Assembly: GCA_963736005.1 (NCBI GenBank)
Contig: CAVTNB010000003.1
Location: 256,001-320,000 of the forward strand
Source: an uncultured Pseudomonadota bacterium
GTDB taxonomy: Bacteria; Vulcanimicrobiota; Vulcanimicrobiia; Eremiobacterales; Eremiobacteraceae
Length of the DNA: 64,000 nucleotides
Direction of reading: 5' to 3'
How positions within the stretch are numbered: position 1 is the stretch's first letter; each line of letters opens with the position of its first letter. Below the pieces are notes generated by a model. That model made no database searches, had not been told where the DNA came from, and worked only from the letters and a program-made list of their open reading frames with translations. Below are positions 1 through 64,000 of this stretch, piece by piece. Made by a program: the position numbers and the translations under genes.

Positions 1-507
1 ACCCTATCTGTTCTTCTCATGGAAGTGAGCCGGCGGATAGGTCTTCCGTTGGAAGGCGTAGGGCTTCCTGGGCATTTTGTCGTGAGGTTTCCGGACCCAA
101 CAAGCCGGCTCTACATTGACCCGTTTCACGAGGGCGCTATCATGGACGTGTCGCAATGCGTCGCGCTAGTGGAGCGAATTTACCACGGTCGCGTCGCGTG
201 GCGGGATGACTTCCTTGCGCCGCTCGACCACCGCTCGATCGTCAAGCGAGTGCTGTTGAATCTCAAGAACACCTTCAGTCAAGCGCAAGATTATTCCGGA
301 GGTCTGAGCGCCATCCAATTGCGCATGCTGCTTGACCCAACCGATGTCGCCGAGCTCCGCGACCGCGGCATCCTTTTTGCCCGCTTGCGACGCTACGATC
401 GAGCGATCGAAGACCTTGAAGCGTATTTACGGCGCTCGCCGGATGCCGGCGACAGCCAGCACATTCGGAATACGGTCCAGTACCTGCGTCAGGAGCGCAA
501 TCAATAA
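1..507 (+). CDS. SirB1-like transglutaminase-like/TPR protein (5' partial)
   Basis: Frame is open from base 1 (TLSVLLMEVSRRIG). GVGLPGHFVVR...YIDPF motif and C-terminal TPR (ELRDRGILFARL..AIEDLEAYL). Confidence 0.8.
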   Translation, partial: TLSVLLMEVSRRIGLPLEGVGLPGHFVVRFPDPTSRLYIDPFHEGAIMDVSQCVALVERIYHGRVAWRDDFLAPLDHRSIVKRVLLNLKNTFSQAQDYSGGLSAIQLRMLLDPTDVAELRDRGILFARLRRYDRAIEDLEAYLRRSPDAGDSQHIRNTVQYLRQERNQ

Positions 508-510
508 GCT

Positions 511-1839
511 ATGAACGAATTCTTGCGCCGCCGCGAGCGGTTCGTCAAGGCAATGGGCGATGCCGTCGCCATTTTTCCAAGCGCGCCGGAGGTAACTCGC
601 AGCAACGACACGGACTTTGACTTTCGTCAAGATTCGGACTTCTACTACCTCACGGGATTCGAAGAGCCCAATGCCATTTTGGTGCTCGCGCCCAATCATC
701 CAACGATCAAATCCGCGCTCTTCGTCATGCCGAGCGACAAGGAGAAGGAGACTTGGAACGGACGGCGCGCCGGCCTCGAGGGCGCAAAGACTCTCGTTGG
801 AGTTGATGCGACGTATCCGACGAGCGAGTTTGAAACTCGTCTCGGGGAATTCTTGGAGACCTCTGGACGCTTGTACTACTCTTTTGCCGGCGCTCGGGCG
901 CTGAACGAGCAGATCGAGAGCCGCTTACGTCATTATCGGCGAGCGCGAGCGCGAGCCGACGGGGGGCCGTTTGAAGTCATCGACCCGAGCGTGCTCGTGC
1001 ACGAACTGCGCGTCATTAAATCGGCTTTTGACATCGCGGGAATGCGGCGCGCGGTTGAAGTTTCAGGTTTAGGGCACGTTGCGGCCATGCGCTACTCGCG
1101 ACCCGGCATGCACGAGTACGAAGTCGAAGCGATCGTCGAGTACGTGTTTGCCAGTCACGGCGCTCAGGCGCCCGCGTATCCAAGCATCGTGACGAGCGGT
1201 AAGAACCTTGCAATCATTCATTATCGAACCAACCGCGATCTGATTCCGGACGGTTCGCTTGTCCTCGTCGACGCCGGCGCCGAAGTTGACTATTATTGCG
1301 GCGATATCACGCGCACGTGGCCGATTTCCGGGAAGTTTTCAAGCGAGCAGCGCGTGGTCTATGAAATCGTACTTGCAGCAAACATGCGCGCGCTCGAATT
1401 GTGCAGGCCTGGTAAGAAAATCGGGTCGGACGTCAACGATGCGGCAGCGCGCGTGCTCGTGGAAGGCCTGATCGATCTCGGCTTGTTGCAAGGCAGCGCC
1501 GACGAGCATTTGGAGAAAGGGACGCACAAACGGTTCACGCTCCATCGCATTGGACATTGGCTTGGTCTAGATACACACGACGTCGGATCGTACCGCCATG
1601 GTGGTGACTGGCGGGCCTTTGAGCCGGGCATGATTGTGACGATCGAGCCTGGCTTGTACGTCGCCGATGATCCAGACGTGCCACAGCGTTTCCGCGGTAT
1701 TTCCGTGCGTGTTGAGGATGACGTCCTGATCACAAGTTCTGATCCCGATGTGCTCTCGAGCGGGGTGCCCAAGAGCATCAAAGCGATCGAACAGGTAATG
1801 GCCGAAGGTCGTAGCACAGCGCAAGCACTTATCGCATGA
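511..1839 (+). CDS. pepP: Xaa-Pro aminopeptidase (aminopeptidase P)
   Basis: FRQDSDFYYLTGFEEP N-domain; DAGAE, DITRTWP, HRIGHWLGLDTHD and TIEPGLY M24 motifs. Confidence 0.93.
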   Translation: MNEFLRRRERFVKAMGDAVAIFPSAPEVTRSNDTDFDFRQDSDFYYLTGFEEPNAILVLAPNHPTIKSALFVMPSDKEKETWNGRRAGLEGAKTLVGVDATYPTSEFETRLGEFLETSGRLYYSFAGARALNEQIESRLRHYRRARARADGGPFEVIDPSVLVHELRVIKSAFDIAGMRRAVEVSGLGHVAAMRYSRPGMHEYEVEAIVEYVFASHGAQAPAYPSIVTSGKNLAIIHYRTNRDLIPDGSLVLVDAGAEVDYYCGDITRTWPISGKFSSEQRVVYEIVLAANMRALELCRPGKKIGSDVNDAAARVLVEGLIDLGLLQGSADEHLEKGTHKRFTLHRIGHWLGLDTHDVGSYRHGGDWRAFEPGMIVTIEPGLYVADDPDVPQRFRGISVRVEDDVLITSSDPDVLSSGVPKSIKAIEQVMAEGRSTAQALIA

Positions 1840-3008
1840 CCGCGCCTGATCTGGCGCACCTGGACGACCGCGTCATCGAGTGGCGGCGTGAGATTCACCG
1901 CCATCCAGAGCTCGGATTCCTCGAACAGCGGACGAGTGCGTTGGTCGAGCGCGAGCTCACCCGGGCTGGGATTCCTCACCGGCGAGTGGCGCAAACTGGC
2001 GTCGTCGGTCTCCTCGAGGGCCGCAAGCCGGGAAAGACCCTGCTCTTGCGCGCCGACATGGACGCATTGCCCGTTCCCGAGCGCAGCGGCGAGCCATTTG
2101 CTTCTGACATTCCCGGCGTCATGCACGCCTGCGGGCACGATGCGCACACAGCGATGCTGCTTGGTGCCGCGGTGTGGCTCGCCTCGCAGCGCGACCGCAT
2201 CGAGGGTGCGATTAAATTTGTCTTTCAACCCGCTGAAGAAGGACCGGGTGGTGCAAAACCAATGATCGCTGCGGGCGTTCTCGAATCGCCCGCAGTCAGC
2301 GCAGCGGTCATGATCCACGTCTTGCCGCTGCTGCCCGCGGGCGTCATTGGCTGGCGGGTGGGACCAATTCAGGCCTCGGCCGACGATTTCATCATTTCGA
2401 TCAGCGGTCGTGGTGGTCACGCCGCCTCTCCGCATCTCGGTGTCGACACGATCCCCATAGCGGCCGAAGTCGTCAGTTCTTTGCAGCGCATTGCTAGCCG
2501 CGAAGTCGATCCTTTGGAGGGCGTTGTTGTCTCCATCGGAACGATCAATGGAGGGTATCGTCGCAACGTCATCGCCGATCGAACCGAGCTGGCTGGCACC
2601 GTGCGCTGCTTTTCCGAGGAGCTACGCACGACGATGCCACAGCGGCTGGAGAGAATCGCCGCTGGCATAAGCCAGGCGCACGGTGCTCAGTGCAAGGTTG
2701 AGTACGAATGGGGATATCCACCGGTCATCAACGATGCGCGATTGACGAAGCTGGTGGCGGCAATAGCGCAGAGCACGCCGGACGTTCCCGCTGTCGTCGA
2801 ACTCCCCGCCCCGCGTATGGGTGCCGAAGACTTCGCGTATTTCGCACAGGCAGTCCCTGGCTGCATGCTTCGTTTGGGCTCCGCCCCAGAGGGAGCAGGT
2901 CCCCATGCCATGCTTCATTCGCCGGAGTTTCGTCTCAACGAAGAAGCCTTGCGCAGCGGCGTGAGAATTTTTTGCGAACTCGCATTGCGTTTGCCGCAAA
3001 ATTTGTGA
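1836..3008 (+). CDS. M20 family amidohydrolase
   Basis: HRHPELGF, LRADMDALP, MHACGHDAH, FQPAEEG, GAEDF motifs; ATGA overlap with pepP. Confidence 0.92.
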   Translation: MTAPDLAHLDDRVIEWRREIHRHPELGFLEQRTSALVERELTRAGIPHRRVAQTGVVGLLEGRKPGKTLLLRADMDALPVPERSGEPFASDIPGVMHACGHDAHTAMLLGAAVWLASQRDRIEGAIKFVFQPAEEGPGGAKPMIAAGVLESPAVSAAVMIHVLPLLPAGVIGWRVGPIQASADDFIISISGRGGHAASPHLGVDTIPIAAEVVSSLQRIASREVDPLEGVVVSIGTINGGYRRNVIADRTELAGTVRCFSEELRTTMPQRLERIAAGISQAHGAQCKVEYEWGYPPVINDARLTKLVAAIAQSTPDVPAVVELPAPRMGAEDFAYFAQAVPGCMLRLGSAPEGAGPHAMLHSPEFRLNEEALRSGVRIFCELALRLPQNL

Positions 3009-3111
3009 CAGCCATCACAGGCGCAATCGGACTACTCTAAGTCGAACTTCTCCCTGCGTCGATACTATCTTTAACACCGCAGTCGCGAGTGTCGAAAGCG
3101 TAGGGAGCAGC

Positions 3112-3984
3112 GTGGAGAACAAGCAGGACCATTTTCGGTTTCGGCGTCGGGCTATTCCAACGCCGGGCGCGGAACAGCCCCGCAACAAGTTTGGAATCAT
3201 TTTGATGGTCGCCACGGCGGCGATCATCTTGCCCGCAATGATCTACGGGATCATGCACCCGTCCAACATCTCCTCGACCGTGAAACAGATCGCTCGACAC
3301 ATACCAATGCAAGTGAAAGATTTGCGAGTGGCGATCGTTGCGTCGCGATCAACGCCCACGCCGCAACCGAGTGCGACGCCAACACCGGCACCCACGCCAA
3401 CCGCGGGCGGGCAGTCGTCAAAGGCGCACAATGCAGCACTTGCGGCACACGAGCTTCATCTAAAGCATCTGCGAGAGCTCGCTCTGGCATCTGCACACGC
3501 CAGGAAACTTGCCTCGACCGGTCAGACCTCGGACGTTGCAGGGACTGGCCCAACGACACCTGCCAATACGCCCGCGAACCAGGGGTCCTCTGCTTTGACC
3601 GGCACAAGTACAGCCGCGATGAGGACGAACGCGGTAGCGGCAACACCAACACCAGCTGCTCTCGCCATGGCGCAGGCGCCGGAAGCGGACGCAACACCTG
3701 TGTACGCACCGGATGTCGTCGTTGACGCGCGCTTTACGCACCAGGTGCAACCCGATTATCCGGAAATGGCAAAGACCCAAGGCGCGGAAGGGACGGCGGT
3801 TGTGCTTGCGACGATCGGGCCGAGCGGCACCGTCGTGTCCGCCCGTATCGATCAGTCAACTGGAAATAAGATGCTCGACGAGGCAGCACTCACTGCTGCC
3901 AAAGATAGCGGATTCCAGCCGCCGATTATCAACGGCAAGCCGGCTACGGAAACCTACAGGCTCGTTTACACCTTCGCGCTGTAA
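3112..3984 (+). CDS. TonB family energy transducer
   Basis: N-terminal TM anchor, Pro/Thr/Ala-rich linker, C-terminal PDYPEMAK..GAEG..STGNKMLDEAAL TonB_C domain. Confidence 0.85.
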   Translation: MENKQDHFRFRRRAIPTPGAEQPRNKFGIILMVATAAIILPAMIYGIMHPSNISSTVKQIARHIPMQVKDLRVAIVASRSTPTPQPSATPTPAPTPTAGGQSSKAHNAALAAHELHLKHLRELALASAHARKLASTGQTSDVAGTGPTTPANTPANQGSSALTGTSTAAMRTNAVAATPTPAALAMAQAPEADATPVYAPDVVVDARFTHQVQPDYPEMAKTQGAEGTAVVLATIGPSGTVVSARIDQSTGNKMLDEAALTAAKDSGFQPPIINGKPATETYRLVYTFAL

Positions 3985-4002
3985 CCTCCCCACGCGTTCT
4001 CC

Positions 4003-4192
4003 GTAGGGGGCGATTGGAAAATCGCCCCTCTTGTTCTAGCGTAGTCGCGCGAATTTATTCGCGCGTGTAAGGGCGATTGGAAAATCGCCCCTCTTGTTCT
4101 AGCGTAGTCGCGCGAATTTATTCGCGCGTGTAAGGGCGATTGGAAAATCGCCCCTCTTGTTCTAGCGTAGTCGCGCGAATTTATTCGCGCGT
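4003..4192 (+). repeat. Tandem array of three ~63-bp units, each REP-A + linker + REP-C (BIME-like)
   Basis: Units start at 4003, 4067 and 4130. Each contains palindrome GGGCGATTGGAAAATCGCCC, linker CTCTTGTTCTAGC and GTAGT-CGCGCGAATTTATTCGCGCG. Confidence 0.9.
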
Positions 4193-4300
4193 CGTCGGCG
4201 ACTGTGTAGTCACCCTCTTTCACAAAGTCTCGGCCGGATCGCGCAGGACGCGGGGCGATGCGCGCTAGAAATGCGTCCCCCCCGAACTCAGTAAGGAGGA

Positions 4301-4684
4301 ATGACGGTGAGTCAACGTTCTTTTCATATCACCGGGCTTGACTTAAGCGGTTACATGGTCAAAGACGCATCCCGCGCGATCGCTTTCTATCGCGACGTGC
4401 TCGGCATCGAACCGATCATGGTCTATCCCGACAACAGGGGAGCGGAATACGAATTTGCGGATGGCACGACCTTTGGTCTATGGGGCGGGGGCGGTGCCGT
4501 GATGCCGTTCCAACCAAGTAATGGCATTCTGTTTGCTGTTGACGATCTTGATGCCGCCGTTTCCGCGCTCAAGGCGCGCAACATTCCCGTCCTTATGCAA
4601 CACGAAACCCCTAACTGCTTCTTGGCGATGATCCACGACACCGAGGGCAACATCGTAACGTTGCACAAGCGCAAGGCGTCGTAG
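4301..4684 (+). CDS. VOC/glyoxalase family protein
   Basis: YMVKDASRAIAFYRDVLG...FAVDDLD...DTEGNIVTLH; RBS AAGGAGG. Confidence 0.9.
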   Translation: MTVSQRSFHITGLDLSGYMVKDASRAIAFYRDVLGIEPIMVYPDNRGAEYEFADGTTFGLWGGGGAVMPFQPSNGILFAVDDLDAAVSALKARNIPVLMQHETPNCFLAMIHDTEGNIVTLHKRKAS

Positions 4685-4710
4685 CACGGCCTGATCAAGA
4701 GATTTTGCGG

Positions 4711-4756
4711 ACGCGCGAATAAATTCGAAAGGGGCGATTTTCCAATCGCCCCCTAC
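4711..4756 (-). repeat. Inverted REP-A plus partial REP-C
   Basis: Reverse complement reads GTAGGGGGCGATTGGAAAATCGCCCCTTTCGAATTTATTCGCGCGT, an internally deleted copy of the array unit. Confidence 0.88.
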
Positions 4757-4764
4757 ATTTGCGA

Positions 4765-6228
4765 TTAGGTTTGGGAGGCGGCGAGAAGTTCCGAGTGCCG
4801 CTGCTCAACCGCGGGATCTGTCGTGTGCTCTAAGATTAACGCAAGCGTCGAGACGGCTTGCTCCAGTTCACCCGCGTCAGCTTGGCGGTCTGCCAACTGC
4901 AAGCCGAGGGCGGCAGCATCATCAAATCGCTCCAGCCCCAAATAGCATTCCAAGAGCGGGGTCGCAACGTCAGGATCAAACCCTGCTTTGATCAGTCGCT
5001 CGTAGCTGGACGCTGCTGAGGCAAAATCACCCGCGTTAAACGCGGTATCGCCTTTTCTCCGCGTAAATGCCGCAAGCCCAGGCGGCAGTCCACCAGCGGT
5101 CGTGGGTTGCGTGCTCCCAATGCTGACCGACGGGGTGTAGCCCTGGGGAGCCGCCGGGCGCGCGGTATCACGCGTGCTTGATTGAGCGCCATTGGATGCG
5201 CTCTGGCTTACGACCCCTTCGGGCTCTTCGCTTGCCGCGGAACCAAACAGGATACGTATCTCGTCATCACTCGCAGGCTCGACGTTCGACACGTCATCCC
5301 ATGCCGAACTCGCCTCGATCTCGCTTGGATGGCCGGCCCACGACGGTGCTGCTTCCGAGGGCTCCTGTGCAGCCTCGTCGGGCTGCTCAGACGCTTGCTG
5401 TTCGGATTCGTCGGCGAATTCTTCAACGGGCGTTTCGGCTTGAGATGCAACCGGTTGCTCCGCAGCCGCCTTCGCAACAGAGTCAGACGCCGGAAGCACC
5501 GACAATCGTCTCTCGATTCCGGCCCATCGCGCGTCATCCAGTCCTGCGTCACGCGCAGTTTCTACCACGCGCGCGATTTGATCGCGCTTTTGGCTAAACG
5601 CATCGTCCGAGAACGACTCGAGCCACCGCAAGACGTCGCTCGCCGACTGAGGCGAGACTTCGAGTAGTTTTTGAGCGAAGACAGGAACCGACTCAAAATG
5701 TTGGGCCTGCATGAGCTCGCCAATCCCGCGCCGCAAATAGTCCACCGCTTCGCTGTTACGGCTCATGATCGCGTAGAGCTCGCCAAGACGCGCCTGGATG
5801 GCGCCGTCATCGGGTATGAGCTTTTCGCAGTAGCGATATTCATCGATGGCGTCGGCCATGTACGACCCGCGATACAAACCTTCGGCATTTGCAAGGCGGA
5901 TAACCGGATCATCAGGATTTTCGGTTGCAAGAGCGCTGAGCAATTCCAGAATCGAATCGTTCACCTGCGCCTGGCGTGTGAGTTTCGCAAACTGCTTGCC
6001 AAGCACAGCGCGGTCGGCTCCCAGGGGGTTGACCTCCTTGGAACCGAACAGACCGCGCTTCTTCTCACGCGTATTGAGAACTTCAGCGAGAATGAGGACC
6101 GCAGCATCCCAGCGCCGCTCGTTTGCCATAGCGTCGGTAGCTTCGACGTACAAAGGGACCGCCGCCCTAAGTCCCTTGAGGGCGGCGACCTCTTGAGCCT
6201 TCGCGAGTTTACTAGAACCTTGCGTCAC
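4765..6228 (-). CDS. TPR-repeat protein with acidic low-complexity linker
   Basis: Helical TPR-like N- and C-terminal blocks separated by an E/D/S/P-rich linker. Overlaps the upstream TPR gene. Confidence 0.7.
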   Translation of the reverse strand: MTQGSSKLAKAQEVAALKGLRAAVPLYVEATDAMANERRWDAAVLILAEVLNTREKKRGLFGSKEVNPLGADRAVLGKQFAKLTRQAQVNDSILELLSALATENPDDPVIRLANAEGLYRGSYMADAIDEYRYCEKLIPDDGAIQARLGELYAIMSRNSEAVDYLRRGIGELMQAQHFESVPVFAQKLLEVSPQSASDVLRWLESFSDDAFSQKRDQIARVVETARDAGLDDARWAGIERRLSVLPASDSVAKAAAEQPVASQAETPVEEFADESEQQASEQPDEAAQEPSEAAPSWAGHPSEIEASSAWDDVSNVEPASDDEIRILFGSAASEEPEGVVSQSASNGAQSSTRDTARPAAPQGYTPSVSIGSTQPTTAGGLPPGLAAFTRRKGDTAFNAGDFASAASSYERLIKAGFDPDVATPLLECYLGLERFDDAAALGLQLADRQADAGELEQAVSTLALILEHTTDPAVEQRHSELLAASQT

Positions 6229-8845
6229 GTCCGCCTCGCCCGTCGCGGGTCAACACGGGGTTCGGCTCAGGCACCTCGATCTTTGCGAGCTGGTCTTTGA
6301 GTGCGGTGATCCGATCGCCAACGTCTCGGTAATCTGGCGCACCAGCTTGAATTTCCTCAAACGACCAGAGCGCAAGATTGAGCGATTCCTGATCGCCTCT
6401 GCTTTCGTACAGGTCCGCGAGGTTGTAGAGAACGTCTCGATACTGAGCATCTGGTTGGCCCGGAATTTCGAGCGCCTTTGAAAAGTGCTGCGCAGCCTCG
6501 TCCGTGCGGCCGAGTCCCCGCAAGCACAACCCGATACCGTTCTCTCGAAGGACGCCATAGTCGCCATCCGACAAGGCCTCGAAAATGGACAACGCTTCTT
6601 TGAAACGCTTGAGGTCAACATACGAGAGGGCGAGGCAGTAGCGACCTGCGATACTCGTGCTTCCACCGCTGACGAGCTTCTCGCATGCCTTTACCGCCGC
6701 GGCAGCGTTGCCGCTTTCGCGCAAGCGCTGCGCCGCTTCAACGTATCGTACATCTGGATCGGCGGCGCCGTTGGCGCCATCGCGAGCGGCGCGGAGCGCC
6801 TCGTCAAGTCGTCCGGCAACGACGAGCGCATCAACATCAATTTTCCCGCCATCTGCCTTCTTCGCAGAAGCGGCGGCCGCGCTCGCTGGTGCGGCGGCTG
6901 GCTTGGCTGCCGGCGCCGGTGCCGCAGCCGCAGGTGCGGCGGCCGCAGGTGCTGGCGCCTTCGGTGCCGCTGGAGCTGCGCCATTGACCTGGGATGAGGC
7001 AGCTTGGAATTGACTGTCGCGCTGAGCACGCTTTTGATCTAACTGGCCAATTGCAGCCGCGGCCTGTGACTTCTTTGCTTCGATTGCAGGAGACAGCGTG
7101 CTCAGGTCGTTGCGCGCCGCATCGACTTGCGCTTTGAGCTGTTGGAGCGTTGCAACGGTTGCTTTGAGTTGGGCAATGCTCGCTGCCGCAGAAGTGGCGT
7201 CTGCTTTGGCTGACTTCGATTCCGCCAGCACGCTTTGCAGTTGACCCTGGACATCGTCTGCTTGCGCTCGCGCAGCGGTGATCCGGTTCATGAGATCGGT
7301 CGCGGTCTTCTCAACTGCGCCCGCATTAGTAGCAGCTTCGGCGACCCGCTTTTGTGCCGACTCGAGCGTGCTGGCTGCATTCGTGATGAGCGTGGCGACG
7401 CCAGAGGACTTCGCTTCCACATCGCTGATGAATTGCGGCAGCGCCGCAAGTTTCTCCAAATTCGCTCGCGTGGCTTCGAGTTTCGCCCGCAGATCATCAA
7501 GCGCTTTATCCTCAGCAGCTTTCGCCTGGCTTACCGTGTCAAGCTGGGCCTTGAGGGATGCAATGCTTGATTCGACGCTGCCTCGTTGTGCGTTGAGCGC
7601 CTCGAGCGATGCTTGGGCGGCCTTGATATCTCGCTCGATGGCAACGCGCTTCTTGTATGCCTCGGCAACCTCGGCCGTAATTGCAGCCAGTTTCGAAGTA
7701 ACTTCCGACTGCTGCTCGAGCAGTGTCACTTCTTCTGGAAGATCGTTATCCATGGCGCTCCCTGTGGCAACCGGCTCGGCCGGCGAGGATTTGGGTGCAT
7801 CTAACATCGAGCTCGTACCGTTTACAATCGGCGCCGAGGGCGCAGCTTGCTTCGCGGTTTGGGCGGCGACTGCGGGAGCAGGCGCTGCCTTTGGAGGCGG
7901 CGGTGGCGTTGCGGCGACGCGCGCCGCCGCTGGAGCCAGCTTGGCTGGCGCCGAAGCGAATACAGGCGGCGTGGGTTTCGCCGCGGGCGCAGCGCTCGCG
8001 GCGGCTGGTCTCGCTGGTGCCGCGGGCGCTACCACCGTCTTGGCGGGCTGTGCGGGTGCGGCAGCGGGCTTTAGTATCTGCTTTTGGGCAGGCTCTTGTG
8101 TCTTGGCCGGCTCGACCTTTGAGAGCTCGGATTCCAAACGGCGCGCTTCCCAGTTGTCATCTTCGATTTGCAGCGCACTATCGACGAGCCGTCGCGCTTC
8201 TTTGTATTGCATGGCAGCCATCGCTGCGCGAGCGCCTTGCAAATAGAATCCTAGCGCATCGCCGAGCATGCTCTTCTTGCGATAGAGATCTGCCAAGCGC
8301 GTCAGCGTAGGGACGTGATGGCGGTCGCGCTCCGCAATCTTTTTGTACGCCGCGATTGCTTGATCGGTTTGACCATCACCCTCGTACAGAACCGCGGCTT
8401 CGTAGAGCGCGGGCAAATGCCGCAGATTTGACTTGCGCAGTACTTCGACAAATTTTTCCAGCGCTTGTTCGCGCTTGTTCTCAGCCAGGTCGACGCGACC
8501 AAGCTCAAACAACGCGTCATAACTTTTTTGGTCGAGTGTATGGGCCGACGCGAAGCTCGATCGCGCAATGGCCAAATCACCGGCATCGAGTGCTTTGCGC
8601 CCGCAGTCGAGGAAGGTGGTGATTGCATCCGACGTTGCGCCCGCAGTCCCAAGTGCTTTGGCGGCATCCATCCGCGTACTTAATGATAGATCAGACTGCT
8701 TGAGAAGTTGACGTAGTGTGACTGCCGCCCCATCCATGTCGCCTCGGGCCAACTGATCGCGCGCCTTGACGACAGCAGGATTGGTCGGCTCGGCTGGCTG
8801 GCCGGCGGCTGCATCGTTGCGCCGATTTTTTCCGAGATTGGACAT
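6212..8845 (-). CDS. Large TPR / coiled-coil protein
   Basis: N-terminal TPRs, Ala/Pro linker, long heptad-rich coiled coil, second linker, C-terminal TPRs ending in PDYRDVGDRI. Confidence 0.8.
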   Translation of the reverse strand: MSNLGKNRRNDAAAGQPAEPTNPAVVKARDQLARGDMDGAAVTLRQLLKQSDLSLSTRMDAAKALGTAGATSDAITTFLDCGRKALDAGDLAIARSSFASAHTLDQKSYDALFELGRVDLAENKREQALEKFVEVLRKSNLRHLPALYEAAVLYEGDGQTDQAIAAYKKIAERDRHHVPTLTRLADLYRKKSMLGDALGFYLQGARAAMAAMQYKEARRLVDSALQIEDDNWEARRLESELSKVEPAKTQEPAQKQILKPAAAPAQPAKTVVAPAAPARPAAASAAPAAKPTPPVFASAPAKLAPAAARVAATPPPPPKAAPAPAVAAQTAKQAAPSAPIVNGTSSMLDAPKSSPAEPVATGSAMDNDLPEEVTLLEQQSEVTSKLAAITAEVAEAYKKRVAIERDIKAAQASLEALNAQRGSVESSIASLKAQLDTVSQAKAAEDKALDDLRAKLEATRANLEKLAALPQFISDVEAKSSGVATLITNAASTLESAQKRVAEAATNAGAVEKTATDLMNRITAARAQADDVQGQLQSVLAESKSAKADATSAAASIAQLKATVATLQQLKAQVDAARNDLSTLSPAIEAKKSQAAAAIGQLDQKRAQRDSQFQAASSQVNGAAPAAPKAPAPAAAAPAAAAPAPAAKPAAAPASAAAASAKKADGGKIDVDALVVAGRLDEALRAARDGANGAADPDVRYVEAAQRLRESGNAAAAVKACEKLVSGGSTSIAGRYCLALSYVDLKRFKEALSIFEALSDGDYGVLRENGIGLCLRGLGRTDEAAQHFSKALEIPGQPDAQYRDVLYNLADLYESRGDQESLNLALWSFEEIQAGAPDYRDVGDRITALKDQLAKIEVPEPNPVLTRDGRGGRDARF

Positions 8846-8981
8846 CGCGTACTACCCTTAACCGGGCCGCTTTTTTTGGGTCGAACAAGCCGGATGGGAG
8901 CTCGCCGCACCTATGGAGCGCGCCGTCTTTCTCATAATAGAATCGGCCAGTTGCGCCCAAGCCGTTAAGGGCCGAGGCGAA

Positions 8982-8997
8982 TCGAACGCTCGTTCGA
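8982..8997. promoter_or_regulatory. Candidate LexA SOS box (Gram-positive type)
   Basis: TCGAAC-GCTC-GTTCGA matches GAAC-N4-GTTC; intergenic, upstream of the minus-strand TPR genes. Confidence 0.4.
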
Positions 8998-9009
8998 GGC
9001 ATCGTGCAG

Positions 9010-9034
9010 AGCGGACCTAAAGGTTCGCTGCTAC
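9010..9034 (-). repeat. REP-B copy overlapping the trxB stop codon
   Basis: Reverse complement is GTAGC-AGCGAACCTTTAGGTCCGCT; the TAG of GTAG is the trxB stop. Confidence 0.8.
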
Positions 9035-9978
9035 GTTATCGCAGCTTCGCGAGCGTGTTCTGCCTCCAAGTACCGTTCGGCTTCCAGTGCCGCGCGGCAC
9101 CCCATGCCGGCCGCCGTCACCGCTTGGCGATAGCGAAAATCGAAGACATCACCGGCAACAAAAACGCCATCCGCCGCCGTGTGCACGCCGTCGCTCGACG
9201 CAATGTAGCCCCGGGCGTCCAGGTCGAGTTGACCCGCGAAAAGCTCAGTGTTCGGCTTATGGCCGATGGCAACGAAGACGGCAGCGCAGGTGCGCTCCGA
9301 CTGCTCGCCGGTCTTGACATTGCGCAAGCGGACGCCGCTCACACGTCCGTCCCCCAGGATGTCTTCAACCGTGGTATCCCAGATGAACCGTATCTTCGGA
9401 TGGTTCATAGCTCGCTGCTGCATGATCTTAGAGGCTCGCAGTTGATCGCGCCTGTGGACGATGGTCACGCTGCGGCCAAAACGCGTGAGAAAAAGCGCCT
9501 CCTCCAATGCAGTGTCACCGCCACCAACCACGAGAATCTCCTTATCTTTAAAGAAGGCCCCGTCGCAAGTGGCACAACTCGATACTCCTCTTCCCCTCAA
9601 TGCGGTCTCGCTGTCTAGGCCCAACCATATGGCCGACGCCCCCGTCGCCACGATCACAGCGTGTGCGCGATATTCGTGCTCGTCCACCCAAACCCGATGC
9701 ACCGTTCCCGAGAAGTCGACGCGCGTGACGTCAACGTTGTGAATGATCGCGCCGAACCGTTCGGCTTGCGCACGAAACTTTTCCATGATCTCGGGACCCA
9801 AAATTCCCTCTGGAAAACCCGGATAGTTTTCGACATCCGTGGTGAGCATCAACTGGCCGCCGTACTGACCGCCCGCAAAAATGAGCGGTTCCAGATTGGC
9901 CCGCGCTGCATACACGCCTGCCGTTAAGCCTGCTGGCCCCGAGCCGATGATAATGAGCTTGTGCACCTCGTCCTTCAT
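9031..9978 (-). CDS. trxB: Thioredoxin-disulfide reductase
   Basis: IIGSGPAGLTAG, CATCDG and VVGGGDTALEEA motifs; start taken at MKDEVHK. Confidence 0.95.
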   Translation of the reverse strand: MKDEVHKLIIIGSGPAGLTAGVYAARANLEPLIFAGGQYGGQLMLTTDVENYPGFPEGILGPEIMEKFRAQAERFGAIIHNVDVTRVDFSGTVHRVWVDEHEYRAHAVIVATGASAIWLGLDSETALRGRGVSSCATCDGAFFKDKEILVVGGGDTALEEALFLTRFGRSVTIVHRRDQLRASKIMQQRAMNHPKIRFIWDTTVEDILGDGRVSGVRLRNVKTGEQSERTCAAVFVAIGHKPNTELFAGQLDLDARGYIASSDGVHTAADGVFVAGDVFDFRYRQAVTAAGMGCRAALEAERYLEAEHAREAAIT

Positions 9979-10063
9979 GGACACTATCCATTCTGTCAAT
10001 TTTCTAGAGATGCCCCTGTGCGGTTGCAAGAACGTTACCTCCTTCCTCGAACCACGCAACTCG

Positions 10064-11068
10064 ATGAAAACCTTCCCCTCAAGCCCTGACCTCTTTGACG
10101 CGATCGGCAACACGCCGCTCATCAGGTTGGCCAACCTGTCGGCTGCAATCGATCGAACGATTCTGGGCAAAGCCGAGTTCCTCAATCCAGGTGGATCGGT
10201 AAAAGACCGGGCGGCGAAGTTTATTATCGAGGATGCGGAGCGCGCTGGTCGTCTGCGCCCTGGCGGCACTATCGTTGAAGGCACGGCCGGCAACACCGGC
10301 ATAGCGCTCACCATGCTCGGCAACGCTCGAGGATACAAGTCCATCATCGTCACGCCGGACGATCAATCCGCCGAGAAGATCGAACTGCTTCGCGTCCTTG
10401 GTGCGGATGTGCGGCTCGTGCCGGCCACCCCTTTCACGAATCCCGAGAACTACTATCACGTTGCGCAGCGCACTGCACAGTCTTTACCCGGCGCCGTTTG
10501 GGCCGACCAGTTCAACAATCTTGCGAACGCGCGCGGCCATTACGAGACGACCGGCCCGGAGATCTGGTCTGCCTGCGGCGAGCAGCTCGACGCCTTTGTG
10601 ACGTCAGCGGGAACCGGTGGAACGTTTGCAGGCGTCTCGGTGGCGCTCAAGGAGCGCAAGCCAAAACTCTTGACTGTGGTTGCGGATCCTATGGGTTCCG
10701 CCATGTACTCGTACGTGAAGAACGGCACGCTCGATGTTGAAGGGGACTCAGTTGCCGAAGGTATCGGCATTAAACGCGTGACCGAAAACTTTCGCACCGC
10801 GGTGGCTGACGACGCAATCCGAATCGACGACATCACGATGGTTGAGATGGCCTACTACCTCTTGCGCGAGGAAGGCCTGCTGCTTGGGGGCTCAGCCGCC
10901 TTGAACGTCGCCGCGGCAGCACGCATCGCCCTGCGGCTTCCACCCAAAAGCGTGGTTGCCACCGTCTTGTGCGATGGCGGCAGCCGTTATCTTTCTCGCT
11001 TGTACAACGCGCAATGGCTTGCGGAGAACGGACTCGTACCGCAGCAGCGCGGGTTGACTTTCCTCTAA
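10064..11068 (+). CDS. cysK: Cysteine synthase (PLP-dependent)
   Basis: IGNTPL, KAEFLNPGGSVKDR, GTAGNTG and GTGGT motifs. Confidence 0.9.
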   Translation: MKTFPSSPDLFDAIGNTPLIRLANLSAAIDRTILGKAEFLNPGGSVKDRAAKFIIEDAERAGRLRPGGTIVEGTAGNTGIALTMLGNARGYKSIIVTPDDQSAEKIELLRVLGADVRLVPATPFTNPENYYHVAQRTAQSLPGAVWADQFNNLANARGHYETTGPEIWSACGEQLDAFVTSAGTGGTFAGVSVALKERKPKLLTVVADPMGSAMYSYVKNGTLDVEGDSVAEGIGIKRVTENFRTAVADDAIRIDDITMVEMAYYLLREEGLLLGGSAALNVAAAARIALRLPPKSVVATVLCDGGSRYLSRLYNAQWLAENGLVPQQRGLTFL

Positions 11069-11120
11069 GACCGAAGCGGCGCAAACGTAGGTTTTGCAGA
11101 GGCTGCCGCCAAACCGAACC

Positions 11121-11138
11121 TTGGGATAAATTTCACAA
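11121..11138. promoter_or_regulatory. Candidate Rex (or CRP/FNR-family) operator upstream of nuoA
   Basis: TTGGGAT-AAAT-TTCACAA versus Rex consensus TTGTGAA-N4-TTCACAA (2 mismatches), 44 bp before the nuoA ATG. Confidence 0.55.
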
Positions 11139-11182
11139 AGTCTCTGTCTACCGGCTCGCTGATCGCCCGCCCGAGGATACGG

Positions 11183-11542
11183 ATGCAACCTTCGCCCTGG
11201 ACCACCATTGCCGTTTTTTTCATCGTGGCGCTCGTTGTCGCAGGCGTGATTTCGATCGTTCCGGGCATTTTTACCCGGAAGCGCCCCACCAAAGAAAAAC
11301 TTGAAGCGTATGAATGCGGCGTGCCGCCGACTTCGGAACTCACCGGTCGTTTCCCAATTCGCTTTTATCTCGTGGCCATGCTGTTTGTGATCTTCGACGT
11401 TGAAACGGCCTCGTTTTATCCATGGGCGGTCAAGCTCAAGTCGCTAGGATTTTTTGGTTTCACCGAGATGTTGACGTTCATCATCGTGCTGGGCATCGGA
11501 TACGCCTATGTCTGGAAGAAGGGCGGATTCTCATGGCGCTAG
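11183..11542 (+). CDS. nuoA: NADH-quinone oxidoreductase subunit A
   Basis: [22 protein letters not shown] and WKKGG motifs. Confidence 0.95.
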
Positions 11543-12015
11543 ACGAAAATCAGCCCTTCGTTGTCACCAAGCTAGACGATTTTCTCAAGTGGGCACAGTC
11601 GTCAGCCATCTGGCCGATGACCATGGGGCTCGCATGCTGCGCGATCGAGATGATGAGCATGGTGTCACCCAAGTATGACACCGCCCGTTTCGGTGCAGAA
11701 GTCTTTCGTTCGTCGCCGCGTCAAGCCGACCTGATGATCGTGTCCGGCCGCGTTTCAAACAAGATGGCGCCGGTGCTGCGTCAGCTCTACGAGCAGATGC
11801 CCGATCCAAAGTGGGTCATCTCAATGGGCGCTTGCGCTTCCAGCGGTGGTATCTTTGACAACTATGCCATCACGCCGGCCGACACGTTCCTGCCCATTGA
11901 CATCTACGTCCCAGGTTGCCCGCCGAGCCCGGACGCGCTCATTTACGCGCTCATGCAACTGCGGCGCGAGATTCGCGCGGGCAGCAAGGCCAAGGTGCTC
12001 TCATCGAATGCCTGA
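11533..12015 (+). CDS. nuoB: NADH-quinone oxidoreductase subunit B
   Basis: [25 protein letters not shown] and YVPGCPP motifs. Confidence 0.95.
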
Positions 12016-12580
12016 GAGCATCAAACCCCATCCCGAGCGCGCGGCGCTTGCACCCCTGATCGAAGCACTCACGCAAGCTGCCGGTGAACATCTTCTCGAA
12101 GCTGTGGCCGCGGAGGACATGGACGAGATCGCGTTGCGCCCGGGTGGCTTGCTGGCCGTTATCGATCGTCTGCGAGCACACGGGTTCAACCATCTGCTCG
12201 ATATCGGGGGCACCGACCACCATCCGCTGACCCCGCGATATGAGATCTCCTATCATTTAATAGCGATACCACTCGGTGACGACCTTCGCAATCCCGGCAG
12301 GCTGATGAACCTCCCGCGCATTCGACTGCGGGTCTTTCCGCAGGATCTCGATCCGGTCGTTCCATCGCTTGCGGGCATTTGGCCCAGCGCGAACTGGCCC
12401 GAGCGGGAGATCTTCGATCTGTTTGGCGTTCGATTTGAAGGGCATCCGGATCTCCGTCGGCTGCTGAATCCGGATGATTTTGTGGGCTATCCGCTGCGCA
12501 AAGACTTTCCGTTGCGCGGCCTCGAGCGGCGCTTTGTCCCCGGCGGGCGCCTGGGCGCAGTTCCTCCGGTGAAAGAATGA
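12008..12580 (+). CDS. nuoC: NADH-quinone oxidoreductase subunit C
   Basis: [36 protein letters not shown]. Confidence 0.95.
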
Positions 12581-13809
12581 GCTCGCTCGACCTGGCCGCG
12601 TTCCGCGACAATCCCGACATCGGGCTCGAACGCGGAGACGAGCGCGACACGCTCGTGCTTTCCATGGGCCCGCAACATCCAAGCACTCACGGCGTACTTC
12701 GCGTCATGCTGCGGCTTGACGGAGAAACAGTTGTCACCGCTGAGCCCGAGATCGGATTTCTGCATACGGGCATCGAAAAGCAAGCCGAGAACCTGTTTTG
12801 GCAGCAGGCTATCACGGTCGTCGACCGCGCCGACTATCTCGCGCCGCTCTCCAACAGCTTGTGTTACGTACTCGCCGCCGAGCAGCTCTTGGGGATTGAC
12901 AACATCCCGCCGCGCGCCCGCGTGCTACGCGTCATGTTCACAGAGCTCACGCGCCTCGCTAGTCACCTCGTATGGCTTGGCACGCACTGTTTGGATCTCG
13001 GTGCGCAATCAATCTTCTTCTACGCGTTCGAGATGCGCGAGCGCATTCTCTCGATCATGGAATTCGTCACTGGTGCTCGCATGCACCAATCGTGGTTTCG
13101 CATCGGCGGCCTCGCCATCGACGTTCCAGTCGGCTTTCTCGACACTATCGATGACTTCATCGCGCGCTTTCCGGAGCGTTTGGCCGACATGCGAGCCATT
13201 GTTGAAAAGAACGTGATCATTGTCGACCGGCTGGTCGGCATCGGCAAGGTAACGCAGCAAGAGGCGATCGACTGGGGGCTCACCGGTCCGCCGCTGCGGG
13301 CAACGGGCATCGCCTATGACATCCGTCGCGCTCGTCCGTACTGCGATTACGACACCTACGATTTTGAGGTGCCCACGCAGACTGCCGGCGATTGTTATGC
13401 GCGCTTCGTCGTTCGGCTCAACGAGATGCACGAGTCGTGGCGCATCATCAAGCAGGCGCGCGAGCGTTTCCCGGGAGGACCTGTCGTCATCGACGACCGC
13501 AAAATCGTGCCACCGCCAAAAACCGAAATCCAGCATTCGATGGAAGCGCTCATCCATCACTTCAAACTCGTTTCGTCCGGCTTCAACGTGCCGGAGGGTC
13601 ACGTGTACCAGGCTGTGGAGAGCCCGCGCGGCGAGATGGGCATGTATGTGACGAGCGCCGGAGGCAACAAGCCATGGCGCGTGCGCTGGCGCCCACCGTC
13701 CTTTTACCATACGCAGGCACTCAAACGCCTTGCGCCGGGCAATCTCATCGCAGACGTCGTCGCGATCATCGGCAGCCTGGACCCCGTCTTTGGAGACGTC
13801 GATCGATGA
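12577..13809 (+). CDS. nuoD: NADH-quinone oxidoreductase subunit D
   Basis: [19 protein letters not shown] and C-terminal GDVDR. Confidence 0.95.
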
Positions 13810-14300
13810 CGCCCGAACGAGAACGCCGGGCGGCGGAGCTTGCCGCAAAGTATCCGCAAACCCAATCGGCGCTGATCCCATTCCTGCAGTTCTGCCAGCA
13901 GCAGGATGGCTTCGTGACCGAGCAGGCGATTTTGGACGCCGCCGAAATGGCCGGCATCACCCCGAGCGAAGTCGAGTCGATTGCGACTTTTTATAGCTTG
14001 CTCTTCAAAGAGCCCGCGGGCAAACACGTCATCCAAATCTGCCGCACGCTGTCCTGCATGCTCCGCGGCGCGGACGAGTTGCAACAGCACGCGCGCCGGC
14101 GACTCGGCCTGGCCAATGGCGAAACAAGTTCTGACGGCAAGTTCACCTACGAGGAAGTCGAGTGTCTGGCAGCCTGCGATCGCGCACCGTGTCTCCAACA
14201 CAATCTTGAGTTCCACTACGACGTGACGCCGGCGGATTTCGACCGCTTGCTCGAAACGTGGCGAGCGCAGGACCCGGTCACGAGCTTGCCGGCGGAATAA
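13806..14300 (+). CDS. nuoE: NADH-quinone oxidoreductase subunit E
   Basis: ATFYS, CRTLSC and ECLAAC 2Fe-2S ligands. Confidence 0.93.
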   Translation: MTPERERRAAELAAKYPQTQSALIPFLQFCQQQDGFVTEQAILDAAEMAGITPSEVESIATFYSLLFKEPAGKHVIQICRTLSCMLRGADELQQHARRRLGLANGETSSDGKFTYEEVECLAACDRAPCLQHNLEFHYDVTPADFDRLLETWRAQDPVTSLPAE

Positions 14301-14303
14301 ACG

Positions 14304-15596
14304 ATGGCACAATTCGAACGCGTTCTCACCCGCGGGATCGGTGAGCTGGATCTCACCGATATCGAAAGCTACAAGCGGCTAGGCGGTTTCGCGAGCTTGG
14401 AAAAGACGCTGCGTCAGATGACGCCGGCGGCGGTCGTGGGCGAGGTAAGCGCATCGAACCTTCGTGGCCGAGGCGGAGCGGGCTTCCCCACGGGCAAGAA
14501 GTGGAGTTTTCTGCCAAACGACGGCCGGCCGCGTTACCTCGTGTGCAACTGCGATGAAGCAGAACCCGGTACGTTCAAAGACCACATGCTCTTAGAGTTC
14601 TCACCGTTTCAGATCATCGAGGGTTTGCTTATCTCTGCCTACGCCATTGGCGCCGCCAAAATTTTTATGTATATCCGCGGCGAGTTTCTTGAGGGCTACC
14701 GCATCTTCAAACGCGCGGTCGAACAGGCAGCGCTGCAAGGCTATCTCGGCCGGCGGATTTTGGGAACCGATTTCTCGATGGACATAACCCTGCACCGCGG
14801 TGCGGGCGCGTACATCTGCGGCGAAGAAACTGCTATGCTCGAATCGCTCGAAGGCAAACGGGGCGAGCCGCGGCTCAAGCCCCCATTTCCGGCCAACGCG
14901 GGCCTGTACGACATGCCCACTGTGGTCAACAACGTGGAAACGGTTTGCTGCGTGCCACACATCATCGAGCGCGGAGCGAAGTGGTTCGCGTCCATAGGAC
15001 CGGAAAAATGTCCAGGACCAAAGATCATCAGCGTGAGCGGCCATGTCCGCAAGCCCGGCAACTACGAAGTACCTATGGGGATTCCAGCGCGCGAACTCAT
15101 CGAAGAGTATGCCGGCGGTCTTTTCCCTGGCCGCCAGCTCAAGGCCATCCAACCAGGGGGCGGATCCTCGGCGGCCATCTTCGAGGAGGACCTCGATACC
15201 GGCATCGACTTCGACTCGCTAGCGGCCAAGAAAACCATGTTGGGCTCGGGCGGTTTTGTCGTTATGGATGACACCACGTGCATGGTGCGCGCGTCACAAA
15301 CTTTGGTGCGCTTTTTCGAGCACGAATCGTGCGGCCAATGTACGCCGTGCCGGGAAGGCGGACAATGGGTGGCGAGGATGGTCACGCGACTGGAGGCCGG
15401 TGAGGGTTCGCAAAACGACTTGCGCGTGCTCAACACGATCAATGATACGATCACCGGCACGAATCTCTGCCCGCTGGGCGATTCGATCATGCCCTTTTTG
15501 TCGTCCGTTCTACGCCGATTTCCCGAAGAATTTGCAGCCCACGTGCGGCTTGCCGGCTGTCCGCTTCGGGCAACGGCCGTGGAAGCTGCAAGCTGA
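14304..15596 (+). CDS. nuoF: NADH-quinone oxidoreductase subunit F
   Basis: GRGGAGFPTGKKW, GAGAYICGEETA and ESCGQCTPCREG motifs. Confidence 0.96.
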   Translation: MAQFERVLTRGIGELDLTDIESYKRLGGFASLEKTLRQMTPAAVVGEVSASNLRGRGGAGFPTGKKWSFLPNDGRPRYLVCNCDEAEPGTFKDHMLLEFSPFQIIEGLLISAYAIGAAKIFMYIRGEFLEGYRIFKRAVEQAALQGYLGRRILGTDFSMDITLHRGAGAYICGEETAMLESLEGKRGEPRLKPPFPANAGLYDMPTVVNNVETVCCVPHIIERGAKWFASIGPEKCPGPKIISVSGHVRKPGNYEVPMGIPARELIEEYAGGLFPGRQLKAIQPGGGSSAAIFEEDLDTGIDFDSLAAKKTMLGSGGFVVMDDTTCMVRASQTLVRFFEHESCGQCTPCREGGQWVARMVTRLEAGEGSQNDLRVLNTINDTITGTNLCPLGDSIMPFLSSVLRRFPEEFAAHVRLAGCPLRATAVEAAS

Positions 15597-15599
15597 CCC

Positions 15600-18020
15600 A
15601 TGAGCAAACAAACACCGCGGCGCCTGGTCAACCTGATCATCGATGGCAATCCGCTTTCCGTGCCCGAAGGAACCCTCGTCGTTGAAGCCGCTAAGCTGCT
15701 CGGCACGCATGTGCCCGTGTATTGCTATCACCCGAAGATGGACCCCGCCGGATTGTGCCGCATTTGTCTCGTTGAAATCGAGAAGATGCCAAAGCTGCAG
15801 ATTGCGTGCAATACGCAGGTGGCTGAGGGCATGGTCGTGCACACCACGTCTGCGCGCGTGGCGGAAGGTCGCCGCGGCGTGCTCGAGTTCTTGCTCCTCA
15901 ATCATCCGCTCGACTGCCCCATCTGCGACAAGGGCGGCGAGTGCGATCTTCAGGATTTCACGATGAGTTATGGCCCCGGCGCCAGCCGTCTGACCGAGCC
16001 GAAACTGCACAAACCCAAGGTGGTCGATCTCGGTCCGACGATCGTGCTCGATGAGGAGCGCTGCATTCTGTGCCGGCGCTGTACGCGCTTTGACGATGAG
16101 ATCGCGCAAGAGCGCAACTTGGTTGTCGTCGAGCGCGGGCAGCGCTCGCTGATTGGCACCGCACGCGGTGATGATTACGCTTCGTACTTCTCAGGCAATA
16201 CAACCGAGATTTGTCCGGTTGGCGCGTTGACCAGCAAAGCATATCGCTTCCGCTCGCGCCCTTGGGACCTCAGCCATGCAGACTCCGTCTGCACCCAGTG
16301 CTCGGTTGGGTGCAACTATCGTATCGACTCACGCTTCGGGCGCATCATGCGCACGTTCACCCGGGAGAATACTGCCATCGACGATGGCTGGATTTGCGAC
16401 CGGGGCCGCTACACGTTTAACTATTTGTATGAGCCCACGCGACTGCGCCAGCCGCTGCTGCGGCGCGATGGAGAACTCAAAGCCGCGACGTTTGATGAGG
16501 CAATTGCGCTCACTGCCGAAAAGTTGGCAGCAGCAGCTCGCCACGGGCGCGTTGGCATCATCGGCGGCGGTCGTTTGTCGGATGAAGAGGCCTTTGCGCT
16601 GCAGCGATTTGCTCGAGAGGTTTTGGGCACGAACAATATCGATTACCGAACCTCGCTGCAGAAGTTTGCGTCGCCACCGCGCTTTGGAGCGCGCCTCGAA
16701 GACCTTGACGATGCATCGTTGATCTTGGTCTTCGGGGCGATCACATCCGAGCAGGCGCCTATCCTTGACTTGCGTTTGCGGCGCGCGGTCGCGCGGCATC
16801 ATGCAAAGCTCCTGTTCGTCGGCCCCTACAAACCTGATTTCGAGGTGCCGTGCCGCTACGTTGAGTACGCGCCTGGCGCCATCGGAACATTGATGGAGAA
16901 GTTAGCCGACGTCGTGCATCACGGCAAGGAAGAATCAGGCGAAGGCTTCGTTGCCGAGATCGCAACGGAGCTGGCCGGCGCTGAGAAGATCATCGCGATC
17001 CACAATGGCCGTGACCCCGACGCAATTATCTCGCTCGATCGTCTCATGGAGCGGCTGCACCAGTACGATCATCCGGTTGGCATCCTGGTCGTCGGCGCTG
17101 TGGGCAACGCGCGCGGCGCCGAAGCGGCCGGTTGCGTGCCCAACCTCGGTCCGGGCTACGCGCCCATCGAGCCGCCGGGAATGACCACCGGTGAAATGCT
17201 CGTGGCGGCTGCGGATGGGCAGCTCGATGCGCTCTTCATTGCGGGAGCGAATCCTGCGCTCACGTATCCCGATGGTGCGCTTGCTCGCCGTGCGTTGAGC
17301 CGCGTCGGGTTCCTTGCCGTGGCGGAGCAAGTGATGACCGAAACGGCGTCGCATGCAGATGCGGTGTTCGCGGCCGCATCGTTTGCCGAGAAGAGCGGCC
17401 ACGTGACCAATCTTGAGGGAACGCAGCAAGCCTTCGCCCAGGCGGTCGAGCCGCCAGTTCATGTGGCTAGCGATGCGCAAATCCTGGCGGCGCTCGCACG
17501 CACAATGGGAAAAGCGACGGATCTTCCTGATGACGTCGGCGCGCTTTTCGTACAACTGAACAGCGCGCTCGCGGCGGCGCGTGCGCGCAGCCCCAAGGAT
17601 TCACTGCCTCGCCCGAAAGTCGAAGCCCCTCGTAGCAGCGGACCTTCAGGTCCGCTCCAGGCGGAGAGCGCACCTCAAGGTGCGCTGCTACAGTTAACCA
17701 TCATTCCCATTCCAAAACTGTATGCCGGCGGCGGTCCGTCTGCACACGACCCCGGAATGGCCGCAATGCGCCCTCGGCCTTTTGCGATCTTCTCCCCAGA
17801 TGACGCAGCGCGCCTTGGCTTCGCACCAGGCGACATCGTGCGACTCACCGGTGCCGCGGGCGACATTGACGTGGAAGCAAAAGTCGGACCGCAAGCACCC
17901 GCTGGCGTGGCGCTCGTGCTCGCCGATATGCCTGAAGCGCCGGTCAACCGATTGCTTGATGCTACCGGTTTCGGCACTGCCTCTGCCAGCGTCGTCGCCA
18001 CGTCGGAGATGCGCGCATGA
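15600..18020 (+). CDS. nuoG: NADH-quinone oxidoreductase subunit G
   Basis: HPLDCPICDKGGECDLQD, CILCRRCTRF and CTQCSVGC Fe-S motifs, followed by a molybdopterin-oxidoreductase-like body. Confidence 0.95.
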   Translation: MSKQTPRRLVNLIIDGNPLSVPEGTLVVEAAKLLGTHVPVYCYHPKMDPAGLCRICLVEIEKMPKLQIACNTQVAEGMVVHTTSARVAEGRRGVLEFLLLNHPLDCPICDKGGECDLQDFTMSYGPGASRLTEPKLHKPKVVDLGPTIVLDEERCILCRRCTRFDDEIAQERNLVVVERGQRSLIGTARGDDYASYFSGNTTEICPVGALTSKAYRFRSRPWDLSHADSVCTQCSVGCNYRIDSRFGRIMRTFTRENTAIDDGWICDRGRYTFNYLYEPTRLRQPLLRRDGELKAATFDEAIALTAEKLAAAARHGRVGIIGGGRLSDEEAFALQRFAREVLGTNNIDYRTSLQKFASPPRFGARLEDLDDASLILVFGAITSEQAPILDLRLRRAVARHHAKLLFVGPYKPDFEVPCRYVEYAPGAIGTLMEKLADVVHHGKEESGEGFVAEIATELAGAEKIIAIHNGRDPDAIISLDRLMERLHQYDHPVGILVVGAVGNARGAEAAGCVPNLGPGYAPIEPPGMTTGEMLVAAADGQLDALFIAGANPALTYPDGALARRALSRVGFLAVAEQVMTETASHADAVFAAASFAEKSGHVTNLEGTQQAFAQAVEPPVHVASDAQILAALARTMGKATDLPDDVGALFVQLNSALAAARARSPKDSLPRPKVEAPRSSGPSGPLQAESAPQGALLQLTIIPIPKLYAGGGPSAHDPGMAAMRPRPFAIFSPDDAARLGFAPGDIVRLTGAAGDIDVEAKVGPQAPAGVALVLADMPEAPVNRLLDATGFGTASASVVATSEMRA
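17632..17691. mobile_element. 60-bp inverted REP-B doublet (REPIN-like) in frame inside nuoG
   Basis: GTAGC-AGCGGACCTTCAGGTCCGCT (17632-17656), a 10-bp spacer, then an inverted copy AGCGCACCTCAAGGTGCGCT-GCTAC (17667-17691). Confidence 0.8.
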
Positions 18021-19024
18021 CGCACGTGCCTTTGTGGGTGCTGACCGTCGCCATCAAATCCGGCGTGCTTATCTTCATCGTGGTCACGTCGTTCGCGTAT
18101 CTGATGTTGACCGAACGCAAGATGCTTGGCTGGTTCCAGCTGCGCCTCGGGCCCACGTGGTGCGGCCCGTGGGGTCTCATGCAGCCGGCGGCGGATGCGG
18201 TCAAGTTGGTTTTCAAAGAAGACCTCACTCCGGGCGGTGCGGATCGCTTCATTTATAAAGTCGCGCCGGCAATCGCCGTGCTGACGGCGCTGCTTGCGTA
18301 CGCGGTCATTCCTTTTGGTTGGTATCCAAACGGCGACCCGATCGCGATCGCTTCGCCCAATGTCGGCATCCTCTATTTGCTCGCGGTAGCCTCGGTAGGC
18401 GTTTACGGCATCGCGCTCGGCGGCTGGGCTTCGCAATCAAAATGGTCGCTGTTGGGCGCTATTCGCTCGACAGCACAGATGATCTCGTACGAGCTTGCCA
18501 TGGGCTTGGCTATCGTGCCTGTCGTCATGCTCGCGGGAACGACAAGCCTGGGCGGCATCGTTGCGGCACAATCCGCACACCACCTTTGGTACGCCATCCC
18601 GCTGTTCATACCGTTCCTCATCTTTGGCGTCACCGCCATGGCAGAAACCAATCGCGCTCCGTTCGATTTGCCCGAAGCCGAAACAGAACTCGTCGCGGGA
18701 TTTCACACCGAGTATTCGAGCTTGCGGTTCGGCACGTTCTTCGTCGCCGAGTACGTCAACATGATCACCGTGTGCTCCATCCGGACCCTGCTCTTTTTGG
18801 GTGGCGGGGACGGACCGTTGGTGTCGCAGCTGCCCTATCTCTCCGTCGTCTGGTTCGTGGTCAAAGTGGGCCTGTTGCTGTTTATGATGATCTGGTGGCG
18901 CGCGACGCTCCCGCGTCTGCGCTACGACCGTCTCATGGCATTCGGCTGGAAGTTTTTGCTGCCGACGGCGGTGGCTAATCTCTTGATCGTCGCGGGCATC
19001 GTCGCGGCGATCGGCAATCGTTGA
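18017..19024 (+). CDS. nuoH: NADH-quinone oxidoreductase subunit H
   Basis: ERKMLG, GLMQPAADAVKL and AETNRAPFDLPEAETELVAG motifs. Confidence 0.96.
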   Translation: MTHVPLWVLTVAIKSGVLIFIVVTSFAYLMLTERKMLGWFQLRLGPTWCGPWGLMQPAADAVKLVFKEDLTPGGADRFIYKVAPAIAVLTALLAYAVIPFGWYPNGDPIAIASPNVGILYLLAVASVGVYGIALGGWASQSKWSLLGAIRSTAQMISYELAMGLAIVPVVMLAGTTSLGGIVAAQSAHHLWYAIPLFIPFLIFGVTAMAETNRAPFDLPEAETELVAGFHTEYSSLRFGTFFVAEYVNMITVCSIRTLLFLGGGDGPLVSQLPYLSVVWFVVKVGLLLFMMIWWRATLPRLRYDRLMAFGWKFLLPTAVANLLIVAGIVAAIGNR

Positions 19025-19536
19025 GGCGTGACGTGAAGTATTTCTTGCAAGCCGCCAGCGGCCTCGTGATTGGGATGATGACCACGCTGAAGTATCTCTT
19101 CAAGAAGAAAGCGACCATCGACTATCCGAACAAGCCATTTCGCCATGCCGAGCGTTTCCGCGGCGTCCACGAACTACGCAAATATGATGACGGCTTAGAA
19201 CGCTGCATCGGCTGCGAGTTGTGCGCGGTGGCGTGTCCGGCAAACGCGATCACGGTCATTGGAGCGGAAAACGATCCACAACATCCGGTCTCTCCCGGCG
19301 AGCGTTACGGATACCGCTACGAGATCGACATGCTGCGCTGCATCTTCTGCGGCTGGTGCGAGGAAGCGTGCCCAACTGACGCAATCGTGCTCACGCCGCG
19401 CTTTGACATCGCAGATTTTACGAGGGACCGCCTCGTTTACGGCAAGGATAAGTTGCTCGTGAAAGACCCATTCACGCAGCACATGGCCAACACAGAGTCC
19501 TCAATGGACACAGACCCAGGCGTGAGCGTACCGTGA
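19021..19536 (+). CDS. nuoI: NADH-quinone oxidoreductase subunit I
   Basis: CIGCELCAVACP and CIFCGWCEEACP. Confidence 0.95.
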   Translation: MRRDVKYFLQAASGLVIGMMTTLKYLFKKKATIDYPNKPFRHAERFRGVHELRKYDDGLERCIGCELCAVACPANAITVIGAENDPQHPVSPGERYGYRYEIDMLRCIFCGWCEEACPTDAIVLTPRFDIADFTRDRLVYGKDKLLVKDPFTQHMANTESSMDTDPGVSVP

Positions 19537-20039
19537 TCGCGCTTTTTTGGATCTGTGCTGTTGTCCTTGTCGTCACCGGCATCGCTGTGATTTCGAGCAA
19601 GCATCCGGTGCATTCGGTCATCGCTCTCATCGTCAACTTCAGCGCTCTGGCCGTGCTGTTCTTGACGCTCAATGCTGAGTTCTTGGCCATGATTCAAATC
19701 ATCATTTACGCTGGCGCCATCTTGGTGCTCTTCTTGTTTGTCATCGCGCTTTTGACCATCGGGAATCAGGCCATCGAACTCGCTCCCGGCAGGTTGAGCT
19801 TTCAGGCGGTGCCGTCAATTGTGGCCGGGATTGCGGCGCTTGCTCTCCTGTTCGCCGGCGTTCGGGGGGCGCAGGTTGGGGCGTATCAACCGACGCCGAG
19901 CGACTTCGGACTCGTCGCGACATTCGGCACCGCGCTTCTGACGACGCACCTGTTTGCCTTCGAAGTGACGGGGTTCGTGCTGCTCATCGCGGTCATCGGC
20001 GTTGTGGTCATGGCTGGTAGAAAGGAGGTTCGCTTCTAG
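19533..20039 (+). CDS. nuoJ: NADH-quinone oxidoreductase subunit J
   Basis: AEFLAMIQIIIYAGAILVLFLFVI; operon position. Confidence 0.93.
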   Translation: MIALFWICAVVLVVTGIAVISSKHPVHSVIALIVNFSALAVLFLTLNAEFLAMIQIIIYAGAILVLFLFVIALLTIGNQAIELAPGRLSFQAVPSIVAGIAALALLFAGVRGAQVGAYQPTPSDFGLVATFGTALLTTHLFAFEVTGFVLLIAVIGVVVMAGRKEVRF

Positions 20040-20354
20040 GTGGGCATCGCGCAGGTTCCACTTGCGGACTATCTGACGGTTTCTGCCGCGATCTTTGTCA
20101 TCGGTGTCATCGGCTTTTTGCTGCGGCGCAACCCGATCATCATGCTCATGGCCATCGAACTTATGTGGAACGCCGGCAATCTTGCTTTCGCCGCGTTTGC
20201 GCGGCATTTCATCGACATGTCAGGCCAGGTGTTCGTTTTTATCGTCATCACCGTCGCGGCGGCGGAGGCGGCGATTGCGCTCGCCATCGTGGTCATGGTA
20301 TTCCGGCGCCGACCTGACGCCGACGTTGATGAGATTTCCGTGATGAGGGGTTGA
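20040..20354 (+). CDS. nuoK: NADH-quinone oxidoreductase subunit K
   Basis: RRNPIIMLMAIELM and VAAAEAAIALA. Confidence 0.94.
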   Translation: MGIAQVPLADYLTVSAAIFVIGVIGFLLRRNPIIMLMAIELMWNAGNLAFAAFARHFIDMSGQVFVFIVITVAAAEAAIALAIVVMVFRRRPDADVDEISVMRG

Positions 20355-22297
20355 TGGAAGGATACCTTCGCACCGCACCCTTCACCATTTTGTTCTTGCC
20401 GCTGTTCGGTATGATGGTCATCGCGCTCGTTGGCCCGCGCGTGCATCGAATCGGTGCCGCGGTTATCGGAAACCTCTCGATTCTCGGGGCGTTCGTTTTG
20501 ACGGCCGTGCTCGCATGGACCGTTTGGCGGCTGCCACCTGATACACAAGTGCTCACCGTGAAGTATCCACCCGCGTGGGCCGCGCACCCGCAGTTTTGGG
20601 CTCATATTCCACCGCTGACCATTTCGTTCGAGCTGCGCATTGATTCTCTAGCCCTCGTGTGGATGCTCATCATCACGGGCGTCGGTTTTCTCATTCATCT
20701 GTATTCGGTTGGTTACATGGCAGACGCAAAGGGGTATCGCACCTTCTTTGCCTACATGAACCTGTTCGTTTTTACCATGCTGCTGCTCGTGATGGCGGGC
20801 AATTTTTTGTGGCTGCTCGTCGGCTGGGGCGGCGTCGGGTTGGCCTCGTACCTGCTGATCGGGTTTGATGCCGATCGCCCAGCAGCGGTCCTCGCCGCCC
20901 GCAAAGCGCTCATCATGAACGTCATCGGCGACGTCGGCATCATGATCGCTCTCTTTCTTCTCTATGCGCATTTCGGCAGTTTATCGTACAAGGAAGTCTT
21001 CGGCAACGTGACAAGCGCAAGTCAAAGCGCGCTCAACTGGATCGGGATCTGGCTGCTCTTAGGCGCGGTCGCTAAATCGGCCCAACTGCCGCTGCAAACT
21101 TGGCTGCCAGATGCAATGGAGGGCCCCACGCCGGTCAGCGCCTTGATCCACGCCGCGACGATGGTCACGGCCGGCGTCTATTTAATAGCGCGCGCGCATC
21201 CCATTTACGATCATGCGCCGATTGCCGCCACGACGGTGGCGGTGATCGGTTGCGCCACTGCCTTCTTTGCAGCCACCATCGGCACGGTGCAGTACGATAT
21301 CAAACGCGTGCTGGCGTACTCGACGATGAGCCAGATCGGCTATATGGTGCTCGCGGTTGGCGTGGGCGCCTATGCGGCCGGAACCTTTCATTTCATCACC
21401 CACGCGTTTTTCAAGGCGCTGCTTTTTATGGCCGCCGGCATCATCATTCACAACCTTGGCGGCGAGCAAGATATCCGAAAGATGGGAGGCCTGGCTCGAC
21501 GCATGCCGCTTGCTTTCTGGACCTTCCTTATCGGCACGCTTGCCATCTCTGGCATCTATCCGTTCGCCGGTTTCTTTTCTAAAGATGCCATCTTCGATCA
21601 ACTCCTCGCTTCGCATCACCCCGTCCTCTGGGCGTTCGCGGTTGCGACTGCGCTCTTAACAGCGTATTACATGCTCCGGTTGCTCTTCTTGACGTTTTTT
21701 ACCGGGGAGTACCGCGGCGAACACGAGCCTCACGCTGACCGGTCCTTTACGATGATGATCCCGACAGTTATTCTCGCGTTGCTCTCCGTTGTCGGGGGTT
21801 GGCTTGTCTTGCCTGGACACGACGCCATTTCAAGCACGCTCGCCCCTGCATTCGCCGATAGTGGAAAGCTTCCGCGCATGGGCCAGATCAATTGGTTCGT
21901 CACTTCCATTGCCACGCTGGTGGCGGTCCTGGGCTTTGGCGCCGCATATGTCCTGTACCAACGAGGGGCGGAGATTCGCGTGAGACTCAGCACGGCGTTG
22001 CGTCCGTTGCGCGCGCTGTTGTTCAATGCCTATTATATCGACACGATCTATCACTGGCTGTTTGAGGTGCCGGCCTTGACGCTTGCTTCGGACGTGGCAC
22101 GCTACATCGACCCTGAAGGCGTAGGGGGTGTCACCGCCGGCGTTGCCCGCGCCGCAACCGGAGTTGGCGATGCCATGCGCGGTTGGGAGACTGGCTATCT
22201 GCGCCGCTACGGGCTCAGCATGGTCATCGGTATGGTGCTCGTGCTTGCTTTCTATTTGTATCTCGCGCACGGCGGCATCGCAGCGGGAATGAAGTGA
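20354..22297 (+). CDS. nuoL: NADH-quinone oxidoreductase subunit L
   Basis: KSAQLPLQTWLPDAMEGPTPVSALIHAATMV and HAFFKALLF motifs. Confidence 0.95.
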   Translation: MEGYLRTAPFTILFLPLFGMMVIALVGPRVHRIGAAVIGNLSILGAFVLTAVLAWTVWRLPPDTQVLTVKYPPAWAAHPQFWAHIPPLTISFELRIDSLALVWMLIITGVGFLIHLYSVGYMADAKGYRTFFAYMNLFVFTMLLLVMAGNFLWLLVGWGGVGLASYLLIGFDADRPAAVLAARKALIMNVIGDVGIMIALFLLYAHFGSLSYKEVFGNVTSASQSALNWIGIWLLLGAVAKSAQLPLQTWLPDAMEGPTPVSALIHAATMVTAGVYLIARAHPIYDHAPIAATTVAVIGCATAFFAATIGTVQYDIKRVLAYSTMSQIGYMVLAVGVGAYAAGTFHFITHAFFKALLFMAAGIIIHNLGGEQDIRKMGGLARRMPLAFWTFLIGTLAISGIYPFAGFFSKDAIFDQLLASHHPVLWAFAVATALLTAYYMLRLLFLTFFTGEYRGEHEPHADRSFTMMIPTVILALLSVVGGWLVLPGHDAISSTLAPAFADSGKLPRMGQINWFVTSIATLVAVLGFGAAYVLYQRGAEIRVRLSTALRPLRALLFNAYYIDTIYHWLFEVPALTLASDVARYIDPEGVGGVTAGVARAATGVGDAMRGWETGYLRRYGLSMVIGMVLVLAFYLYLAHGGIAAGMK

Positions 22298-22298
22298 C

Positions 22299-23843
22299 AT
22301 GCTGATCGATACCGTCATTTTCTTGCCCTTGGCCACTGCGCTTGTCCTCATGCTTGTGCCTCGCCAAGCCACCGCAGCGCAAAAAGGCATCGCGTTTGCG
22401 GGCGCACTCGCAACATTTTTCTTGTCGCTTACTTTTCTCACGCTCGGCGTCGGGACTGCAGCCGATCAGTCGGTGCCATGGATTTCGGGCACGTGGGTCG
22501 CCGCCTACCACGTGCGCGTCGACGCGCTCCGCCTGTTCTTCGTGCTTCTCACCACGCTCGTCGGCGTTGCGTGCGTGTGGGCGGCATTTTCGTATGCCCA
22601 GCAGCCCCGGCTGCGCGGCTATCTGTGTCTGATCTTGGCGTTTGAAACCACGCTACTCGGATTGTTCACCGCCGCAGATTTGCTGCTCTTTTACATCTAT
22701 TGGGACTTGATGCTCATTCCCGTCTTCTTGCTCCTTACCGGCTTTTCTGGCACGCAAGCGGCGCGACGAGCAGCCTGGAGCTACCTCATTTACAATGGCG
22801 CGGGCGGGCTCGTGCTGTTGCTTGGGATCATTGCGCTGGTCACGCAAACGCACACCTTCGAACTGGGTGGGAGCGCGCTAAACCTGAGCCCTCAATTGGA
22901 GTGGTGGATCTTCGCAGCCTTTGCGATTGCGTTCCTCATCAAGACACCGGCCTTCCCCTTCCACAGCTGGATGCCGCCGACGTACACGCACGCACCCCCG
23001 CCAGTGGTTGCGATGGTGTCAGGCGTGCAAAGCAAAGCAGGGCTTTTCGGCCTGCTCGCCTTCGCGCTTCCGCTTTTTCCGCACGCAGCCCAAGCCTGGG
23101 CGCCACTGCTGCTCGTGCTCGGGGTAGCGAGCATCTTGTACGGGGCGCTTGCCGCCATGGGCGAACAAGACGCAAAGACGCTGGTAGCGTTCTCGTCGCT
23201 GTCGCATCTTGGTCTCGTGTGGCTCGCGCTCTTCGCGTTTGACATCACCTCGATTTCGGCTGGTATTTTGATGATCGTCAGCCACGGCTTGATCGCCGCC
23301 GCACTCTTTCTGTTGCTTGGCTTCATTGAAGAACGGGTCGGCACGCGCGATCTGGCGCGATTCGGAGGGATGAGCCACCGAGCGCCGCGTTTGGCCGTGA
23401 TGATGCTCATCGCCGCAATGGCTGCGCTGGGATTGCCCGGGCTTTCCGGCTTTGCGGGTGAGTTTCTGATCCTCATCGGAAGTTGGCAGACTCAGCCTCT
23501 CGCTACAAGTTTTGCCCTCATTTCAGTCGTGCTTGCGTGCGTGTACATGCTCAAGCTTTTTCAAAGCACCATGCACGGTCCCGAGCGAGTGCCGCACCCC
23601 GGTGCCGCGCTCGAACTGCGCGCGAGGGAAGCGTGGCTCGTGGCGCCGCTGCTCGCCGCGATCGTTTTCCTGGGCGTGTGGCCTGGCTGGCTCAACGACC
23701 GAACCCCCAATGTCGTCGCGCGCATCCATTCGCGAGTGAATGTAGCAGCGGACCTTCAGGTCCGCTTGGCGCGAATTCATTTAGTTCCCAATGTCGTCGC
23801 GCGAATTTATTCGCGCGCGCACGACGTAGGACACGAACTATGA
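22299..23843 (+). CDS. nuoM: NADH-quinone oxidoreductase subunit M (with REP-derived C-terminal extension)
   Basis: IKTPAFPFHSWMP, AFSSLSHLG and GLPGLSGFAGEF motifs; the tail after GVWPGWL is repeat-derived. Confidence 0.93.
   Translation: MLIDTVIFLPLATALVLMLVPRQATAAQKGIAFAGALATFFLSLTFLTLGVGTAADQSVPWISGTWVAAYHVRVDALRLFFVLLTTLVGVACVWAAFSYAQQPRLRGYLCLILAFETTLLGLFTAADLLLFYIYWDLMLIPVFLLLTGFSGTQAARRAAWSYLIYNGAGGLVLLLGIIALVTQTHTFELGGSALNLSPQLEWWIFAAFAIAFLIKTPAFPFHSWMPPTYTHAPPPVVAMVSGVQSKAGLFGLLAFALPLFPHAAQAWAPLLLVLGVASILYGALAAMGEQDAKTLVAFSSLSHLGLVWLALFAFDITSISAGILMIVSHGLIAAALFLLLGFIEERVGTRDLARFGGMSHRAPRLAVMMLIAAMAALGLPGLSGFAGEFLILIGSWQTQPLATSFALISVVLACVYMLKLFQSTMHGPERVPHPGAALELRAREAWLVAPLLAAIVFLGVWPGWLNDRTPNVVARIHSRVNVAADLQVRLARIHLVPNVVARIYSRAHDVGHEL
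23712..23817 (+). repeat. REP-C / REP-B / REP-C cluster inside the nuoM 3' end
   Basis: Degenerate REP-C at 23712-23736; REP-B at 23742-23766, identical to nuoG 17632-17656; REP-C at 23793-23817 with 1 mismatch to the array copy. Confidence 0.85.
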
Positions 23844-25267
23844 CCAGCGTCGCCGGCGTGAGCATCTCCTGGCCCGTGCTTGCACCCATCGTCGTGCTGA
23901 CCGTCGGCGGGTTGCTCATCATGATCGTCGATCTTCTGAGCCGATCGGCATCCAAGGCTTTGCTGTACGGGATTGGCATCTTGAGTTGCATCGGCGCCTT
24001 TGTCATGCTGCTACCGCTTCAAGGACAATCGACAACAACGCTTGCAGGAGCGTTCGCCAGCGATCGATTCTCGTGGCTTTTCGATATCGTCTTGCTGCTG
24101 ACACTCGCCATCACGTTCTTGCTCTCTTCGCTACAGAAGTCGGAAGATGGGGGCAGCCCCGGATCTTATGCTGCTCTGTTGGTCTTTTGCACGATCGGTG
24201 GCATGGTCATGGCTGGCGCAAATAACCTCATCATCATTTTCTTGGGGATCGAACAGCTTTCGTTGGCCCTCTACGTGCTCGCAGGCACGGGTTTTCCGCG
24301 TGAAGCATCGCAGGAAGCGGCGCTCAAATACGTTTTGCTTGGATCGCTCGCCTCAGGCTTCCTTATTTTTGGCTCAGCGCTTCTGTACGGATCCGCGGGT
24401 GGAGTTGGTCTCGCGGCGCTACGTACGGCGGCGGTGAATCCCAGCGGATTGTTCTTCATCGGCTTTGCGCTCTTTCTCGTGGGGCTCGCGTTCAAGCTCG
24501 CCCTCGCACCCTTTCATACGTGGGTGCCTGACGTCTACGAAGGCTCGCCACTCGCGATCACCGGCTTCATGGCGGTCGCGGTCAAGGCGGCCGCGTTTGC
24601 CGTGCTAGCCCGAATCGTGTATGTCGTTGTTGGCCATGACTCGGTCGCGCTCGTGCCGCTGTGGACCATCGCGATTCTGTCGATGCTCGTTGGCAATCTC
24701 GGCGCAATCCGCCAGCGCAATCTCAAGCGACTCTTAGGCTACTCGAGCATCGCGCAAGCCGGCTATCTTGTCGTCGCTTTCGCGGGCGTCAGTCGCGATG
24801 GGCTGAACGCCCTGTTGTTTTACCTCGTGGCATACGCCCTGACCACGCTCGGAGCATTCGCGGTGATGGCGTTGTTGGGCGATGGCTCCGATTCATACGC
24901 AAACCTCGAAGCGTACCGTGGCTTGCATTTTCGTCGACCCTGGCCGGCTGCGGCCATGGCGCTTTTCTTTTTCTCGCTCGCCGGGATACCAGCAACGGCT
25001 GGGTTCTATGGCAAGATCTTGCTGTTGGAACAAGGGCTGAGTGCGGGACCATGGGGTTTCGCGATGGCGATCGCGCTCGTTTTCGGCACGCTCGTGTCAT
25101 TCTATGTTTATGGCAAGGTTGTCTGGGACATGTACTCGTACGTCGAAGACGAAGCTGCGCAGCCCACTGGCAATTCGCTGGCACCGTGGGTGGCGGTAGC
25201 CGCGGGTGCGTTGGGCACGATCATGTTTGGCGTCTTGCCCCAGGCATTTCATATCCTACAAATGTAG
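23840..25267 (+). CDS. nuoN: NADH-quinone oxidoreductase subunit N
   Basis: EAALKYVLLGS, FKLALAPFHTWVPDVYEG and LKRLLGYSSIAQAGY motifs; ATGA overlap with nuoM. Confidence 0.95.
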   Translation: MTSVAGVSISWPVLAPIVVLTVGGLLIMIVDLLSRSASKALLYGIGILSCIGAFVMLLPLQGQSTTTLAGAFASDRFSWLFDIVLLLTLAITFLLSSLQKSEDGGSPGSYAALLVFCTIGGMVMAGANNLIIIFLGIEQLSLALYVLAGTGFPREASQEAALKYVLLGSLASGFLIFGSALLYGSAGGVGLAALRTAAVNPSGLFFIGFALFLVGLAFKLALAPFHTWVPDVYEGSPLAITGFMAVAVKAAAFAVLARIVYVVVGHDSVALVPLWTIAILSMLVGNLGAIRQRNLKRLLGYSSIAQAGYLVVAFAGVSRDGLNALLFYLVAYALTTLGAFAVMALLGDGSDSYANLEAYRGLHFRRPWPAAAMALFFFSLAGIPATAGFYGKILLLEQGLSAGPWGFAMAIALVFGTLVSFYVYGKVVWDMYSYVEDEAAQPTGNSLAPWVAVAAGALGTIMFGVLPQAFHILQM

Positions 25268-25323
25268 GGCGGATAATTCGTCGTCGCTTTCGCTGGCTGT
25301 TTTGCCGCTCATGAGGTCACGTT

Positions 25324-25701
25324 TTGAGACTGCGTCCGCTGGTTGCCTTGCTCGCCATGCTGGCAATCGGCGCGTGTTCATCGCTCGTCAGGCACGCTGC
25401 GCAAGAGCTTGCACCGACTCCGCTCCCCATTGCAACCGGGGACTACCCGATGCTCGGCCATGCTGCAGATTTCTCGTGGATTGCCGGCAGGCTGGAGCGC
25501 AGTCTTTCCTGTACGTATCTGCGTTTTGGTTCGCCAAAGCGTGCGCCATGGGGCGGACGGATCGCGCTCGGGGCTACGCCAGATCAAGTCGGCCGATTAC
25601 CCGATGGCGACACCGTCGTAGTGAAAGGCGACCTCACACCCATCGCGTACGGCACGTGCGGGTCACCATCGTATCTTATGCGCTCGATCGAGGAGCATTA
25701 G
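25324..25701 (+). CDS. Hypothetical lipoprotein
   Basis: Signal peptide with lipobox-like IGAC. Confidence 0.55.
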   Translation: MRLRPLVALLAMLAIGACSSLVRHAAQELAPTPLPIATGDYPMLGHAADFSWIAGRLERSLSCTYLRFGSPKRAPWGGRIALGATPDQVGRLPDGDTVVVKGDLTPIAYGTCGSPSYLMRSIEEH

Positions 25702-25709
25702 AGAGGCCC

Positions 25710-26156
25710 TTACGTGCTGGTCGGGGCTGGCACGTTGCGGTGATGGTGGTGCGTGCCTGTCATCGTCCCTGACGAGTTGCTCATCGAGTTTGTCATGCTC
25801 CCACCGTTGCCACCGCCGGCGAGGTGATAGCCGTGTGCGTTCGCCGCTGCCATGCACATATATTGACCGTTCTTGGTGCGCCCGTACCAAGGATCGCCTT
25901 GCTCGTGGTACACATGGGTATTGAGATTGACCCACACAATTTGACTCTTGCAATCAAGATTTGCGGGAATGGGCGCCGCTTGCCCCGCAGCTCCGTTCAT
26001 GGCTTGGCCAGCTGCGTTCGCAGCTTGGCCAGTCGCCGTCGCGGTGCTGTTGGCTGCGTTTTGTCCGCTGCCTCCACCACCGCAACCGCTCGCCACCACT
26101 CCCACACAGAGGAGCACGACGGTGAGAAGCGGAGCGGAAAACTTGCGCTGAAACAT
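25710..26156 (-). CDS. Hypothetical lipoprotein with small VWVN..H..WYG..G.YMC domain
   Basis: Lipobox ASGC; conserved-looking VWVNLNTHVYH..WYGRTKNGQYMC segment; His-rich tail. Confidence 0.7.
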   Translation of the reverse strand: MFQRKFSAPLLTVVLLCVGVVASGCGGGGSGQNAANSTATATGQAANAAGQAMNGAAGQAAPIPANLDCKSQIVWVNLNTHVYHEQGDPWYGRTKNGQYMCMAAANAHGYHLAGGGNGGSMTNSMSNSSGTMTGTHHHHRNVPAPTST

Positions 26157-26314
26157 CGAGTTTCCTTTCCATGGGGGATGAAACGAAAAGTCTTCGCGAT
26201 AGGGAATCGCGAGTGCTCGGTGGTTTGCGCCGGCAACGTCAATCCCCTGGCCAGCGACCGAGGTGCAAACGCCCTCGGGGAAAAATACGAGCGGACTAAA
26301 AGGAGGGTTCCTTA

Positions 26315-26554
26315 ATGGTTAATCGCGCACAATTTCTCGCCACGATGATCGCGCTTGCGAGCGCAGCGTTCGGCGTTATCGCAGCGCTTGCATGGAACAC
26401 CGCTATCTCCGATCTTATCAAGCAGCTGCTTCCAGGCGGCAAAGGAATCGGCCCGGAGTTCATTTACGCCGCGATTGTCACGGTGATTGGCGTCCTCGTC
26501 ATGGTCAGTCTTGGCAAACTCGCGGAGAAAACCGGCGAAAAAAGCGCCATATAG
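26315..26554 (+). CDS. Small two-TM membrane protein (DUF5654-like)
   Basis: AAFGVIAALAWNTAI motif; strong RBS AAGGAGG. Confidence 0.75.
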   Translation: MVNRAQFLATMIALASAAFGVIAALAWNTAISDLIKQLLPGGKGIGPEFIYAAIVTVIGVLVMVSLGKLAEKTGEKSAI

Positions 26555-26648
26555 AATTCCCATGTCCCTGTGTTTGCTGCTACATTTGCATGTCCCGAAG
26601 GGGCGTCAAACAGGTGGCGCTTCCTTCGCGACCTAATCTGAAACGTGA

Positions 26649-27506
26649 ATGTTAGTGCTGGCACTAATCGCCGCCGTTTTACTGGCGATGCCTTCTGCTG
26701 TGGCAGACCTACCGCAAGCCTCTCCATCGCCCGCCTCACCCGTCCGCAGGGTCGGCGAGAAACTCGACTACAGTTTGCACGCGGTGCTCTCTCAGTCGAT
26801 CGCGGGGAAAGACGCATTCGGGAAAGCGATCAACCAATCGTTGTCTCCCACGAACGTCAAAGGCTTCGAAAGTATCGTCGTCACGAAGATCAACGCCGAG
26901 GGCGTAACGCTCCATCGGCTCGGCACGATCACCGCCACGGTTGATGATGCGAAAGCGGTAACGAAGCCCGGACAGGGTTGGTCGCTCGTCGATGCGCAAG
27001 GCAGAGTCGTGCGCGATTCTGGCAAACTCGGCGGTCTGTTTCTCTTACCGCTTCCCTTCCTCGGTGAGTTAGCTGTCAAAGCTGGTAACGATTTGGCAAT
27101 CGGCGACCAGTGGTCTGGCAAGCTGGGCACAAAACTCTATGGCATGACCTCCCAGCCAGAGCTGCATTTTATCGTTAGCGGCACCCGTTCGGTTCTGGGC
27201 GTTCACGTCTTCACGATCGCGGCAACCGGTACGGTCACGATGAAAGAGCCTGTCATGACCGCGTCCGGCGAAGCCCTCGGCTATGCAGCCGGCACCGCAC
27301 ACATCAGCGCAGAACTCGACTACGATCGAGACAACCGCCGGCTTGTTTCCATGCAGGCCGTCGTGCAAGATACAATGCATTACAGCGGATTCTCAAAGCA
27401 CGCCGGCGGCACCGTTCATGACAACCAAAATTGCTCGGTGGCGCTCGACCCCGCGTCGATGACCCGGACGCTCGGAGGCGCCGACCCACCCGGCCCACCG
27501 CGTTAG
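26649..27506 (+). CDS. Hypothetical secreted protein
   Basis: Signal peptide and beta-rich mature part; no family recognised. Confidence 0.6.
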   Translation: MLVLALIAAVLLAMPSAVADLPQASPSPASPVRRVGEKLDYSLHAVLSQSIAGKDAFGKAINQSLSPTNVKGFESIVVTKINAEGVTLHRLGTITATVDDAKAVTKPGQGWSLVDAQGRVVRDSGKLGGLFLLPLPFLGELAVKAGNDLAIGDQWSGKLGTKLYGMTSQPELHFIVSGTRSVLGVHVFTIAATGTVTMKEPVMTASGEALGYAAGTAHISAELDYDRDNRRLVSMQAVVQDTMHYSGFSKHAGGTVHDNQNCSVALDPASMTRTLGGADPPGPPR

Positions 27507-27546
27507 CGCCCAGACTGGTCTTGGCGGCCTCACGGCCGCGCTGAAA

Positions 27547-29019
27547 TTACGGCTTGGCTATACCCGTCTGTTGGGCCGCCTTGCGTTCCTCGCTGTTGCG
27601 GAAACCATACAGGAAGTACACGGCAAGCCCCACCAGCATCCAAATGCCAAAAACTTCACGCGTCAGTGGCTGCGATCCCAAAAATGCCAGCAACACAGCC
27701 GACGCGACGGCCAGTATGGGCACGAGCGGCACAAACGGCGTGCGGAAGGTGCGCGGCCGGTTGGGTTGTGTTTTGCGCAGCACGAGCAATCCGATCGCGA
27801 CGAAGATGAATGCGCTGAGCGTTCCAAGATTCACGAGATCCAGCTCCCACGTGAGCGGAACGAATCCTGCCACCAAACCAACAATGAGTCCGGTGATCAT
27901 GGTCATTCGAGCGGGCGTGCGAAAGCGCGGGTGAATGACGGCCACGCTCTTCGGCAAGAGACCGTCTCGTGCCATCACAAAGAAGATGCGGCTTTGGCCC
28001 AACAAGCCGGTCAGAATGACCGATGACGTGCCGATCACCGCGCCCGCGATCGTTAACCACGCCCAGCCGCCTTTTCCGACGAACTCCAAAGCGCTCGCAA
28101 GCGGCGTCGCCACATTGATCGCCTGCGAGGGTTGCATGCCCGTAAGCACAATGGCGATGGAGACGTAGAAGAGCGTTCCCAAAGCCAACGAACCCATGAC
28201 GCCCTTAGGCACGTCGCGTTGTGGATCTTTTGCTTCTTCTGCGGCCGTGGTCACCGCGTCGAAGCCGATAAACGCGAAGAAGACGATGAACGCACCGGGG
28301 ATGACGCCAATCGTTCCGATGGCTGAGTGCGTGAGCCACCCGTGCGGCAAGAACGGATGCCAATTCATTGCGTGCACGAAGGGCAGTCCGATGATGATAA
28401 ACGCCACAAGCACGCCCATCTTGAGCACGACCAAGATCGAGTTTGTTCCGGCAGATTCTTTAATGCCGATCGCAAGCAAGACCGAGAACGCGATGACCGA
28501 GAGAAAGGCGATGACGTCGAAGTACGTGTGAGCCCCGGTATCATAAGCACCGGTCGCCCACAAGGGAAGATGTAATCCAACCGAGGCGAGAAAGTTTTGA
28601 ATGTTAGCTGAGAAGGTACTCGCAACCGGCGCCGATGCCATGCCATACTCCCAAATCAGGTTCCATCCAATGATCCAAGCCATGAGCTCGCCGACCGTTG
28701 CATACGTGTAGGTATACGCACTGCCGGCGACTCGCACCATTGAGGCAATTTCCGCGTAGCACAGAGCAGCAAACGCGCTGATCACAGCGGCGATCAAGAA
28801 CGATATGATGACGGCGGGACCCGCCTTGTTGTGCGCCCCATCGCCAATCGTAGCAAAGATGCCCGCGCCAACCATATTGCCGAGGCCGATGGCGATCAGC
28901 GCCCACGGACCTAACGCGCGCCGCAGCGTGAGCCCTGGCGCGTCGTGTTCTTCTTGCGCCAGTGCGCTCATCGAACGCGTGATGAACAATCCCGTACCTT
29001 TTTGCTGTGCAGCGTCCAT
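27547..29019 (-). CDS. APC family amino acid permease
   Basis: GNMVGAGIF, ALCYAEIAS..AGSAYTY and FFAFIGFDAVTTAAEE motifs. Confidence 0.92.
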   Translation of the reverse strand: MDAAQQKGTGLFITRSMSALAQEEHDAPGLTLRRALGPWALIAIGLGNMVGAGIFATIGDGAHNKAGPAVIISFLIAAVISAFAALCYAEIASMVRVAGSAYTYTYATVGELMAWIIGWNLIWEYGMASAPVASTFSANIQNFLASVGLHLPLWATGAYDTGAHTYFDVIAFLSVIAFSVLLAIGIKESAGTNSILVVLKMGVLVAFIIIGLPFVHAMNWHPFLPHGWLTHSAIGTIGVIPGAFIVFFAFIGFDAVTTAAEEAKDPQRDVPKGVMGSLALGTLFYVSIAIVLTGMQPSQAINVATPLASALEFVGKGGWAWLTIAGAVIGTSSVILTGLLGQSRIFFVMARDGLLPKSVAVIHPRFRTPARMTMITGLIVGLVAGFVPLTWELDLVNLGTLSAFIFVAIGLLVLRKTQPNRPRTFRTPFVPLVPILAVASAVLLAFLGSQPLTREVFGIWMLVGLAVYFLYGFRNSEERKAAQQTGIAKP

Positions 29020-29030
29020 CGATCTTCCTT

Positions 29031-29540
29031 CTATGCGGCAGCGTCTTTGGGCGAAAGAATCGGCTCGCCTTCTAGCGGCCAGATGATGCCGACCTGCGGA
29101 TCGCGCCAACTCAAGACGCGCTCGGTTGTCGGGTCGTACAGAGCGTTCATTTTATAGTGAACGATCGTCTCTTCGCTCTGCGCCAGAAAGCCGTGCGCAA
29201 AACCGCGAGGGACGTAGAGTTGGTGGTGGTTGTCCGCCGTCAGTTCGAACCCTTGCCAGCGCCGGTAGGTGGGTGAGTCCTCACGCACGTCCACGATGAC
29301 GTCGAAAATACGGCCCAGCAAGACCTGGACGAATTTGGCCATTCGCATATCGTAGTGCATGCCGCGTAGAACGTTACGTTTGGAATGAGAAACGCTATCC
29401 TGCACCCAGAGATCGTGCAAGCCCAGCGCGGCGTATTTCTCCGTGGAGAAGCTTTCTTTGAAGTAACCCCGCGCATCGTGGTAAACGTCGGGAATGAAAA
29501 GCTTCGCCTCGGCAAAATCTGTGTCGCGGACCTGAATCAT
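29031..29540 (-). CDS. rfbC: dTDP-4-dehydrorhamnose 3,5-epimerase
   Basis: DARGYFKESF, VLRGMHY, VDVREDSPT and YVPRGFAHGF motifs. Confidence 0.92.
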   Translation of the reverse strand: MIQVRDTDFAEAKLFIPDVYHDARGYFKESFSTEKYAALGLHDLWVQDSVSHSKRNVLRGMHYDMRMAKFVQVLLGRIFDVIVDVREDSPTYRRWQGFELTADNHHQLYVPRGFAHGFLAQSEETIVHYKMNALYDPTTERVLSWRDPQVGIIWPLEGEPILSPKDAAA

Positions 29541-29613
29541 TTCGCGCCAAATTCGCACAAGATGCTCGCTTTCCCGCATGGAGATTTGCCGGTCGGCTCG
29601 AACTCGAACCCAA

Positions 29614-31185
29614 ATGACAGCCGTGCCTTTTGGCCGTGCGCGCGAGAGGCGACTATCGGATCCGCTTCGCGCCGCCTTGCTGGCCTCAACTCTTGCTTTT
29701 CTCATCTCTGGATGCGGAGGCGGGGCCGGTATTGCTCCCTTCCCCAAAGGTCCAAGTAACTTCCCGAGTCCCCAAGCTTCCGACGTCTTGCGGTTATCGA
29801 CGGACATTTTTTCGAACGGTTCAAGCCAACACGCAACGGAGGTTGAGCCCTCCGCGGTTTCGTTTGGTTCGACGATCGTCGCTGCATTTCAATCGGGCCG
29901 TTTCTTTAATGCGGGCTCGTCGGATATCGCGTTTGCAACTTCTCACGATGGCGGCATGACCTGGTTGGACGGCGTGCTCCCGGGAACGACAAATATCGTG
30001 CAGCCGGGCAGCGCCTTTGACAGCATCAGTGATCCCTCGGTGGCGTACGACGCGCTGCACGGAGTGTGGTTGATTGCGGGGCTACCCGTTATTTTTAGCG
30101 GGGCACCCGCTCCTGCCGCCGTTGTCAGCCGTTCGAGCGACGGGTTCAGCTGGAGCAATCCGATCAGCATCGCGCCTAATCAAACCTCGAGCGACAAGGA
30201 TTGGATCGCTTGCGATGATTCGCCCGGAAGCCCATACTACGGACATTGCTACGTCGAATGGGATAACTCAGCCACGAACGGCACGATCCTCATGAGCACG
30301 TCGGTCGACGGGGGACTGACTTGGGGCCCACCCTTAGCCACGGCGAACAACGCGACTGGCATCGGCGGACAGCCCGTGGTGCTACCGAACGGTCGCGTCG
30401 TCGTTCCCGTTGATGACTATAACGAGTTTAACGTGCTCTCGTTCGTGTCGACCAACGGTGGGGCGAGTTGGAATGCCGCGATCGTTGCAGCATCCATCTC
30501 CGACCACTTCGAAGCCGCCAATCTGCGCAGCGCTCCATTACCTTCTGCAGCGGTTGACGCCGGCGGAACCGTCTACCTCGTTTGGCAAGACTGCCGCTTT
30601 CGAAACCAATGCGCGGAAAATGACATCGTGCTGAGCACCTCGAGCGATGGCGGCAGCTGGACTGCGCCCACGCGCGTACCGATTGACGCGCAAACGAGCG
30701 CTGTCGATCACTTTCTCCCAGGCATTCGAGTGGCGCCTCTCACCGCGGGTCCGAGCGCGCACCTCGGCATCACCTATTACTATTACCCCAACACCGCATG
30801 CGCGCCGGCGAATTGCGCGCTCGATGTGGGGTATATTTCGTCTTTGGATGGTGGATCAACGTGGAGCAATCCGGTTTTTTTGAGTGGCCCCATGAGCGTG
30901 CAATGGCTCGCGCAAACCAACATTGGAGCGATGGTGGGCGACTATACGACGACCGTGTTCGCGGGAAATCAACCCTACGGCATCTTCGCTCTTGCGCACC
31001 AGCCATCGGGCGAACTCAACGAGGCGATGTACATCACTAAGGCCGGGACGATTGCCCTCGCTACCGGCCGGCGAAGTTCATTTGGTGAGCGAGCTATCCC
31101 GGGAGCGCACTCGGATCACCCGCCGAGGAAGCCGCCGCCCCCCGAATCGATGAATGTTCTCGCCAATCCATTGGGCGGCGATTAG
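29614..31185 (+). CDS. Sialidase-like (BNR/Asp-box repeat) lipoprotein
   Basis: Lipobox ISGC; repeated S.DGG.TW Asp-boxes; DKDWIACD. Confidence 0.8.
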   Translation: MTAVPFGRARERRLSDPLRAALLASTLAFLISGCGGGAGIAPFPKGPSNFPSPQASDVLRLSTDIFSNGSSQHATEVEPSAVSFGSTIVAAFQSGRFFNAGSSDIAFATSHDGGMTWLDGVLPGTTNIVQPGSAFDSISDPSVAYDALHGVWLIAGLPVIFSGAPAPAAVVSRSSDGFSWSNPISIAPNQTSSDKDWIACDDSPGSPYYGHCYVEWDNSATNGTILMSTSVDGGLTWGPPLATANNATGIGGQPVVLPNGRVVVPVDDYNEFNVLSFVSTNGGASWNAAIVAASISDHFEAANLRSAPLPSAAVDAGGTVYLVWQDCRFRNQCAENDIVLSTSSDGGSWTAPTRVPIDAQTSAVDHFLPGIRVAPLTAGPSAHLGITYYYYPNTACAPANCALDVGYISSLDGGSTWSNPVFLSGPMSVQWLAQTNIGAMVGDYTTTVFAGNQPYGIFALAHQPSGELNEAMYITKAGTIALATGRRSSFGERAIPGAHSDHPPRKPPPPESMNVLANPLGGD

Positions 31186-31186
31186 T

Positions 31187-32077
31187 CTATGGGGCGCTCA
31201 TCGTGTACGACGGTCCGCTCGTGTAAGGACTTGTGAACGGGGAGCCGGTAAACGGGTTGGCTGCATAGGGTGAACCAGAAAATGGGCTGGCGTTGAACGG
31301 GCTCGAATAGGGCAAGCTGCCATACGGTGAGGCGCTCGGGAGCGCAGCGTACGGCAAGGCGGTGTACGGCGTGCCCGAATACGGAGAACCGGTAAATGGG
31401 TTCACATATTGGAGTCCGTTGCTGAAGTGATCCATGTAAAAACGGCCGTTACTGAAGGGCGTGTTGGTGAAACCGCCAGTATAGAAACTATCGAACGAAA
31501 ATCGCGAGCTCGGTTCGTAGCCCACAGACGTCGGCAATGAGCCGGTATACGGAGTGCCGTACGTGGCCAAGTTGCGCGACCGATAGGCTTGCACGTAGAG
31601 CACGTGCTGAATTTGGGTGGCGTCGAGCAACAGGCGTTGCGCGCGTGGATCGGTCACACAGCTCAGCGCCGGCGAGCTCTGTCCCTTCCAACTGATGGTG
31701 ATCGATGCGTTCACTTCGACCGTCGTGGGCGCATTCTCATCGGCACTGCTCGTGCATGGTCTGCCAGAAAGTTGCCCGAGGGGACCAACCGATGCGAGAT
31801 CGTCAAAAAACTTTTCCACGACGTCGGATTGCAATTGCGCGGATGAGTGGCCGGCACCATCGATTGAAATCGCGCGACCATCTGGATTCACAACGATGCG
31901 AAACCCTGCATAGTCACCGGACCCAGGATTGTAGATCATCGCCGCGTTCGCGGGCATCGGCAGGGTGGGGACGTTTGAAGCCCCTAAGAACGCGATCGCC
32001 AATGCAGAAACGGCGAGCGTCACAACCCCTTCAGTGAGTTTCTTCAACAGCGGTCCCCCGTAAGCATCATAGGGCAT
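31187..32077 (-). CDS. Hypothetical secreted protein with C-terminal aromatic pentapeptide repeats
   Basis: Hydrophobic N-terminus; C-terminal (S/N/T/L)P(F/Y)xx repeats. Start uncertain. Confidence 0.65.
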   Translation of the reverse strand: MPYDAYGGPLLKKLTEGVVTLAVSALAIAFLGASNVPTLPMPANAAMIYNPGSGDYAGFRIVVNPDGRAISIDGAGHSSAQLQSDVVEKFFDDLASVGPLGQLSGRPCTSSADENAPTTVEVNASITISWKGQSSPALSCVTDPRAQRLLLDATQIQHVLYVQAYRSRNLATYGTPYTGSLPTSVGYEPSSRFSFDSFYTGGFTNTPFSNGRFYMDHFSNGLQYVNPFTGSPYSGTPYTALPYAALPSASPYGSLPYSSPFNASPFSGSPYAANPFTGSPFTSPYTSGPSYTMSAP

Positions 32078-32207
32078 TCATCTGCCCTGTGCAAGGTCGA
32101 TACGGCCCGGTCCTTGTCCGGCTTTGCGGTACGTTGAGGGACGCCTCAAGGCTTTGCGCGGCCATTCAAAAGAGGCATCCCCCGCTTCAGGCAACCAAAT
32201 CTTTCGA

Positions 32208-32648
32208 ATGCGAACGATTCACTCGTCTCCTGACTTCGCGGCCCTCAAGGTGATCTTGTTGTTGCTTGCCATCCTGGCCACGGTGGCCGGAGTTCTGTTG
32301 CTCTTTGGCGCCAGACCGCTCGCCGTGCTCGCACCGGCGGATCTCCATCTGCTACCCGTTCTCGGCGTCGGCTTGCTGATGGTCCTTGGGATCGCTGAAC
32401 TCGGTTTTGGTTACCTAATGTACCTCGCGTCACGCGATCCGATCCGGTACGTCGGTGTCATCGACACGATCATCTTCTTCTTGTTCGCGGGTGCTCTCTT
32501 CGATCTCTATGTCGCCTTTGCGCTTCACGCGCTTCTTGGTTCGCTGGGCTGGTTTGGCGCTGGTGTGCGCCTGGTGCTCGCAATAATCCTGACTGCACTG
32601 CGTCCGCGCGGCGTTAGCGCCGTTACACCCTGGGAGGGTCGGTCATGA
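32208..32648 (+). CDS. Hypothetical four-TM membrane protein
   Basis: Four hydrophobic segments; ATGA overlap with the downstream VOC gene. Confidence 0.6.
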   Translation: MRTIHSSPDFAALKVILLLLAILATVAGVLLLFGARPLAVLAPADLHLLPVLGVGLLMVLGIAELGFGYLMYLASRDPIRYVGVIDTIIFFLFAGALFDLYVAFALHALLGSLGWFGAGVRLVLAIILTALRPRGVSAVTPWEGRS

Positions 32649-32992
32649 TCAAGGACATGGCGTTTGTCGCTTACTCGGTCAGCGACATTCCGCGATCGGT
32701 TGCTTTCTATCGCGATGTGATCGGTTTGCAACCGGGCGATATGGCAAGCGAGCACTGGGTGGAGTTTAACGTTGGTCCAACGACCTTTGGAGTCGGGCAC
32801 GGTGAAGGCATTGGAATCAAGCCCGGGTCGCAGTGCAGCGCAGTCTTTGAAGTTGACAATCTTACCGAGTTGCGCAGCAAACTCGTGGCACAAGGGGTTA
32901 CCATTACCGACGTCACGCAGGGCCCTGCATGCATGAGTTGCTTCGTTACAGATCCAGACGGAAACCGCTTCGCGTTGCACCAGCGCAGTTAA
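32645..32992 (+). CDS. VOC/glyoxalase family protein
   Basis: YSVSDIPRSVAFYRDVIG..FEVDN..DPDGNRFALH. Confidence 0.9.
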   Translation: MIKDMAFVAYSVSDIPRSVAFYRDVIGLQPGDMASEHWVEFNVGPTTFGVGHGEGIGIKPGSQCSAVFEVDNLTELRSKLVAQGVTITDVTQGPACMSCFVTDPDGNRFALHQRS

Positions 32993-33003
32993 GCCGTTAC
33001 GTT

Positions 33004-33028
33004 GGGCGATTTTCCAATCGCCCGCTAC
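33004..33028 (-). repeat. REP-A copy overlapping a stop codon
   Basis: Reverse complement is GTAGC-GGGCGATTGGAAAATCGCCC; the TAG is the stop of the 33025 gene. Confidence 0.88.
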
Positions 33029-33582
33029 ATCGGTGGCTGGATCGCGTGCAGTGACATGAGCAGCAAAAGCATCCCTGGGTCGGTGCTCTGCTCGTGCGAA
33101 CCCATCAGTCCCTCGTGGTGCATTCCCGTCCAACCGCCGCCCATCCCAGGTCCACCCATGCCCGGCGGGCCTGGCATCGGTCCCTGCGGATTTGCAGCCA
33201 TCATCTGTTGATGCGCGGCATCCATGATCTGCCGCGACTGTGTCTCAACCGACGATGATATGTTCGCAATCGTCCGCCCTTGTGATTGGCTCAACGAGTT
33301 GTCGATGGTACGCGCGGCGGCATTGACATCTGGATTTGACGATATGGCCAGCTGGCCCACCACTTGCGCGAGCAGCGTCCGCTGCGACGCATTGAGGACA
33401 TTTAACGCTGCGAGCCGCGCCTGCGAATGGAGCTGCTCAACCTTTGCGTGCGCTTGCTCCATGGCGGCAAACGCCGCGCGCATTTGCGGCGAGGGTGTCG
33501 CATCCGAGGTAGCATCCGCGAGCGCGCCGATTGGCATAAGTATCATGGCGATCGCGAGGATCGCGAAACGAAAGCTTTTCAT
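33025..33582 (-). CDS. Secreted helical Met/Gln-rich protein (loosely Spy/CpxP-like)
   Basis: Signal peptide MKSFRFAILA..ALA; VLNASQRT resembles the LTxxQ motif. Confidence 0.6.
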   Translation of the reverse strand: MKSFRFAILAIAMILMPIGALADATSDATPSPQMRAAFAAMEQAHAKVEQLHSQARLAALNVLNASQRTLLAQVVGQLAISSNPDVNAAARTIDNSLSQSQGRTIANISSSVETQSRQIMDAAHQQMMAANPQGPMPGPPGMGGPGMGGGWTGMHHEGLMGSHEQSTDPGMLLLLMSLHAIQPPM

Positions 33583-33655
33583 AATGATAAATCTAGCAGT
33601 CCTTGCTGGGATTGCTCTGGGAATGCGCTCAGAATAGCTCGAGCGCAGGTCCGGG

Positions 33656-34387
33656 TTACCGCGCGCGGAGCGAAATGTTTCCAACGCCCGTGGTAAGGTG
33701 CACCTGGATGGTCCCATTCCCAGCTTTGGTTTGAAGAGTTGCGCTCATCATGTGTTTCTCGGGCGATCCGAAAGCGGTCGAAATGTTGCCGATATGAGTC
33801 GAGGCGGAGATGGACGCATCGGCCGAGCGCGGCAAACTTAAGGTAATGGTTCCCGTGCCGGTGGAAAGCGTGATTCGGCGCGTGTTCAGCAGGCTTGAAA
33901 GACTTGCGTTAACGTTGCCGGTTTGGGTCTCCGCAATGAGATCTCCATCGCTTGCAGAAATATCGACGCTTCCAGTCGATGTTCTCGCAACGACGGTGCT
34001 TGCGATACCCGCAACCGAGATCTTGCCAACCGCTCCGCTTGCTGCCACAGAAACCGATCGAGGCACCCACACCTCTAAATCGATGCCGCACTCATCGCAT
34101 CCGTCAAATGGGATCGCTCTCAGGGTCACGTTTCCAGCATCTCTGGTCACGTCGACGCGCAGACGATCGAGTTCTCGTTGGTTGCCAGCACGTTCGTGGG
34201 CGGTCCACTTGACGGCATTGCTTTGCCACGTAATGACGGAAATGTTGCCGATGGACGTGGACAGCGTGGCCACACCCCCTGCCACGATCACCGCGCTCCC
34301 ACTCACATCCTTCGAGATTCCGGACGAGCCAAAAGCGCCCATGAGCGTGACCGCTACCATAACCGTGGCAAAGCGCAACGCAATCAT
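33656..34387 (-). CDS. DUF4097-like beta-strand repeat protein
   Basis: Repeated T..G.I/V units (STSIGNI, TSTGSV, TQTGNV, TGVGNI); signal peptide. Confidence 0.8.
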   Translation of the reverse strand: MIALRFATVMVAVTLMGAFGSSGISKDVSGSAVIVAGGVATLSTSIGNISVITWQSNAVKWTAHERAGNQRELDRLRVDVTRDAGNVTLRAIPFDGCDECGIDLEVWVPRSVSVAASGAVGKISVAGIASTVVARTSTGSVDISASDGDLIAETQTGNVNASLSSLLNTRRITLSTGTGTITLSLPRSADASISASTHIGNISTAFGSPEKHMMSATLQTKAGNGTIQVHLTTGVGNISLRAR

Positions 34388-34464
34388 TGCAAGCCCTTTC
34401 TACGATTTGCTCGAGCGGGTCCTTGTACGGGCCTATTCGAACACTAGGTCCACCTGTTAAAACG

Positions 34465-34848
34465 ATGAAAACAATCTCGGGAATCCACGCAATCGTCTTC
34501 AGCCAAAAGGCAGAGTCAGTTCGCGCCTTCTTCAAGGATGTACTCAAGCTGGATTCCGTCGACGCGCGTGATGGCTGGCCTATTTTTGCGCTTCCCCCCG
34601 TCGAGCTGGCCGTTCATCCCGCCGACAGAAAAGGCTGGGTCGAAATCTTTTTGATGACGGAGAGCATCAAACACACGGTCAAAGCGTTGCGAAAAAAGGG
34701 CATAACGTTTACCGGCGGCATTCAGGACAGAGGGTGGGGTCTTTTGTCGCGCGCAAAGCTCCCCGATGGCAGCACTATCGGCGTGTACGAGCCGCGCCAT
34801 CCCTCGCCGTTGACAACAAGAAAAAAGCGCCGCTCGGCGCGCAATTAA
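34465..34848 (+). CDS. VOC/extradiol dioxygenase-like protein
   Basis: RAFFKDVL..GWPIFALPPVELAVHP..DRGWG..GVYEPRHP. Confidence 0.85.
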   Translation: MKTISGIHAIVFSQKAESVRAFFKDVLKLDSVDARDGWPIFALPPVELAVHPADRKGWVEIFLMTESIKHTVKALRKKGITFTGGIQDRGWGLLSRAKLPDGSTIGVYEPRHPSPLTTRKKRRSARN

Positions 34849-34881
34849 GCTACTTTTTCCAAACGTTCAAGGAGAGTTGTG

Positions 34882-35766
34882 ATGCCCCAGAGTTGGCCCT
34901 CGCTCCCCCTCGCGCAATGGCAGGACACAAAAGACACCCTCCAGTTGTACACGCAGATCGTTGGCAAGATTCGCATGACGCTTGCGCCACCCGAACCGCA
35001 GTGGGCTCACGTGACGCTCTATGTCACCTCACGCGGGCTGACGACGAGTCCCATGCCCTATCATGGGGAGACCTTCCAAATTGACTTTGACTTCATCGCC
35101 CACAAGCTCATCGTCAACAAGAGCGATGGCCAGGTCGGTAACCTCAACCTCGAAGCGCGCTCCGTCGCAAGGTTCTACGAATGCGTGATGTCGTTACTCG
35201 CCGATCTGGGGATCAGCGTTCACATCACACCCATGCCCCAAGAGGTCCCAGATCCCATCGCTTTCACAAACGATACGACGCATTCGTCCTACGATGCCGA
35301 ATACGTGCATCTGTTTTGGCGCGTTCTCTCTTTAATAGACTCGACACTCAAACGACATCGGGCTCCGTTTCGCGGCCGCCACTCACCGGTTCACTTCTTT
35401 TGGGGCGGGTTCGACTTGGCCTATACTCGCCACACGGGCAAGCCTGCATCCCCGCCACCGAACGCAAATTTCCTGTATCGAACGTCGATGGATGTGGAAG
35501 AAATCTACTCAGGCTTTTGGCCCGGCGATGCCCGCTTCCCAGAACCCGCGCTTGCCTGCTACGTGTACCCCAAACCGCCGGACATCGAGCGGCGAGTTCT
35601 TCGGCCCAGCACAGCGTTTTGGAACGCGCAGCTCGGTCTGTTTATCGTTCGCTATGAAGATATCCGCACGGCCCGGTCTCCGGAAGATGCGATCTTGGAG
35701 TTTCTTTCAAGCTCGTACGAAGAGTGCGCATCGTGCGCCGGCTGGGACCGCGCTATTCTCGGCTAG
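34882..35766 (+). CDS. DUF5996-like protein
   Basis: WQDTKDTLQLYTQIVGKIR, SPVHFFWGGFDLA and GFWPG motifs. Confidence 0.75.
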   Translation: MPQSWPSLPLAQWQDTKDTLQLYTQIVGKIRMTLAPPEPQWAHVTLYVTSRGLTTSPMPYHGETFQIDFDFIAHKLIVNKSDGQVGNLNLEARSVARFYECVMSLLADLGISVHITPMPQEVPDPIAFTNDTTHSSYDAEYVHLFWRVLSLIDSTLKRHRAPFRGRHSPVHFFWGGFDLAYTRHTGKPASPPPNANFLYRTSMDVEEIYSGFWPGDARFPEPALACYVYPKPPDIERRVLRPSTAFWNAQLGLFIVRYEDIRTARSPEDAILEFLSSSYEECASCAGWDRAILG

Positions 35767-36632
35767 CGTGACAGCGCCGCGAGGTTGGTTCGCAGCGCTC
35801 GCCAGACCAATTCGGCGCGACCAATCGTCGGCCGACCGGCTGATAGATCGAAGCGTTGGCGTTCCAACCTTTCAAGCAGCGCCCGATACAGATCCACGGC
35901 GAGCATGACCGTTACGCGGGAGCCGTCGTTCGGCAGCCGCGCCGCAAGCAGCACCCCCTCCGCATAGCACGCATGGGCGCGCTGCGCAATCGCCCGCTTG
36001 ACGTCCAGCAAGTCTCCCTCACCGTGGCGCGCAAAGGCGAGGTAGTCGCGGCCGAGGCGACGATCGTGTTCGGTATCGCGCAGCATGTTCGTCAGCTGCA
36101 TCGCGATGCCGATCTGCTCTGCGCGCCGGATGGAATCGGGATCCGACGCTCCCAACACCACTACCCCGCAACGACCCACACCGCCCGTGATCATGGAGGC
36201 GCATCGCTCGAGATCGTCGATGGAGTCTATTGGCGCGCCGTCCACCTCGGCGACGCATCCATCAACCACTCGGAGAGCGTCTTCGATCGAAATGGGGTAG
36301 CGGGCAAAGGCAGCGCGGACGGCGGGGAACCACGGCGCTGCGCTTTCATATGAAGGGCTTCGGATGTTGGCGAGGTCCTCACGTATGGATGCCAATCCCA
36401 CGCGGCGTTCGGACTGTGCGAAGCCAGGTTCGTCGGCAAGATCGTCAGCCGTGCGAAACACCCCATACAGCGCCTCGTGGGCGAGGCGTTTCGGCCGCGG
36501 CAAAAAGCGACTGGCGAAATAAAAACCCTTCGCCTCTCGAAACATCACGTGCTTGCACCAAGCGCGACTTTCAGATTCGCGAGAGCTTGACGCCGCAATC
36601 ATCCGCGCGATGTACGGTGCAACTGTACGCAA
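35763..36632 (-). CDS. Squalene/phytoene synthase family protein
   Basis: FYFASRFLP, LYGVFRTADDLAD and GIAMQLTNMLRD..D..LGRDY motifs. The start may be ATG 36602. Confidence 0.88.
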   Translation of the reverse strand: MRTVAPYIARMIAASSSRESESRAWCKHVMFREAKGFYFASRFLPRPKRLAHEALYGVFRTADDLADEPGFAQSERRVGLASIREDLANIRSPSYESAAPWFPAVRAAFARYPISIEDALRVVDGCVAEVDGAPIDSIDDLERCASMITGGVGRCGVVVLGASDPDSIRRAEQIGIAMQLTNMLRDTEHDRRLGRDYLAFARHGEGDLLDVKRAIAQRAHACYAEGVLLAARLPNDGSRVTVMLAVDLYRALLERLERQRFDLSAGRPTIGRAELVWRALRTNLAALSR

Positions 36633-36714
36633 AACCTAGCGCCCGCTGTGAGGCCAGGAACGCCGCGTCGGGCAGAGAAGCCCGCTTTTCGCGAACTCCG
36701 GGGTAGAGGTCCGC

Positions 36715-37653
36715 ATGTCTCTGTATGCATCCGATGTCTTAGAGCCACTTCTTGACGCAGGCGCGGTTCGGAGTGCGGTTCGCGAGCACTGCGTCCGGCT
36801 TCTCGACCATGCAGACCCCGGACTTCGCAATCGCCTCATGCCTGCTGCGCGTTACGTCGGTGGCAAGTGCATGGGCTATCCGGCGATTTGGTTTCTTGAA
36901 CGCATGCTGGGGCCACGAGGCATCTCTCTCGGTGGCATAATCGAGCGGTCCGAGCCGGCGCTGAGCGTCAGTTTGACGACGTCGATCGTTGACGACCTCG
37001 TCGATCGCGACGAGTCGATCGTCGCCGAGTACGTTGCTTTTCTCTACGTGCTCATCGCGCATGCGGCCTTTGAGGCGCCGACGGCCTCCAGAACGGATTT
37101 GCGTCCCCAAAGAGCGCTTCTCGATCGTGCGCTCGATGTGTGTATGGATCCAAACGCCGCTGACGGCGGCGCGGCTCGTCGAGGTAATCGCATTGGTCAT
37201 TTCTACCGCATGATCGCTCACGGACCAGCGGATGCATTCCTTCCCGAGCAGGTGGCGAGCGTGGTTGTCGAAGCCGTGGGAAGGTTTGGCGAATTCTGCG
37301 CGCACGTTGACGACTGGATCGATATGGAGCGCGACTTGGAGCGTGGTGTGAACGAGAACGTGGCGCTATCGCTGCTCCGAAGCCGGCGCAAGGCGCACGC
37401 CTCCGCGAAGCGAATCGACATGCATGCAGTGGACTCATTGGCCTCTGAAATGGGCGAGTTTCTGACCGGAAAGCTGCACGAAATCCGCTCCCTGCTCGCA
37501 CCGCTCGATGTGCCGAGGACCCTCGAAAGTCTCGAGCGCGTCGCAGTGCAGCTCCCGGGAACCCTTTTGGCGTGCACTGCGCGTGCGCACGTCAACTTCC
37601 ATGCAGTGCCCAACGCGCTCGCCACCGGGATCCGGCAGATCATTTCTGATTGA
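36715..37653 (+). CDS. Divergent class I isoprenoid synthase fold protein
   Basis: GGK motif, first Asp-rich DDLVDRD and second DDWIDMERD..G. Confidence 0.6.
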   Translation: MSLYASDVLEPLLDAGAVRSAVREHCVRLLDHADPGLRNRLMPAARYVGGKCMGYPAIWFLERMLGPRGISLGGIIERSEPALSVSLTTSIVDDLVDRDESIVAEYVAFLYVLIAHAAFEAPTASRTDLRPQRALLDRALDVCMDPNAADGGAARRGNRIGHFYRMIAHGPADAFLPEQVASVVVEAVGRFGEFCAHVDDWIDMERDLERGVNENVALSLLRSRRKAHASAKRIDMHAVDSLASEMGEFLTGKLHEIRSLLAPLDVPRTLESLERVAVQLPGTLLACTARAHVNFHAVPNALATGIRQIISD

Positions 37654-38384
37654 TGCGCGCACATGCAACCCGTGCCGTGGCCACGCTGCTCCTCTTAGCG
37701 CTTTGCTCGTGCAGTCAGCACACCGATTACAGCGGCACGGTCCACACCGAAGCGGTTGACGTTGGCAGCGTCACCGGAGGGCGAGTCGCGAGTGTCTGGA
37801 TCTCCCCCGGGGATCACGTCGTGGCGAGTCAACTGCTCGTCCGGCTGGACGACCGCGTGCAACGAGCCGCTCAGAAGGTAGCGCAAACCCACCTCGATCA
37901 GGCGCAAGATCAATTGGACCAAGCGACCTTCGCGCAACGCTACGTCCAGCAAGCGCATCTGGCTGTCGACTCAGCGCAGGCATCGCTCGACGCCGCCAAC
38001 GCTGCGCTCGATGAGATGAGCATTCGCAGTCCCACGAACGGCACCGTCGAGTCCATGGACTTGCAGCCAGGAGACCTCCTCCCGCCTGGGGCCACTGCGG
38101 TTGTCGTTGACACGCTCAAAGAGCCGTTCGTGATGATTTACGTTCCCCAGCGCGAGCTGGGACCGTTCGCGGTGGGGCAGAGTCTTGTCGTTCGCAGCGA
38201 TGCGTTGCCGGGGGAAACCTTCGTCGGCATGGTTGAAGAGCGAGATCGCACAGCGCAGTTCACGCCGCGCGACGTGCAAACAACAGACGATCGCGCGACG
38301 CTCACCTTCGGCGTCAAGATCCGCATCAAAGATGCTGGCAACCGTTTGTACGGTGGCACAACGGTCACGGTCTCGCCGCCGTGA
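37653..38384 (+). CDS. HlyD-family membrane fusion lipoprotein
   Basis: Lipoyl-like G.V..GD.V halves flanking a short hairpin; AQFTPRDVQT..R motif. Confidence 0.88.
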   Translation: MRAHATRAVATLLLLALCSCSQHTDYSGTVHTEAVDVGSVTGGRVASVWISPGDHVVASQLLVRLDDRVQRAAQKVAQTHLDQAQDQLDQATFAQRYVQQAHLAVDSAQASLDAANAALDEMSIRSPTNGTVESMDLQPGDLLPPGATAVVVDTLKEPFVMIYVPQRELGPFAVGQSLVVRSDALPGETFVGMVEERDRTAQFTPRDVQTTDDRATLTFGVKIRIKDAGNRLYGGTTVTVSPP

Positions 38385-39319
38385 AGACGGCGGCGATCGC
38401 CCTCAACGGCCTCACCAAGTATTATGGTTCGCGGCCTGTGGTCGACGATGTGACTTTTTCTGTTGCATCCGGCTCCATCTTCGGTCTCCTTGGGCCCAAT
38501 GGCAGCGGCAAGTCGACGACCATTAAAATGCTGTGCGGGCTCCTCTTGCCCACCGCCGGCTCGGCCTATATCGATGGCCTCGACGTCGTGAAGCGCGGTA
38601 TGGCCGTGCGCTGGCGCATCGGCTATATGGCCCAGGCTTACACGATGTACGACGATCTCACCGTGGATGAGAACCTCGAGTTTTTCGCCCGCGCGTACCG
38701 CCTGTCGGCAAACCAGCGCCGGCAACGCAAGCAAGATGTCGTCGCGCTCACCGGCATCGAGCCGTTTCTCAACATGCGCTCCGCCTTATTGTCTGGAGGC
38801 TGTCAGCGACGACTGGCGCTCGCGTCGGCGCTCTTGCACGATCCACCGATCGTCTTTTTAGATGAGCCGACCGCCGGCATCGATCCCGTGGCACGCCGCG
38901 ATCTTTGGGATTTGTTCTTCCGCTTGGCGGAGGGCGGCAAGACCTTTTTCGTCACGACGCACTACATGGACGAAGCGGAACGCTGCTCCGAAGTGGGCTA
39001 CATTTTTGACGGCAAGCTGATTGCGTGCGGCACGAGCGCCGCGCTCAGACAGTTGGCTTCTGTGAATAGGCCGGACACCAGGCGCTACGCGATCGATGCT
39101 GAGGAACCCATGCCAACCTTCGCAGCCGTTCGAAACCTTCCGTACGTGCGCGATGCCACGATTTTTGGTCGTGAACTCCACGTGCTTGTGGAGTCCACCA
39201 CGTCTGTCCAACAGCTCGCCTCGGACTTGAAGAAGTTCGCCCCCGCGGAAGCAATACGACGGGTCGACCCATCCCTCGAAGATGTCTTTGTCACGCTCAC
39301 TCGCGAGCGTGATGCATGA
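38381..39319 (+). CDS. ABC transporter ATP-binding protein
   Basis: GPNGSGKST, LSGG, FLDEPTAGIDP and TTHYMDEAE. Confidence 0.95.
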   Translation: MKTAAIALNGLTKYYGSRPVVDDVTFSVASGSIFGLLGPNGSGKSTTIKMLCGLLLPTAGSAYIDGLDVVKRGMAVRWRIGYMAQAYTMYDDLTVDENLEFFARAYRLSANQRRQRKQDVVALTGIEPFLNMRSALLSGGCQRRLALASALLHDPPIVFLDEPTAGIDPVARRDLWDLFFRLAEGGKTFFVTTHYMDEAERCSEVGYIFDGKLIACGTSAALRQLASVNRPDTRRYAIDAEEPMPTFAAVRNLPYVRDATIFGRELHVLVESTTSVQQLASDLKKFAPAEAIRRVDPSLEDVFVTLTRERDA

Positions 39320-40437
39320 GGGCGCTCTTCGATTTTCACGGGATGAGCGCGATGATTTATAAAGAAGCGCGCCACATTCTGCGCGAACCGATGACGCTCG
39401 CCTTGGTTATCGCCATGCCGTTTATGCAGCTGTTGATTTATGGGTATGCGATCAACCTGCGCGTCGAGCACGTGCCGGCCGTCTACTACAGCGAAGATGC
39501 GGGTCGACTCTCCGATGAGTTCGTCACCGCGCTGCAGAGCTCGGGTGAGTTCGACATCTTATCGCGGGTCAATTCGCCACAGGCGCTGCGAGAAGCCATT
39601 GTCGCGGGCAAGGCGCACGTGGGATTCGATATCCCAGAAAACTTTTCAGCAGACATCCTGCGAGACAAGCCAACGCCGGTGCAAGTGCTGGTGGATGGAT
39701 CGCAATCGAACATCGCGCAAGTCGCCTCAGCCGCCGCCGTCCAAATCGGTGCGGCCATGGCGCTTCGTCTGCGCGGCGTGTCCGATCAGCCGGAACCCAT
39801 CGACGTGCGCCCGATGATCTTGTTCAATCCGTCGCTGCGCACGCCAAATTTCTTAGTGCCAGGGCTCATCGGTCTCGTGCTGCAAAACATTACGATGGTG
39901 CTCATGGCGCTTTCCATCGTTCAGGAACGCACGCGCGGCACGCTCGATCAAGTCCTCGTGACGCCCATTGGCACGACCGCGTTGCTGCTGGGCAAGCTCG
40001 TCCCCTATGGAGTCGTCGGCTTCTTTGATTTCATGCTCGTGCTCGTTATGATGAGGAATATCTTCGACGTGCCGATCGCCGGCAACATTTTTGTGTTGCT
40101 GGTGCTTGGCGCGGGCTTTCTCATGACGTCGCTCGGCCTCGGGTTGCTTGTCTCCACCTATGCGCAATCACAGATCCAGGCGTTGCTGATCACGGCCTTT
40201 TTTGTGATTCCATCGGTCATGCTTTCGGGGATGTTCTTTCAAATAGAACTCATGCCCAAAGCCATGCAAGTAGTCAGCTATGCGTTGCCGCTCACGTATT
40301 TCCTCGAGCTCCTTCGGGGCATCATTGTCCGCGGCGCAACGCTTGGGGATTTGTGGGTTCCCGCCGTGGCCACGATCTTTTTTGGACTGCTCGCGCTGGG
40401 ACTTGCGAGCCTTCGGTTTGCGAGGACGGCGGGTTGA
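39316..40437 (+). CDS. ABC-2 type exporter permease
   Basis: FNPSL..FLVPGLIG, ERTRGTLDQVLVTP and LSGMFF..MP motifs. Confidence 0.92.
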   Translation: MRALFDFHGMSAMIYKEARHILREPMTLALVIAMPFMQLLIYGYAINLRVEHVPAVYYSEDAGRLSDEFVTALQSSGEFDILSRVNSPQALREAIVAGKAHVGFDIPENFSADILRDKPTPVQVLVDGSQSNIAQVASAAAVQIGAAMALRLRGVSDQPEPIDVRPMILFNPSLRTPNFLVPGLIGLVLQNITMVLMALSIVQERTRGTLDQVLVTPIGTTALLLGKLVPYGVVGFFDFMLVLVMMRNIFDVPIAGNIFVLLVLGAGFLMTSLGLGLLVSTYAQSQIQALLITAFFVIPSVMLSGMFFQIELMPKAMQVVSYALPLTYFLELLRGIIVRGATLGDLWVPAVATIFFGLLALGLASLRFARTAG

Positions 40438-40438
40438 C

Positions 40439-41209
40439 GTGAGGCCCCGCAGACGGGTTTGGATTGCGGCGCTCGCCGCGTTTGTCGTGGTCGCGGGCGT
40501 GAGCATTGTGATCTTTTGGCGCGCTCTTGAAAATCCAGATGAACTGTGGGCGGTGGTGCAGTCCTGCGTTGCCGCCAAGAAACACGGTCACACACTGCGC
40601 GCGGGCTGTCTTTCGGTCGATGTGAAGAACGAGGTGGCCATCTTGCCAGGCATTTTTGGCCGCTACCACTACCTGGCAGTTCCGACCATCCGTGTCACCG
40701 GCATCGAAGATCCGCAAGTCAAAGACCCCCGCCTGCCAAACTATTGGGCATTGGCGTGGTCTGCGGCCTACCGGTATTTGCCCAAGCGCGCAACCAAGCA
40801 CGTGGCTGACATCGGGCTTGCTATCAACTCAGTTTCTGGCCGGACTCAGAATCAACTCCACATCCACATTGCCTGCGTTCAGCCGGTTATCCGGCAAACG
40901 CTTGCTGCGGACGAGCACGAAATCGGCGCGACCTGGTCGAAACCGATCATTCGCTACGGCACGCAAGATTATCGGGTGATGCGCGTGGATAGTCTTACGC
41001 TCGATAGGGTGAATCCGTTTTTCCTGTTGCAAAAGCTACCGGGAGCTTCTGACAACATGGGCCTGCACACCCTCGTGGTCACGGGCGCCACATGGGACCA
41101 CGGCAGCAAGTCTGGCTTTTACATTCTCGATGACTACGCGCACGACACTGACGCCGGCCCCGACTCCGGCCACGGTGAAGATCTGCTCGATGAGAACTGC
41201 CGATCGTAA
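40439..41209 (+). CDS. cdh: CDP-diacylglycerol diphosphatase
   Basis: N-terminal TM anchor; PT..TGIEDP, GLAINS..GRTQNQLHIHIAC motifs. GTG start inferred. Confidence 0.85.
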   Translation: MRPRRRVWIAALAAFVVVAGVSIVIFWRALENPDELWAVVQSCVAAKKHGHTLRAGCLSVDVKNEVAILPGIFGRYHYLAVPTIRVTGIEDPQVKDPRLPNYWALAWSAAYRYLPKRATKHVADIGLAINSVSGRTQNQLHIHIACVQPVIRQTLAADEHEIGATWSKPIIRYGTQDYRVMRVDSLTLDRVNPFFLLQKLPGASDNMGLHTLVVTGATWDHGSKSGFYILDDYAHDTDAGPDSGHGEDLLDENCRS

Positions 41210-41228
41210 GAGATTGGCATCACCACGG

Positions 41229-42017
41229 TTAACGCTTTTTGAACGACTCGGTGAGCGACCGCCGAAGCTCGGCGCACTCGGGTGAGAACCATTGATCGAG
41301 GAATTCGTCGAGAGAGCCGCGGTCGTGTGCTTCGAGCAGGTGGCCGCGCTCCGCGTGAAGGGCGAGCTTGCTGAAGCCAAATGCGCCCCTGGGTTTGGCA
41401 GCCAGTTCGTGCGCCAAGTGTAACGCCGCGGCAAAGACGTCGGTCTCCGCGACGACTTCATCGACAAGGCCGATCTCCAGCGCCCGCTTCGGCTTCACGG
41501 CATCACCGGTGAGGATCATGCGAGCGGCTTGGCGTGGTCCAATCGTGTCGATGAGCAACCGCCGCACCAATGACGGCACGATGGCTCCGAAATTTATTTC
41601 ATTGACGGCAAACGCGTAGTCACCGGCGGCCATAACCCGCATGTCAAAGGCAAGCGCCAAAAACGCCCCGCCCGCAACCGTGTGCCCGGTCAACGCTCCA
41701 ATGACCGGCTTGGGCAGGCGCAACAAGCTTTCATAAACGTCAACGAAGCGTAAGAAAAACGCGCGCATGGCGGGAGGGTCGTACGAGAACACCTCGTTGA
41801 CGTCAAAGCCGGCGGAAAAGAATCCCGGCTGCAAACTGGCGACGACGACTGCTTGGACGGCATCATCGGCTCCCGCATCGCGGACTGCTGCGGAAAGTTC
41901 TTCAACCATCTGGCCGTTCAGCGCGTTTGCCTTCGGTCGCGATAAATTGAAGATCCGCACCTCATTATGATCGCGCACCTGAATGAAGTCCAAGCGGGAC
42001 CCACGCGGTGGCGTCAC
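41229..42017 (-). CDS. Enoyl-CoA hydratase/isomerase family protein
   Basis: RPKANAL, FSAGFD, GHTVAGG and ALEIGLVDEV motifs. Confidence 0.9.
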   Translation of the reverse strand: MTPPRGSRLDFIQVRDHNEVRIFNLSRPKANALNGQMVEELSAAVRDAGADDAVQAVVVASLQPGFFSAGFDVNEVFSYDPPAMRAFFLRFVDVYESLLRLPKPVIGALTGHTVAGGAFLALAFDMRVMAAGDYAFAVNEINFGAIVPSLVRRLLIDTIGPRQAARMILTGDAVKPKRALEIGLVDEVVAETDVFAAALHLAHELAAKPRGAFGFSKLALHAERGHLLEAHDRGSLDEFLDQWFSPECAELRRSLTESFKKR

Positions 42018-42652
42018 GCTCGCCCTCGGTTGATTTGACGGAAAGCGACGCTAATGCGCGGGCCCACCAGAGCGCGTGTTTTTGGAATGCCATGCTCGAA
42101 GTTGAGGTGGCTTTCATAGCTCATGACGAGCAAACTTCCAGGCTCGAGATCGTGATCGAGCACGCGCCGAGGCTTCGATTTGCTGCGAATCGTCATACGC
42201 CGCGTGGCTCCAAGACTCACGAGAGCCACCGGTGCATTCTCGGGGCCTCGCTCGACATGATCGCCGTGGGGTGCAACGCTATCGTTGCCATCGCGATAAA
42301 AATTCAGACCGGCCGAGGTAAACGACACACCGCAAAAAGCTTCGACGAGAGGCCGCATCCCTTGGATCGGCGCGGGGACCGTTGGATCGTCAAGTGCGTA
42401 CGATGCCACCAAGCGAGGAACATCGACCACTCGATCGTACATTGGTCTGCGTTCCGCGCGCCACTGGACGCTCGCTCGGAGTTCGTCGAACCAGGCGCGG
42501 ATTTGTGGCTCATTGAAAAGCGCCCGCTTGTAGACGATGCGACCGGTCGTGTCGTCGACGAGCGTCTCGACGTCAGGTTGCGGAAGGAATGAAAATTGCG
42601 TCACGATTGGGTACGATTTTGATGCTGCATGAATAAAGCCCGCTTTGATCAC
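42014..42652 (-). CDS. AlkB-family 2OG-Fe(II) dioxygenase
   Basis: NFYRDGNDSVAPHGD, SLGATR, EHGIPK and RISVAFR. Start may be slightly downstream. Confidence 0.9.
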   Translation of the reverse strand: MIKAGFIHAASKSYPIVTQFSFLPQPDVETLVDDTTGRIVYKRALFNEPQIRAWFDELRASVQWRAERRPMYDRVVDVPRLVASYALDDPTVPAPIQGMRPLVEAFCGVSFTSAGLNFYRDGNDSVAPHGDHVERGPENAPVALVSLGATRRMTIRSKSKPRRVLDHDLEPGSLLVMSYESHLNFEHGIPKTRALVGPRISVAFRQINRGRA

Positions 42653-43455
42653 GATTTTCTATTTGATCCCACGCGGTGTGGACGCCGACTTGACAGCGTA
42701 GCATCCATTTTTCGCAGCTTCCAAATATTTTCGGCTGGCCATCGCCGTGCCCACTCCCGCGTCACGTACTTCGTATAGCTCGTCGTTGCATCCGGCGGCG
42801 GGCGCAGCTCGATCAAGTCCTCGAGTGTAAAGCCGTGGCGGCGAAAAAGGCGGATCCACTCGCCGTAAGGCAATTGAAAGACGACGGTGTTCTCATCCTC
42901 CCCGCCACGCATCTCAAAGTAGTCGCGCTGCAGTGACGTTTCAAGCCGATCATCTGCATCATTCCAGCACACTTCAAGCAACGGGCTGGCGATGTTGAAC
43001 GCAAAAAGTCCGCCGGGCCGCAGGAGACGACTCGCTTCCGCCACCGTGCGTTTCGGATCCGCGAACGACATCGCCCCATGATCGCAAAAAACAACGTCAA
43101 AGGAGGCGTCAGGCAAGGGCACCGATTCGCCGCTGCCAGCAACGAGCGGAAAAGAAACTCCCGCCTCGCCCATCAGGCGTCTGGCGTGTTCGAGTTGGCG
43201 TGCGGAAATGTCGAGACCGACCGGCCGGGCGCCGCGCTTGGCCAAAAAGATGGACCATTGCGCGCCGCCGCACCCAAACTCTAATATGTCTTTGCCGGTT
43301 GGATCTCCGAGCACGTTGAGGTGCGACTCTGGAATGGCCCAGACACCCCAGGCCAGCTCCTTTTTGTTCAGCTGCTCGCCGTGAACGCTCTGATAGTCGT
43401 CGCTCGTTCTGTCCCAATACGACTGATTCTTGATGACGTGATGGGGAAGCTTCAT
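42649..43455 (-). CDS. Class I SAM-dependent methyltransferase
   Basis: ILEFGCGGAQWS, GLDIS, PLPDASFDVV and LLRPGG. Confidence 0.9.
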   Translation of the reverse strand: MKLPHHVIKNQSYWDRTSDDYQSVHGEQLNKKELAWGVWAIPESHLNVLGDPTGKDILEFGCGGAQWSIFLAKRGARPVGLDISARQLEHARRLMGEAGVSFPLVAGSGESVPLPDASFDVVFCDHGAMSFADPKRTVAEASRLLRPGGLFAFNIASPLLEVCWNDADDRLETSLQRDYFEMRGGEDENTVVFQLPYGEWIRLFRRHGFTLEDLIELRPPPDATTSYTKYVTREWARRWPAENIWKLRKMDATLSSRRPHRVGSNRKS

Positions 43456-43513
43456 CGCATGGCGATGTTCGCATCGACGTCACCCGGATCATTGTTCGCG
43501 CCTCGCAGCGCTT

Positions 43514-43987
43514 CTATCCGCTGGTTATCGGTCTCGCGACGAAGTCGAACGTCATTGGGAACGCTGCACCTTGTGCAAGCTGCGATGTCGCATCCTGTGG
43601 ATAGGCATCCAGTTCCGCTACCGCACCTCTGGCAATGGCGCTGCCCGCAAGCGTCCCATCAGATTGGCGAGTTGCGTTGATCTGGAAGTTACCGTTGTCC
43701 AACGTAAACCAGCAGCGACCCTGATCGCACGAGCCAGAAACGGGAACATAGTTTCCCTGTGGGGCTTCTCGGTACCAGCCGCTGACAATTCCCCCCGAGC
43801 TCACCACAAATTGCAGCGTGCCGGGGAAAAAGCCAGTTTGCGACTGTGGGTCCGTCTCGCTCAGCGTGGTTGAATAGCTGACGACCGGCTGGTTCGTCTG
43901 GGCGGATGCCGCAACTGGTGCAATAACAAGTGCGGCCGCAGCTCCAATCAAGAGCGCATTTTTGAGCCTAAGAATCATGCAAATCAT
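43514..43987 (-). CDS. Hypothetical secreted protein
   Basis: Signal peptide ending in ASA; beta-rich mature part. Confidence 0.6.
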   Translation of the reverse strand: MICMILRLKNALLIGAAAALVIAPVAASAQTNQPVVSYSTTLSETDPQSQTGFFPGTLQFVVSSGGIVSGWYREAPQGNYVPVSGSCDQGRCWFTLDNGNFQINATRQSDGTLAGSAIARGAVAELDAYPQDATSQLAQGAAFPMTFDFVARPITSG

Positions 43988-44060
43988 TGTTCAACTATAA
44001 CAGACGCTGGTGAGAACCGCCTGAGACGGGTTCCGCATCCCGAAACTCGAAGTACGACCC

Positions 44061-44540
44061 ATGCGTAAAGTCAATACCAAGGACCTATCTGAGCTCACCT
44101 GGTCATCGCCAAAAGGAAAGTTCACCGGTGCGGGCCTTCAGCTCTCCGAAGCACTAGGGCGGGAGCCAAAGTCCACGGACTTGATGCGGCGGCATCCGTT
44201 TGATGTCGAGATCCTCCGCATTGCTGCCGGGAAAACTCCCTACCCGTATCACTCGCATAGCGCTCAATGGGAATTCTATCATGTGATTTCTGGCAAAGGG
44301 ATCGTGCGCCACGAGGCAGGGAGAACTCCTATCGAAACGGGTGACGCATTCATCTTTCAACCAGGTCAAGCACACCAGCTCATCAACGACGGAGCGGAGG
44401 ACCTGATTGTGTACGTTGTGGCCGACAATCCTATTGGCGAATCGTGGCACTACCCGGATAGCCAGAAATGGGGCGTGTCATCGCCAGAGCGCCGAACAAT
44501 GCGCTCCGAAGCCCTTGATTACTTCGACGGGGAAGAATAA
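44061..44540 (+). CDS. Cupin domain protein
   Basis: PYHSHSAQWEFYHVISGKG and GQAHQLIN cupin motifs. Confidence 0.88.
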   Translation: MRKVNTKDLSELTWSSPKGKFTGAGLQLSEALGREPKSTDLMRRHPFDVEILRIAAGKTPYPYHSHSAQWEFYHVISGKGIVRHEAGRTPIETGDAFIFQPGQAHQLINDGAEDLIVYVVADNPIGESWHYPDSQKWGVSSPERRTMRSEALDYFDGEE

Positions 44541-44567
44541 ACTCAGCCGACTCGCGCTACAGGATTG

Positions 44568-45104
44568 TCAAGAACACGCATCAACGTCGTGAGGTTCGTT
44601 CGCTCGATCGTTGAATTGCGTCATCCAACATCGCCCCAAGAGCGAGCAGTAACAGATTGAAAGATTGAGGCGAGGCGCCATTGCAAGAAGGAGGCGGGTG
44701 ACGCCCGCTCCGCTCACTTGGACAAGCGTCACTTGCTGATTCGCGGGCAAAACTTCGCCTGACTGGATCGAGGAAACCATCACCCGCGTATCGTGACTCT
44801 TCGATGCGCTCGCCGCCTTCGCGACGAGCGGATCTACAATTGCATTGAGCGATGGAACGCGTTTGCCGTCGACTGTGATGTCGACGGTCCGAAGGAGCGC
44901 TGGACCGACACCGTCGTTTCGCATGGCGACGCTTAGCGACGATGCTCCTCGGGTAACATCGAAAGATACGTAGGGCCAAACCGTTGCCGAAAATTGCTGA
45001 GAGATGACGTGCGTTTGGTACACCAAGGCAGCCGATGTGATGGCGCTAATGAGCAACGCGCTGCAGGCGATGATCACGTCGTAACGGACGGCCTTATCTT
45101 GCAT
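44568..45104 (-). CDS. Hypothetical membrane-anchored protein
   Basis: N-terminal TM; VWPY..NDGVGPA..ICYCSLLGRCW pattern. Confidence 0.65.
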   Translation of the reverse strand: MQDKAVRYDVIIACSALLISAITSAALVYQTHVISQQFSATVWPYVSFDVTRGASSLSVAMRNDGVGPALLRTVDITVDGKRVPSLNAIVDPLVAKAASASKSHDTRVMVSSIQSGEVLPANQQVTLVQVSGAGVTRLLLAMAPRLNLSICYCSLLGRCWMTQFNDRANEPHDVDACS

Positions 45105-45161
45105 AACGTTATGGTTCCCTCGCATCCCTATCAAACCGTTTGGCTATGGTAAACTAACAAC

Positions 45162-45839
45162 ATGAGCGACCTAGCGAGAAAAACGGTCCTTGGATTCGCG
45201 TTTCTTATCGTCGCCTTGGGAGTCTTGCTTTTGGCTCCTGCATGGACGCTTCATTTCTGGCAGGCATGGGGCTACCTGTTTGTCTTTGGCACTTCAGCCG
45301 CACTGGTGACCGCCTACTTGTGGAGGTACGATCCGAAGCTTCTTGAGCGCCGGGTACGAGCTGGCCCCTTAGCCGAGAAAGAAACAGGCCAGAAACTGAT
45401 ACAATCCTTGGCAAGCGTCGCATTCATTGGTGCCCTTGTCGTTCCTTCGCTCGATCATCGCTTTGCGTGGTCGCACGTTCCGGTCTCAGTTGTGATTGCG
45501 GGGGACGTTTTAGCGGCTCTCGGCTTTCTCATCATTTTTGTTGTCTTCAGGGAGAACCAATTTGCCGCCGGGACGATCGAAGTTTCCCAGGGCCAAGAAG
45601 TCATTTCAACAGGGCCGTATGCAATCGTTCGTCATCCCATGTATGGAGGCGCACTTGTTCTGCTCTTAGGCACCCCTGTGGCACTCGGATCGTGGTGGGG
45701 GCTCCTCACGTTCATACCGATGACCTTCATCATCGCATGGCGGCTGCTGGATGAAGAGAGATTTCTTTCCAAAAGTCTTTCCGGCTATGCGCAGTATTGT
45801 CAAAAGGTTCGCTATCGTTTGGTACCGCTTCTTTGGTAG
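45162..45839 (+). CDS. Isoprenylcysteine carboxyl methyltransferase (ICMT/PEMT) family protein
   Basis: VISTGPYAIVRHPMY and RLLDEERFL motifs. Confidence 0.9.
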   Translation: MSDLARKTVLGFAFLIVALGVLLLAPAWTLHFWQAWGYLFVFGTSAALVTAYLWRYDPKLLERRVRAGPLAEKETGQKLIQSLASVAFIGALVVPSLDHRFAWSHVPVSVVIAGDVLAALGFLIIFVVFRENQFAAGTIEVSQGQEVISTGPYAIVRHPMYGGALVLLLGTPVALGSWWGLLTFIPMTFIIAWRLLDEERFLSKSLSGYAQYCQKVRYRLVPLLW

Positions 45840-45878
45840 AGCCTGCTCGCCTAGAAAACCGGAAGGGCAAGCATCGGA

Positions 45879-46538
45879 TTGGGGGAATCAACGCACCGCG
45901 TGCTTAGCACCTCAATACGCTTGTGGTACTGCGCAGCAACAGCGATTATCGCTGCCGCGATTGCCGATCCATGCGTCGAATTTGCCTCGAACTCCGGGTG
46001 GTTCGGTCCCGGGCGCTTTACGGATCGAAGCAACCTGGATGTCGTGCCAGCTCTGCTCGTTGGGCTGGCCGTGATCGCCTGGTATGTCGGCCTGCGTATT
46101 CGCGAGGTCGCCTTAGGTCTGCGTTTTGAGGTCATCCACCGACGCATGGTGGCGAGTCATGCTTTCGCCACAGACCTACTGATGGTGCTTTGCGCGGCAT
46201 TTTCCATCCAGCTGCTAGCCCTTTTTGGGATGGAAACAGCAGAGCAGGCAGTTGTCTACGGTCATGTCCTTGGCGGGTGGATATGGCTCGGCGGCCCCTT
46301 CATCGCGAGCCTTACCGTGCACGGACTTTTTTGCATTCTCACTGCTCTGGCGCTCGCGACGCTCTTATACCGCTTCGAAAGAAATGCGGGTCGGGTCGCC
46401 CGCTTCATCCTTTACGCAGGCCGGCGTTCGCGCGAAGCGTATGCGCCACTGCGTCGTGACAAGGATTCCTCCGTCCTTCGTCAACCCTCACTCCACAGTC
46501 GAATCGGCGAACGCGCGCCTCCGCTTCTCGCGTCGTAA
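45879..46538 (+). CDS. Hypothetical membrane protein
   Basis: Several TM segments; C-terminal RAPP. Start uncertain. Confidence 0.55.
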   Translation: MGESTHRVLSTSIRLWYCAATAIIAAAIADPCVEFASNSGWFGPGRFTDRSNLDVVPALLVGLAVIAWYVGLRIREVALGLRFEVIHRRMVASHAFATDLLMVLCAAFSIQLLALFGMETAEQAVVYGHVLGGWIWLGGPFIASLTVHGLFCILTALALATLLYRFERNAGRVARFILYAGRRSREAYAPLRRDKDSSVLRQPSLHSRIGERAPPLLAS

Positions 46539-46616
46539 CCTACCGTAACTCTTGCCGGTGCCTCGCAGAGCGAAAATATCTCGCTGTGCGTGCGTTACTG
46601 CTGTGGAGCGCATATA

Positions 46617-47864
46617 ATGAAACCTCGTTCACTTTTGTGGAAGCGCCTCGCCCTTGTGGTCGCGTGTTGCGCCATTGCAATCGTGCTCTTCAAACTTGCC
46701 GCCACCCTCGTGCGGTATACGCCACAGTATGCGGGTGGCATCGCCGCTCGGCTGTCGATGGGTGCTCGTCCGATGAATATCTTGGTCGTTGCGAACAACG
46801 CTCGGGGTGTTGCGGCCAACGATCCGCTCGGTTTGGGTACGGCGGCCGGCCAAGCCGATGTCATTATCTTGGCGCGAGTTGACCCCAAGGCCCACACGAT
46901 TTACGCGATAACGATACCGCGAGATGCTCTTATCGCGCAACCACAATGGCACAACACCGTGCCAAAAATCAAAACATTGTTCTTCATGGGAGATCAGCTG
47001 GCGCCGCCGCGCGGACCAGAAGATCTCGCTGCTGCGGTCGCTTCACTCACCGGGCTACCGGTCGACGGATACCTCGTCGCGAACTTTGCGGGCTTCAAAG
47101 AAGCCGTCGACTTGGTTGGTGGCCTCACGATCGACGTCAAGGCGAGGATTTACGATCCAGTCAACAGCCACGCGGACTTTGAGCCAGGCATCCAGCATAT
47201 GAACGGAGCGCAGACGCTCGCGTTCGTCCGCGTCCGTCAAAACGCGGCTGGCAACACGTACAGAGTCAACGATTATCAGCGCATGCAAGCTGAAGTTGAG
47301 GTCCTAGGTCTCCTCCGCAACAAGTTGCTGGACCCCGCACACGTCTCAGCGCTCTTGCCAAAATTCATCGCACGTATGAGACACAATATCGCGACAAATC
47401 TCTCGCAGGAAACGCTGGTTCGCGTGGGCGTCGCAATGGCTGGGGCACCCGTCTATCAAGTGCCTTTGGGATCACCTACCGACTCGATGGTTCTCGCGCG
47501 AGCACACGTCGCGGGCCTGAATCGCGAGGGTCTCATTGATGAGGCGGAATACGACGTGCTCGACCCCTCCGACGTACGCCAGCATCTGGCGCAATTTGGA
47601 GCGCGCGCGTCAAACAGCGGCTTGCCGCCTTTTCCCCGACCCGCGTCCATCCACGTGGATCTGTACGGCACCACGCATCTTGCCCTGCATCTTGCGCATC
47701 TCGGCTTCACGCGCATTCATCGCCTTGGACCACCCACAGGCGAGAATCGTCTCGTCTATCCGGCTGCGAATCCGGCATCAGGGTGGGAGGTTGCGCGGGA
47801 TTTGGAACTGGGGAACGTCTACGTCGAACCCGGGGACAGCGCCAGCGTAACAGTATATCAGTAA
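46617..47864 (+). CDS. LCP (LytR-CpsA-Psr) family protein
   Basis: ADVIIL, TIPRD, GFKEAVDLVGG, LAFVRVR and DYQRMQ motifs. Confidence 0.88.
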   Translation: MKPRSLLWKRLALVVACCAIAIVLFKLAATLVRYTPQYAGGIAARLSMGARPMNILVVANNARGVAANDPLGLGTAAGQADVIILARVDPKAHTIYAITIPRDALIAQPQWHNTVPKIKTLFFMGDQLAPPRGPEDLAAAVASLTGLPVDGYLVANFAGFKEAVDLVGGLTIDVKARIYDPVNSHADFEPGIQHMNGAQTLAFVRVRQNAAGNTYRVNDYQRMQAEVEVLGLLRNKLLDPAHVSALLPKFIARMRHNIATNLSQETLVRVGVAMAGAPVYQVPLGSPTDSMVLARAHVAGLNREGLIDEAEYDVLDPSDVRQHLAQFGARASNSGLPPFPRPASIHVDLYGTTHLALHLAHLGFTRIHRLGPPTGENRLVYPAANPASGWEVARDLELGNVYVEPGDSASVTVYQ

Positions 47865-47886
47865 GTCGAGCGTTTGCCTTGAGCAG

Positions 47887-48303
47887 TTAGAACTTGATCC
47901 CGGCTTTTTGCACTTCTTGATACGGAATGAGCCAAACCAACGATTCGTCGTGCAGGTCCACGACCTGAATTCTGTTTCCGAACGGATCGTGGAAATCGCA
48001 GCGAAAGCCTGGAATGAGTCTAAGGCCGTATTTTTTGGTCACTTTCTCTCGCACGTGGGCGATCTGTTGCTCGTCTTTGACGATGAGCCCAAAATGCCGC
48101 ACCCTGTCGGGCTGCATCGCCTTGACTTCAAAAAGCGCCAAGAATTGGTGCTCACCAAGCTTGAAGAATGCGTCGCCCTCCCCTTCATCTTTTTTTTCGA
48201 GGTTGAAGACGTCTGAGTAGAAGTCGACTGCCTTCTTCACATCGGTAACCTCGATCGCGATGTGGTTCAGTCCGTATACTCTTACCTTCGGGTCAGTCGA
48301 CAT
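47887..48303 (-). CDS. VOC family protein
   Basis: LNHIAIEVTDVKKAVDFYSDVF..HFGL..DPFGNRIQ. Confidence 0.88.
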   Translation of the reverse strand: MSTDPKVRVYGLNHIAIEVTDVKKAVDFYSDVFNLEKKDEGEGDAFFKLGEHQFLALFEVKAMQPDRVRHFGLIVKDEQQIAHVREKVTKKYGLRLIPGFRCDFHDPFGNRIQVVDLHDESLVWLIPYQEVQKAGIKF

Positions 48304-48325
48304 GTGAGGTTCCTCCAATCTTGAC

Positions 48326-49297
48326 CTAGAGGGTCAACTGCTTCCCCACGCCCCCAGCGACCGCTCGCTCATACACGAGCCGAGCGCAGGCGACGTCTTC
48401 GATAGCGATGCCGAGCGAGTCGAAGATCGTAATGTCGTCATGGCTCCGCCGGCCGGGAGCCTTGCCGGCGATGACATCGCATAGCAGAGTCAAAGCTGGC
48501 TTCGCTGGTAGTCGGCTCTCGCGCATTGTGAGGATAATATTGGCGCTCTCGTTGAGTGCGCCGTCCATCGAATCAACGACGATCGTTGCGCGCGCCATAA
48601 GCTCGCCTGGGAGCTCTCGAGCAGTTGGGCCGCTCATACCGACCGCATTGACGTGCGTGCCAGAGTCAATGTCGGACGACGCAAGGATCGGATCGCGCGC
48701 CGACGTCACCGTGCAGACGACGCCGGCACCGTGACACGCATCGCTCGGGCTTGTGGCGACGCGCGCACGCAGCTCGCACTTGCCGGCGAAATCCACAAGG
48801 TCGGCCGCTTTGGTTTGCGTGCGGCCCCACACCCGAAGCTCTTCGATGTGCATCACCTCGCGCAGCGCGCTCATGTGAGCACGGGCTTGCACGCCCGTGC
48901 CCAGAATCGCGACGACGCGGGCATCGGGTCGCGCCAAGGCGCGAGTGGCGAGCGCGGAAGCGGCCGCCGTGCGTATTTCAGTGATGAAGCGGCCATCCAT
49001 AATGGCCTGTGGTTGTCCTGTGCGCGGATCGAATAGTGCGACGAGCGCTTGGTGCGTGTGCATGCCCGTCGCGGCGTTGCCGGGAAAGAAGGTGACGAGT
49101 TTAGCGCCTAACGCCGCGGACTCACCTCCAATCGAACCCGGCATCGCGCCCAATATCCCACCATCTGTGGTCGCCACGGTCCGCAGCGGCATGCAGATTT
49201 GCTTTGCCGCCTGAGCGCGAAACGCACCCTCGAGAGCGGTGAGGACATCACCCATCGGCAACAGCGACGCGACCTCGCGTTCATTGAGAAATATCAA
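48326..49297 (-). CDS. Ornithine cyclodeaminase / mu-crystallin family protein
   Basis: GAKLVT, ITEIRTAAAS, ILGTGVQA and FDSLGIAIEDVA. TTG start inferred from the TTGA overlap. Confidence 0.9.
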   Translation of the reverse strand: MIFLNEREVASLLPMGDVLTALEGAFRAQAAKQICMPLRTVATTDGGILGAMPGSIGGESAALGAKLVTFFPGNAATGMHTHQALVALFDPRTGQPQAIMDGRFITEIRTAAASALATRALARPDARVVAILGTGVQARAHMSALREVMHIEELRVWGRTQTKAADLVDFAGKCELRARVATSPSDACHGAGVVCTVTSARDPILASSDIDSGTHVNAVGMSGPTARELPGELMARATIVVDSMDGALNESANIILTMRESRLPAKPALTLLCDVIAGKAPGRRSHDDITIFDSLGIAIEDVACARLVYERAVAGGVGKQLTL

Positions 49298-49557
49298 TCG
49301 CTCGATAATCCCTCCGCTGACGGGGGAAGCGCGAGTCGACCAGTGATCGTTAGATCCTGCACGCGCAGCGACTTCACCGCAAGCTCGCCGACCTCGAGCT
49401 CCCCAAATCGGGCGCTGGCGACTGTGCTTTTGCGTATCGCGACCACACCTAGCGCAAGCGAACCGATAGCCAGTGCACCGATTGCAAACGCGCCTATAGC
49501 GAGCGCACCCAAGGCAACTGCACCGGCGCTGGCCCTGCTGATGTTGGCACTCTGCAT
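49294..49557 (-). CDS. Small protein with GAxA(I/L) pentapeptide (Gly-zipper-like) repeats
   Basis: GAVAL-GALAI-GAFAI-GALAI-GSLAL-GVVAI; RBS AAGGAG. Confidence 0.7.
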   Translation of the reverse strand: MQSANISRASAGAVALGALAIGAFAIGALAIGSLALGVVAIRKSTVASARFGELEVGELAVKSLRVQDLTITGRLALPPSAEGLSSD

Positions 49558-49736
49558 AGCAGTGCTCCTTGCGGAAAGCTACACGGGCGGAATGGTCCAG
49601 GACGAATCCGATGCGTGCAAGGTTCCGCAGAATCCTTTGCAAGCTTGCGCTCAAGTATAATCGTACGCACACAATTGCAGCAGTTTGGGGCGCCAGTCTC
49701 GTCGAACTCCAGGCGACATTCGGGCCGAGGTGTGTT

Positions 49737-51020
49737 ATGAGCCGGATGACGGCGGTATGGTCCATTTTTCTGGCAATCGGTGCCGCGTATGTTGTCGCGT
49801 GCGGCGGTAACAGCGTTGCAACCTCCGGCCAAGGGGCAGCCTCAAGCCCCACACCAGGCGGTAGCAGCAATCCGGCGCCAACGACAAATCCGAACATTCA
49901 TATCGGTTCGGGCTTCGTTTCGAATACGATCGCGTCGGTGCCGAGTGCTCGCGAAGTTGCCGCGTTGCCCAATGGCGATTTGCTCGTCGGTACAAGCGGT
50001 GCACAAATTTATATCGTTCCTAATGCCGAGAGTGCGGGGGCAGCGGGGGCAGCGTCAACATTTATCACGCTGCCAGACTCGCCGGCTCAAAGCGTCGCCC
50101 TTTCGGCCGATCACTCGGCAATTTATGCTGCGACACAATACGGTGTCTATGAGATTCCGTACCATCTGGGCGATCAGAGCGAGCCGAATTCCTCCGCTGT
50201 CAAAATTGCCTCGGTTCGCACCGGTTCGATCTCACCGGGTTCCGACGGTGACGTTCACCACACGAGCTCGGTTGTGGCCTCCGCGTCGACCCTCTACGTG
50301 GGTGTTGGTTCGTCGTGCAATTCTTGCGTCGAAGTAGATCCAACTCGCGCAAGCATTCAAGCGATGAACCTGGACGGCAGCAGCATGCACACAATTGCGA
50401 CGCGAATTCGCAATCCCATCGCCCTTGCGATCAATCCAGCGACCGGAGCCCTGTGGGCAGCTGGTGCAGGTCAAGATAACCTACCCTACACCCACCCGTA
50501 TGAGTTTGCTGACGCCGTCACCCTGCAAACCGGTTCGCCCGTCGACTACGGCTGGCCGGATTGCGAAGAGAATCGCGTTGCATATAAGACGGGGGCTGAT
50601 TGCTCGTCGGTTGCCGTCCCTCGAGTGGAATTTCCAGCCTACGCAACGCATATTGGAGCCGTCTTCTATCCGGCAAGTGCGACTGGCGCCTATGTCTTTC
50701 CGGCGTCGATTCGTGGCGATCTTTTTGCGTCTTCCCACGGATCGTGGCATTGCTGCCCTTCAACTGTGCCCGAAGTGGCATACGTTCCAATGAACGGTGA
50801 TACTCCAAGGACCGCTGTGAATTGGTCGAATCCGGCGACGCAGTTGGTGCCTTTCATGTGGGGCTTCGGAACGAGTGCGAATACAAACTACATCGGTCGT
50901 CCGACAGGCGTCACCGTCGGATCGCAGGGGAGTTTGTTCGTCGCGGATGATCAAGACGGCGTGATCTATCGCATTCGACCAGCATCGAACGTGACGTCGC
51001 GGTTGCATAAACAGCGCTAA
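49737..51020 (+). CDS. Glucose/sorbosone dehydrogenase-like beta-propeller lipoprotein
   Basis: Lipobox VVAC; VGSSCNSC, IRNPIALA, YGWP, HGSW and GRPTGV..GSLFVADD motifs. Confidence 0.82.
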   Translation: MSRMTAVWSIFLAIGAAYVVACGGNSVATSGQGAASSPTPGGSSNPAPTTNPNIHIGSGFVSNTIASVPSAREVAALPNGDLLVGTSGAQIYIVPNAESAGAAGAASTFITLPDSPAQSVALSADHSAIYAATQYGVYEIPYHLGDQSEPNSSAVKIASVRTGSISPGSDGDVHHTSSVVASASTLYVGVGSSCNSCVEVDPTRASIQAMNLDGSSMHTIATRIRNPIALAINPATGALWAAGAGQDNLPYTHPYEFADAVTLQTGSPVDYGWPDCEENRVAYKTGADCSSVAVPRVEFPAYATHIGAVFYPASATGAYVFPASIRGDLFASSHGSWHCCPSTVPEVAYVPMNGDTPRTAVNWSNPATQLVPFMWGFGTSANTNYIGRPTGVTVGSQGSLFVADDQDGVIYRIRPASNVTSRLHKQR

Positions 51021-51176
51021 CAAATTTCATTTCGTTCTTGGGGAAGATAGCGCGTCCCACACTTTGTCCCCCGTTCCATTTGCGCAAGATTAAAACTTGA
51101 TCTGGGACGTTTAGCCCCTGACCGTCCGTGTGGTTTGGGAAAAAGATTAACGTCATCCAGAAATGGGGGCCAACTA

Positions 51177-52268
51177 ATGAGAAAACTTGCTTTCCTTGTA
51201 ATGATTACGACTCTGACGGTGCTGATCGCAGTGGCGCCGACACCGTCACTGGCGCAGGTCTCGATCGGCGTCGCGATTGGGATCAACATCGGACCGCCTC
51301 CGGTTCCTGTCTACGTGCAGCCACCGGTGCCAGCTCCGAATTACATCTGGACGCCTGGCTATTGGGCGTGGAGTCCCGATGGCTACTACTGGGTTCCGGG
51401 AACGTGGGTGCTCGCGCCGGCCCCTGGCTTGCTGTGGACACCAGGTTACTGGGCTTGGGATAACGGCGCGTACGACTGGAATCCTGGCTATTGGGCACCG
51501 CAAGTCGGTTTCTATGGCGGAATCGCCTATGGCTACGGCTACTTCGGCTATGGTTACGTTGGTGGCGAGTGGCAAGACGACGACTTCCGCTACAATACAG
51601 CCGTGACGAACGTCAACACGACGATCGTGCGCAACGTGTATGTCGACAGAACCGTCATCGTCAACAACACGACCGTGAACCGAGTCTCGTTTAACGGCGG
51701 CCCGCATGGGATTCAGGCTCGGCCGACCTTGCGCGAACTTGCCGTGGAGCATTTCGAACGCCACGACCCACCTACCGCGGCACAGGTGCAGCACCAGCAA
51801 ATCGCGGCCGAGAACCGGAACTTCCTGGCGAAAGTCAACCACGGCCGGCCAGCAGTTACGGCGGTTGAGCGCCCGCTGACTCGCACGAACCTACCCCGCA
51901 ACTTCGTGGCAATTCGGCCGCAGCACTACGTAAGTGCGAAGCAGCACCTTGCGCAAACCCGCAAGTCCCAGACTGCCGCGCACCTGCAGGTTGCACGCCA
52001 TTCGCAAAGCGTGGCGCACCCGCAGATTGCCCGACACCCGCAGAACGTCGCACATCCGCAGGTGGTCCGGTATACGCAGAGCAGCACGCGTCACCAGGTT
52101 GCCCGCTATACGCAAGGCGTTGCGCACCCGCAGCCGGTCCGACATCCGCAGAGCGTCGTGCATCCGCAGGGCGTGCGGCCTCCACAGGGCGTCATGCACG
52201 CACAGACTGCCCGTCCGCATAGCGTAGCGCATCCGGCTCCGCATCCGCACGCAACTGGACACAGCTGA
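51177..52268 (+). CDS. YXWGXW-repeat secreted protein with His/Pro/Gln-rich tail
   Basis: YIWTPGYW, YYWVPGTW, LLWTPGYW and YDWNPGYW repeats; signal peptide. Confidence 0.88.
   Translation: MRKLAFLVMITTLTVLIAVAPTPSLAQVSIGVAIGINIGPPPVPVYVQPPVPAPNYIWTPGYWAWSPDGYYWVPGTWVLAPAPGLLWTPGYWAWDNGAYDWNPGYWAPQVGFYGGIAYGYGYFGYGYVGGEWQDDDFRYNTAVTNVNTTIVRNVYVDRTVIVNNTTVNRVSFNGGPHGIQARPTLRELAVEHFERHDPPTAAQVQHQQIAAENRNFLAKVNHGRPAVTAVERPLTRTNLPRNFVAIRPQHYVSAKQHLAQTRKSQTAAHLQVARHSQSVAHPQIARHPQNVAHPQVVRYTQSSTRHQVARYTQGVAHPQPVRHPQSVVHPQGVRPPQGVMHAQTARPHSVAHPAPHPHATGHS
51969..52220 (+). repeat. Degenerate 18-bp coding tandem repeat (14 hexapeptides, consensus QxVxHP)
   Basis: Gln every sixth residue: QTAAHL QVARHS QSVAHP QIARHP QNVAHP ... 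QTARPH. Confidence 0.8.
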
Positions 52269-52292
52269 TCATCCGCTAGGCGAGCTTCGCCG

Positions 52293-52332
52293 ATCCATAC
52301 GCCGGGCGTATCACGCCCGGCGTATGGATTTT
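52293..52332. terminator. Hairpin terminator between convergent genes
   Basis: Perfect 17-bp stem ATCCATACGCCGGGCGT / ACGCCCGGCGTATGGAT, loop ATC, followed by a T-run. Confidence 0.75.
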
Positions 52333-52335
52333 ATC

Positions 52336-53232
52336 TCAAGCGAGCCATTCGGGATGTAGCTCGGTACTATCAAAATGCGGGCTTACTTTGTAGAGCTCGG
52401 ATTCGCCGTTTTTAGCAGCCTTTGAAGTTCTTGCCAGGAGCTCCACACGTTGCTCTGGCGTCATTGGCGTGAAGGTGTCGATCACGTCTAGTGCTTGTTG
52501 CAAGATTGCCATAGAATCGATCCCCGTGATCGTGACGCTCACTTGGAGGCTCATGGCGTAACGCAGGCACTCTGGTGCGCTGACCGTGTTACTTTTCAAA
52601 ATGAATGGATCACCCATGGGCTTCATACCGAGAACGCCCATCTGCTTCTGCAGCGCCATTGGAAGCACGGTGTGCTCGAAGCTATGATAGTGCGCATCCA
52701 TTACGTTGAGAGGCATTTGTACCGTGTCGAAGCGGAAGTTGTGTTGATCTGCAACCTCGAGCATGTGTCTGTGGATCTCAGGACTCTTGTGGCCAGTGAA
52801 GCCAATGTAGCGTAACTTTCCTTGGTCGCGGGCGCGAAGGACGGCTTCTAGCGCTCCACCTGAGGCGAAAATTTGCTCGGGCTCTTGCATGCGAATCACT
52901 TCGTGGAACTGCAAAAGGTCTACGTGATCGGTCTGAAGGCGCTGCAACGACTCCTCGACCTGTCGCGTGGCGCCTTTGGCGGTGCGGCCATCGATCTTGG
53001 TCATCAGGAATGCCTTCTCGCGATAACCGTCGCGCAGAGCGTTGCCCATTCGTCGTTCGCTCTCGCCCTCGCCATAGTCCCAGCTATTGTCGAGAAAGTT
53101 GATGCCATGATCCAGCGCTGTACGCACGATGCGGATTGCAAGCTGCGCATCCTGTGGCTTACTTAAATGGAAGCCACCGATCCCCAAGATTGAGACGCGC
53201 TCACCGGTCTGACCGAGCGTCCGGTATTTCAT
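52336..53232 (-). CDS. Aldo/keto reductase
   Basis: MKYRTLG, GINFLDNSWDYG..SE, SLQRLQTDHVDLLQFH and YIGFTGH. Confidence 0.92.
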   Translation of the reverse strand: MKYRTLGQTGERVSILGIGGFHLSKPQDAQLAIRIVRTALDHGINFLDNSWDYGEGESERRMGNALRDGYREKAFLMTKIDGRTAKGATRQVEESLQRLQTDHVDLLQFHEVIRMQEPEQIFASGGALEAVLRARDQGKLRYIGFTGHKSPEIHRHMLEVADQHNFRFDTVQMPLNVMDAHYHSFEHTVLPMALQKQMGVLGMKPMGDPFILKSNTVSAPECLRYAMSLQVSVTITGIDSMAILQQALDVIDTFTPMTPEQRVELLARTSKAAKNGESELYKVSPHFDSTELHPEWLA

Positions 53233-53369
53233 GCAAAACCTCCACATTAAGAGTGCTCGACGAGCCTTCACCCCTGCGTTGCCCCCTCCTCGCGAGTCGT
53301 GACCGAAGGAGAATGCTCGCTTCGGAGGGTACGGGTGTTGACCTTAAGCTAGAGATGAGGGTGAAATTA

Positions 53370-53750
53370 ATGGCTACCGCAAGCAAAATTGGAATCCGAG
53401 GCGTCGATACGACAGCGTACTTGGTCAAGGACCTCGACCGCGCCACGAAGTTTTACACTGACCTGTTGGGCTTTGCCCCGACGCTTGACTTCCAGCCTAT
53501 TGGGGTGGAATGGACGTTTCCGACGGGCGAGACTTTCGGTATCGTCAAGCCACCGAATGCGCCTTGGGAAAAGGGTGGCGGGGTTCACTTCGGAGTTGAT
53601 GATATCAACGCGACGGTTGCAGCCTGCAAGGCGAACGGAATTTCGTTCGAAGATGACGCGAAGATTTACGAGACCCCTGGCTGTTTTCTGGCATTCGCCT
53701 TTGACAGCGAGGGGAACGATTTCATACTCCATCAATTAAAGCCGCGCTGA
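53370..53750 (+). CDS. VOC/glyoxalase family protein
   Basis: YLVKDLDRATKFYTDLLG..FGVDD..ETPGCF..DSEGNDFILH. Confidence 0.9.
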   Translation: MATASKIGIRGVDTTAYLVKDLDRATKFYTDLLGFAPTLDFQPIGVEWTFPTGETFGIVKPPNAPWEKGGGVHFGVDDINATVAACKANGISFEDDAKIYETPGCFLAFAFDSEGNDFILHQLKPR

Positions 53751-53757
53751 CCTGGAC

Positions 53758-53793
53758 GTGGGTGGCCGCTAGCCCGTTAGCGGCCCAACTCAC
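53758..53793. terminator. Stem-loop downstream of VOC gene
   Basis: GGCCGCTA / TAGCGGCC stem with an extended imperfect GTGGGT / ACTCAC base; no U-tract. Confidence 0.4.
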
Positions 53794-53886
53794 CCCAGTG
53801 ATACTGGCCACAACCGACCGGGTCTTTTCATAGGATCCTCACGAAATTCACCGCATCCTAAACGTCGCTGTGACGATGTTTAAGAC

Positions 53887-55245
53887 ATGTTCAGCGCGTT
53901 TCGCTTCTACCTGGCCGTCTTGTCGGCACTCGTCCTTGCCGTAGGTATGGCTTTTTCTGGGTGCGGAGGCGGAGGCTCGACGTTCCCAAGCACGCCTAAC
54001 TCGGCAAGCCCGACACCGGCAGCGTCAGCGACCGTGCCACCGGGTACGATCTATCAAAGTCTCTACAACGCCATAGCGCCCGAAGTCAGTGGCTTTACAA
54101 CTTCCGTCGACCAGAGCTGTCCAAATCCCGGCAACTCGACCGAAGTTTTCGCGGAAGACAATGCGGCGAACAGCAACACCATTTTCACATGGCTGCCAAA
54201 TAAGTCGGCAGCAGAGGTCACTGCCTCAGTCACGAACGCGATTGACTATGCACAATCAATGCAGCAGATGATGGGTATCCAAGGAGTCACGATTGACATC
54301 TCCTATCCCATGCTCGTGAACAACGCGGCAAATCTTCCCAATTCCAATTTTACGACCCAAAACTACTCCGCATATCTTAACTACTACCAGCGAGTTGTCT
54401 CTGGCATTCAAGCTCTTGGCATGAAGGTGAACGTGGAAACGAATATCATCTTTCCGTCGTTACTCACGCCGCCGCAAACGCCAGCGCAATACTACAACGG
54501 CTTGACTGAGACCATGCTCGAAAATGGAGTTGCGGAAGTTGCCCAGCACGTTATCAATGACATCAAACCAAATGATATTGATCTTGCAACCGAACCGTCG
54601 ACGATCGATTACAACACAGGGCTTTCAGGAATCGACACCCCCAGCGGTTTTGCCAGCTACGTCGCCGCAATTCAGGCGCAGATTTCAACCACTGGCTCTT
54701 CAACCATCGAGGGGGCTGGTTCGGACGATTGGGAAACGTACACTTTCTATGCCGACCTGCAGACCAACGGTCAGTCCTTCCAGCACTTCGATATTCATAT
54801 CTACCCGCCCGATTTTCTTCAAACCAATGCGATAGCGTATCTGCAAACTCTAAAGTCAACGGGTGTACCCACATTCGTCACGGAGAATTGGATCGACAAA
54901 GAATCTCAATCTGTCGACCACATGATTATCGTTCAGTCGACCACGATTGAAATTCGTGACGCGTACTCATTCTGGGCGCCGCTCGACGCGCAGTACGTCA
55001 CGACGATACTTCGCTTAGCCAACTGCAACAATGCGCAATTCATCAGCTTTAATCATGTGAATCAACTGTTTGCTTACATCGAATATAATTCGACCACTGC
55101 AAACTACACCTACCCACAAATGCAACAAGCTGAAACATCAGCACGCCAAGCTGCCATCGCAGCCAACACGCTCACGCCCGCCGGTGACGCCATTCGCGCG
55201 TACTTCGGTCTGACGCCCCTTGCTCGATCCAGGCACTCTCGTTAG
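53887..55245 (+). CDS. Lipoprotein, putative glycoside-hydrolase-like TIM barrel
   Basis: Lipobox FSGC; DLATEP, DIHIYP and FVTENW resemble GH-A clan catalytic strands. Confidence 0.55.
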   Translation: MFSAFRFYLAVLSALVLAVGMAFSGCGGGGSTFPSTPNSASPTPAASATVPPGTIYQSLYNAIAPEVSGFTTSVDQSCPNPGNSTEVFAEDNAANSNTIFTWLPNKSAAEVTASVTNAIDYAQSMQQMMGIQGVTIDISYPMLVNNAANLPNSNFTTQNYSAYLNYYQRVVSGIQALGMKVNVETNIIFPSLLTPPQTPAQYYNGLTETMLENGVAEVAQHVINDIKPNDIDLATEPSTIDYNTGLSGIDTPSGFASYVAAIQAQISTTGSSTIEGAGSDDWETYTFYADLQTNGQSFQHFDIHIYPPDFLQTNAIAYLQTLKSTGVPTFVTENWIDKESQSVDHMIIVQSTTIEIRDAYSFWAPLDAQYVTTILRLANCNNAQFISFNHVNQLFAYIEYNSTTANYTYPQMQQAETSARQAAIAANTLTPAGDAIRAYFGLTPLARSRHSR

Positions 55246-55306
55246 CGCAGCCTGACTCTTCGGGCCCGGAGGATCGGACCGTCCACAAAAGGGATATTCT
55301 GGGTCC

Positions 55307-55915
55307 ATGCCGCTGCAAAACAGGGTTACTCCATTTGGCGAGATCGTCGCGCTCACTGGGCGTGGCCTCGTGATGGGTAACCGTGGCATCTTGCATGATG
55401 ATGAGAGGCGCATAGTCCGATACTCACAAGTGCGACGCTGGTTGGCCTGCCGAACAGAGTTCCGTGGAATTCGCCGCGTCATCATGCGGCCGCACTCGTA
55501 CACCGAACTCTTTTTTCTCGACGAGGCGACCGCGTTCGCCGCAGGGCATAGGCCATGTGCCGAGTGCAGGTACGCTGACTATCAACGATTCCGAACCCTA
55601 TGGGCGAATTGCCATGGCGAGCCGGTGAACGCTGACCTCATCGATAGACAACTCCATTGTGATCGGCTCGCCGGACGGCGCGCCAAACGTACCTACCTGG
55701 GTGATCTCGTCAATCTTCCAGATGGTGCATACATCGCCATGGACGATCGCGCGTGGCTCGTCTGGGGCACCACACTTTTCGGCTGGTCAGCGCTCGGGTA
55801 CACGGAACGGCGCCGGCGCTCAACACACGGCAAGGTAGACGTGCTAACTCCGCGGTCTACGGTTGCCGTCTTGGCGGCCGGCTACCGTGTGGCTATCCAT
55901 CCGAGCGCGACGTAA
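55307..55915 (+). CDS. Conserved hypothetical protein with Ada-like GHRPCAECR motif
   Basis: NRVTPFG, MGNRGILH and YTELFFLDEATAFAAGHRPCAECR. Confidence 0.75.
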   Translation: MPLQNRVTPFGEIVALTGRGLVMGNRGILHDDERRIVRYSQVRRWLACRTEFRGIRRVIMRPHSYTELFFLDEATAFAAGHRPCAECRYADYQRFRTLWANCHGEPVNADLIDRQLHCDRLAGRRAKRTYLGDLVNLPDGAYIAMDDRAWLVWGTTLFGWSALGYTERRRRSTHGKVDVLTPRSTVAVLAAGYRVAIHPSAT

Positions 55916-56270
55916 GTCGCTGGGCGATTTGCCAATCGTTGCCGCACGGGTCCTTGACCATCGCGCGGCGATCCCCATACGGCAAATCTTGCGGTCCCTC
56001 CAGCGACACGGCACCTGCTTCCAATGCCCTCCGGTAGGTCGCATCGACGTCATCAACATAGAGGTAGAGAAAAGCAGGCATCGGATCGCGCGGACCGACC
56101 CCATTTACCATGACCATCGAGTCGCCAATTCTCAGCTGCGACGGTGTGTCCGTGGCAAACTCTCCTGTTGCGCCGAACGCGTGCTTGAGGAACCGTACGA
56201 GTTTGGCCGGATCCTGAACCACCAGCCGAGGAGTGATGCTATGCCAACCTTCAGGAATCGATTTCGCCAT
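55893..56270 (-). CDS. VOC (PhnB-like) family protein
   Basis: IPEGWHSITPRL, LRIGDSMVM, YVDDVDATY and YGDRRAMVKDPCGNDW. Confidence 0.9.
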   Translation of the reverse strand: MAKSIPEGWHSITPRLVVQDPAKLVRFLKHAFGATGEFATDTPSQLRIGDSMVMVNGVGPRDPMPAFLYLYVDDVDATYRRALEAGAVSLEGPQDLPYGDRRAMVKDPCGNDWQIAQRLTSRSDG

Positions 56271-56708
56271 CTAACGTACAAATCGCACGGTGATCGGATA
56301 GCGGTACGGTTCGCCCTTATTCGTTCGAACCGACGCGATAACCACGCTTACGAAATCGATAATGATAAGAATTACGAAGAAGAGCATGACCACCAGCAGG
56401 AGGATTGGAGGATAAGGCTTGGCTACCGATCCGTGAACTGTTAAGGCGATCGCAGAGATGAAGGTTGCAATATAGGCGATCATCAGAACGAACCAACAGA
56501 TCGATATAAGAATCTGAAAGTTCAATGCTTCACGCCCAGCGAACGCGATGAACGGATCATCGTCCTTCTTGATGAGATAGACGATCAGAGGACCTAAAAT
56601 ATTGCCGAACGGCGCTCCTAAGAATATGGCAAACGCAGAGAGATGACAGACGGTTGCCCAATTGCGCGCGTTGGCGTCGGGTAGAGTCGATGCTTCAACC
56701 ACGAGCAC
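56271..56708 (-). CDS. DUF4870-like membrane protein
   Basis: WATVCHLS, GPLIVYLIKK, EALNFQI and GEPYRYP. Confidence 0.85.
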   Translation of the reverse strand: MLVVEASTLPDANARNWATVCHLSAFAIFLGAPFGNILGPLIVYLIKKDDDPFIAFAGREALNFQILISICWFVLMIAYIATFISAIALTVHGSVAKPYPPILLLVVMLFFVILIIIDFVSVVIASVRTNKGEPYRYPITVRFVR

Positions 56709-56829
56709 GTCCTTCCATCAACAAGTCTTTATATCCGTCAGATTAGAGTTGTTAAGGGCCCTAGGGTGGAAAGGCATCGCCATATCAAGCCTGCACAAGA
56801 CTTGCGCGTCATGAAAATGAGGAGCAAAT

Positions 56830-57984
56830 ATGTTCATGCACCGGCTGATGATATCTCTCGTTGCGCTTTTGACCATCGCTTTTCTAGATGTTCCGACCGC
56901 GGCAATGGTACAACCCGGGCAGCCGTCTACATCGATCAGTCAACCGGCACCGAGCGGACTCGCGGTCGTTATAGAGGATGTGCCGCAAAGCTCATCATTA
57001 GATTTGAAAACATTGAATAATCCATATATCAGCGGCGTTGCCTTGCAAATCCACTGGAGCGACATCGAGCCTGTCGAAGGGAAACCGGACTGGTCGAAGC
57101 TGGACGCACTGTTCGCCGCAGCGCAGACCTCAAAGAAATGGGTGCACCTCCTCATCTTCCCCGGCTTCTTTACGCCTGCGTGGGCGCTCAAGGGCGTAAA
57201 AACCGAAATGTTCGCAATCCAATATGGACCCGGACACGGCACAGTCGAGAAACTTCCGATGCCCTGGAATAAGCTCTACCTCAACCGTTGGTTTGCATTC
57301 TTGAGTCAACTGAGCACTAGGTACGGAAACTCGCCTGCGTTTAGAATGGTTGCAGCAGACGGACCGACGTCGGTTTCTGCGGAGTGCACATTACCAAACA
57401 CGCCGAAGGATCTTAAAAAGTGGCAATCTCTCGGCTATCTGCCGTCTAAATACATTGGGGCATGGCAGCAGGTCTTCCAAGTTTATTCAACCGACTTTCC
57501 CAATCAATACATTTCTTTCTCGGCAGGGGCCGGGCAAGTGGGCATCAATGACCAGGGCCAAATCGAGCCAGGAGGTCAGGCCAGCACGAGACAGGCCATC
57601 GTCGACGCAGCGATGACCACCTTGGGTCGCCGATTCGTCCTTCAGTCGAGTAACGTGCATGCCGGCGCTGGTCCACACAGCCCCAATTCAGAAACTGATG
57701 ATAAATTTGTCATTGACTATAGTGGACGCGTTACTACGGGTCTGCAAATGCGCAGCGCCGCCGAGAACAGCAGCGGCGTGATGGGTGCTCAGGGAAATGC
57801 GCCCCTGGCCTTGCGAAGATCGATCGATCTTGCCATGGAGCCGAACTCTTCGGGTCAACATATAAATTATCTGGAAATTTATGAACCCGACGTGTTGGCT
57901 GAGGAAATGCAATCCGTGCTGAGTTATGGAGCGTCCCTCTTCAAGCCTCGGCCGCCCGTGCTGCCTCGGACTACTCCGCAATAG
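56830..57984 (+). CDS. Secreted glycoside hydrolase-like protein (beta-galactosidase-like N-domain)
   Basis: Signal peptide; WSDIEPVEGKPDWSKLD, TPAW, PMPWN and YLEIYE. Confidence 0.65.
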   Translation: MFMHRLMISLVALLTIAFLDVPTAAMVQPGQPSTSISQPAPSGLAVVIEDVPQSSSLDLKTLNNPYISGVALQIHWSDIEPVEGKPDWSKLDALFAAAQTSKKWVHLLIFPGFFTPAWALKGVKTEMFAIQYGPGHGTVEKLPMPWNKLYLNRWFAFLSQLSTRYGNSPAFRMVAADGPTSVSAECTLPNTPKDLKKWQSLGYLPSKYIGAWQQVFQVYSTDFPNQYISFSAGAGQVGINDQGQIEPGGQASTRQAIVDAAMTTLGRRFVLQSSNVHAGAGPHSPNSETDDKFVIDYSGRVTTGLQMRSAAENSSGVMGAQGNAPLALRRSIDLAMEPNSSGQHINYLEIYEPDVLAEEMQSVLSYGASLFKPRPPVLPRTTPQ

Positions 57985-57995
57985 TCTTACTGCCC

Positions 57996-58484
57996 TTATT
58001 TCGACGAAGTAGTACCCCACGTCCAGCCCTGCGCTTTCCACGCAGCGCCCGTTTTTGCCAGTACGAACGTCCAAGTTCCAGTTTGGGTAACCGGCTTTCC
58101 ATTTTGCACGGCGGTGAAGATCGTCGGCACAACCATATAAGCTCGATTACCAGTCTGCTCCCAAAATTGAATTGCCTGATGCGTGACGTGCGGCTTCGTC
58201 ATATTATTGGCCTTCATCCATTCGTTAAAGCCGACCCACCATTTGGCACTGGCACCAGGGCCATCCCAGCGGTAGGGAGAGAAGTTGTCAAAGATGACTG
58301 CGTCGGCCGTGTGTGCACTGTTCCACGACGACTCGTTACCGGCATTGAGGGCGTTGAATGTCGTGACGATGGGCGCCATCAAGGCGCTGCTTGGGCCTTT
58401 GGTTGCTGCCTGCGATAAGGACATGAGCGTACCCGTCAAGGCGATTATCAGCGCGCAAGCGGCAAAGCGAGAATCAACCTTCAT
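57996..58484 (-). CDS. Secreted NTF2/SnoaL-like protein
   Basis: Signal peptide; FNALNAGN..AVIFDNFSPYRW..TFVLAK...WK. Confidence 0.75.
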   Translation of the reverse strand: MKVDSRFAACALIIALTGTLMSLSQAATKGPSSALMAPIVTTFNALNAGNESSWNSAHTADAVIFDNFSPYRWDGPGASAKWWVGFNEWMKANNMTKPHVTHQAIQFWEQTGNRAYMVVPTIFTAVQNGKPVTQTGTWTFVLAKTGAAWKAQGWTWGTTSSK

Positions 58485-58530
58485 TGAAGTCCTCTCCTAA
58501 CATTGGGGCCTCCTTCGACGGAAATGGTGC

Positions 58531-59130
58531 CTATGCACTCGCAGGCAACGGCGACACCGGCCATGGGTTGTGGAGTGCAAGCCGCCGGATACCCTTGGGA
58601 TAGGTGGTCGGATGCAATCGCTCCCAGTCCTTAGAGAGAACCGTCACGTATTCAAAGTTTTCCCACAGGGCGCTACTCCCAGTAGCATCACGACTGAATG
58701 CGGTGAAACGCTCTAGAACGTTCCAGTTTCGAATGACGACAAAACAATAGCGATCAAGGAACAGCTTCTCATCGACAATCCCGTTCTTCACGAGAATTCC
58801 AAGCTCTTCGATACTGTTCCCAATGAGAACTGCCGCTTGGCGAAGTTCGACATATCCAGGCACAACGTCAAGGGTCGGCAGGCCTCGCCCGAGACCAACA
58901 ATATAGCCTCGGAATGTTGCGTCTTCAAGCGCGGACTTCAGCTGCCCAGAAACAAGATGTTGCGCCTCCTGAAACGCCTTGCTTTGGAACCTCTCTCCGA
59001 TATTGAGCATCGCATTGATCTGGTTTCCCGTCCGCAAGTGCCGTAGTTGCACCAGCGCTGCGATGGCGGTTGCAGCCACGATGACAACCGTCATGACGGT
59101 TCCGAAAGTATTAATGAGCTCGAGCGACAT
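58531..59130 (-). CDS. DUF4760-like membrane-anchored protein (paralog 1)
   Basis: VIVAATAIAALVQLRHLR..NQ, LVKNG, LWENFEY and YPKG. Confidence 0.7.
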   Translation of the reverse strand: MSLELINTFGTVMTVVIVAATAIAALVQLRHLRTGNQINAMLNIGERFQSKAFQEAQHLVSGQLKSALEDATFRGYIVGLGRGLPTLDVVPGYVELRQAAVLIGNSIEELGILVKNGIVDEKLFLDRYCFVVIRNWNVLERFTAFSRDATGSSALWENFEYVTVLSKDWERLHPTTYPKGIRRLALHNPWPVSPLPASA

Positions 59131-59285
59131 GGGGACCTCCAACCACAGATGCGGCTGCACCTAAGAAAGGCAGCAGCTGATACCCCATTAGTTTGGGTCG
59201 CCGGACGACGTGACCTCGATGGTGAGACTCATAGGACAATCACCATTCCTCCCAAACCTGTGCACCAAGCATGGGAGGTAACAAC

Positions 59286-59837
59286 ATGTCGCAAGAAACC
59301 TTGGCCACCGCGGCCGCCATCGGTACCTTTGTCGTCATAGCCGCGACCGCGATCGCAGCCGTCGTGCAGCTGCGTCATCTGCGGGCGCAGAATCAGTTGA
59401 CCGGCTTGCTCACGGTCTTGGCACGCGTGGAGGATCCGCAATTCAACGCGTGGGTAGATGCTGCGAGGAAAGTGATAAAATCGCGCATGTCCGAGCCAGC
59501 TTACCGACGCTCAATCGTGGACGGGACCTTTGAGCGCGATAGCAACCCGTGGTTAAACCTGGGAAATTCGTATGACTGGGTTGGCAGCCTCGTCAAGCAT
59601 AAGCTTATTCCTGAGGAGTCGCTGCTCGATGTGTATTCGGGCCGAGTTATTCAGGCGTGGGATATCGTTGAGAGCCTCGTCCCATTGATGCGTAGGCGGG
59701 GAGGTCAGGCGGTGTGGGAAAATTTTGAATACTTAGTCGTTCGAGCACGCGAATGGAACGTGCAAAATCCGAAAGGCGCTTATCCGAAAGGCGTGCCAAG
59801 ATTGCCGATTGATATCATGTGGCCCGAGCTCGCGTAG
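59286..59837 (+). CDS. DUF4760-like membrane-anchored protein (paralog 2)
   Basis: VVIAATAIAAVVQLRHLR..NQ, LVKHK, VWENFEY and YPKG; RBS GGAGG. Confidence 0.7.
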   Translation: MSQETLATAAAIGTFVVIAATAIAAVVQLRHLRAQNQLTGLLTVLARVEDPQFNAWVDAARKVIKSRMSEPAYRRSIVDGTFERDSNPWLNLGNSYDWVGSLVKHKLIPEESLLDVYSGRVIQAWDIVESLVPLMRRRGGQAVWENFEYLVVRAREWNVQNPKGAYPKGVPRLPIDIMWPELA

Positions 59838-59919
59838 ATAGCTCGTGTGGCCGCGATTGTCGGTTGCCTTGGAGCGCCTTACGAGTTTCTTGCTGCTCTT
59901 CTGTCACTGGCAAATGTTT

Positions 59920-60792
59920 TTATCCCGCTGGGTCACCGTGACGGGATCTGGAGCCATACCGTGAGGCATAGGCTCGCGTCATCACAGCTCCCAAGAGATA
60001 GATTTGCGCTGAATAATATAGCCATACGAGAATGACGATCATCGCCGTCGCTCGGCCATATTCAGTTTCTAATCCGCTGCGCACCATAAAGAATCCGATG
60101 CAAAATTGACCAGCGATGAACAGGATCGCGGTACTCGCCGCACCCACCCAGACGTCGGTCCACCGCACGTCCGTATCGGGCAAGACCTTGAACGTGACTC
60201 CGAATAGCAGCGTCGTTGCCGCAAGCGATATGAGAAGGTTGATCGCGTACAAGGACCACCCGGGAACCGGAGTCTGTCCAACCGCAGCATGATTTGCTGC
60301 CGCGATAAAAGTCGTCACGGCAACTAACGCGAGGATCAGAAGCACTGATCCAGCGACGAGGAGCACTGACAGAGCGCGTCGGCGAAGCGAGGAGACAATT
60401 CCACTGCCGCTGCGTGGCTTGACTTCCCATACGGTGTCGAGCGTCTGTTTGAGTTGTTCGAAGACGCCGGCTGCTCCAACAAGCAACAATATAGTGCTCA
60501 CGATGGACGGCACAAAGGTCGGCGACCGCTTCGAGAAGCTGGAAGCGAGCCCACGAATGATGCCGGTTGCATGCGAGCCGATGAGTGTCTTGAGCGGTCC
60601 CAAAATATCTGTCTGGGCCGCGCTTCTCCCAACGAAGACTCCTCCGACTTCTGTCAGGATGATGAGCAACGGCCCAAGCGACAAAGCCAGGTAAAAGGCG
60701 AGCCCGGCTGCTTGAAGAGATAAGCGATTCATCTGCCATTGGCGGATCGCGTCTCGCACGAGGAGGTCGAAAGCTTGGATTGACTGGCGCAC
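59920..60792 (-). CDS. YihY/virulence factor BrkB family protein
   Basis: AAGLAFYLALSLGP, FKVLPD and ILVWLYYSAQIYLLGA. Confidence 0.9.
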   Translation of the reverse strand: MRQSIQAFDLLVRDAIRQWQMNRLSLQAAGLAFYLALSLGPLLIILTEVGGVFVGRSAAQTDILGPLKTLIGSHATGIIRGLASSFSKRSPTFVPSIVSTILLLVGAAGVFEQLKQTLDTVWEVKPRSGSGIVSSLRRRALSVLLVAGSVLLILALVAVTTFIAAANHAAVGQTPVPGWSLYAINLLISLAATTLLFGVTFKVLPDTDVRWTDVWVGAASTAILFIAGQFCIGFFMVRSGLETEYGRATAMIVILVWLYYSAQIYLLGAVMTRAYASRYGSRSRHGDPAG

Positions 60793-60929
60793 AGATGACC
60801 TTGCAAGTTCGGCTGCGAACTTGCGCTGACCTAGCCCGCGACGGTGCTCCGAAGGAACCCGCGGAGGTGCACGTATTTGAGGTGCGCAACTGATAACATA
60901 TTCCGTAGTGGTGAAAGGCAGGTAGGCGC

Positions 60930-61694
60930 ATGCGCTGGATAAAGAACTTTGCGGTACCGTGCGTGATCCTGTTTGGAATCATGACCCTTGACGTGCGCGC
61001 AAGTGTGTCGCCTGGGACACCCGTTCCTGCAATCGTATTGCGAGCCGCTGCGGTGTATGCTACCAATGTGCGCGGCATCATCGGCATGCAACGTCACTTC
61101 TCGACAGTGCTTCACGCCGGACCGTTTCATCATACGGAGGACAGCGACAGCGGGCAATTAATGAGCGACGGGACATTTGTGAAGATCAAGTACATCAGAA
61201 TCGCCGATGATAATAAAGCATTTAGCGCACAACAGATCGCTCAGCGCGACTCGCAAACGAATCAGGACTGGGCTGTGGGGAAGATCTTCTTCAAAGAGCC
61301 TTATGACAAGCGCTTCATCGGCGATTATGTCTTCGACCCCCCGCAAGCATGCGCGGCGTGCCCCGCGGGAACCGTTGCCGTCGCCTTTGGGAGTGGCATC
61401 AAAGACACGCAACATGGCAGCGGAACGATGTGGATCGAGCTGGCGAACGGCCGCGTCGATAGGCTGACATACATCCCAAACGTGCTTCCGTCACATTCCA
61501 CCTTCGGCACTGTGACGGAGACGAGCGGATGGGCGATGCCCAACGTCTGGTACGTGACTCGAATTGACGGCACGTATCAAGGCACAGCTTTTCTGCTAAG
61601 AGGCACGGGGACGTTTACGGGTGTGTTCGACCACTTCCAGCGCTTTTCAGCGGTGACACAAGGCGAGGCTGCGCTTCATGACGGCACAATTTAA
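60930..61694 (+). CDS. Hypothetical secreted protein
   Basis: Signal peptide; beta-rich; CAACP. Confidence 0.65.
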   Translation: MRWIKNFAVPCVILFGIMTLDVRASVSPGTPVPAIVLRAAAVYATNVRGIIGMQRHFSTVLHAGPFHHTEDSDSGQLMSDGTFVKIKYIRIADDNKAFSAQQIAQRDSQTNQDWAVGKIFFKEPYDKRFIGDYVFDPPQACAACPAGTVAVAFGSGIKDTQHGSGTMWIELANGRVDRLTYIPNVLPSHSTFGTVTETSGWAMPNVWYVTRIDGTYQGTAFLLRGTGTFTGVFDHFQRFSAVTQGEAALHDGTI

Positions 61695-61884
61695 CCCATC
61701 GTTACCTCGGCGCCACGCCGAAACCCCAAACCTAGCGATTTCCGCACAGGACCGCTACAGACTCAAATTCGAACAAATACGACATTAAGTCCAGTCTCCG
61801 ATTGGGCGACCATGAGTTTCACGCCAGTGAAGCCTTGACTTACCCGACACTTGTTTGGTCGCGGTGTCGAACGAAAGGAAATTT

Positions 61885-62346
61885 ATGAAACGAGCAATCT
61901 TAGGGGTAGCCCTTATGGTCCTTGCCACGTTCAGTTTGGTGAGCATTTCGTCGGCGACAATGACGTCGAAGGCGAACGCATTGGCGCCCACGATCGTCAT
62001 GCCTGATGATCTCAAATGGGCGCCGGTCAACGGCCTCACCGGGGTTCAGATGGCTGTGGTTTGGGGTGATCCGAATAAGCCTGGACCGTACATAATACGC
62101 CTGAAACTCGTTGACGGCGCAATGGCACCACCACATTGGCATCCCGATGATGAGCGCGCAACGGTTCTCAGCGGAACGTTCATGGTCGGCGTGGGTGATA
62201 CGGTCGACCCCTCAAAGATGAAGGCACTCGGTGCTGGAGCATTTGTCTTCATTCCAAAAGGCGTGCACCACTACGCGCAGGCCAAGGGCGCGACCATCGT
62301 TCAGGTCAGCGGGATGGGTCCGTTCGTGATGAATATGGTAAAGTAA
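61885..62346 (+). CDS. Secreted cupin (DUF4437-like)
   Basis: GDPNKPGPY, PPHWHPDDERATVLSG and GVHHYA. Confidence 0.85.
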   Translation: MKRAILGVALMVLATFSLVSISSATMTSKANALAPTIVMPDDLKWAPVNGLTGVQMAVVWGDPNKPGPYIIRLKLVDGAMAPPHWHPDDERATVLSGTFMVGVGDTVDPSKMKALGAGAFVFIPKGVHHYAQAKGATIVQVSGMGPFVMNMVK

Positions 62347-62354
62347 GGTATCAG

Positions 62355-62383
62355 GCCGCGCCTGCTCATCGAGCAGGCGCGGC
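62355..62383. terminator. Hairpin between convergent genes
   Basis: Perfect 13-bp stem GCCGCGCCTGCTC / GAGCAGGCGCGGC, loop ATC. Confidence 0.65.
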
Positions 62384-62401
62384 GTCCTCATATCCCCGAT
62401 A

Positions 62402-62959
62402 TCAACCCCGCTCGTTCAATATGGTCAACAGCTCGTCGGTTGTGGCCGTCTCACCGATCCGAGGAAAAATCTTTTCGATGCTGTGTCGGTGCGCGTCGGC
62501 GTCAAGGTCAGTCATCGCATCCACTACTAGCACGACGTTATAGCCGCGATCGTACGCGTTACGCGCCGTCGACTCCACGCCGCGGCTCGTCGAGATTCCA
62601 GTGAAGACGACCTGGGTTACCTTGATTCGACGCAAGAATTGCTCCAAAGAGGTCCCATAGAACGCACCCACTTGCAGCTTGGTCACCGTGTGATCGCTCG
62701 GCTGCCGATCGAGCTCGGGAATCAGCTCCGTCCAGTCAGCCGGTGGTTTGAAATTTGATTTGACGTCGGTGCGCCCCGGAGCAAGAGCGGTGACGTTGAC
62801 GAGAACGACCGGCAAGCGATGCTCGCGGAAGGCCCGCGCTAGGCGCGCAACCCGATCGATGATTTCAGACGCGGGGTGAATGGTCGGCATTGCGACGACG
62901 CCTTTTTGCATGTCGATCACAACTAAGGCGGCAACACTGTCGATTTGCGTGAGTGGCAT
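62402..62959 (-). CDS. Isochorismatase family cysteine hydrolase-like protein
   Basis: ALVVIDMQ, K..GAFYGT.L and GISTSRGVESTAR.AYDRGY. Confidence 0.9.
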   Translation of the reverse strand: MPLTQIDSVAALVVIDMQKGVVAMPTIHPASEIIDRVARLARAFREHRLPVVLVNVTALAPGRTDVKSNFKPPADWTELIPELDRQPSDHTVTKLQVGAFYGTSLEQFLRRIKVTQVVFTGISTSRGVESTARNAYDRGYNVVLVVDAMTDLDADAHRHSIEKIFPRIGETATTDELLTILNERG

Positions 62960-63137
62960 TTGCCCTTCCCTTCCGATGAGAAGCTTGGAAATCGTTGCGG
63001 CTCCGGCGTGAACCGATGCCCGACGCTAATTGTCGCTGCACGAGACGTTTACCTGAAACGAGTGAGGCTCGGGTTTTGACTAGGAGAGGCGGTTTCGAGC
63101 GCTTAAAATTGCAAAGCACCAAGACCAGGAGGGCATT

Positions 63138-63722
63138 ATGGGTAGCAGTTCTGAAGCGGGAACACTCCGCTGGCTCACATCGGTTGACGACGCGGTTACG
63201 CAAGCAAAGTCGACCGGAAAACTTGTGCTCTTGGACTTCTTCAGCCCGACCTGAGGAGGTTGCAAAGCGCTGGATACCGTGACGTATCCTCAATCCTTCG
63301 TCCAAGCCATCATCAACGACTATTGCGTCCCTGTTCAGGTGAACAATACAATCGATGGGAACGAACCTGTCATCGAGCGGTTCCGTCATATCTGGACGCC
63401 CGATCTGCGCGTTCTTGATGAGAGCGCTCTCGAGCTGTACCACTGGAACGGCTATCTGCCGCCTGCGGAGTTCGCGGCGCGCCTGCTTGCCGGATTGGGG
63501 TTTGCCCGGCTACGGCTGCGCCAGTTCGAGGCAGCCGAAGGCCTGTACGCGGACGCTCTACGCCGTTTCCCGACGACGTTCGCAGCACCGGAAGCGCAGT
63601 ACTTCAGCGCGGTGACGGGCTATCGCAAGACGGGCGAAGCCAACGCCCTGCTGCATGGCTGGCACGAGCTCGAAAAGACCTACCCGCAGTCAGAATGGAC
63701 TGCAAAACAGAACTTCGATTGA
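63138..63722 (+). CDS. Probable selenoprotein: thioredoxin-fold (UGGC) plus C-terminal TPR-like helices, 194 aa
   Basis: RBS AGGAGG plus ATG 63138. Reads ...KLVLLDFFSPT-TGA-GGCKALDTVTYP in frame with ORF 63279-63722; TGA at 63252-63254 is codon 39. Confidence 0.82.
63255..63299 (+). promoter_or_regulatory. Candidate bacterial SECIS element
   Basis: Upper stem GGATAC / GTATCC with loop CGTGAC starting 23 nt after the UGA; lower stem GGAGG-TTG / CAA-T-CCTTC. Confidence 0.65.
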
Positions 63723-63788
63723 AGAAGCGGCGCCAGCAATGGACAGGCTAAAGGATGGCGACGCACCCAACTGTGAGAAGAATACCAA

Positions 63789-64000
63789 ATGTTAAGGCGC
63801 TATGCTTTGGTGGTAGTTGTTGCAAGTGCGCTGGCGGTCGCTGCCGCGCACGCCGACGAACCCGAAACTAAGCAAACCCCAAACTCACAAATCATTGTGT
63901 TAAACTGCTACCCGCACGAGCACGGCGCTGGGGTATCGCATCCATGGATCGATCCGTATGGAAACTGGCACTATACCGGTGCATTCCCAAATGATGAGGG
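63789..64000 (+). CDS. Hypothetical secreted protein (3' partial)
   Basis: MLRRYALVVVVASALAVAAAHA signal peptide; frame open to the window end. Confidence 0.6.
   Translation, partial: MLRRYALVVVVASALAVAAAHADEPETKQTPNSQIIVLNCYPHEHGAGVSHPWIDPYGNWHYTGAFPNDE

What the first reader, a model, noticed from the sequence alone, without database searches (positions are those of the whole stretch)
63138..63722. Hidden selenoprotein: thioredoxin-fold/TPR protein with UGGC motif and SECIS-like hairpin
Seen: a strong RBS (AGGAGG) and ATG at 63138 open MGSSSEAGTLRWLTSVDDAVTQAKSTGKLVLLDFFSPT. A TGA follows at 63252, then the same frame continues GGCKALDTVTYP into the ORF the track starts at 63279. The TGA falls exactly at the first Cys position of a thioredoxin CxxC (LLDF..xx-C-GG-C). 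Downstream is a hairpin, GGATAC-CGTGAC-GTATCC, whose loop starts 23 nt after the UGA and has G-U at loop positions 2-3. A lower stem pairs 63255-63262 with 63291-63299. Established: this geometry fits the bacterial SECIS model, and UxxC thioredoxin-like selenoproteins are known. Inference: a 194-aa Sec redox protein that standard gene callers truncate. It implies a selenocysteine system in this organism.
Basis: partly seen in the sequence, partly recalled or inferred. Interest (0 to 1): 0.82.

Follow-up and report, generated by a model that had tools for sequence, protein, structure and literature searches.

The report
Overlooked selenocysteine thioredoxin-TPR protein gene
The apparent stop codon inside this gene almost certainly encodes selenocysteine in the active site of a small redox protein, and databases record the same gene in many soil bacteria only as a truncated protein that lacks its active site.

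Summary
ATG 63138 to TGA 63720-63722 is one 194-codon gene with an in-frame TGA at 63252-63254. That TGA is kept in 126 of 126 phylum genomes that hold the gene. It lies in the same column in 39 of 39 extracted loci and in 20 of 20 loci of a second, Brocadia-like clade. It aligns with the first Cys of CxxC in 49 of 57 full-length homologues. The hairpin 63272-63289 (loop CGUGAC, starting 23 nt after UGA) pairs in 318 of 318 cells, with A-U/G-C covariation and suppressed synonymous variation. The genome holds tRNA-Sec, selA, selB and a Sec-type selD. The AF2 model (pLDDT 95.6) puts residue 39 at the nucleophile position of a DsbD-gamma-like thioredoxin fold joined to a YbgF-like helical domain. 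All 120 listed database homologues are truncated. No curated NCBIfam model reaches its cut-off. This scan had not met the protein on other DNA. Verdict: a genuine selenoprotein and a new member of a known kind. Its biochemical role is inferred only.

The parts
63127..63132 (+). Shine-Dalgarno AGGAGG, 5 nt before the start codon
   Evidence: Read directly from the sequence.
63138..63722 (+). Full selenoprotein coding sequence: 194 codons plus the TGA terminator, with the internal TGA read as Sec
   Evidence: Translation. Orthologues align over residues about 4-194 across the TGA. Full-length Cys homologues span residues 8-193.
63252..63254 (+). Sec codon UGA (residue 39), first position of the U-G-G-C redox motif
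   Evidence: TGA in 39 of 39 orthologous loci at this column, while the terminator varies (TGA 12, TAA 12, TAG 15). Cys in 49 of 57 full-length homologues. Lies at the N-cap of helix 40-49 in the AF2 model.
63261..63263 (+). Resolving Cys42 codon (TGC) of the UxxC motif
   Evidence: Cys in 53 of 57 full-length homologues. Invariant in alignment A3.
63272..63289 (+). SECIS apical hairpin: stem GGAUAC/GUAUCC and loop CGUGAC (63278-63283)
   Evidence: 318 of 318 cells paired. Pair 3 is AU 36, GC 16, GU 1. Pair 5 is AU 41, GU 12. Synonymous entropy is suppressed in codons 42 and 44-50. It meets the loop, stem, G-position and spacing criteria of the bSECIS model quoted in PMC13188914.
63279..63281 (+). 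GTG inside the SECIS loop that gene callers take as the start of the truncated 147-aa ORF
   Evidence: ORF list. All 120 listed database homologues are 123-161 aa and cover 63-77% of the query.
63255..63299 (+). Possible extended SECIS with a lower stem (63255-63262 pairing with 63291-63299)
   Evidence: Forms here (-12.5 kcal/mol for UGA to +49). Only 74% of cells pair in relatives, and the structure with it added is no better than shuffles. Status: weak.
63171..63461 (+). Thioredoxin-fold domain (residues about 12-108), DsbD-gamma/Thioredoxin_2/_7 type, with cis-Pro88
   Evidence: Pfam PF13098 at 38.9 bits (cut-off 27) and PF13899 at 33 bits (cut-off 27). PDB profile hits 2kuc, 2lst and DsbD-gamma. 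Foldseek TM 0.70-0.75 on the target. Pro88 in 56 of 57 homologues.
63462..63704 (+). C-terminal helical TPR-like domain (residues about 109-189), YbgF/CpoB type
   Evidence: Family profile against PDB: YbgF 2xev 4.4e-13, CpoB 6g5s 6.2e-10, BamD. Helices 109-126, 130-143, 150-165 and 168-181 in the AF2 model. Pfam TPR hits lie below their cut-offs.

Best explanation
This is one gene for a 194-residue selenoprotein with no signal peptide, so probably cytoplasmic. UGA 63252-63254 is decoded as selenocysteine. SelB carrying Sec-tRNA(Sec) is inferred to bind the mRNA hairpin GGAUAC-CGUGAC-GUAUCC, whose loop begins 23 nt downstream, and to deliver Sec to the ribosome instead of release factor 2. The product has a DsbD-gamma-like thioredoxin fold. 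Its redox centre is U39-G-G-C42 at the N-terminus of the first long helix, opposite cis-Pro88, so it should cycle between a selenolate/thiol form and a selenenylsulfide form as a thiol-disulfide oxidoreductase. A C-terminal YbgF/CpoB-like TPR-type helical domain is packed against the Trx domain and probably selects a protein substrate or partner. Shown here: the conserved UGA, the Sec/Cys pairing, the conserved and covarying hairpin, the presence of the Sec machinery, and the predicted fold. Inferred: actual Sec insertion, SelB binding, redox activity and the role of the helical domain.
For: TGA conservation: 126 of 126 phylum genomes with a match carry a TGA in the row that covers residue 39. 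The 4 of 130 rows without a TGA are C-terminal fragments. TGA is in the same column in 39 of 39 loci at 46-79% protein identity, while the true terminator varies (TGA 12, TAA 12, TAG 15). Two copies at 31% identity keep it, as do 20 of 20 loci of a Brocadia-like clade. Sec/Cys pairing: position 39 is Cys in 49 of 57 full-length homologues, position 42 is Cys in 53 of 57, and Pro88 is kept in 56 of 57. Upstream coding constraint: conserved residues before the TGA vary freely at synonymous sites (D33 GAC 26, GAT 13; P37 three codons; V30 four codons). SECIS: 318 of 318 cells paired, with 16 both-sided changes against 5.1 +/- 1.6 in shuffles. Mean normalised synonymous entropy is 0.136 in 7 hairpin-region codons against 0.734 in 52 other conserved codons (Mann-Whitney p = 1.4e-5). 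Those codons are fixed on GAT and TAT, the minority codons at the gene's other conserved Asp and Tyr columns. The loop, stem, G-position and spacing criteria are met. This genome's own Sec-type selD has a hairpin with loop CGUG starting 20 nt after its UGA. Machinery: tRNA-Sec at 71.6 bits with anticodon TCA, selA 520 bits, selB 302.6 bits, selD 367 bits with one in-frame TGA. selA was found in 122 of the 126 gene-positive genomes (cross-checked by eye). Fold: AF2 pLDDT 95.6 and pTM 0.91, with residue 39 at the helix N-cap, and DsbD-gamma as the top structural match. Independent contigs, including one metatranscriptome contig covering 63171-63357, bridge the TGA with no listed change there.
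Against: There is no experimental evidence of selenium incorporation. On this single sequence the hairpin is energetically modest: -6.0 kcal/mol alone, which misses the model's -7.5 kcal/mol criterion unless the weakly conserved lower stem is counted (-12.5), and the 66-nt fold has z = -0.10. Only one of the six stem pairs shows both-sided covariation and four never vary. Part of the nucleotide conservation could reflect the conserved peptide (A/T)(L/M)(D/G)(T/A)VTYP. selA is found in 340 of 401 phylum genomes, so its co-occurrence with the gene (122 of 126 against 218 of 275) discriminates only weakly, and related genomes are not independent. Neighbouring genes are not conserved, so context gives no support for any specific function. 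The RNA-library contig comes from a relative and could derive from contaminating DNA.
Confidence: 0.93

Rival explanations
1. Pseudogene: a nonsense mutation (TGC or TGT to TGA) inactivated a Cys-type thioredoxin-TPR gene in this lineage.
For: A TGA one step from a Cys codon sits at the active site. One relative (G007) has a frameshifted copy. Gene callers everywhere report a truncated product.
Against: The TGA is kept in 126 of 126 genomes and across proteins that have diverged to 31-46% identity. The frame stays open on both sides, conserved residues upstream vary freely at synonymous sites, and the terminator varies while codon 39 never does. A dead gene would not keep this pattern.
Confidence: 0.01
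2. Two separate genes: a 38-residue leader peptide that ends at TGA, and a 147-residue TPR protein that starts at GTG 63279, with the hairpin acting as a regulatory or attenuator element.
For: This is how all 120 listed database entries are called. GTG 63279 is a possible start codon.
Against: Cys-type homologues are single polypeptides of 186-221 aa that align across the junction. The split would cut the thioredoxin fold after its first strand and remove the CxxC motif. No Shine-Dalgarno-like AGGAGG is seen before GTG 63279 (read directly). That GTG lies in the loop of a stable hairpin.
Confidence: 0.02
3. UGA is read through or reassigned to a standard amino acid (Trp, Cys or Gly) rather than Sec, by a suppressor tRNA or an alternative genetic code.
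For: One database homologue (P0144) has W at the aligned position. UGA can be misread as Cys or Trp when selenium is scarce (recalled, not tested here).
Against: TGA terminates this gene itself and 12 of the 39 orthologues. selA and selB read without internal stops under table 11. A complete Sec machinery and a SECIS-type hairpin at the canonical distance are present. The codon sits at a redox Cys position, which is the typical Sec site.
Confidence: 0.03
4. Sequencing or assembly error at 63252-63254 in this metagenome-assembled genome.
For: The genome is an 84%-complete draft in 6 contigs.
Against: The same codon occurs in 126 independently assembled genomes. Contigs of four public runs cover the site with no listed difference.
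Confidence: 0.005

Closest known systems
'Thiol:disulfide interchange protein' selenoprotein family (PF13098, UxxC), listed in the 2026 review PMC13188914 with its ref. 12 (Kryukov and Gladyshev 2004)
   Same: The same Pfam domain scores above its gathering threshold (PF13098, 38.9 bits). It has the same UxxC motif with Sec in the first position and a thioredoxin fold.
   Different: Orthology could not be tested. The review's text never mentions TPR, tetratricopeptide, Eremio-, Planctomycet- or Brocadia. PF13098 is a broad domain model, so sharing it does not make the two one family.
DsbD gamma domain (C-terminal thioredoxin domain of the disulfide reductase DsbD; PDB 1uc7, 1vrs, 2fwe, 4ip1)
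   Same: It is the best structural and profile match to residues about 8-116 (E about 2e-16; TM 0.70-0.75 on the target). The CxxC lies at the same helix N-cap.
   Different: This protein has no membrane domain and no alpha domain. NF001419 scores 30.1 bits against a cut-off of 330. It has no signal peptide (maximum 15-residue hydropathy 0.49), carries Sec instead of Cys, and has an added TPR-like domain.
YbbN/CnoX 'chaperedoxin' (thioredoxin domain plus TPR domain; PDB 3qou, 3qdn)
   Same: It is the only solved architecture that combines an N-terminal Trx fold with a C-terminal TPR-type domain. By analogy, the helical domain may bind client proteins.
   Different: The domain arrangement differs (TM 0.37-0.38 on the query, rmsd 10-12 A). 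The helical domain here is much shorter (about 80 residues) and matches YbgF/CpoB better. That E. coli CnoX lacks a CxxC is recalled, not tested here.
NCBIfam thioredoxin-like selenoprotein models: VPGUxxT types 1 and 2 (NF041382, NF041383), Trx7/PDZ (NF041199), TsoB (NF045694)
   Same: These are distantly related Trx_7-type folds. The NPG-U motif in many orthologues resembles VPG-U.
   Different: Scores fall far below the cut-offs: 29.6 against 275, 27.2 against 350, 15.6 against 300 and 23.4 against 805. The motif here is UxxC, not UxxT or CxxU, and the C-terminal domains differ.

Membership tests
Bacterial selenoprotein gene (Sec-UGA with bSECIS) | In-frame UGA that aligns with Cys in homologues | tested here: met
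   Cys in 49 of 57 full-length homologues at the aligned column. The rest are S 5, W 1, N 1, E 1.
Bacterial selenoprotein gene (Sec-UGA with bSECIS) | UGA conserved among orthologues, with coding sequence conserved on both sides | tested here: met
   126 of 126 genomes. 39 of 39 loci in the same column. 2 of 2 distant copies. 20 of 20 Brocadia-like loci. Synonymous variation is normal upstream of the TGA.
Bacterial selenoprotein gene (Sec-UGA with bSECIS) | bSECIS geometry: 3-9 nt apical loop, 4-16 bp upper stem, G in loop position 1 or 2, 16-37 nt between UGA and the loop (criteria quoted from the Fig. 2 legend of PMC13188914) | tested here: met
   6-nt loop CGUGAC, 6-bp stem, G at loop position 2 followed by U, 23 nt spacing. 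The structure is kept in 318 of 318 cells.
Bacterial selenoprotein gene (Sec-UGA with bSECIS) | bSECIS minimum free energy of -7.5 kcal/mol or lower | tested here: inconclusive
   The hairpin alone is -6.0 kcal/mol. UGA to +49, including the lower stem, is -12.5 kcal/mol. The lower stem is weakly conserved.
Bacterial selenoprotein gene (Sec-UGA with bSECIS) | Sec machinery in the same genome (tRNA-Sec, SelA, SelB, SelD) | tested here: met
   All four score above their curated cut-offs. ARAGORN calls tRNA-SeC with anticodon TCA.
Bacterial selenoprotein gene (Sec-UGA with bSECIS) | Selenium demonstrably incorporated into the protein | not testable with these tools
   Needs 75Se labelling or mass spectrometry.
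Thioredoxin-fold CxxC oxidoreductase (Pfam Thioredoxin_2 PF13098 / Thioredoxin_7 PF13899) | Domain score above the gathering threshold, (C/U)xxC at a helix N-cap, and a cis-Pro loop | tested here: met
   PF13098 38.9 bits and PF13899 33 bits, both with cut-off 27. U39 precedes helix 40-49 in the AF2 model. Pro88 in 56 of 57 homologues.
'Thiol:disulfide interchange protein' selenoprotein (PF13098, UxxC; Kryukov and Gladyshev 2004) | Orthology to the catalogued representative | not testable with these tools
   The representative sequence is not retrievable and the paper is not held. Only the Pfam domain and the motif are shown to be shared.
VPGUxxT thioredoxin-like selenoproteins (NF041382, NF041383), Trx7/PDZ (NF041199), TsoB (NF045694) | Whole-protein score above the curated cut-off | tested here: not met
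   27.2 against 350, 29.6 against 275, 15.6 against 300, 23.4 against 805. Cys-type homologues also stay below the cut-offs.
DsbD (NF001419) | Full-length match including the membrane domain | tested here: not met
   30.1 bits against a cut-off of 330. Only the gamma-domain region, profile positions 461-569, matches.
TPR repeat proteins (Pfam TPR_2, TPR_12, TPR_14) | Repeat score above the gathering threshold | tested here: not met
   15.1-16.4 bits against cut-offs of 23.5-30.1 on the single sequence. The family profile does match the TPR domains of YbgF and CpoB, hence 'TPR-like'.

The most novel reading that the evidence does not exclude
This may be a selenoprotein family that has not been catalogued: a thioredoxin-TPR 'seleno-chaperedoxin'. 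It occurs in about a third of the sampled genomes of this phylum, where the source names on database hits say Candidatus Eremiobacteraeota. An exported version occurs in a Brocadia-like (anammox) clade. The same SECIS loop, CGUGAC, sits at the same 23-nt spacing in both lineages. That would mean either that the gene moved between phyla together with its SECIS, or that this loop is a preferred SelB recognition sequence shared by distant bacteria. Because the peptide L-D-T-V-T-Y-P is encoded by the hairpin itself, the protein sequence there would be held fixed by the RNA.
Probability: 0.45. Interest if true: 0.62.

Novelty: new member of a known kind. Interest (0 to 1): 0.5.

Why it matters
It corrects a systematic annotation error. 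All 120 listed database relatives are recorded without their first roughly 47 residues, so they lack the redox centre and carry names such as 'hypothetical', 'TPR repeat protein' or 'TolA-binding protein'. It shows that selenocysteine use is widespread in a little-studied soil and peat phylum: selA is found in 340 of 401 sampled genomes, and no paper in the held library pairs the phylum name with selenocysteine or selenoprotein. It also offers a clean natural example of one stretch doing two jobs. The same 18 nucleotides encode a conserved peptide and form the SECIS hairpin, with a non-synonymous change on one arm (Asp to Gly) matched by a synonymous change on the other arm (TAT to TAC). Finally, a Trx-TPR selenoprotein with Cys-type homologues is a tractable system for asking what Sec gives a thiol-disulfide oxidoreductase.

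Tried and rejected
1. Genome-wide scan for 'stop codon, then 17-27 nt, then a hairpin of at least 5 bp with an NGU loop' in open frames. It gave 128 TGA, 35 TAA and 51 TAG sites, which is not discriminating. The CGUG-loop candidates other than selD and this gene translate to Arg-rich nonsense frames, so no further selenoproteins were found this way.
2. First count of the lower stem was one column out of register. It was redone correctly.
3. The search for related loci on genome contigs with alignment A2 failed because the alignment was too diverse. With A3 the tool chose a peptide pattern that contains the Cys I had put in place of U, so TGA forms could not match. Its single hit, L072, is an unrelated membrane-anchored TlpA/ResA-like thioredoxin that shares only SPTCGGC. 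As a result there is no DNA of a true Cys-type homologue, and the control 'Cys forms lack the hairpin' could not be run.
4. Gene neighbourhood: the flanks of 12 loci differ (cupin and isochorismatase here; Na/H exchanger, thiolase/ECH, aminotransferase, TPR protein, peptidase S9 and others elsewhere). There is no conserved partner and no functional clue. ORF picking was crude, because antisense ORFs are common at 58.6% GC.
5. The protein-atlas search does not take a read-through protein. I did not pursue it.
6. The Kryukov and Gladyshev 2004 paper is not held.
7. Sequencing runs: no run holds half or more of the sampled words, and all runs laid are relatives' contigs. Depth, habitat and expression level cannot be read from them. 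The parts of the stretch without cover in X1, X14 and X20 are not evidence of anything.
8. Literature search for selenoprotein + thioredoxin + tetratricopeptide + SECIS returned 5 papers, all unrelated eukaryotic work by their titles.
Full report
OBSERVATION. AGGAGG lies at 63127-63132, five bases before ATG 63138. Thirty-eight codons follow (MGSSSEAGTLRWLTSVDDAVTQAKSTGKLVLLDFFSPT), then TGA at 63252-63254. The same frame continues GGCKALDTVTYPQ... to a terminal TGA at 63720-63722, giving 194 codons. A conventional ORF list shows two pieces, 63138-63254 (38 aa) and GTG 63279-63722 (147 aa). The hairpin GGATAC / CGTGAC / GTATCC occupies 63272-63289, and its loop starts 23 nt after the TGA. The GTG that gene callers use as a start codon is the GUG of that loop. 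On this sequence alone the RNA fold is unremarkable: z = -0.10 for 66 nt and -6.0 kcal/mol for the hairpin alone. The case therefore rests on comparative evidence.

THE TGA IS CONSERVED AND PAIRS WITH CYS. I searched the read-through protein against 61 related genomes, the window's own included. That found 20 full-length orthologues at 46-79% identity (G000's own copy also matched), each with exactly one in-frame TGA, plus one frameshifted copy in G007. In an even sample of 401 genomes of the phylum, 126 have the gene at E <= 1e-15. All 126 rows that cover residue 39 contain a TGA, and the only 4 of 130 rows without one are C-terminal fragments. I extracted 39 loci, and the TGA lies in the same column in 39 of 39, in the motif (S/N/K/G)P(T/G)-U-G(G/A)-C. 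The real terminator of the same genes drifts freely (TGA 12, TAA 12, TAG 15). Two loci come from unpublished genomes (L023 from G013, L067 from G365). Without them the count is 37 of 37. Two divergent in-phylum copies at about 31% identity also keep the TGA, as NPG-U-IGC. An exhaustive HMMER search of 1.84 billion representatives gave 2226 hits at E <= 1e-3. Among the 57 full-length homologues I aligned (186-221 aa, 25-40% identity), the aligned residue is Cys in 49, Ser in 5, and W, N and E in one each. Cys42 is kept in 53 of 57 and Pro88 in 56 of 57. This Sec/Cys pairing is the standard signature of a real selenoprotein family.

THE UPSTREAM PIECE IS CODING. Conserved residues before the TGA vary freely at synonymous sites: D33 is GAC 26 and GAT 13, P37 uses three codons and V30 uses four. 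This is as expected for translated sequence under purifying selection.

THE HAIRPIN IS UNDER SELECTION AS RNA. In the 39-sequence codon alignment, codons 42 and 44-50 have a mean normalised synonymous entropy of 0.136, against 0.734 for the 52 other conserved degenerate codons (Mann-Whitney p = 1.4e-5). GTG is used in 39 of 39, ACG in 39 of 39, GAT in 36 of 36 and TAT in 36 of 39. At the gene's other conserved Asp and Tyr columns GAC and TAC are more common. Pro51, just past the stem, returns to an entropy of 1.77. The three sequences with TAC are exactly the three in which Asp46 GAT has become Gly GGT. A non-synonymous change on the 5' arm is thus matched by a synonymous change on the 3' arm, which turns an A-U pair into G-C. 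This is seen in two taxonomic families (L026 in f1; L052 and L053 in f2). I pooled 61 Sec-form loci (53 distinct): 39 from the phylum, 2 distant copies and 20 Brocadia-like. All six pairs form in 318 of 318 cells. Pair 3 is AU 36, GC 16, GU 1, and pair 5 is AU 41, GU 12. Sixteen cells have a both-sided change, against 5.1 +/- 1.6 in shuffles (0 of 500 reach it), and slid registers pair in only 20-54% of cells. Limits: four of the six pairs never vary, only one pair covaries on both sides, and related sequences are not independent.

COMPARISON WITH THE bSECIS MODEL. The 2026 review PMC13188914 (passages read, not the whole text) gives the criteria in its Fig. 2 legend. They are a 3-9 nt apical loop, a 4-16 bp upper stem, a G in the first two loop positions (usually followed by G or U), 16-37 nt between UGA and the loop, and MFE <= -7.5 kcal/mol. 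This element has a 6-nt loop, a 6-bp stem, G-U at loop positions 2 and 3, and 23 nt of spacing. The energy criterion is met only if the lower stem is counted (-12.5 against -6.0 kcal/mol). In relatives it pairs in 74% of cells, and the structure with it added scores no better than shuffles (57 of 500 reach the paired percentage). In the Brocadia-like loci RNAfold draws a different lower helix. I treat the lower stem as unresolved. As an internal control, this genome's own selD has an in-frame TGA followed by the hairpin CGCGAG-CGUG-CUCGCG, whose loop starts 20 nt downstream. That loop begins with the same four bases.

Sec MACHINERY. The assembly has 2.84 Mb in 6 contigs and is 84% complete. 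It holds tRNA-Sec (71.6 bits against a gathering score of 47; ARAGORN calls SeC with anticodon TCA), selA (520 bits), selB (302.6 bits) and selD (367 bits, with one in-frame TGA). Across the phylum sample, selA is present in 340 of 401 genomes. By eye, 122 of the 126 gene-positive genomes have it. The four exceptions (G019, G265, G365, G391) are 80-96% complete and three of them are in 370-690 contigs. Among gene-negative genomes, 218 of 275 have selA. This is consistent with the Sec reading but only weakly discriminating.

WHAT THE PROTEIN IS. Pfam gives Thioredoxin_2 (38.9 bits) and Thioredoxin_7 (33 bits), both above their cut-off of 27. TPR models fall below their cut-offs. A profile of 58 family members matches thioredoxin-like PDB chains: 2kuc at 2.3e-20, 2lst, and DsbD-gamma at about 2e-16 over residues 8-116. 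Over residues 113-185 it matches the TPR domains of YbgF (2xev, 4.4e-13), CpoB (6g5s) and BamD. AlphaFold2 on that alignment gives one compact two-domain model (pLDDT 95.6, pTM 0.91), with residue 39 immediately before helix 40-49, the classical position of the nucleophilic Cys. Foldseek ranks DsbD-gamma first (TM 0.70-0.75 on the target). The only solved whole-architecture analogues are the Trx-TPR proteins YbbN/CnoX (3qou, 3qdn), which have a different domain arrangement (rmsd 10-12 A). The N-terminus has no hydrophobic leader (maximum 15-residue hydropathy 0.49), so the protein is probably cytoplasmic. Flanking genes differ from locus to locus, so context says nothing about substrate. My mechanistic reading is a selenolate/thiol to selenenylsulfide oxidoreductase whose helical domain selects a protein partner. 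That reading is inference from fold and motif.

BEYOND THE PHYLUM. Source names on database hits place this lineage in Candidatus Eremiobacteraeota. Truncated forms of 147-150 aa also occur in a 90%-identity cluster whose NCBI members are named Candidatus Brocadia sp. 'thioredoxin family protein'. I used that cluster's representative to fetch metagenome DNA. Twenty loci at 63-83% identity to it all show, six codons upstream of the called start, a TGA in the motif (PT/PA/IA)-U-T(G/S)-C. All twenty also have a hairpin with the identical loop CGUGAC at the same spacing. Its stem is GGGUAC/GUACCC, GGGUGC/GUACCC, GGGUAC/GUAUCC or GGAUAC/GUAUCC. These forms have a signal-peptide-like leader (hydropathy 2.3-2.9). 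That these contigs belong to Brocadia relatives is inferred from the cluster names only.

INDEPENDENT DATA. No public run holds half or more of the sampled words. Relatives' contigs from four runs cover 63252-63254. No difference is listed there or in the hairpin, although the tool left 9 further rows unprinted. One metatranscriptome contig (189 nt, 17 differences) spans 63171-63357 and so bridges the TGA. This is a weak hint of transcription as one unit, because DNA can be present in RNA libraries.

KNOWN OR NEW. All 120 listed near-length database homologues are 123-161 aa and cover 63-77% of the query. Neither the Sec form nor eight Cys forms reach the cut-off of any NCBIfam model, including the thioredoxin-like selenoprotein models. 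In the passages I read, the review's table of prokaryotic selenoproteins lists many Trx-fold UxxC families. [quoted passage not shown] This protein shares that Pfam domain and motif, but I could not test orthology. The words TPR, tetratricopeptide, Eremio-, Planctomycet- and Brocadia do not occur in the review. No paper in the held library pairs Eremiobacter* with selenocysteine or selenoprotein. I did not see the supplementary tables of the primary selenoproteome surveys, and the family could be listed there. This scan had not met the protein on other DNA.

VERDICT. This is a genuine selenoprotein gene (confidence 0.93) that standard annotation truncates. It is a new member of a well-known kind, the Trx-fold UxxC selenoproteins. 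Its notable features are its spread (about a third of the sampled genomes of the phylum, plus a second clade) and its strongly conserved SECIS that also encodes protein. Its specific function remains inferred.

Noticed in passing
G000:C1:2000550-2001494 (- strand; TGA at C1:2001464): This genome's selD is itself a selenoprotein (motif CAG-U-ASK). Its SECIS hairpin is CGCGAG-CGUG-CUCGCG, with the loop starting 20 nt after the UGA. That loop begins with the same four bases as the hairpin of the finding.
   Followed up: partly
phylum sample of 401 genomes: selA is found in 340 of 401 genomes of the phylum (334 above the curated cut-off), so selenocysteine use looks nearly universal there. No paper in the held library pairs Eremiobacter* with selenocysteine or selenoprotein.
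   Followed up: partly
L073-L092 (metagenome contigs): A Brocadia-like clade has the same Sec protein with a signal-peptide-like leader, so it is probably exported. Its SECIS loop CGUGAC is identical, at the same spacing. This could reflect transfer between phyla or convergence on one SelB-binding loop.
   Followed up: partly
L071 = G007:C2:300778-302336: The G007 copy of the gene is frameshifted near codon 80. The N-terminal piece, with its TGA, and the C-terminal piece lie in different frames. This is either an assembly error or a real pseudogene in that one genome.
   Followed up: partly
P0144: One homologue from a read-assembly source has W at the Sec position (NPG-W-GGC). It may be a TGA translated as Trp by a pipeline using another code, or a true TGG.
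   Followed up: no
cluster of P0129: One 90%-identity cluster holds both 190-aa forms and 148-aa forms of the protein. This could mean a Sec/Cys switch between very close relatives, or simply different gene calls.
   Followed up: no
window 63243-63296 (run X2): Summed contig depth rises from about 25-28 to 194-238 only over the TGA-plus-hairpin stretch. Many different organisms in that sample align there and nowhere else, which fits the extreme conservation of this stretch.
   Followed up: no
window 61855-62346 (+), 62402-62959 (-), 63789-64000 (+): The neighbours are a cupin-domain protein with an N-terminal hydrophobic segment, an isochorismatase-family hydrolase on the opposite strand, and an ORF with a signal-peptide-like start that has no Pfam match and continues past the window's end. 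None of them is conserved next to the orthologues.
   Followed up: partly
If correct, it would be a third selenoprotein gene here, beside selD and this one.
   Followed up: no
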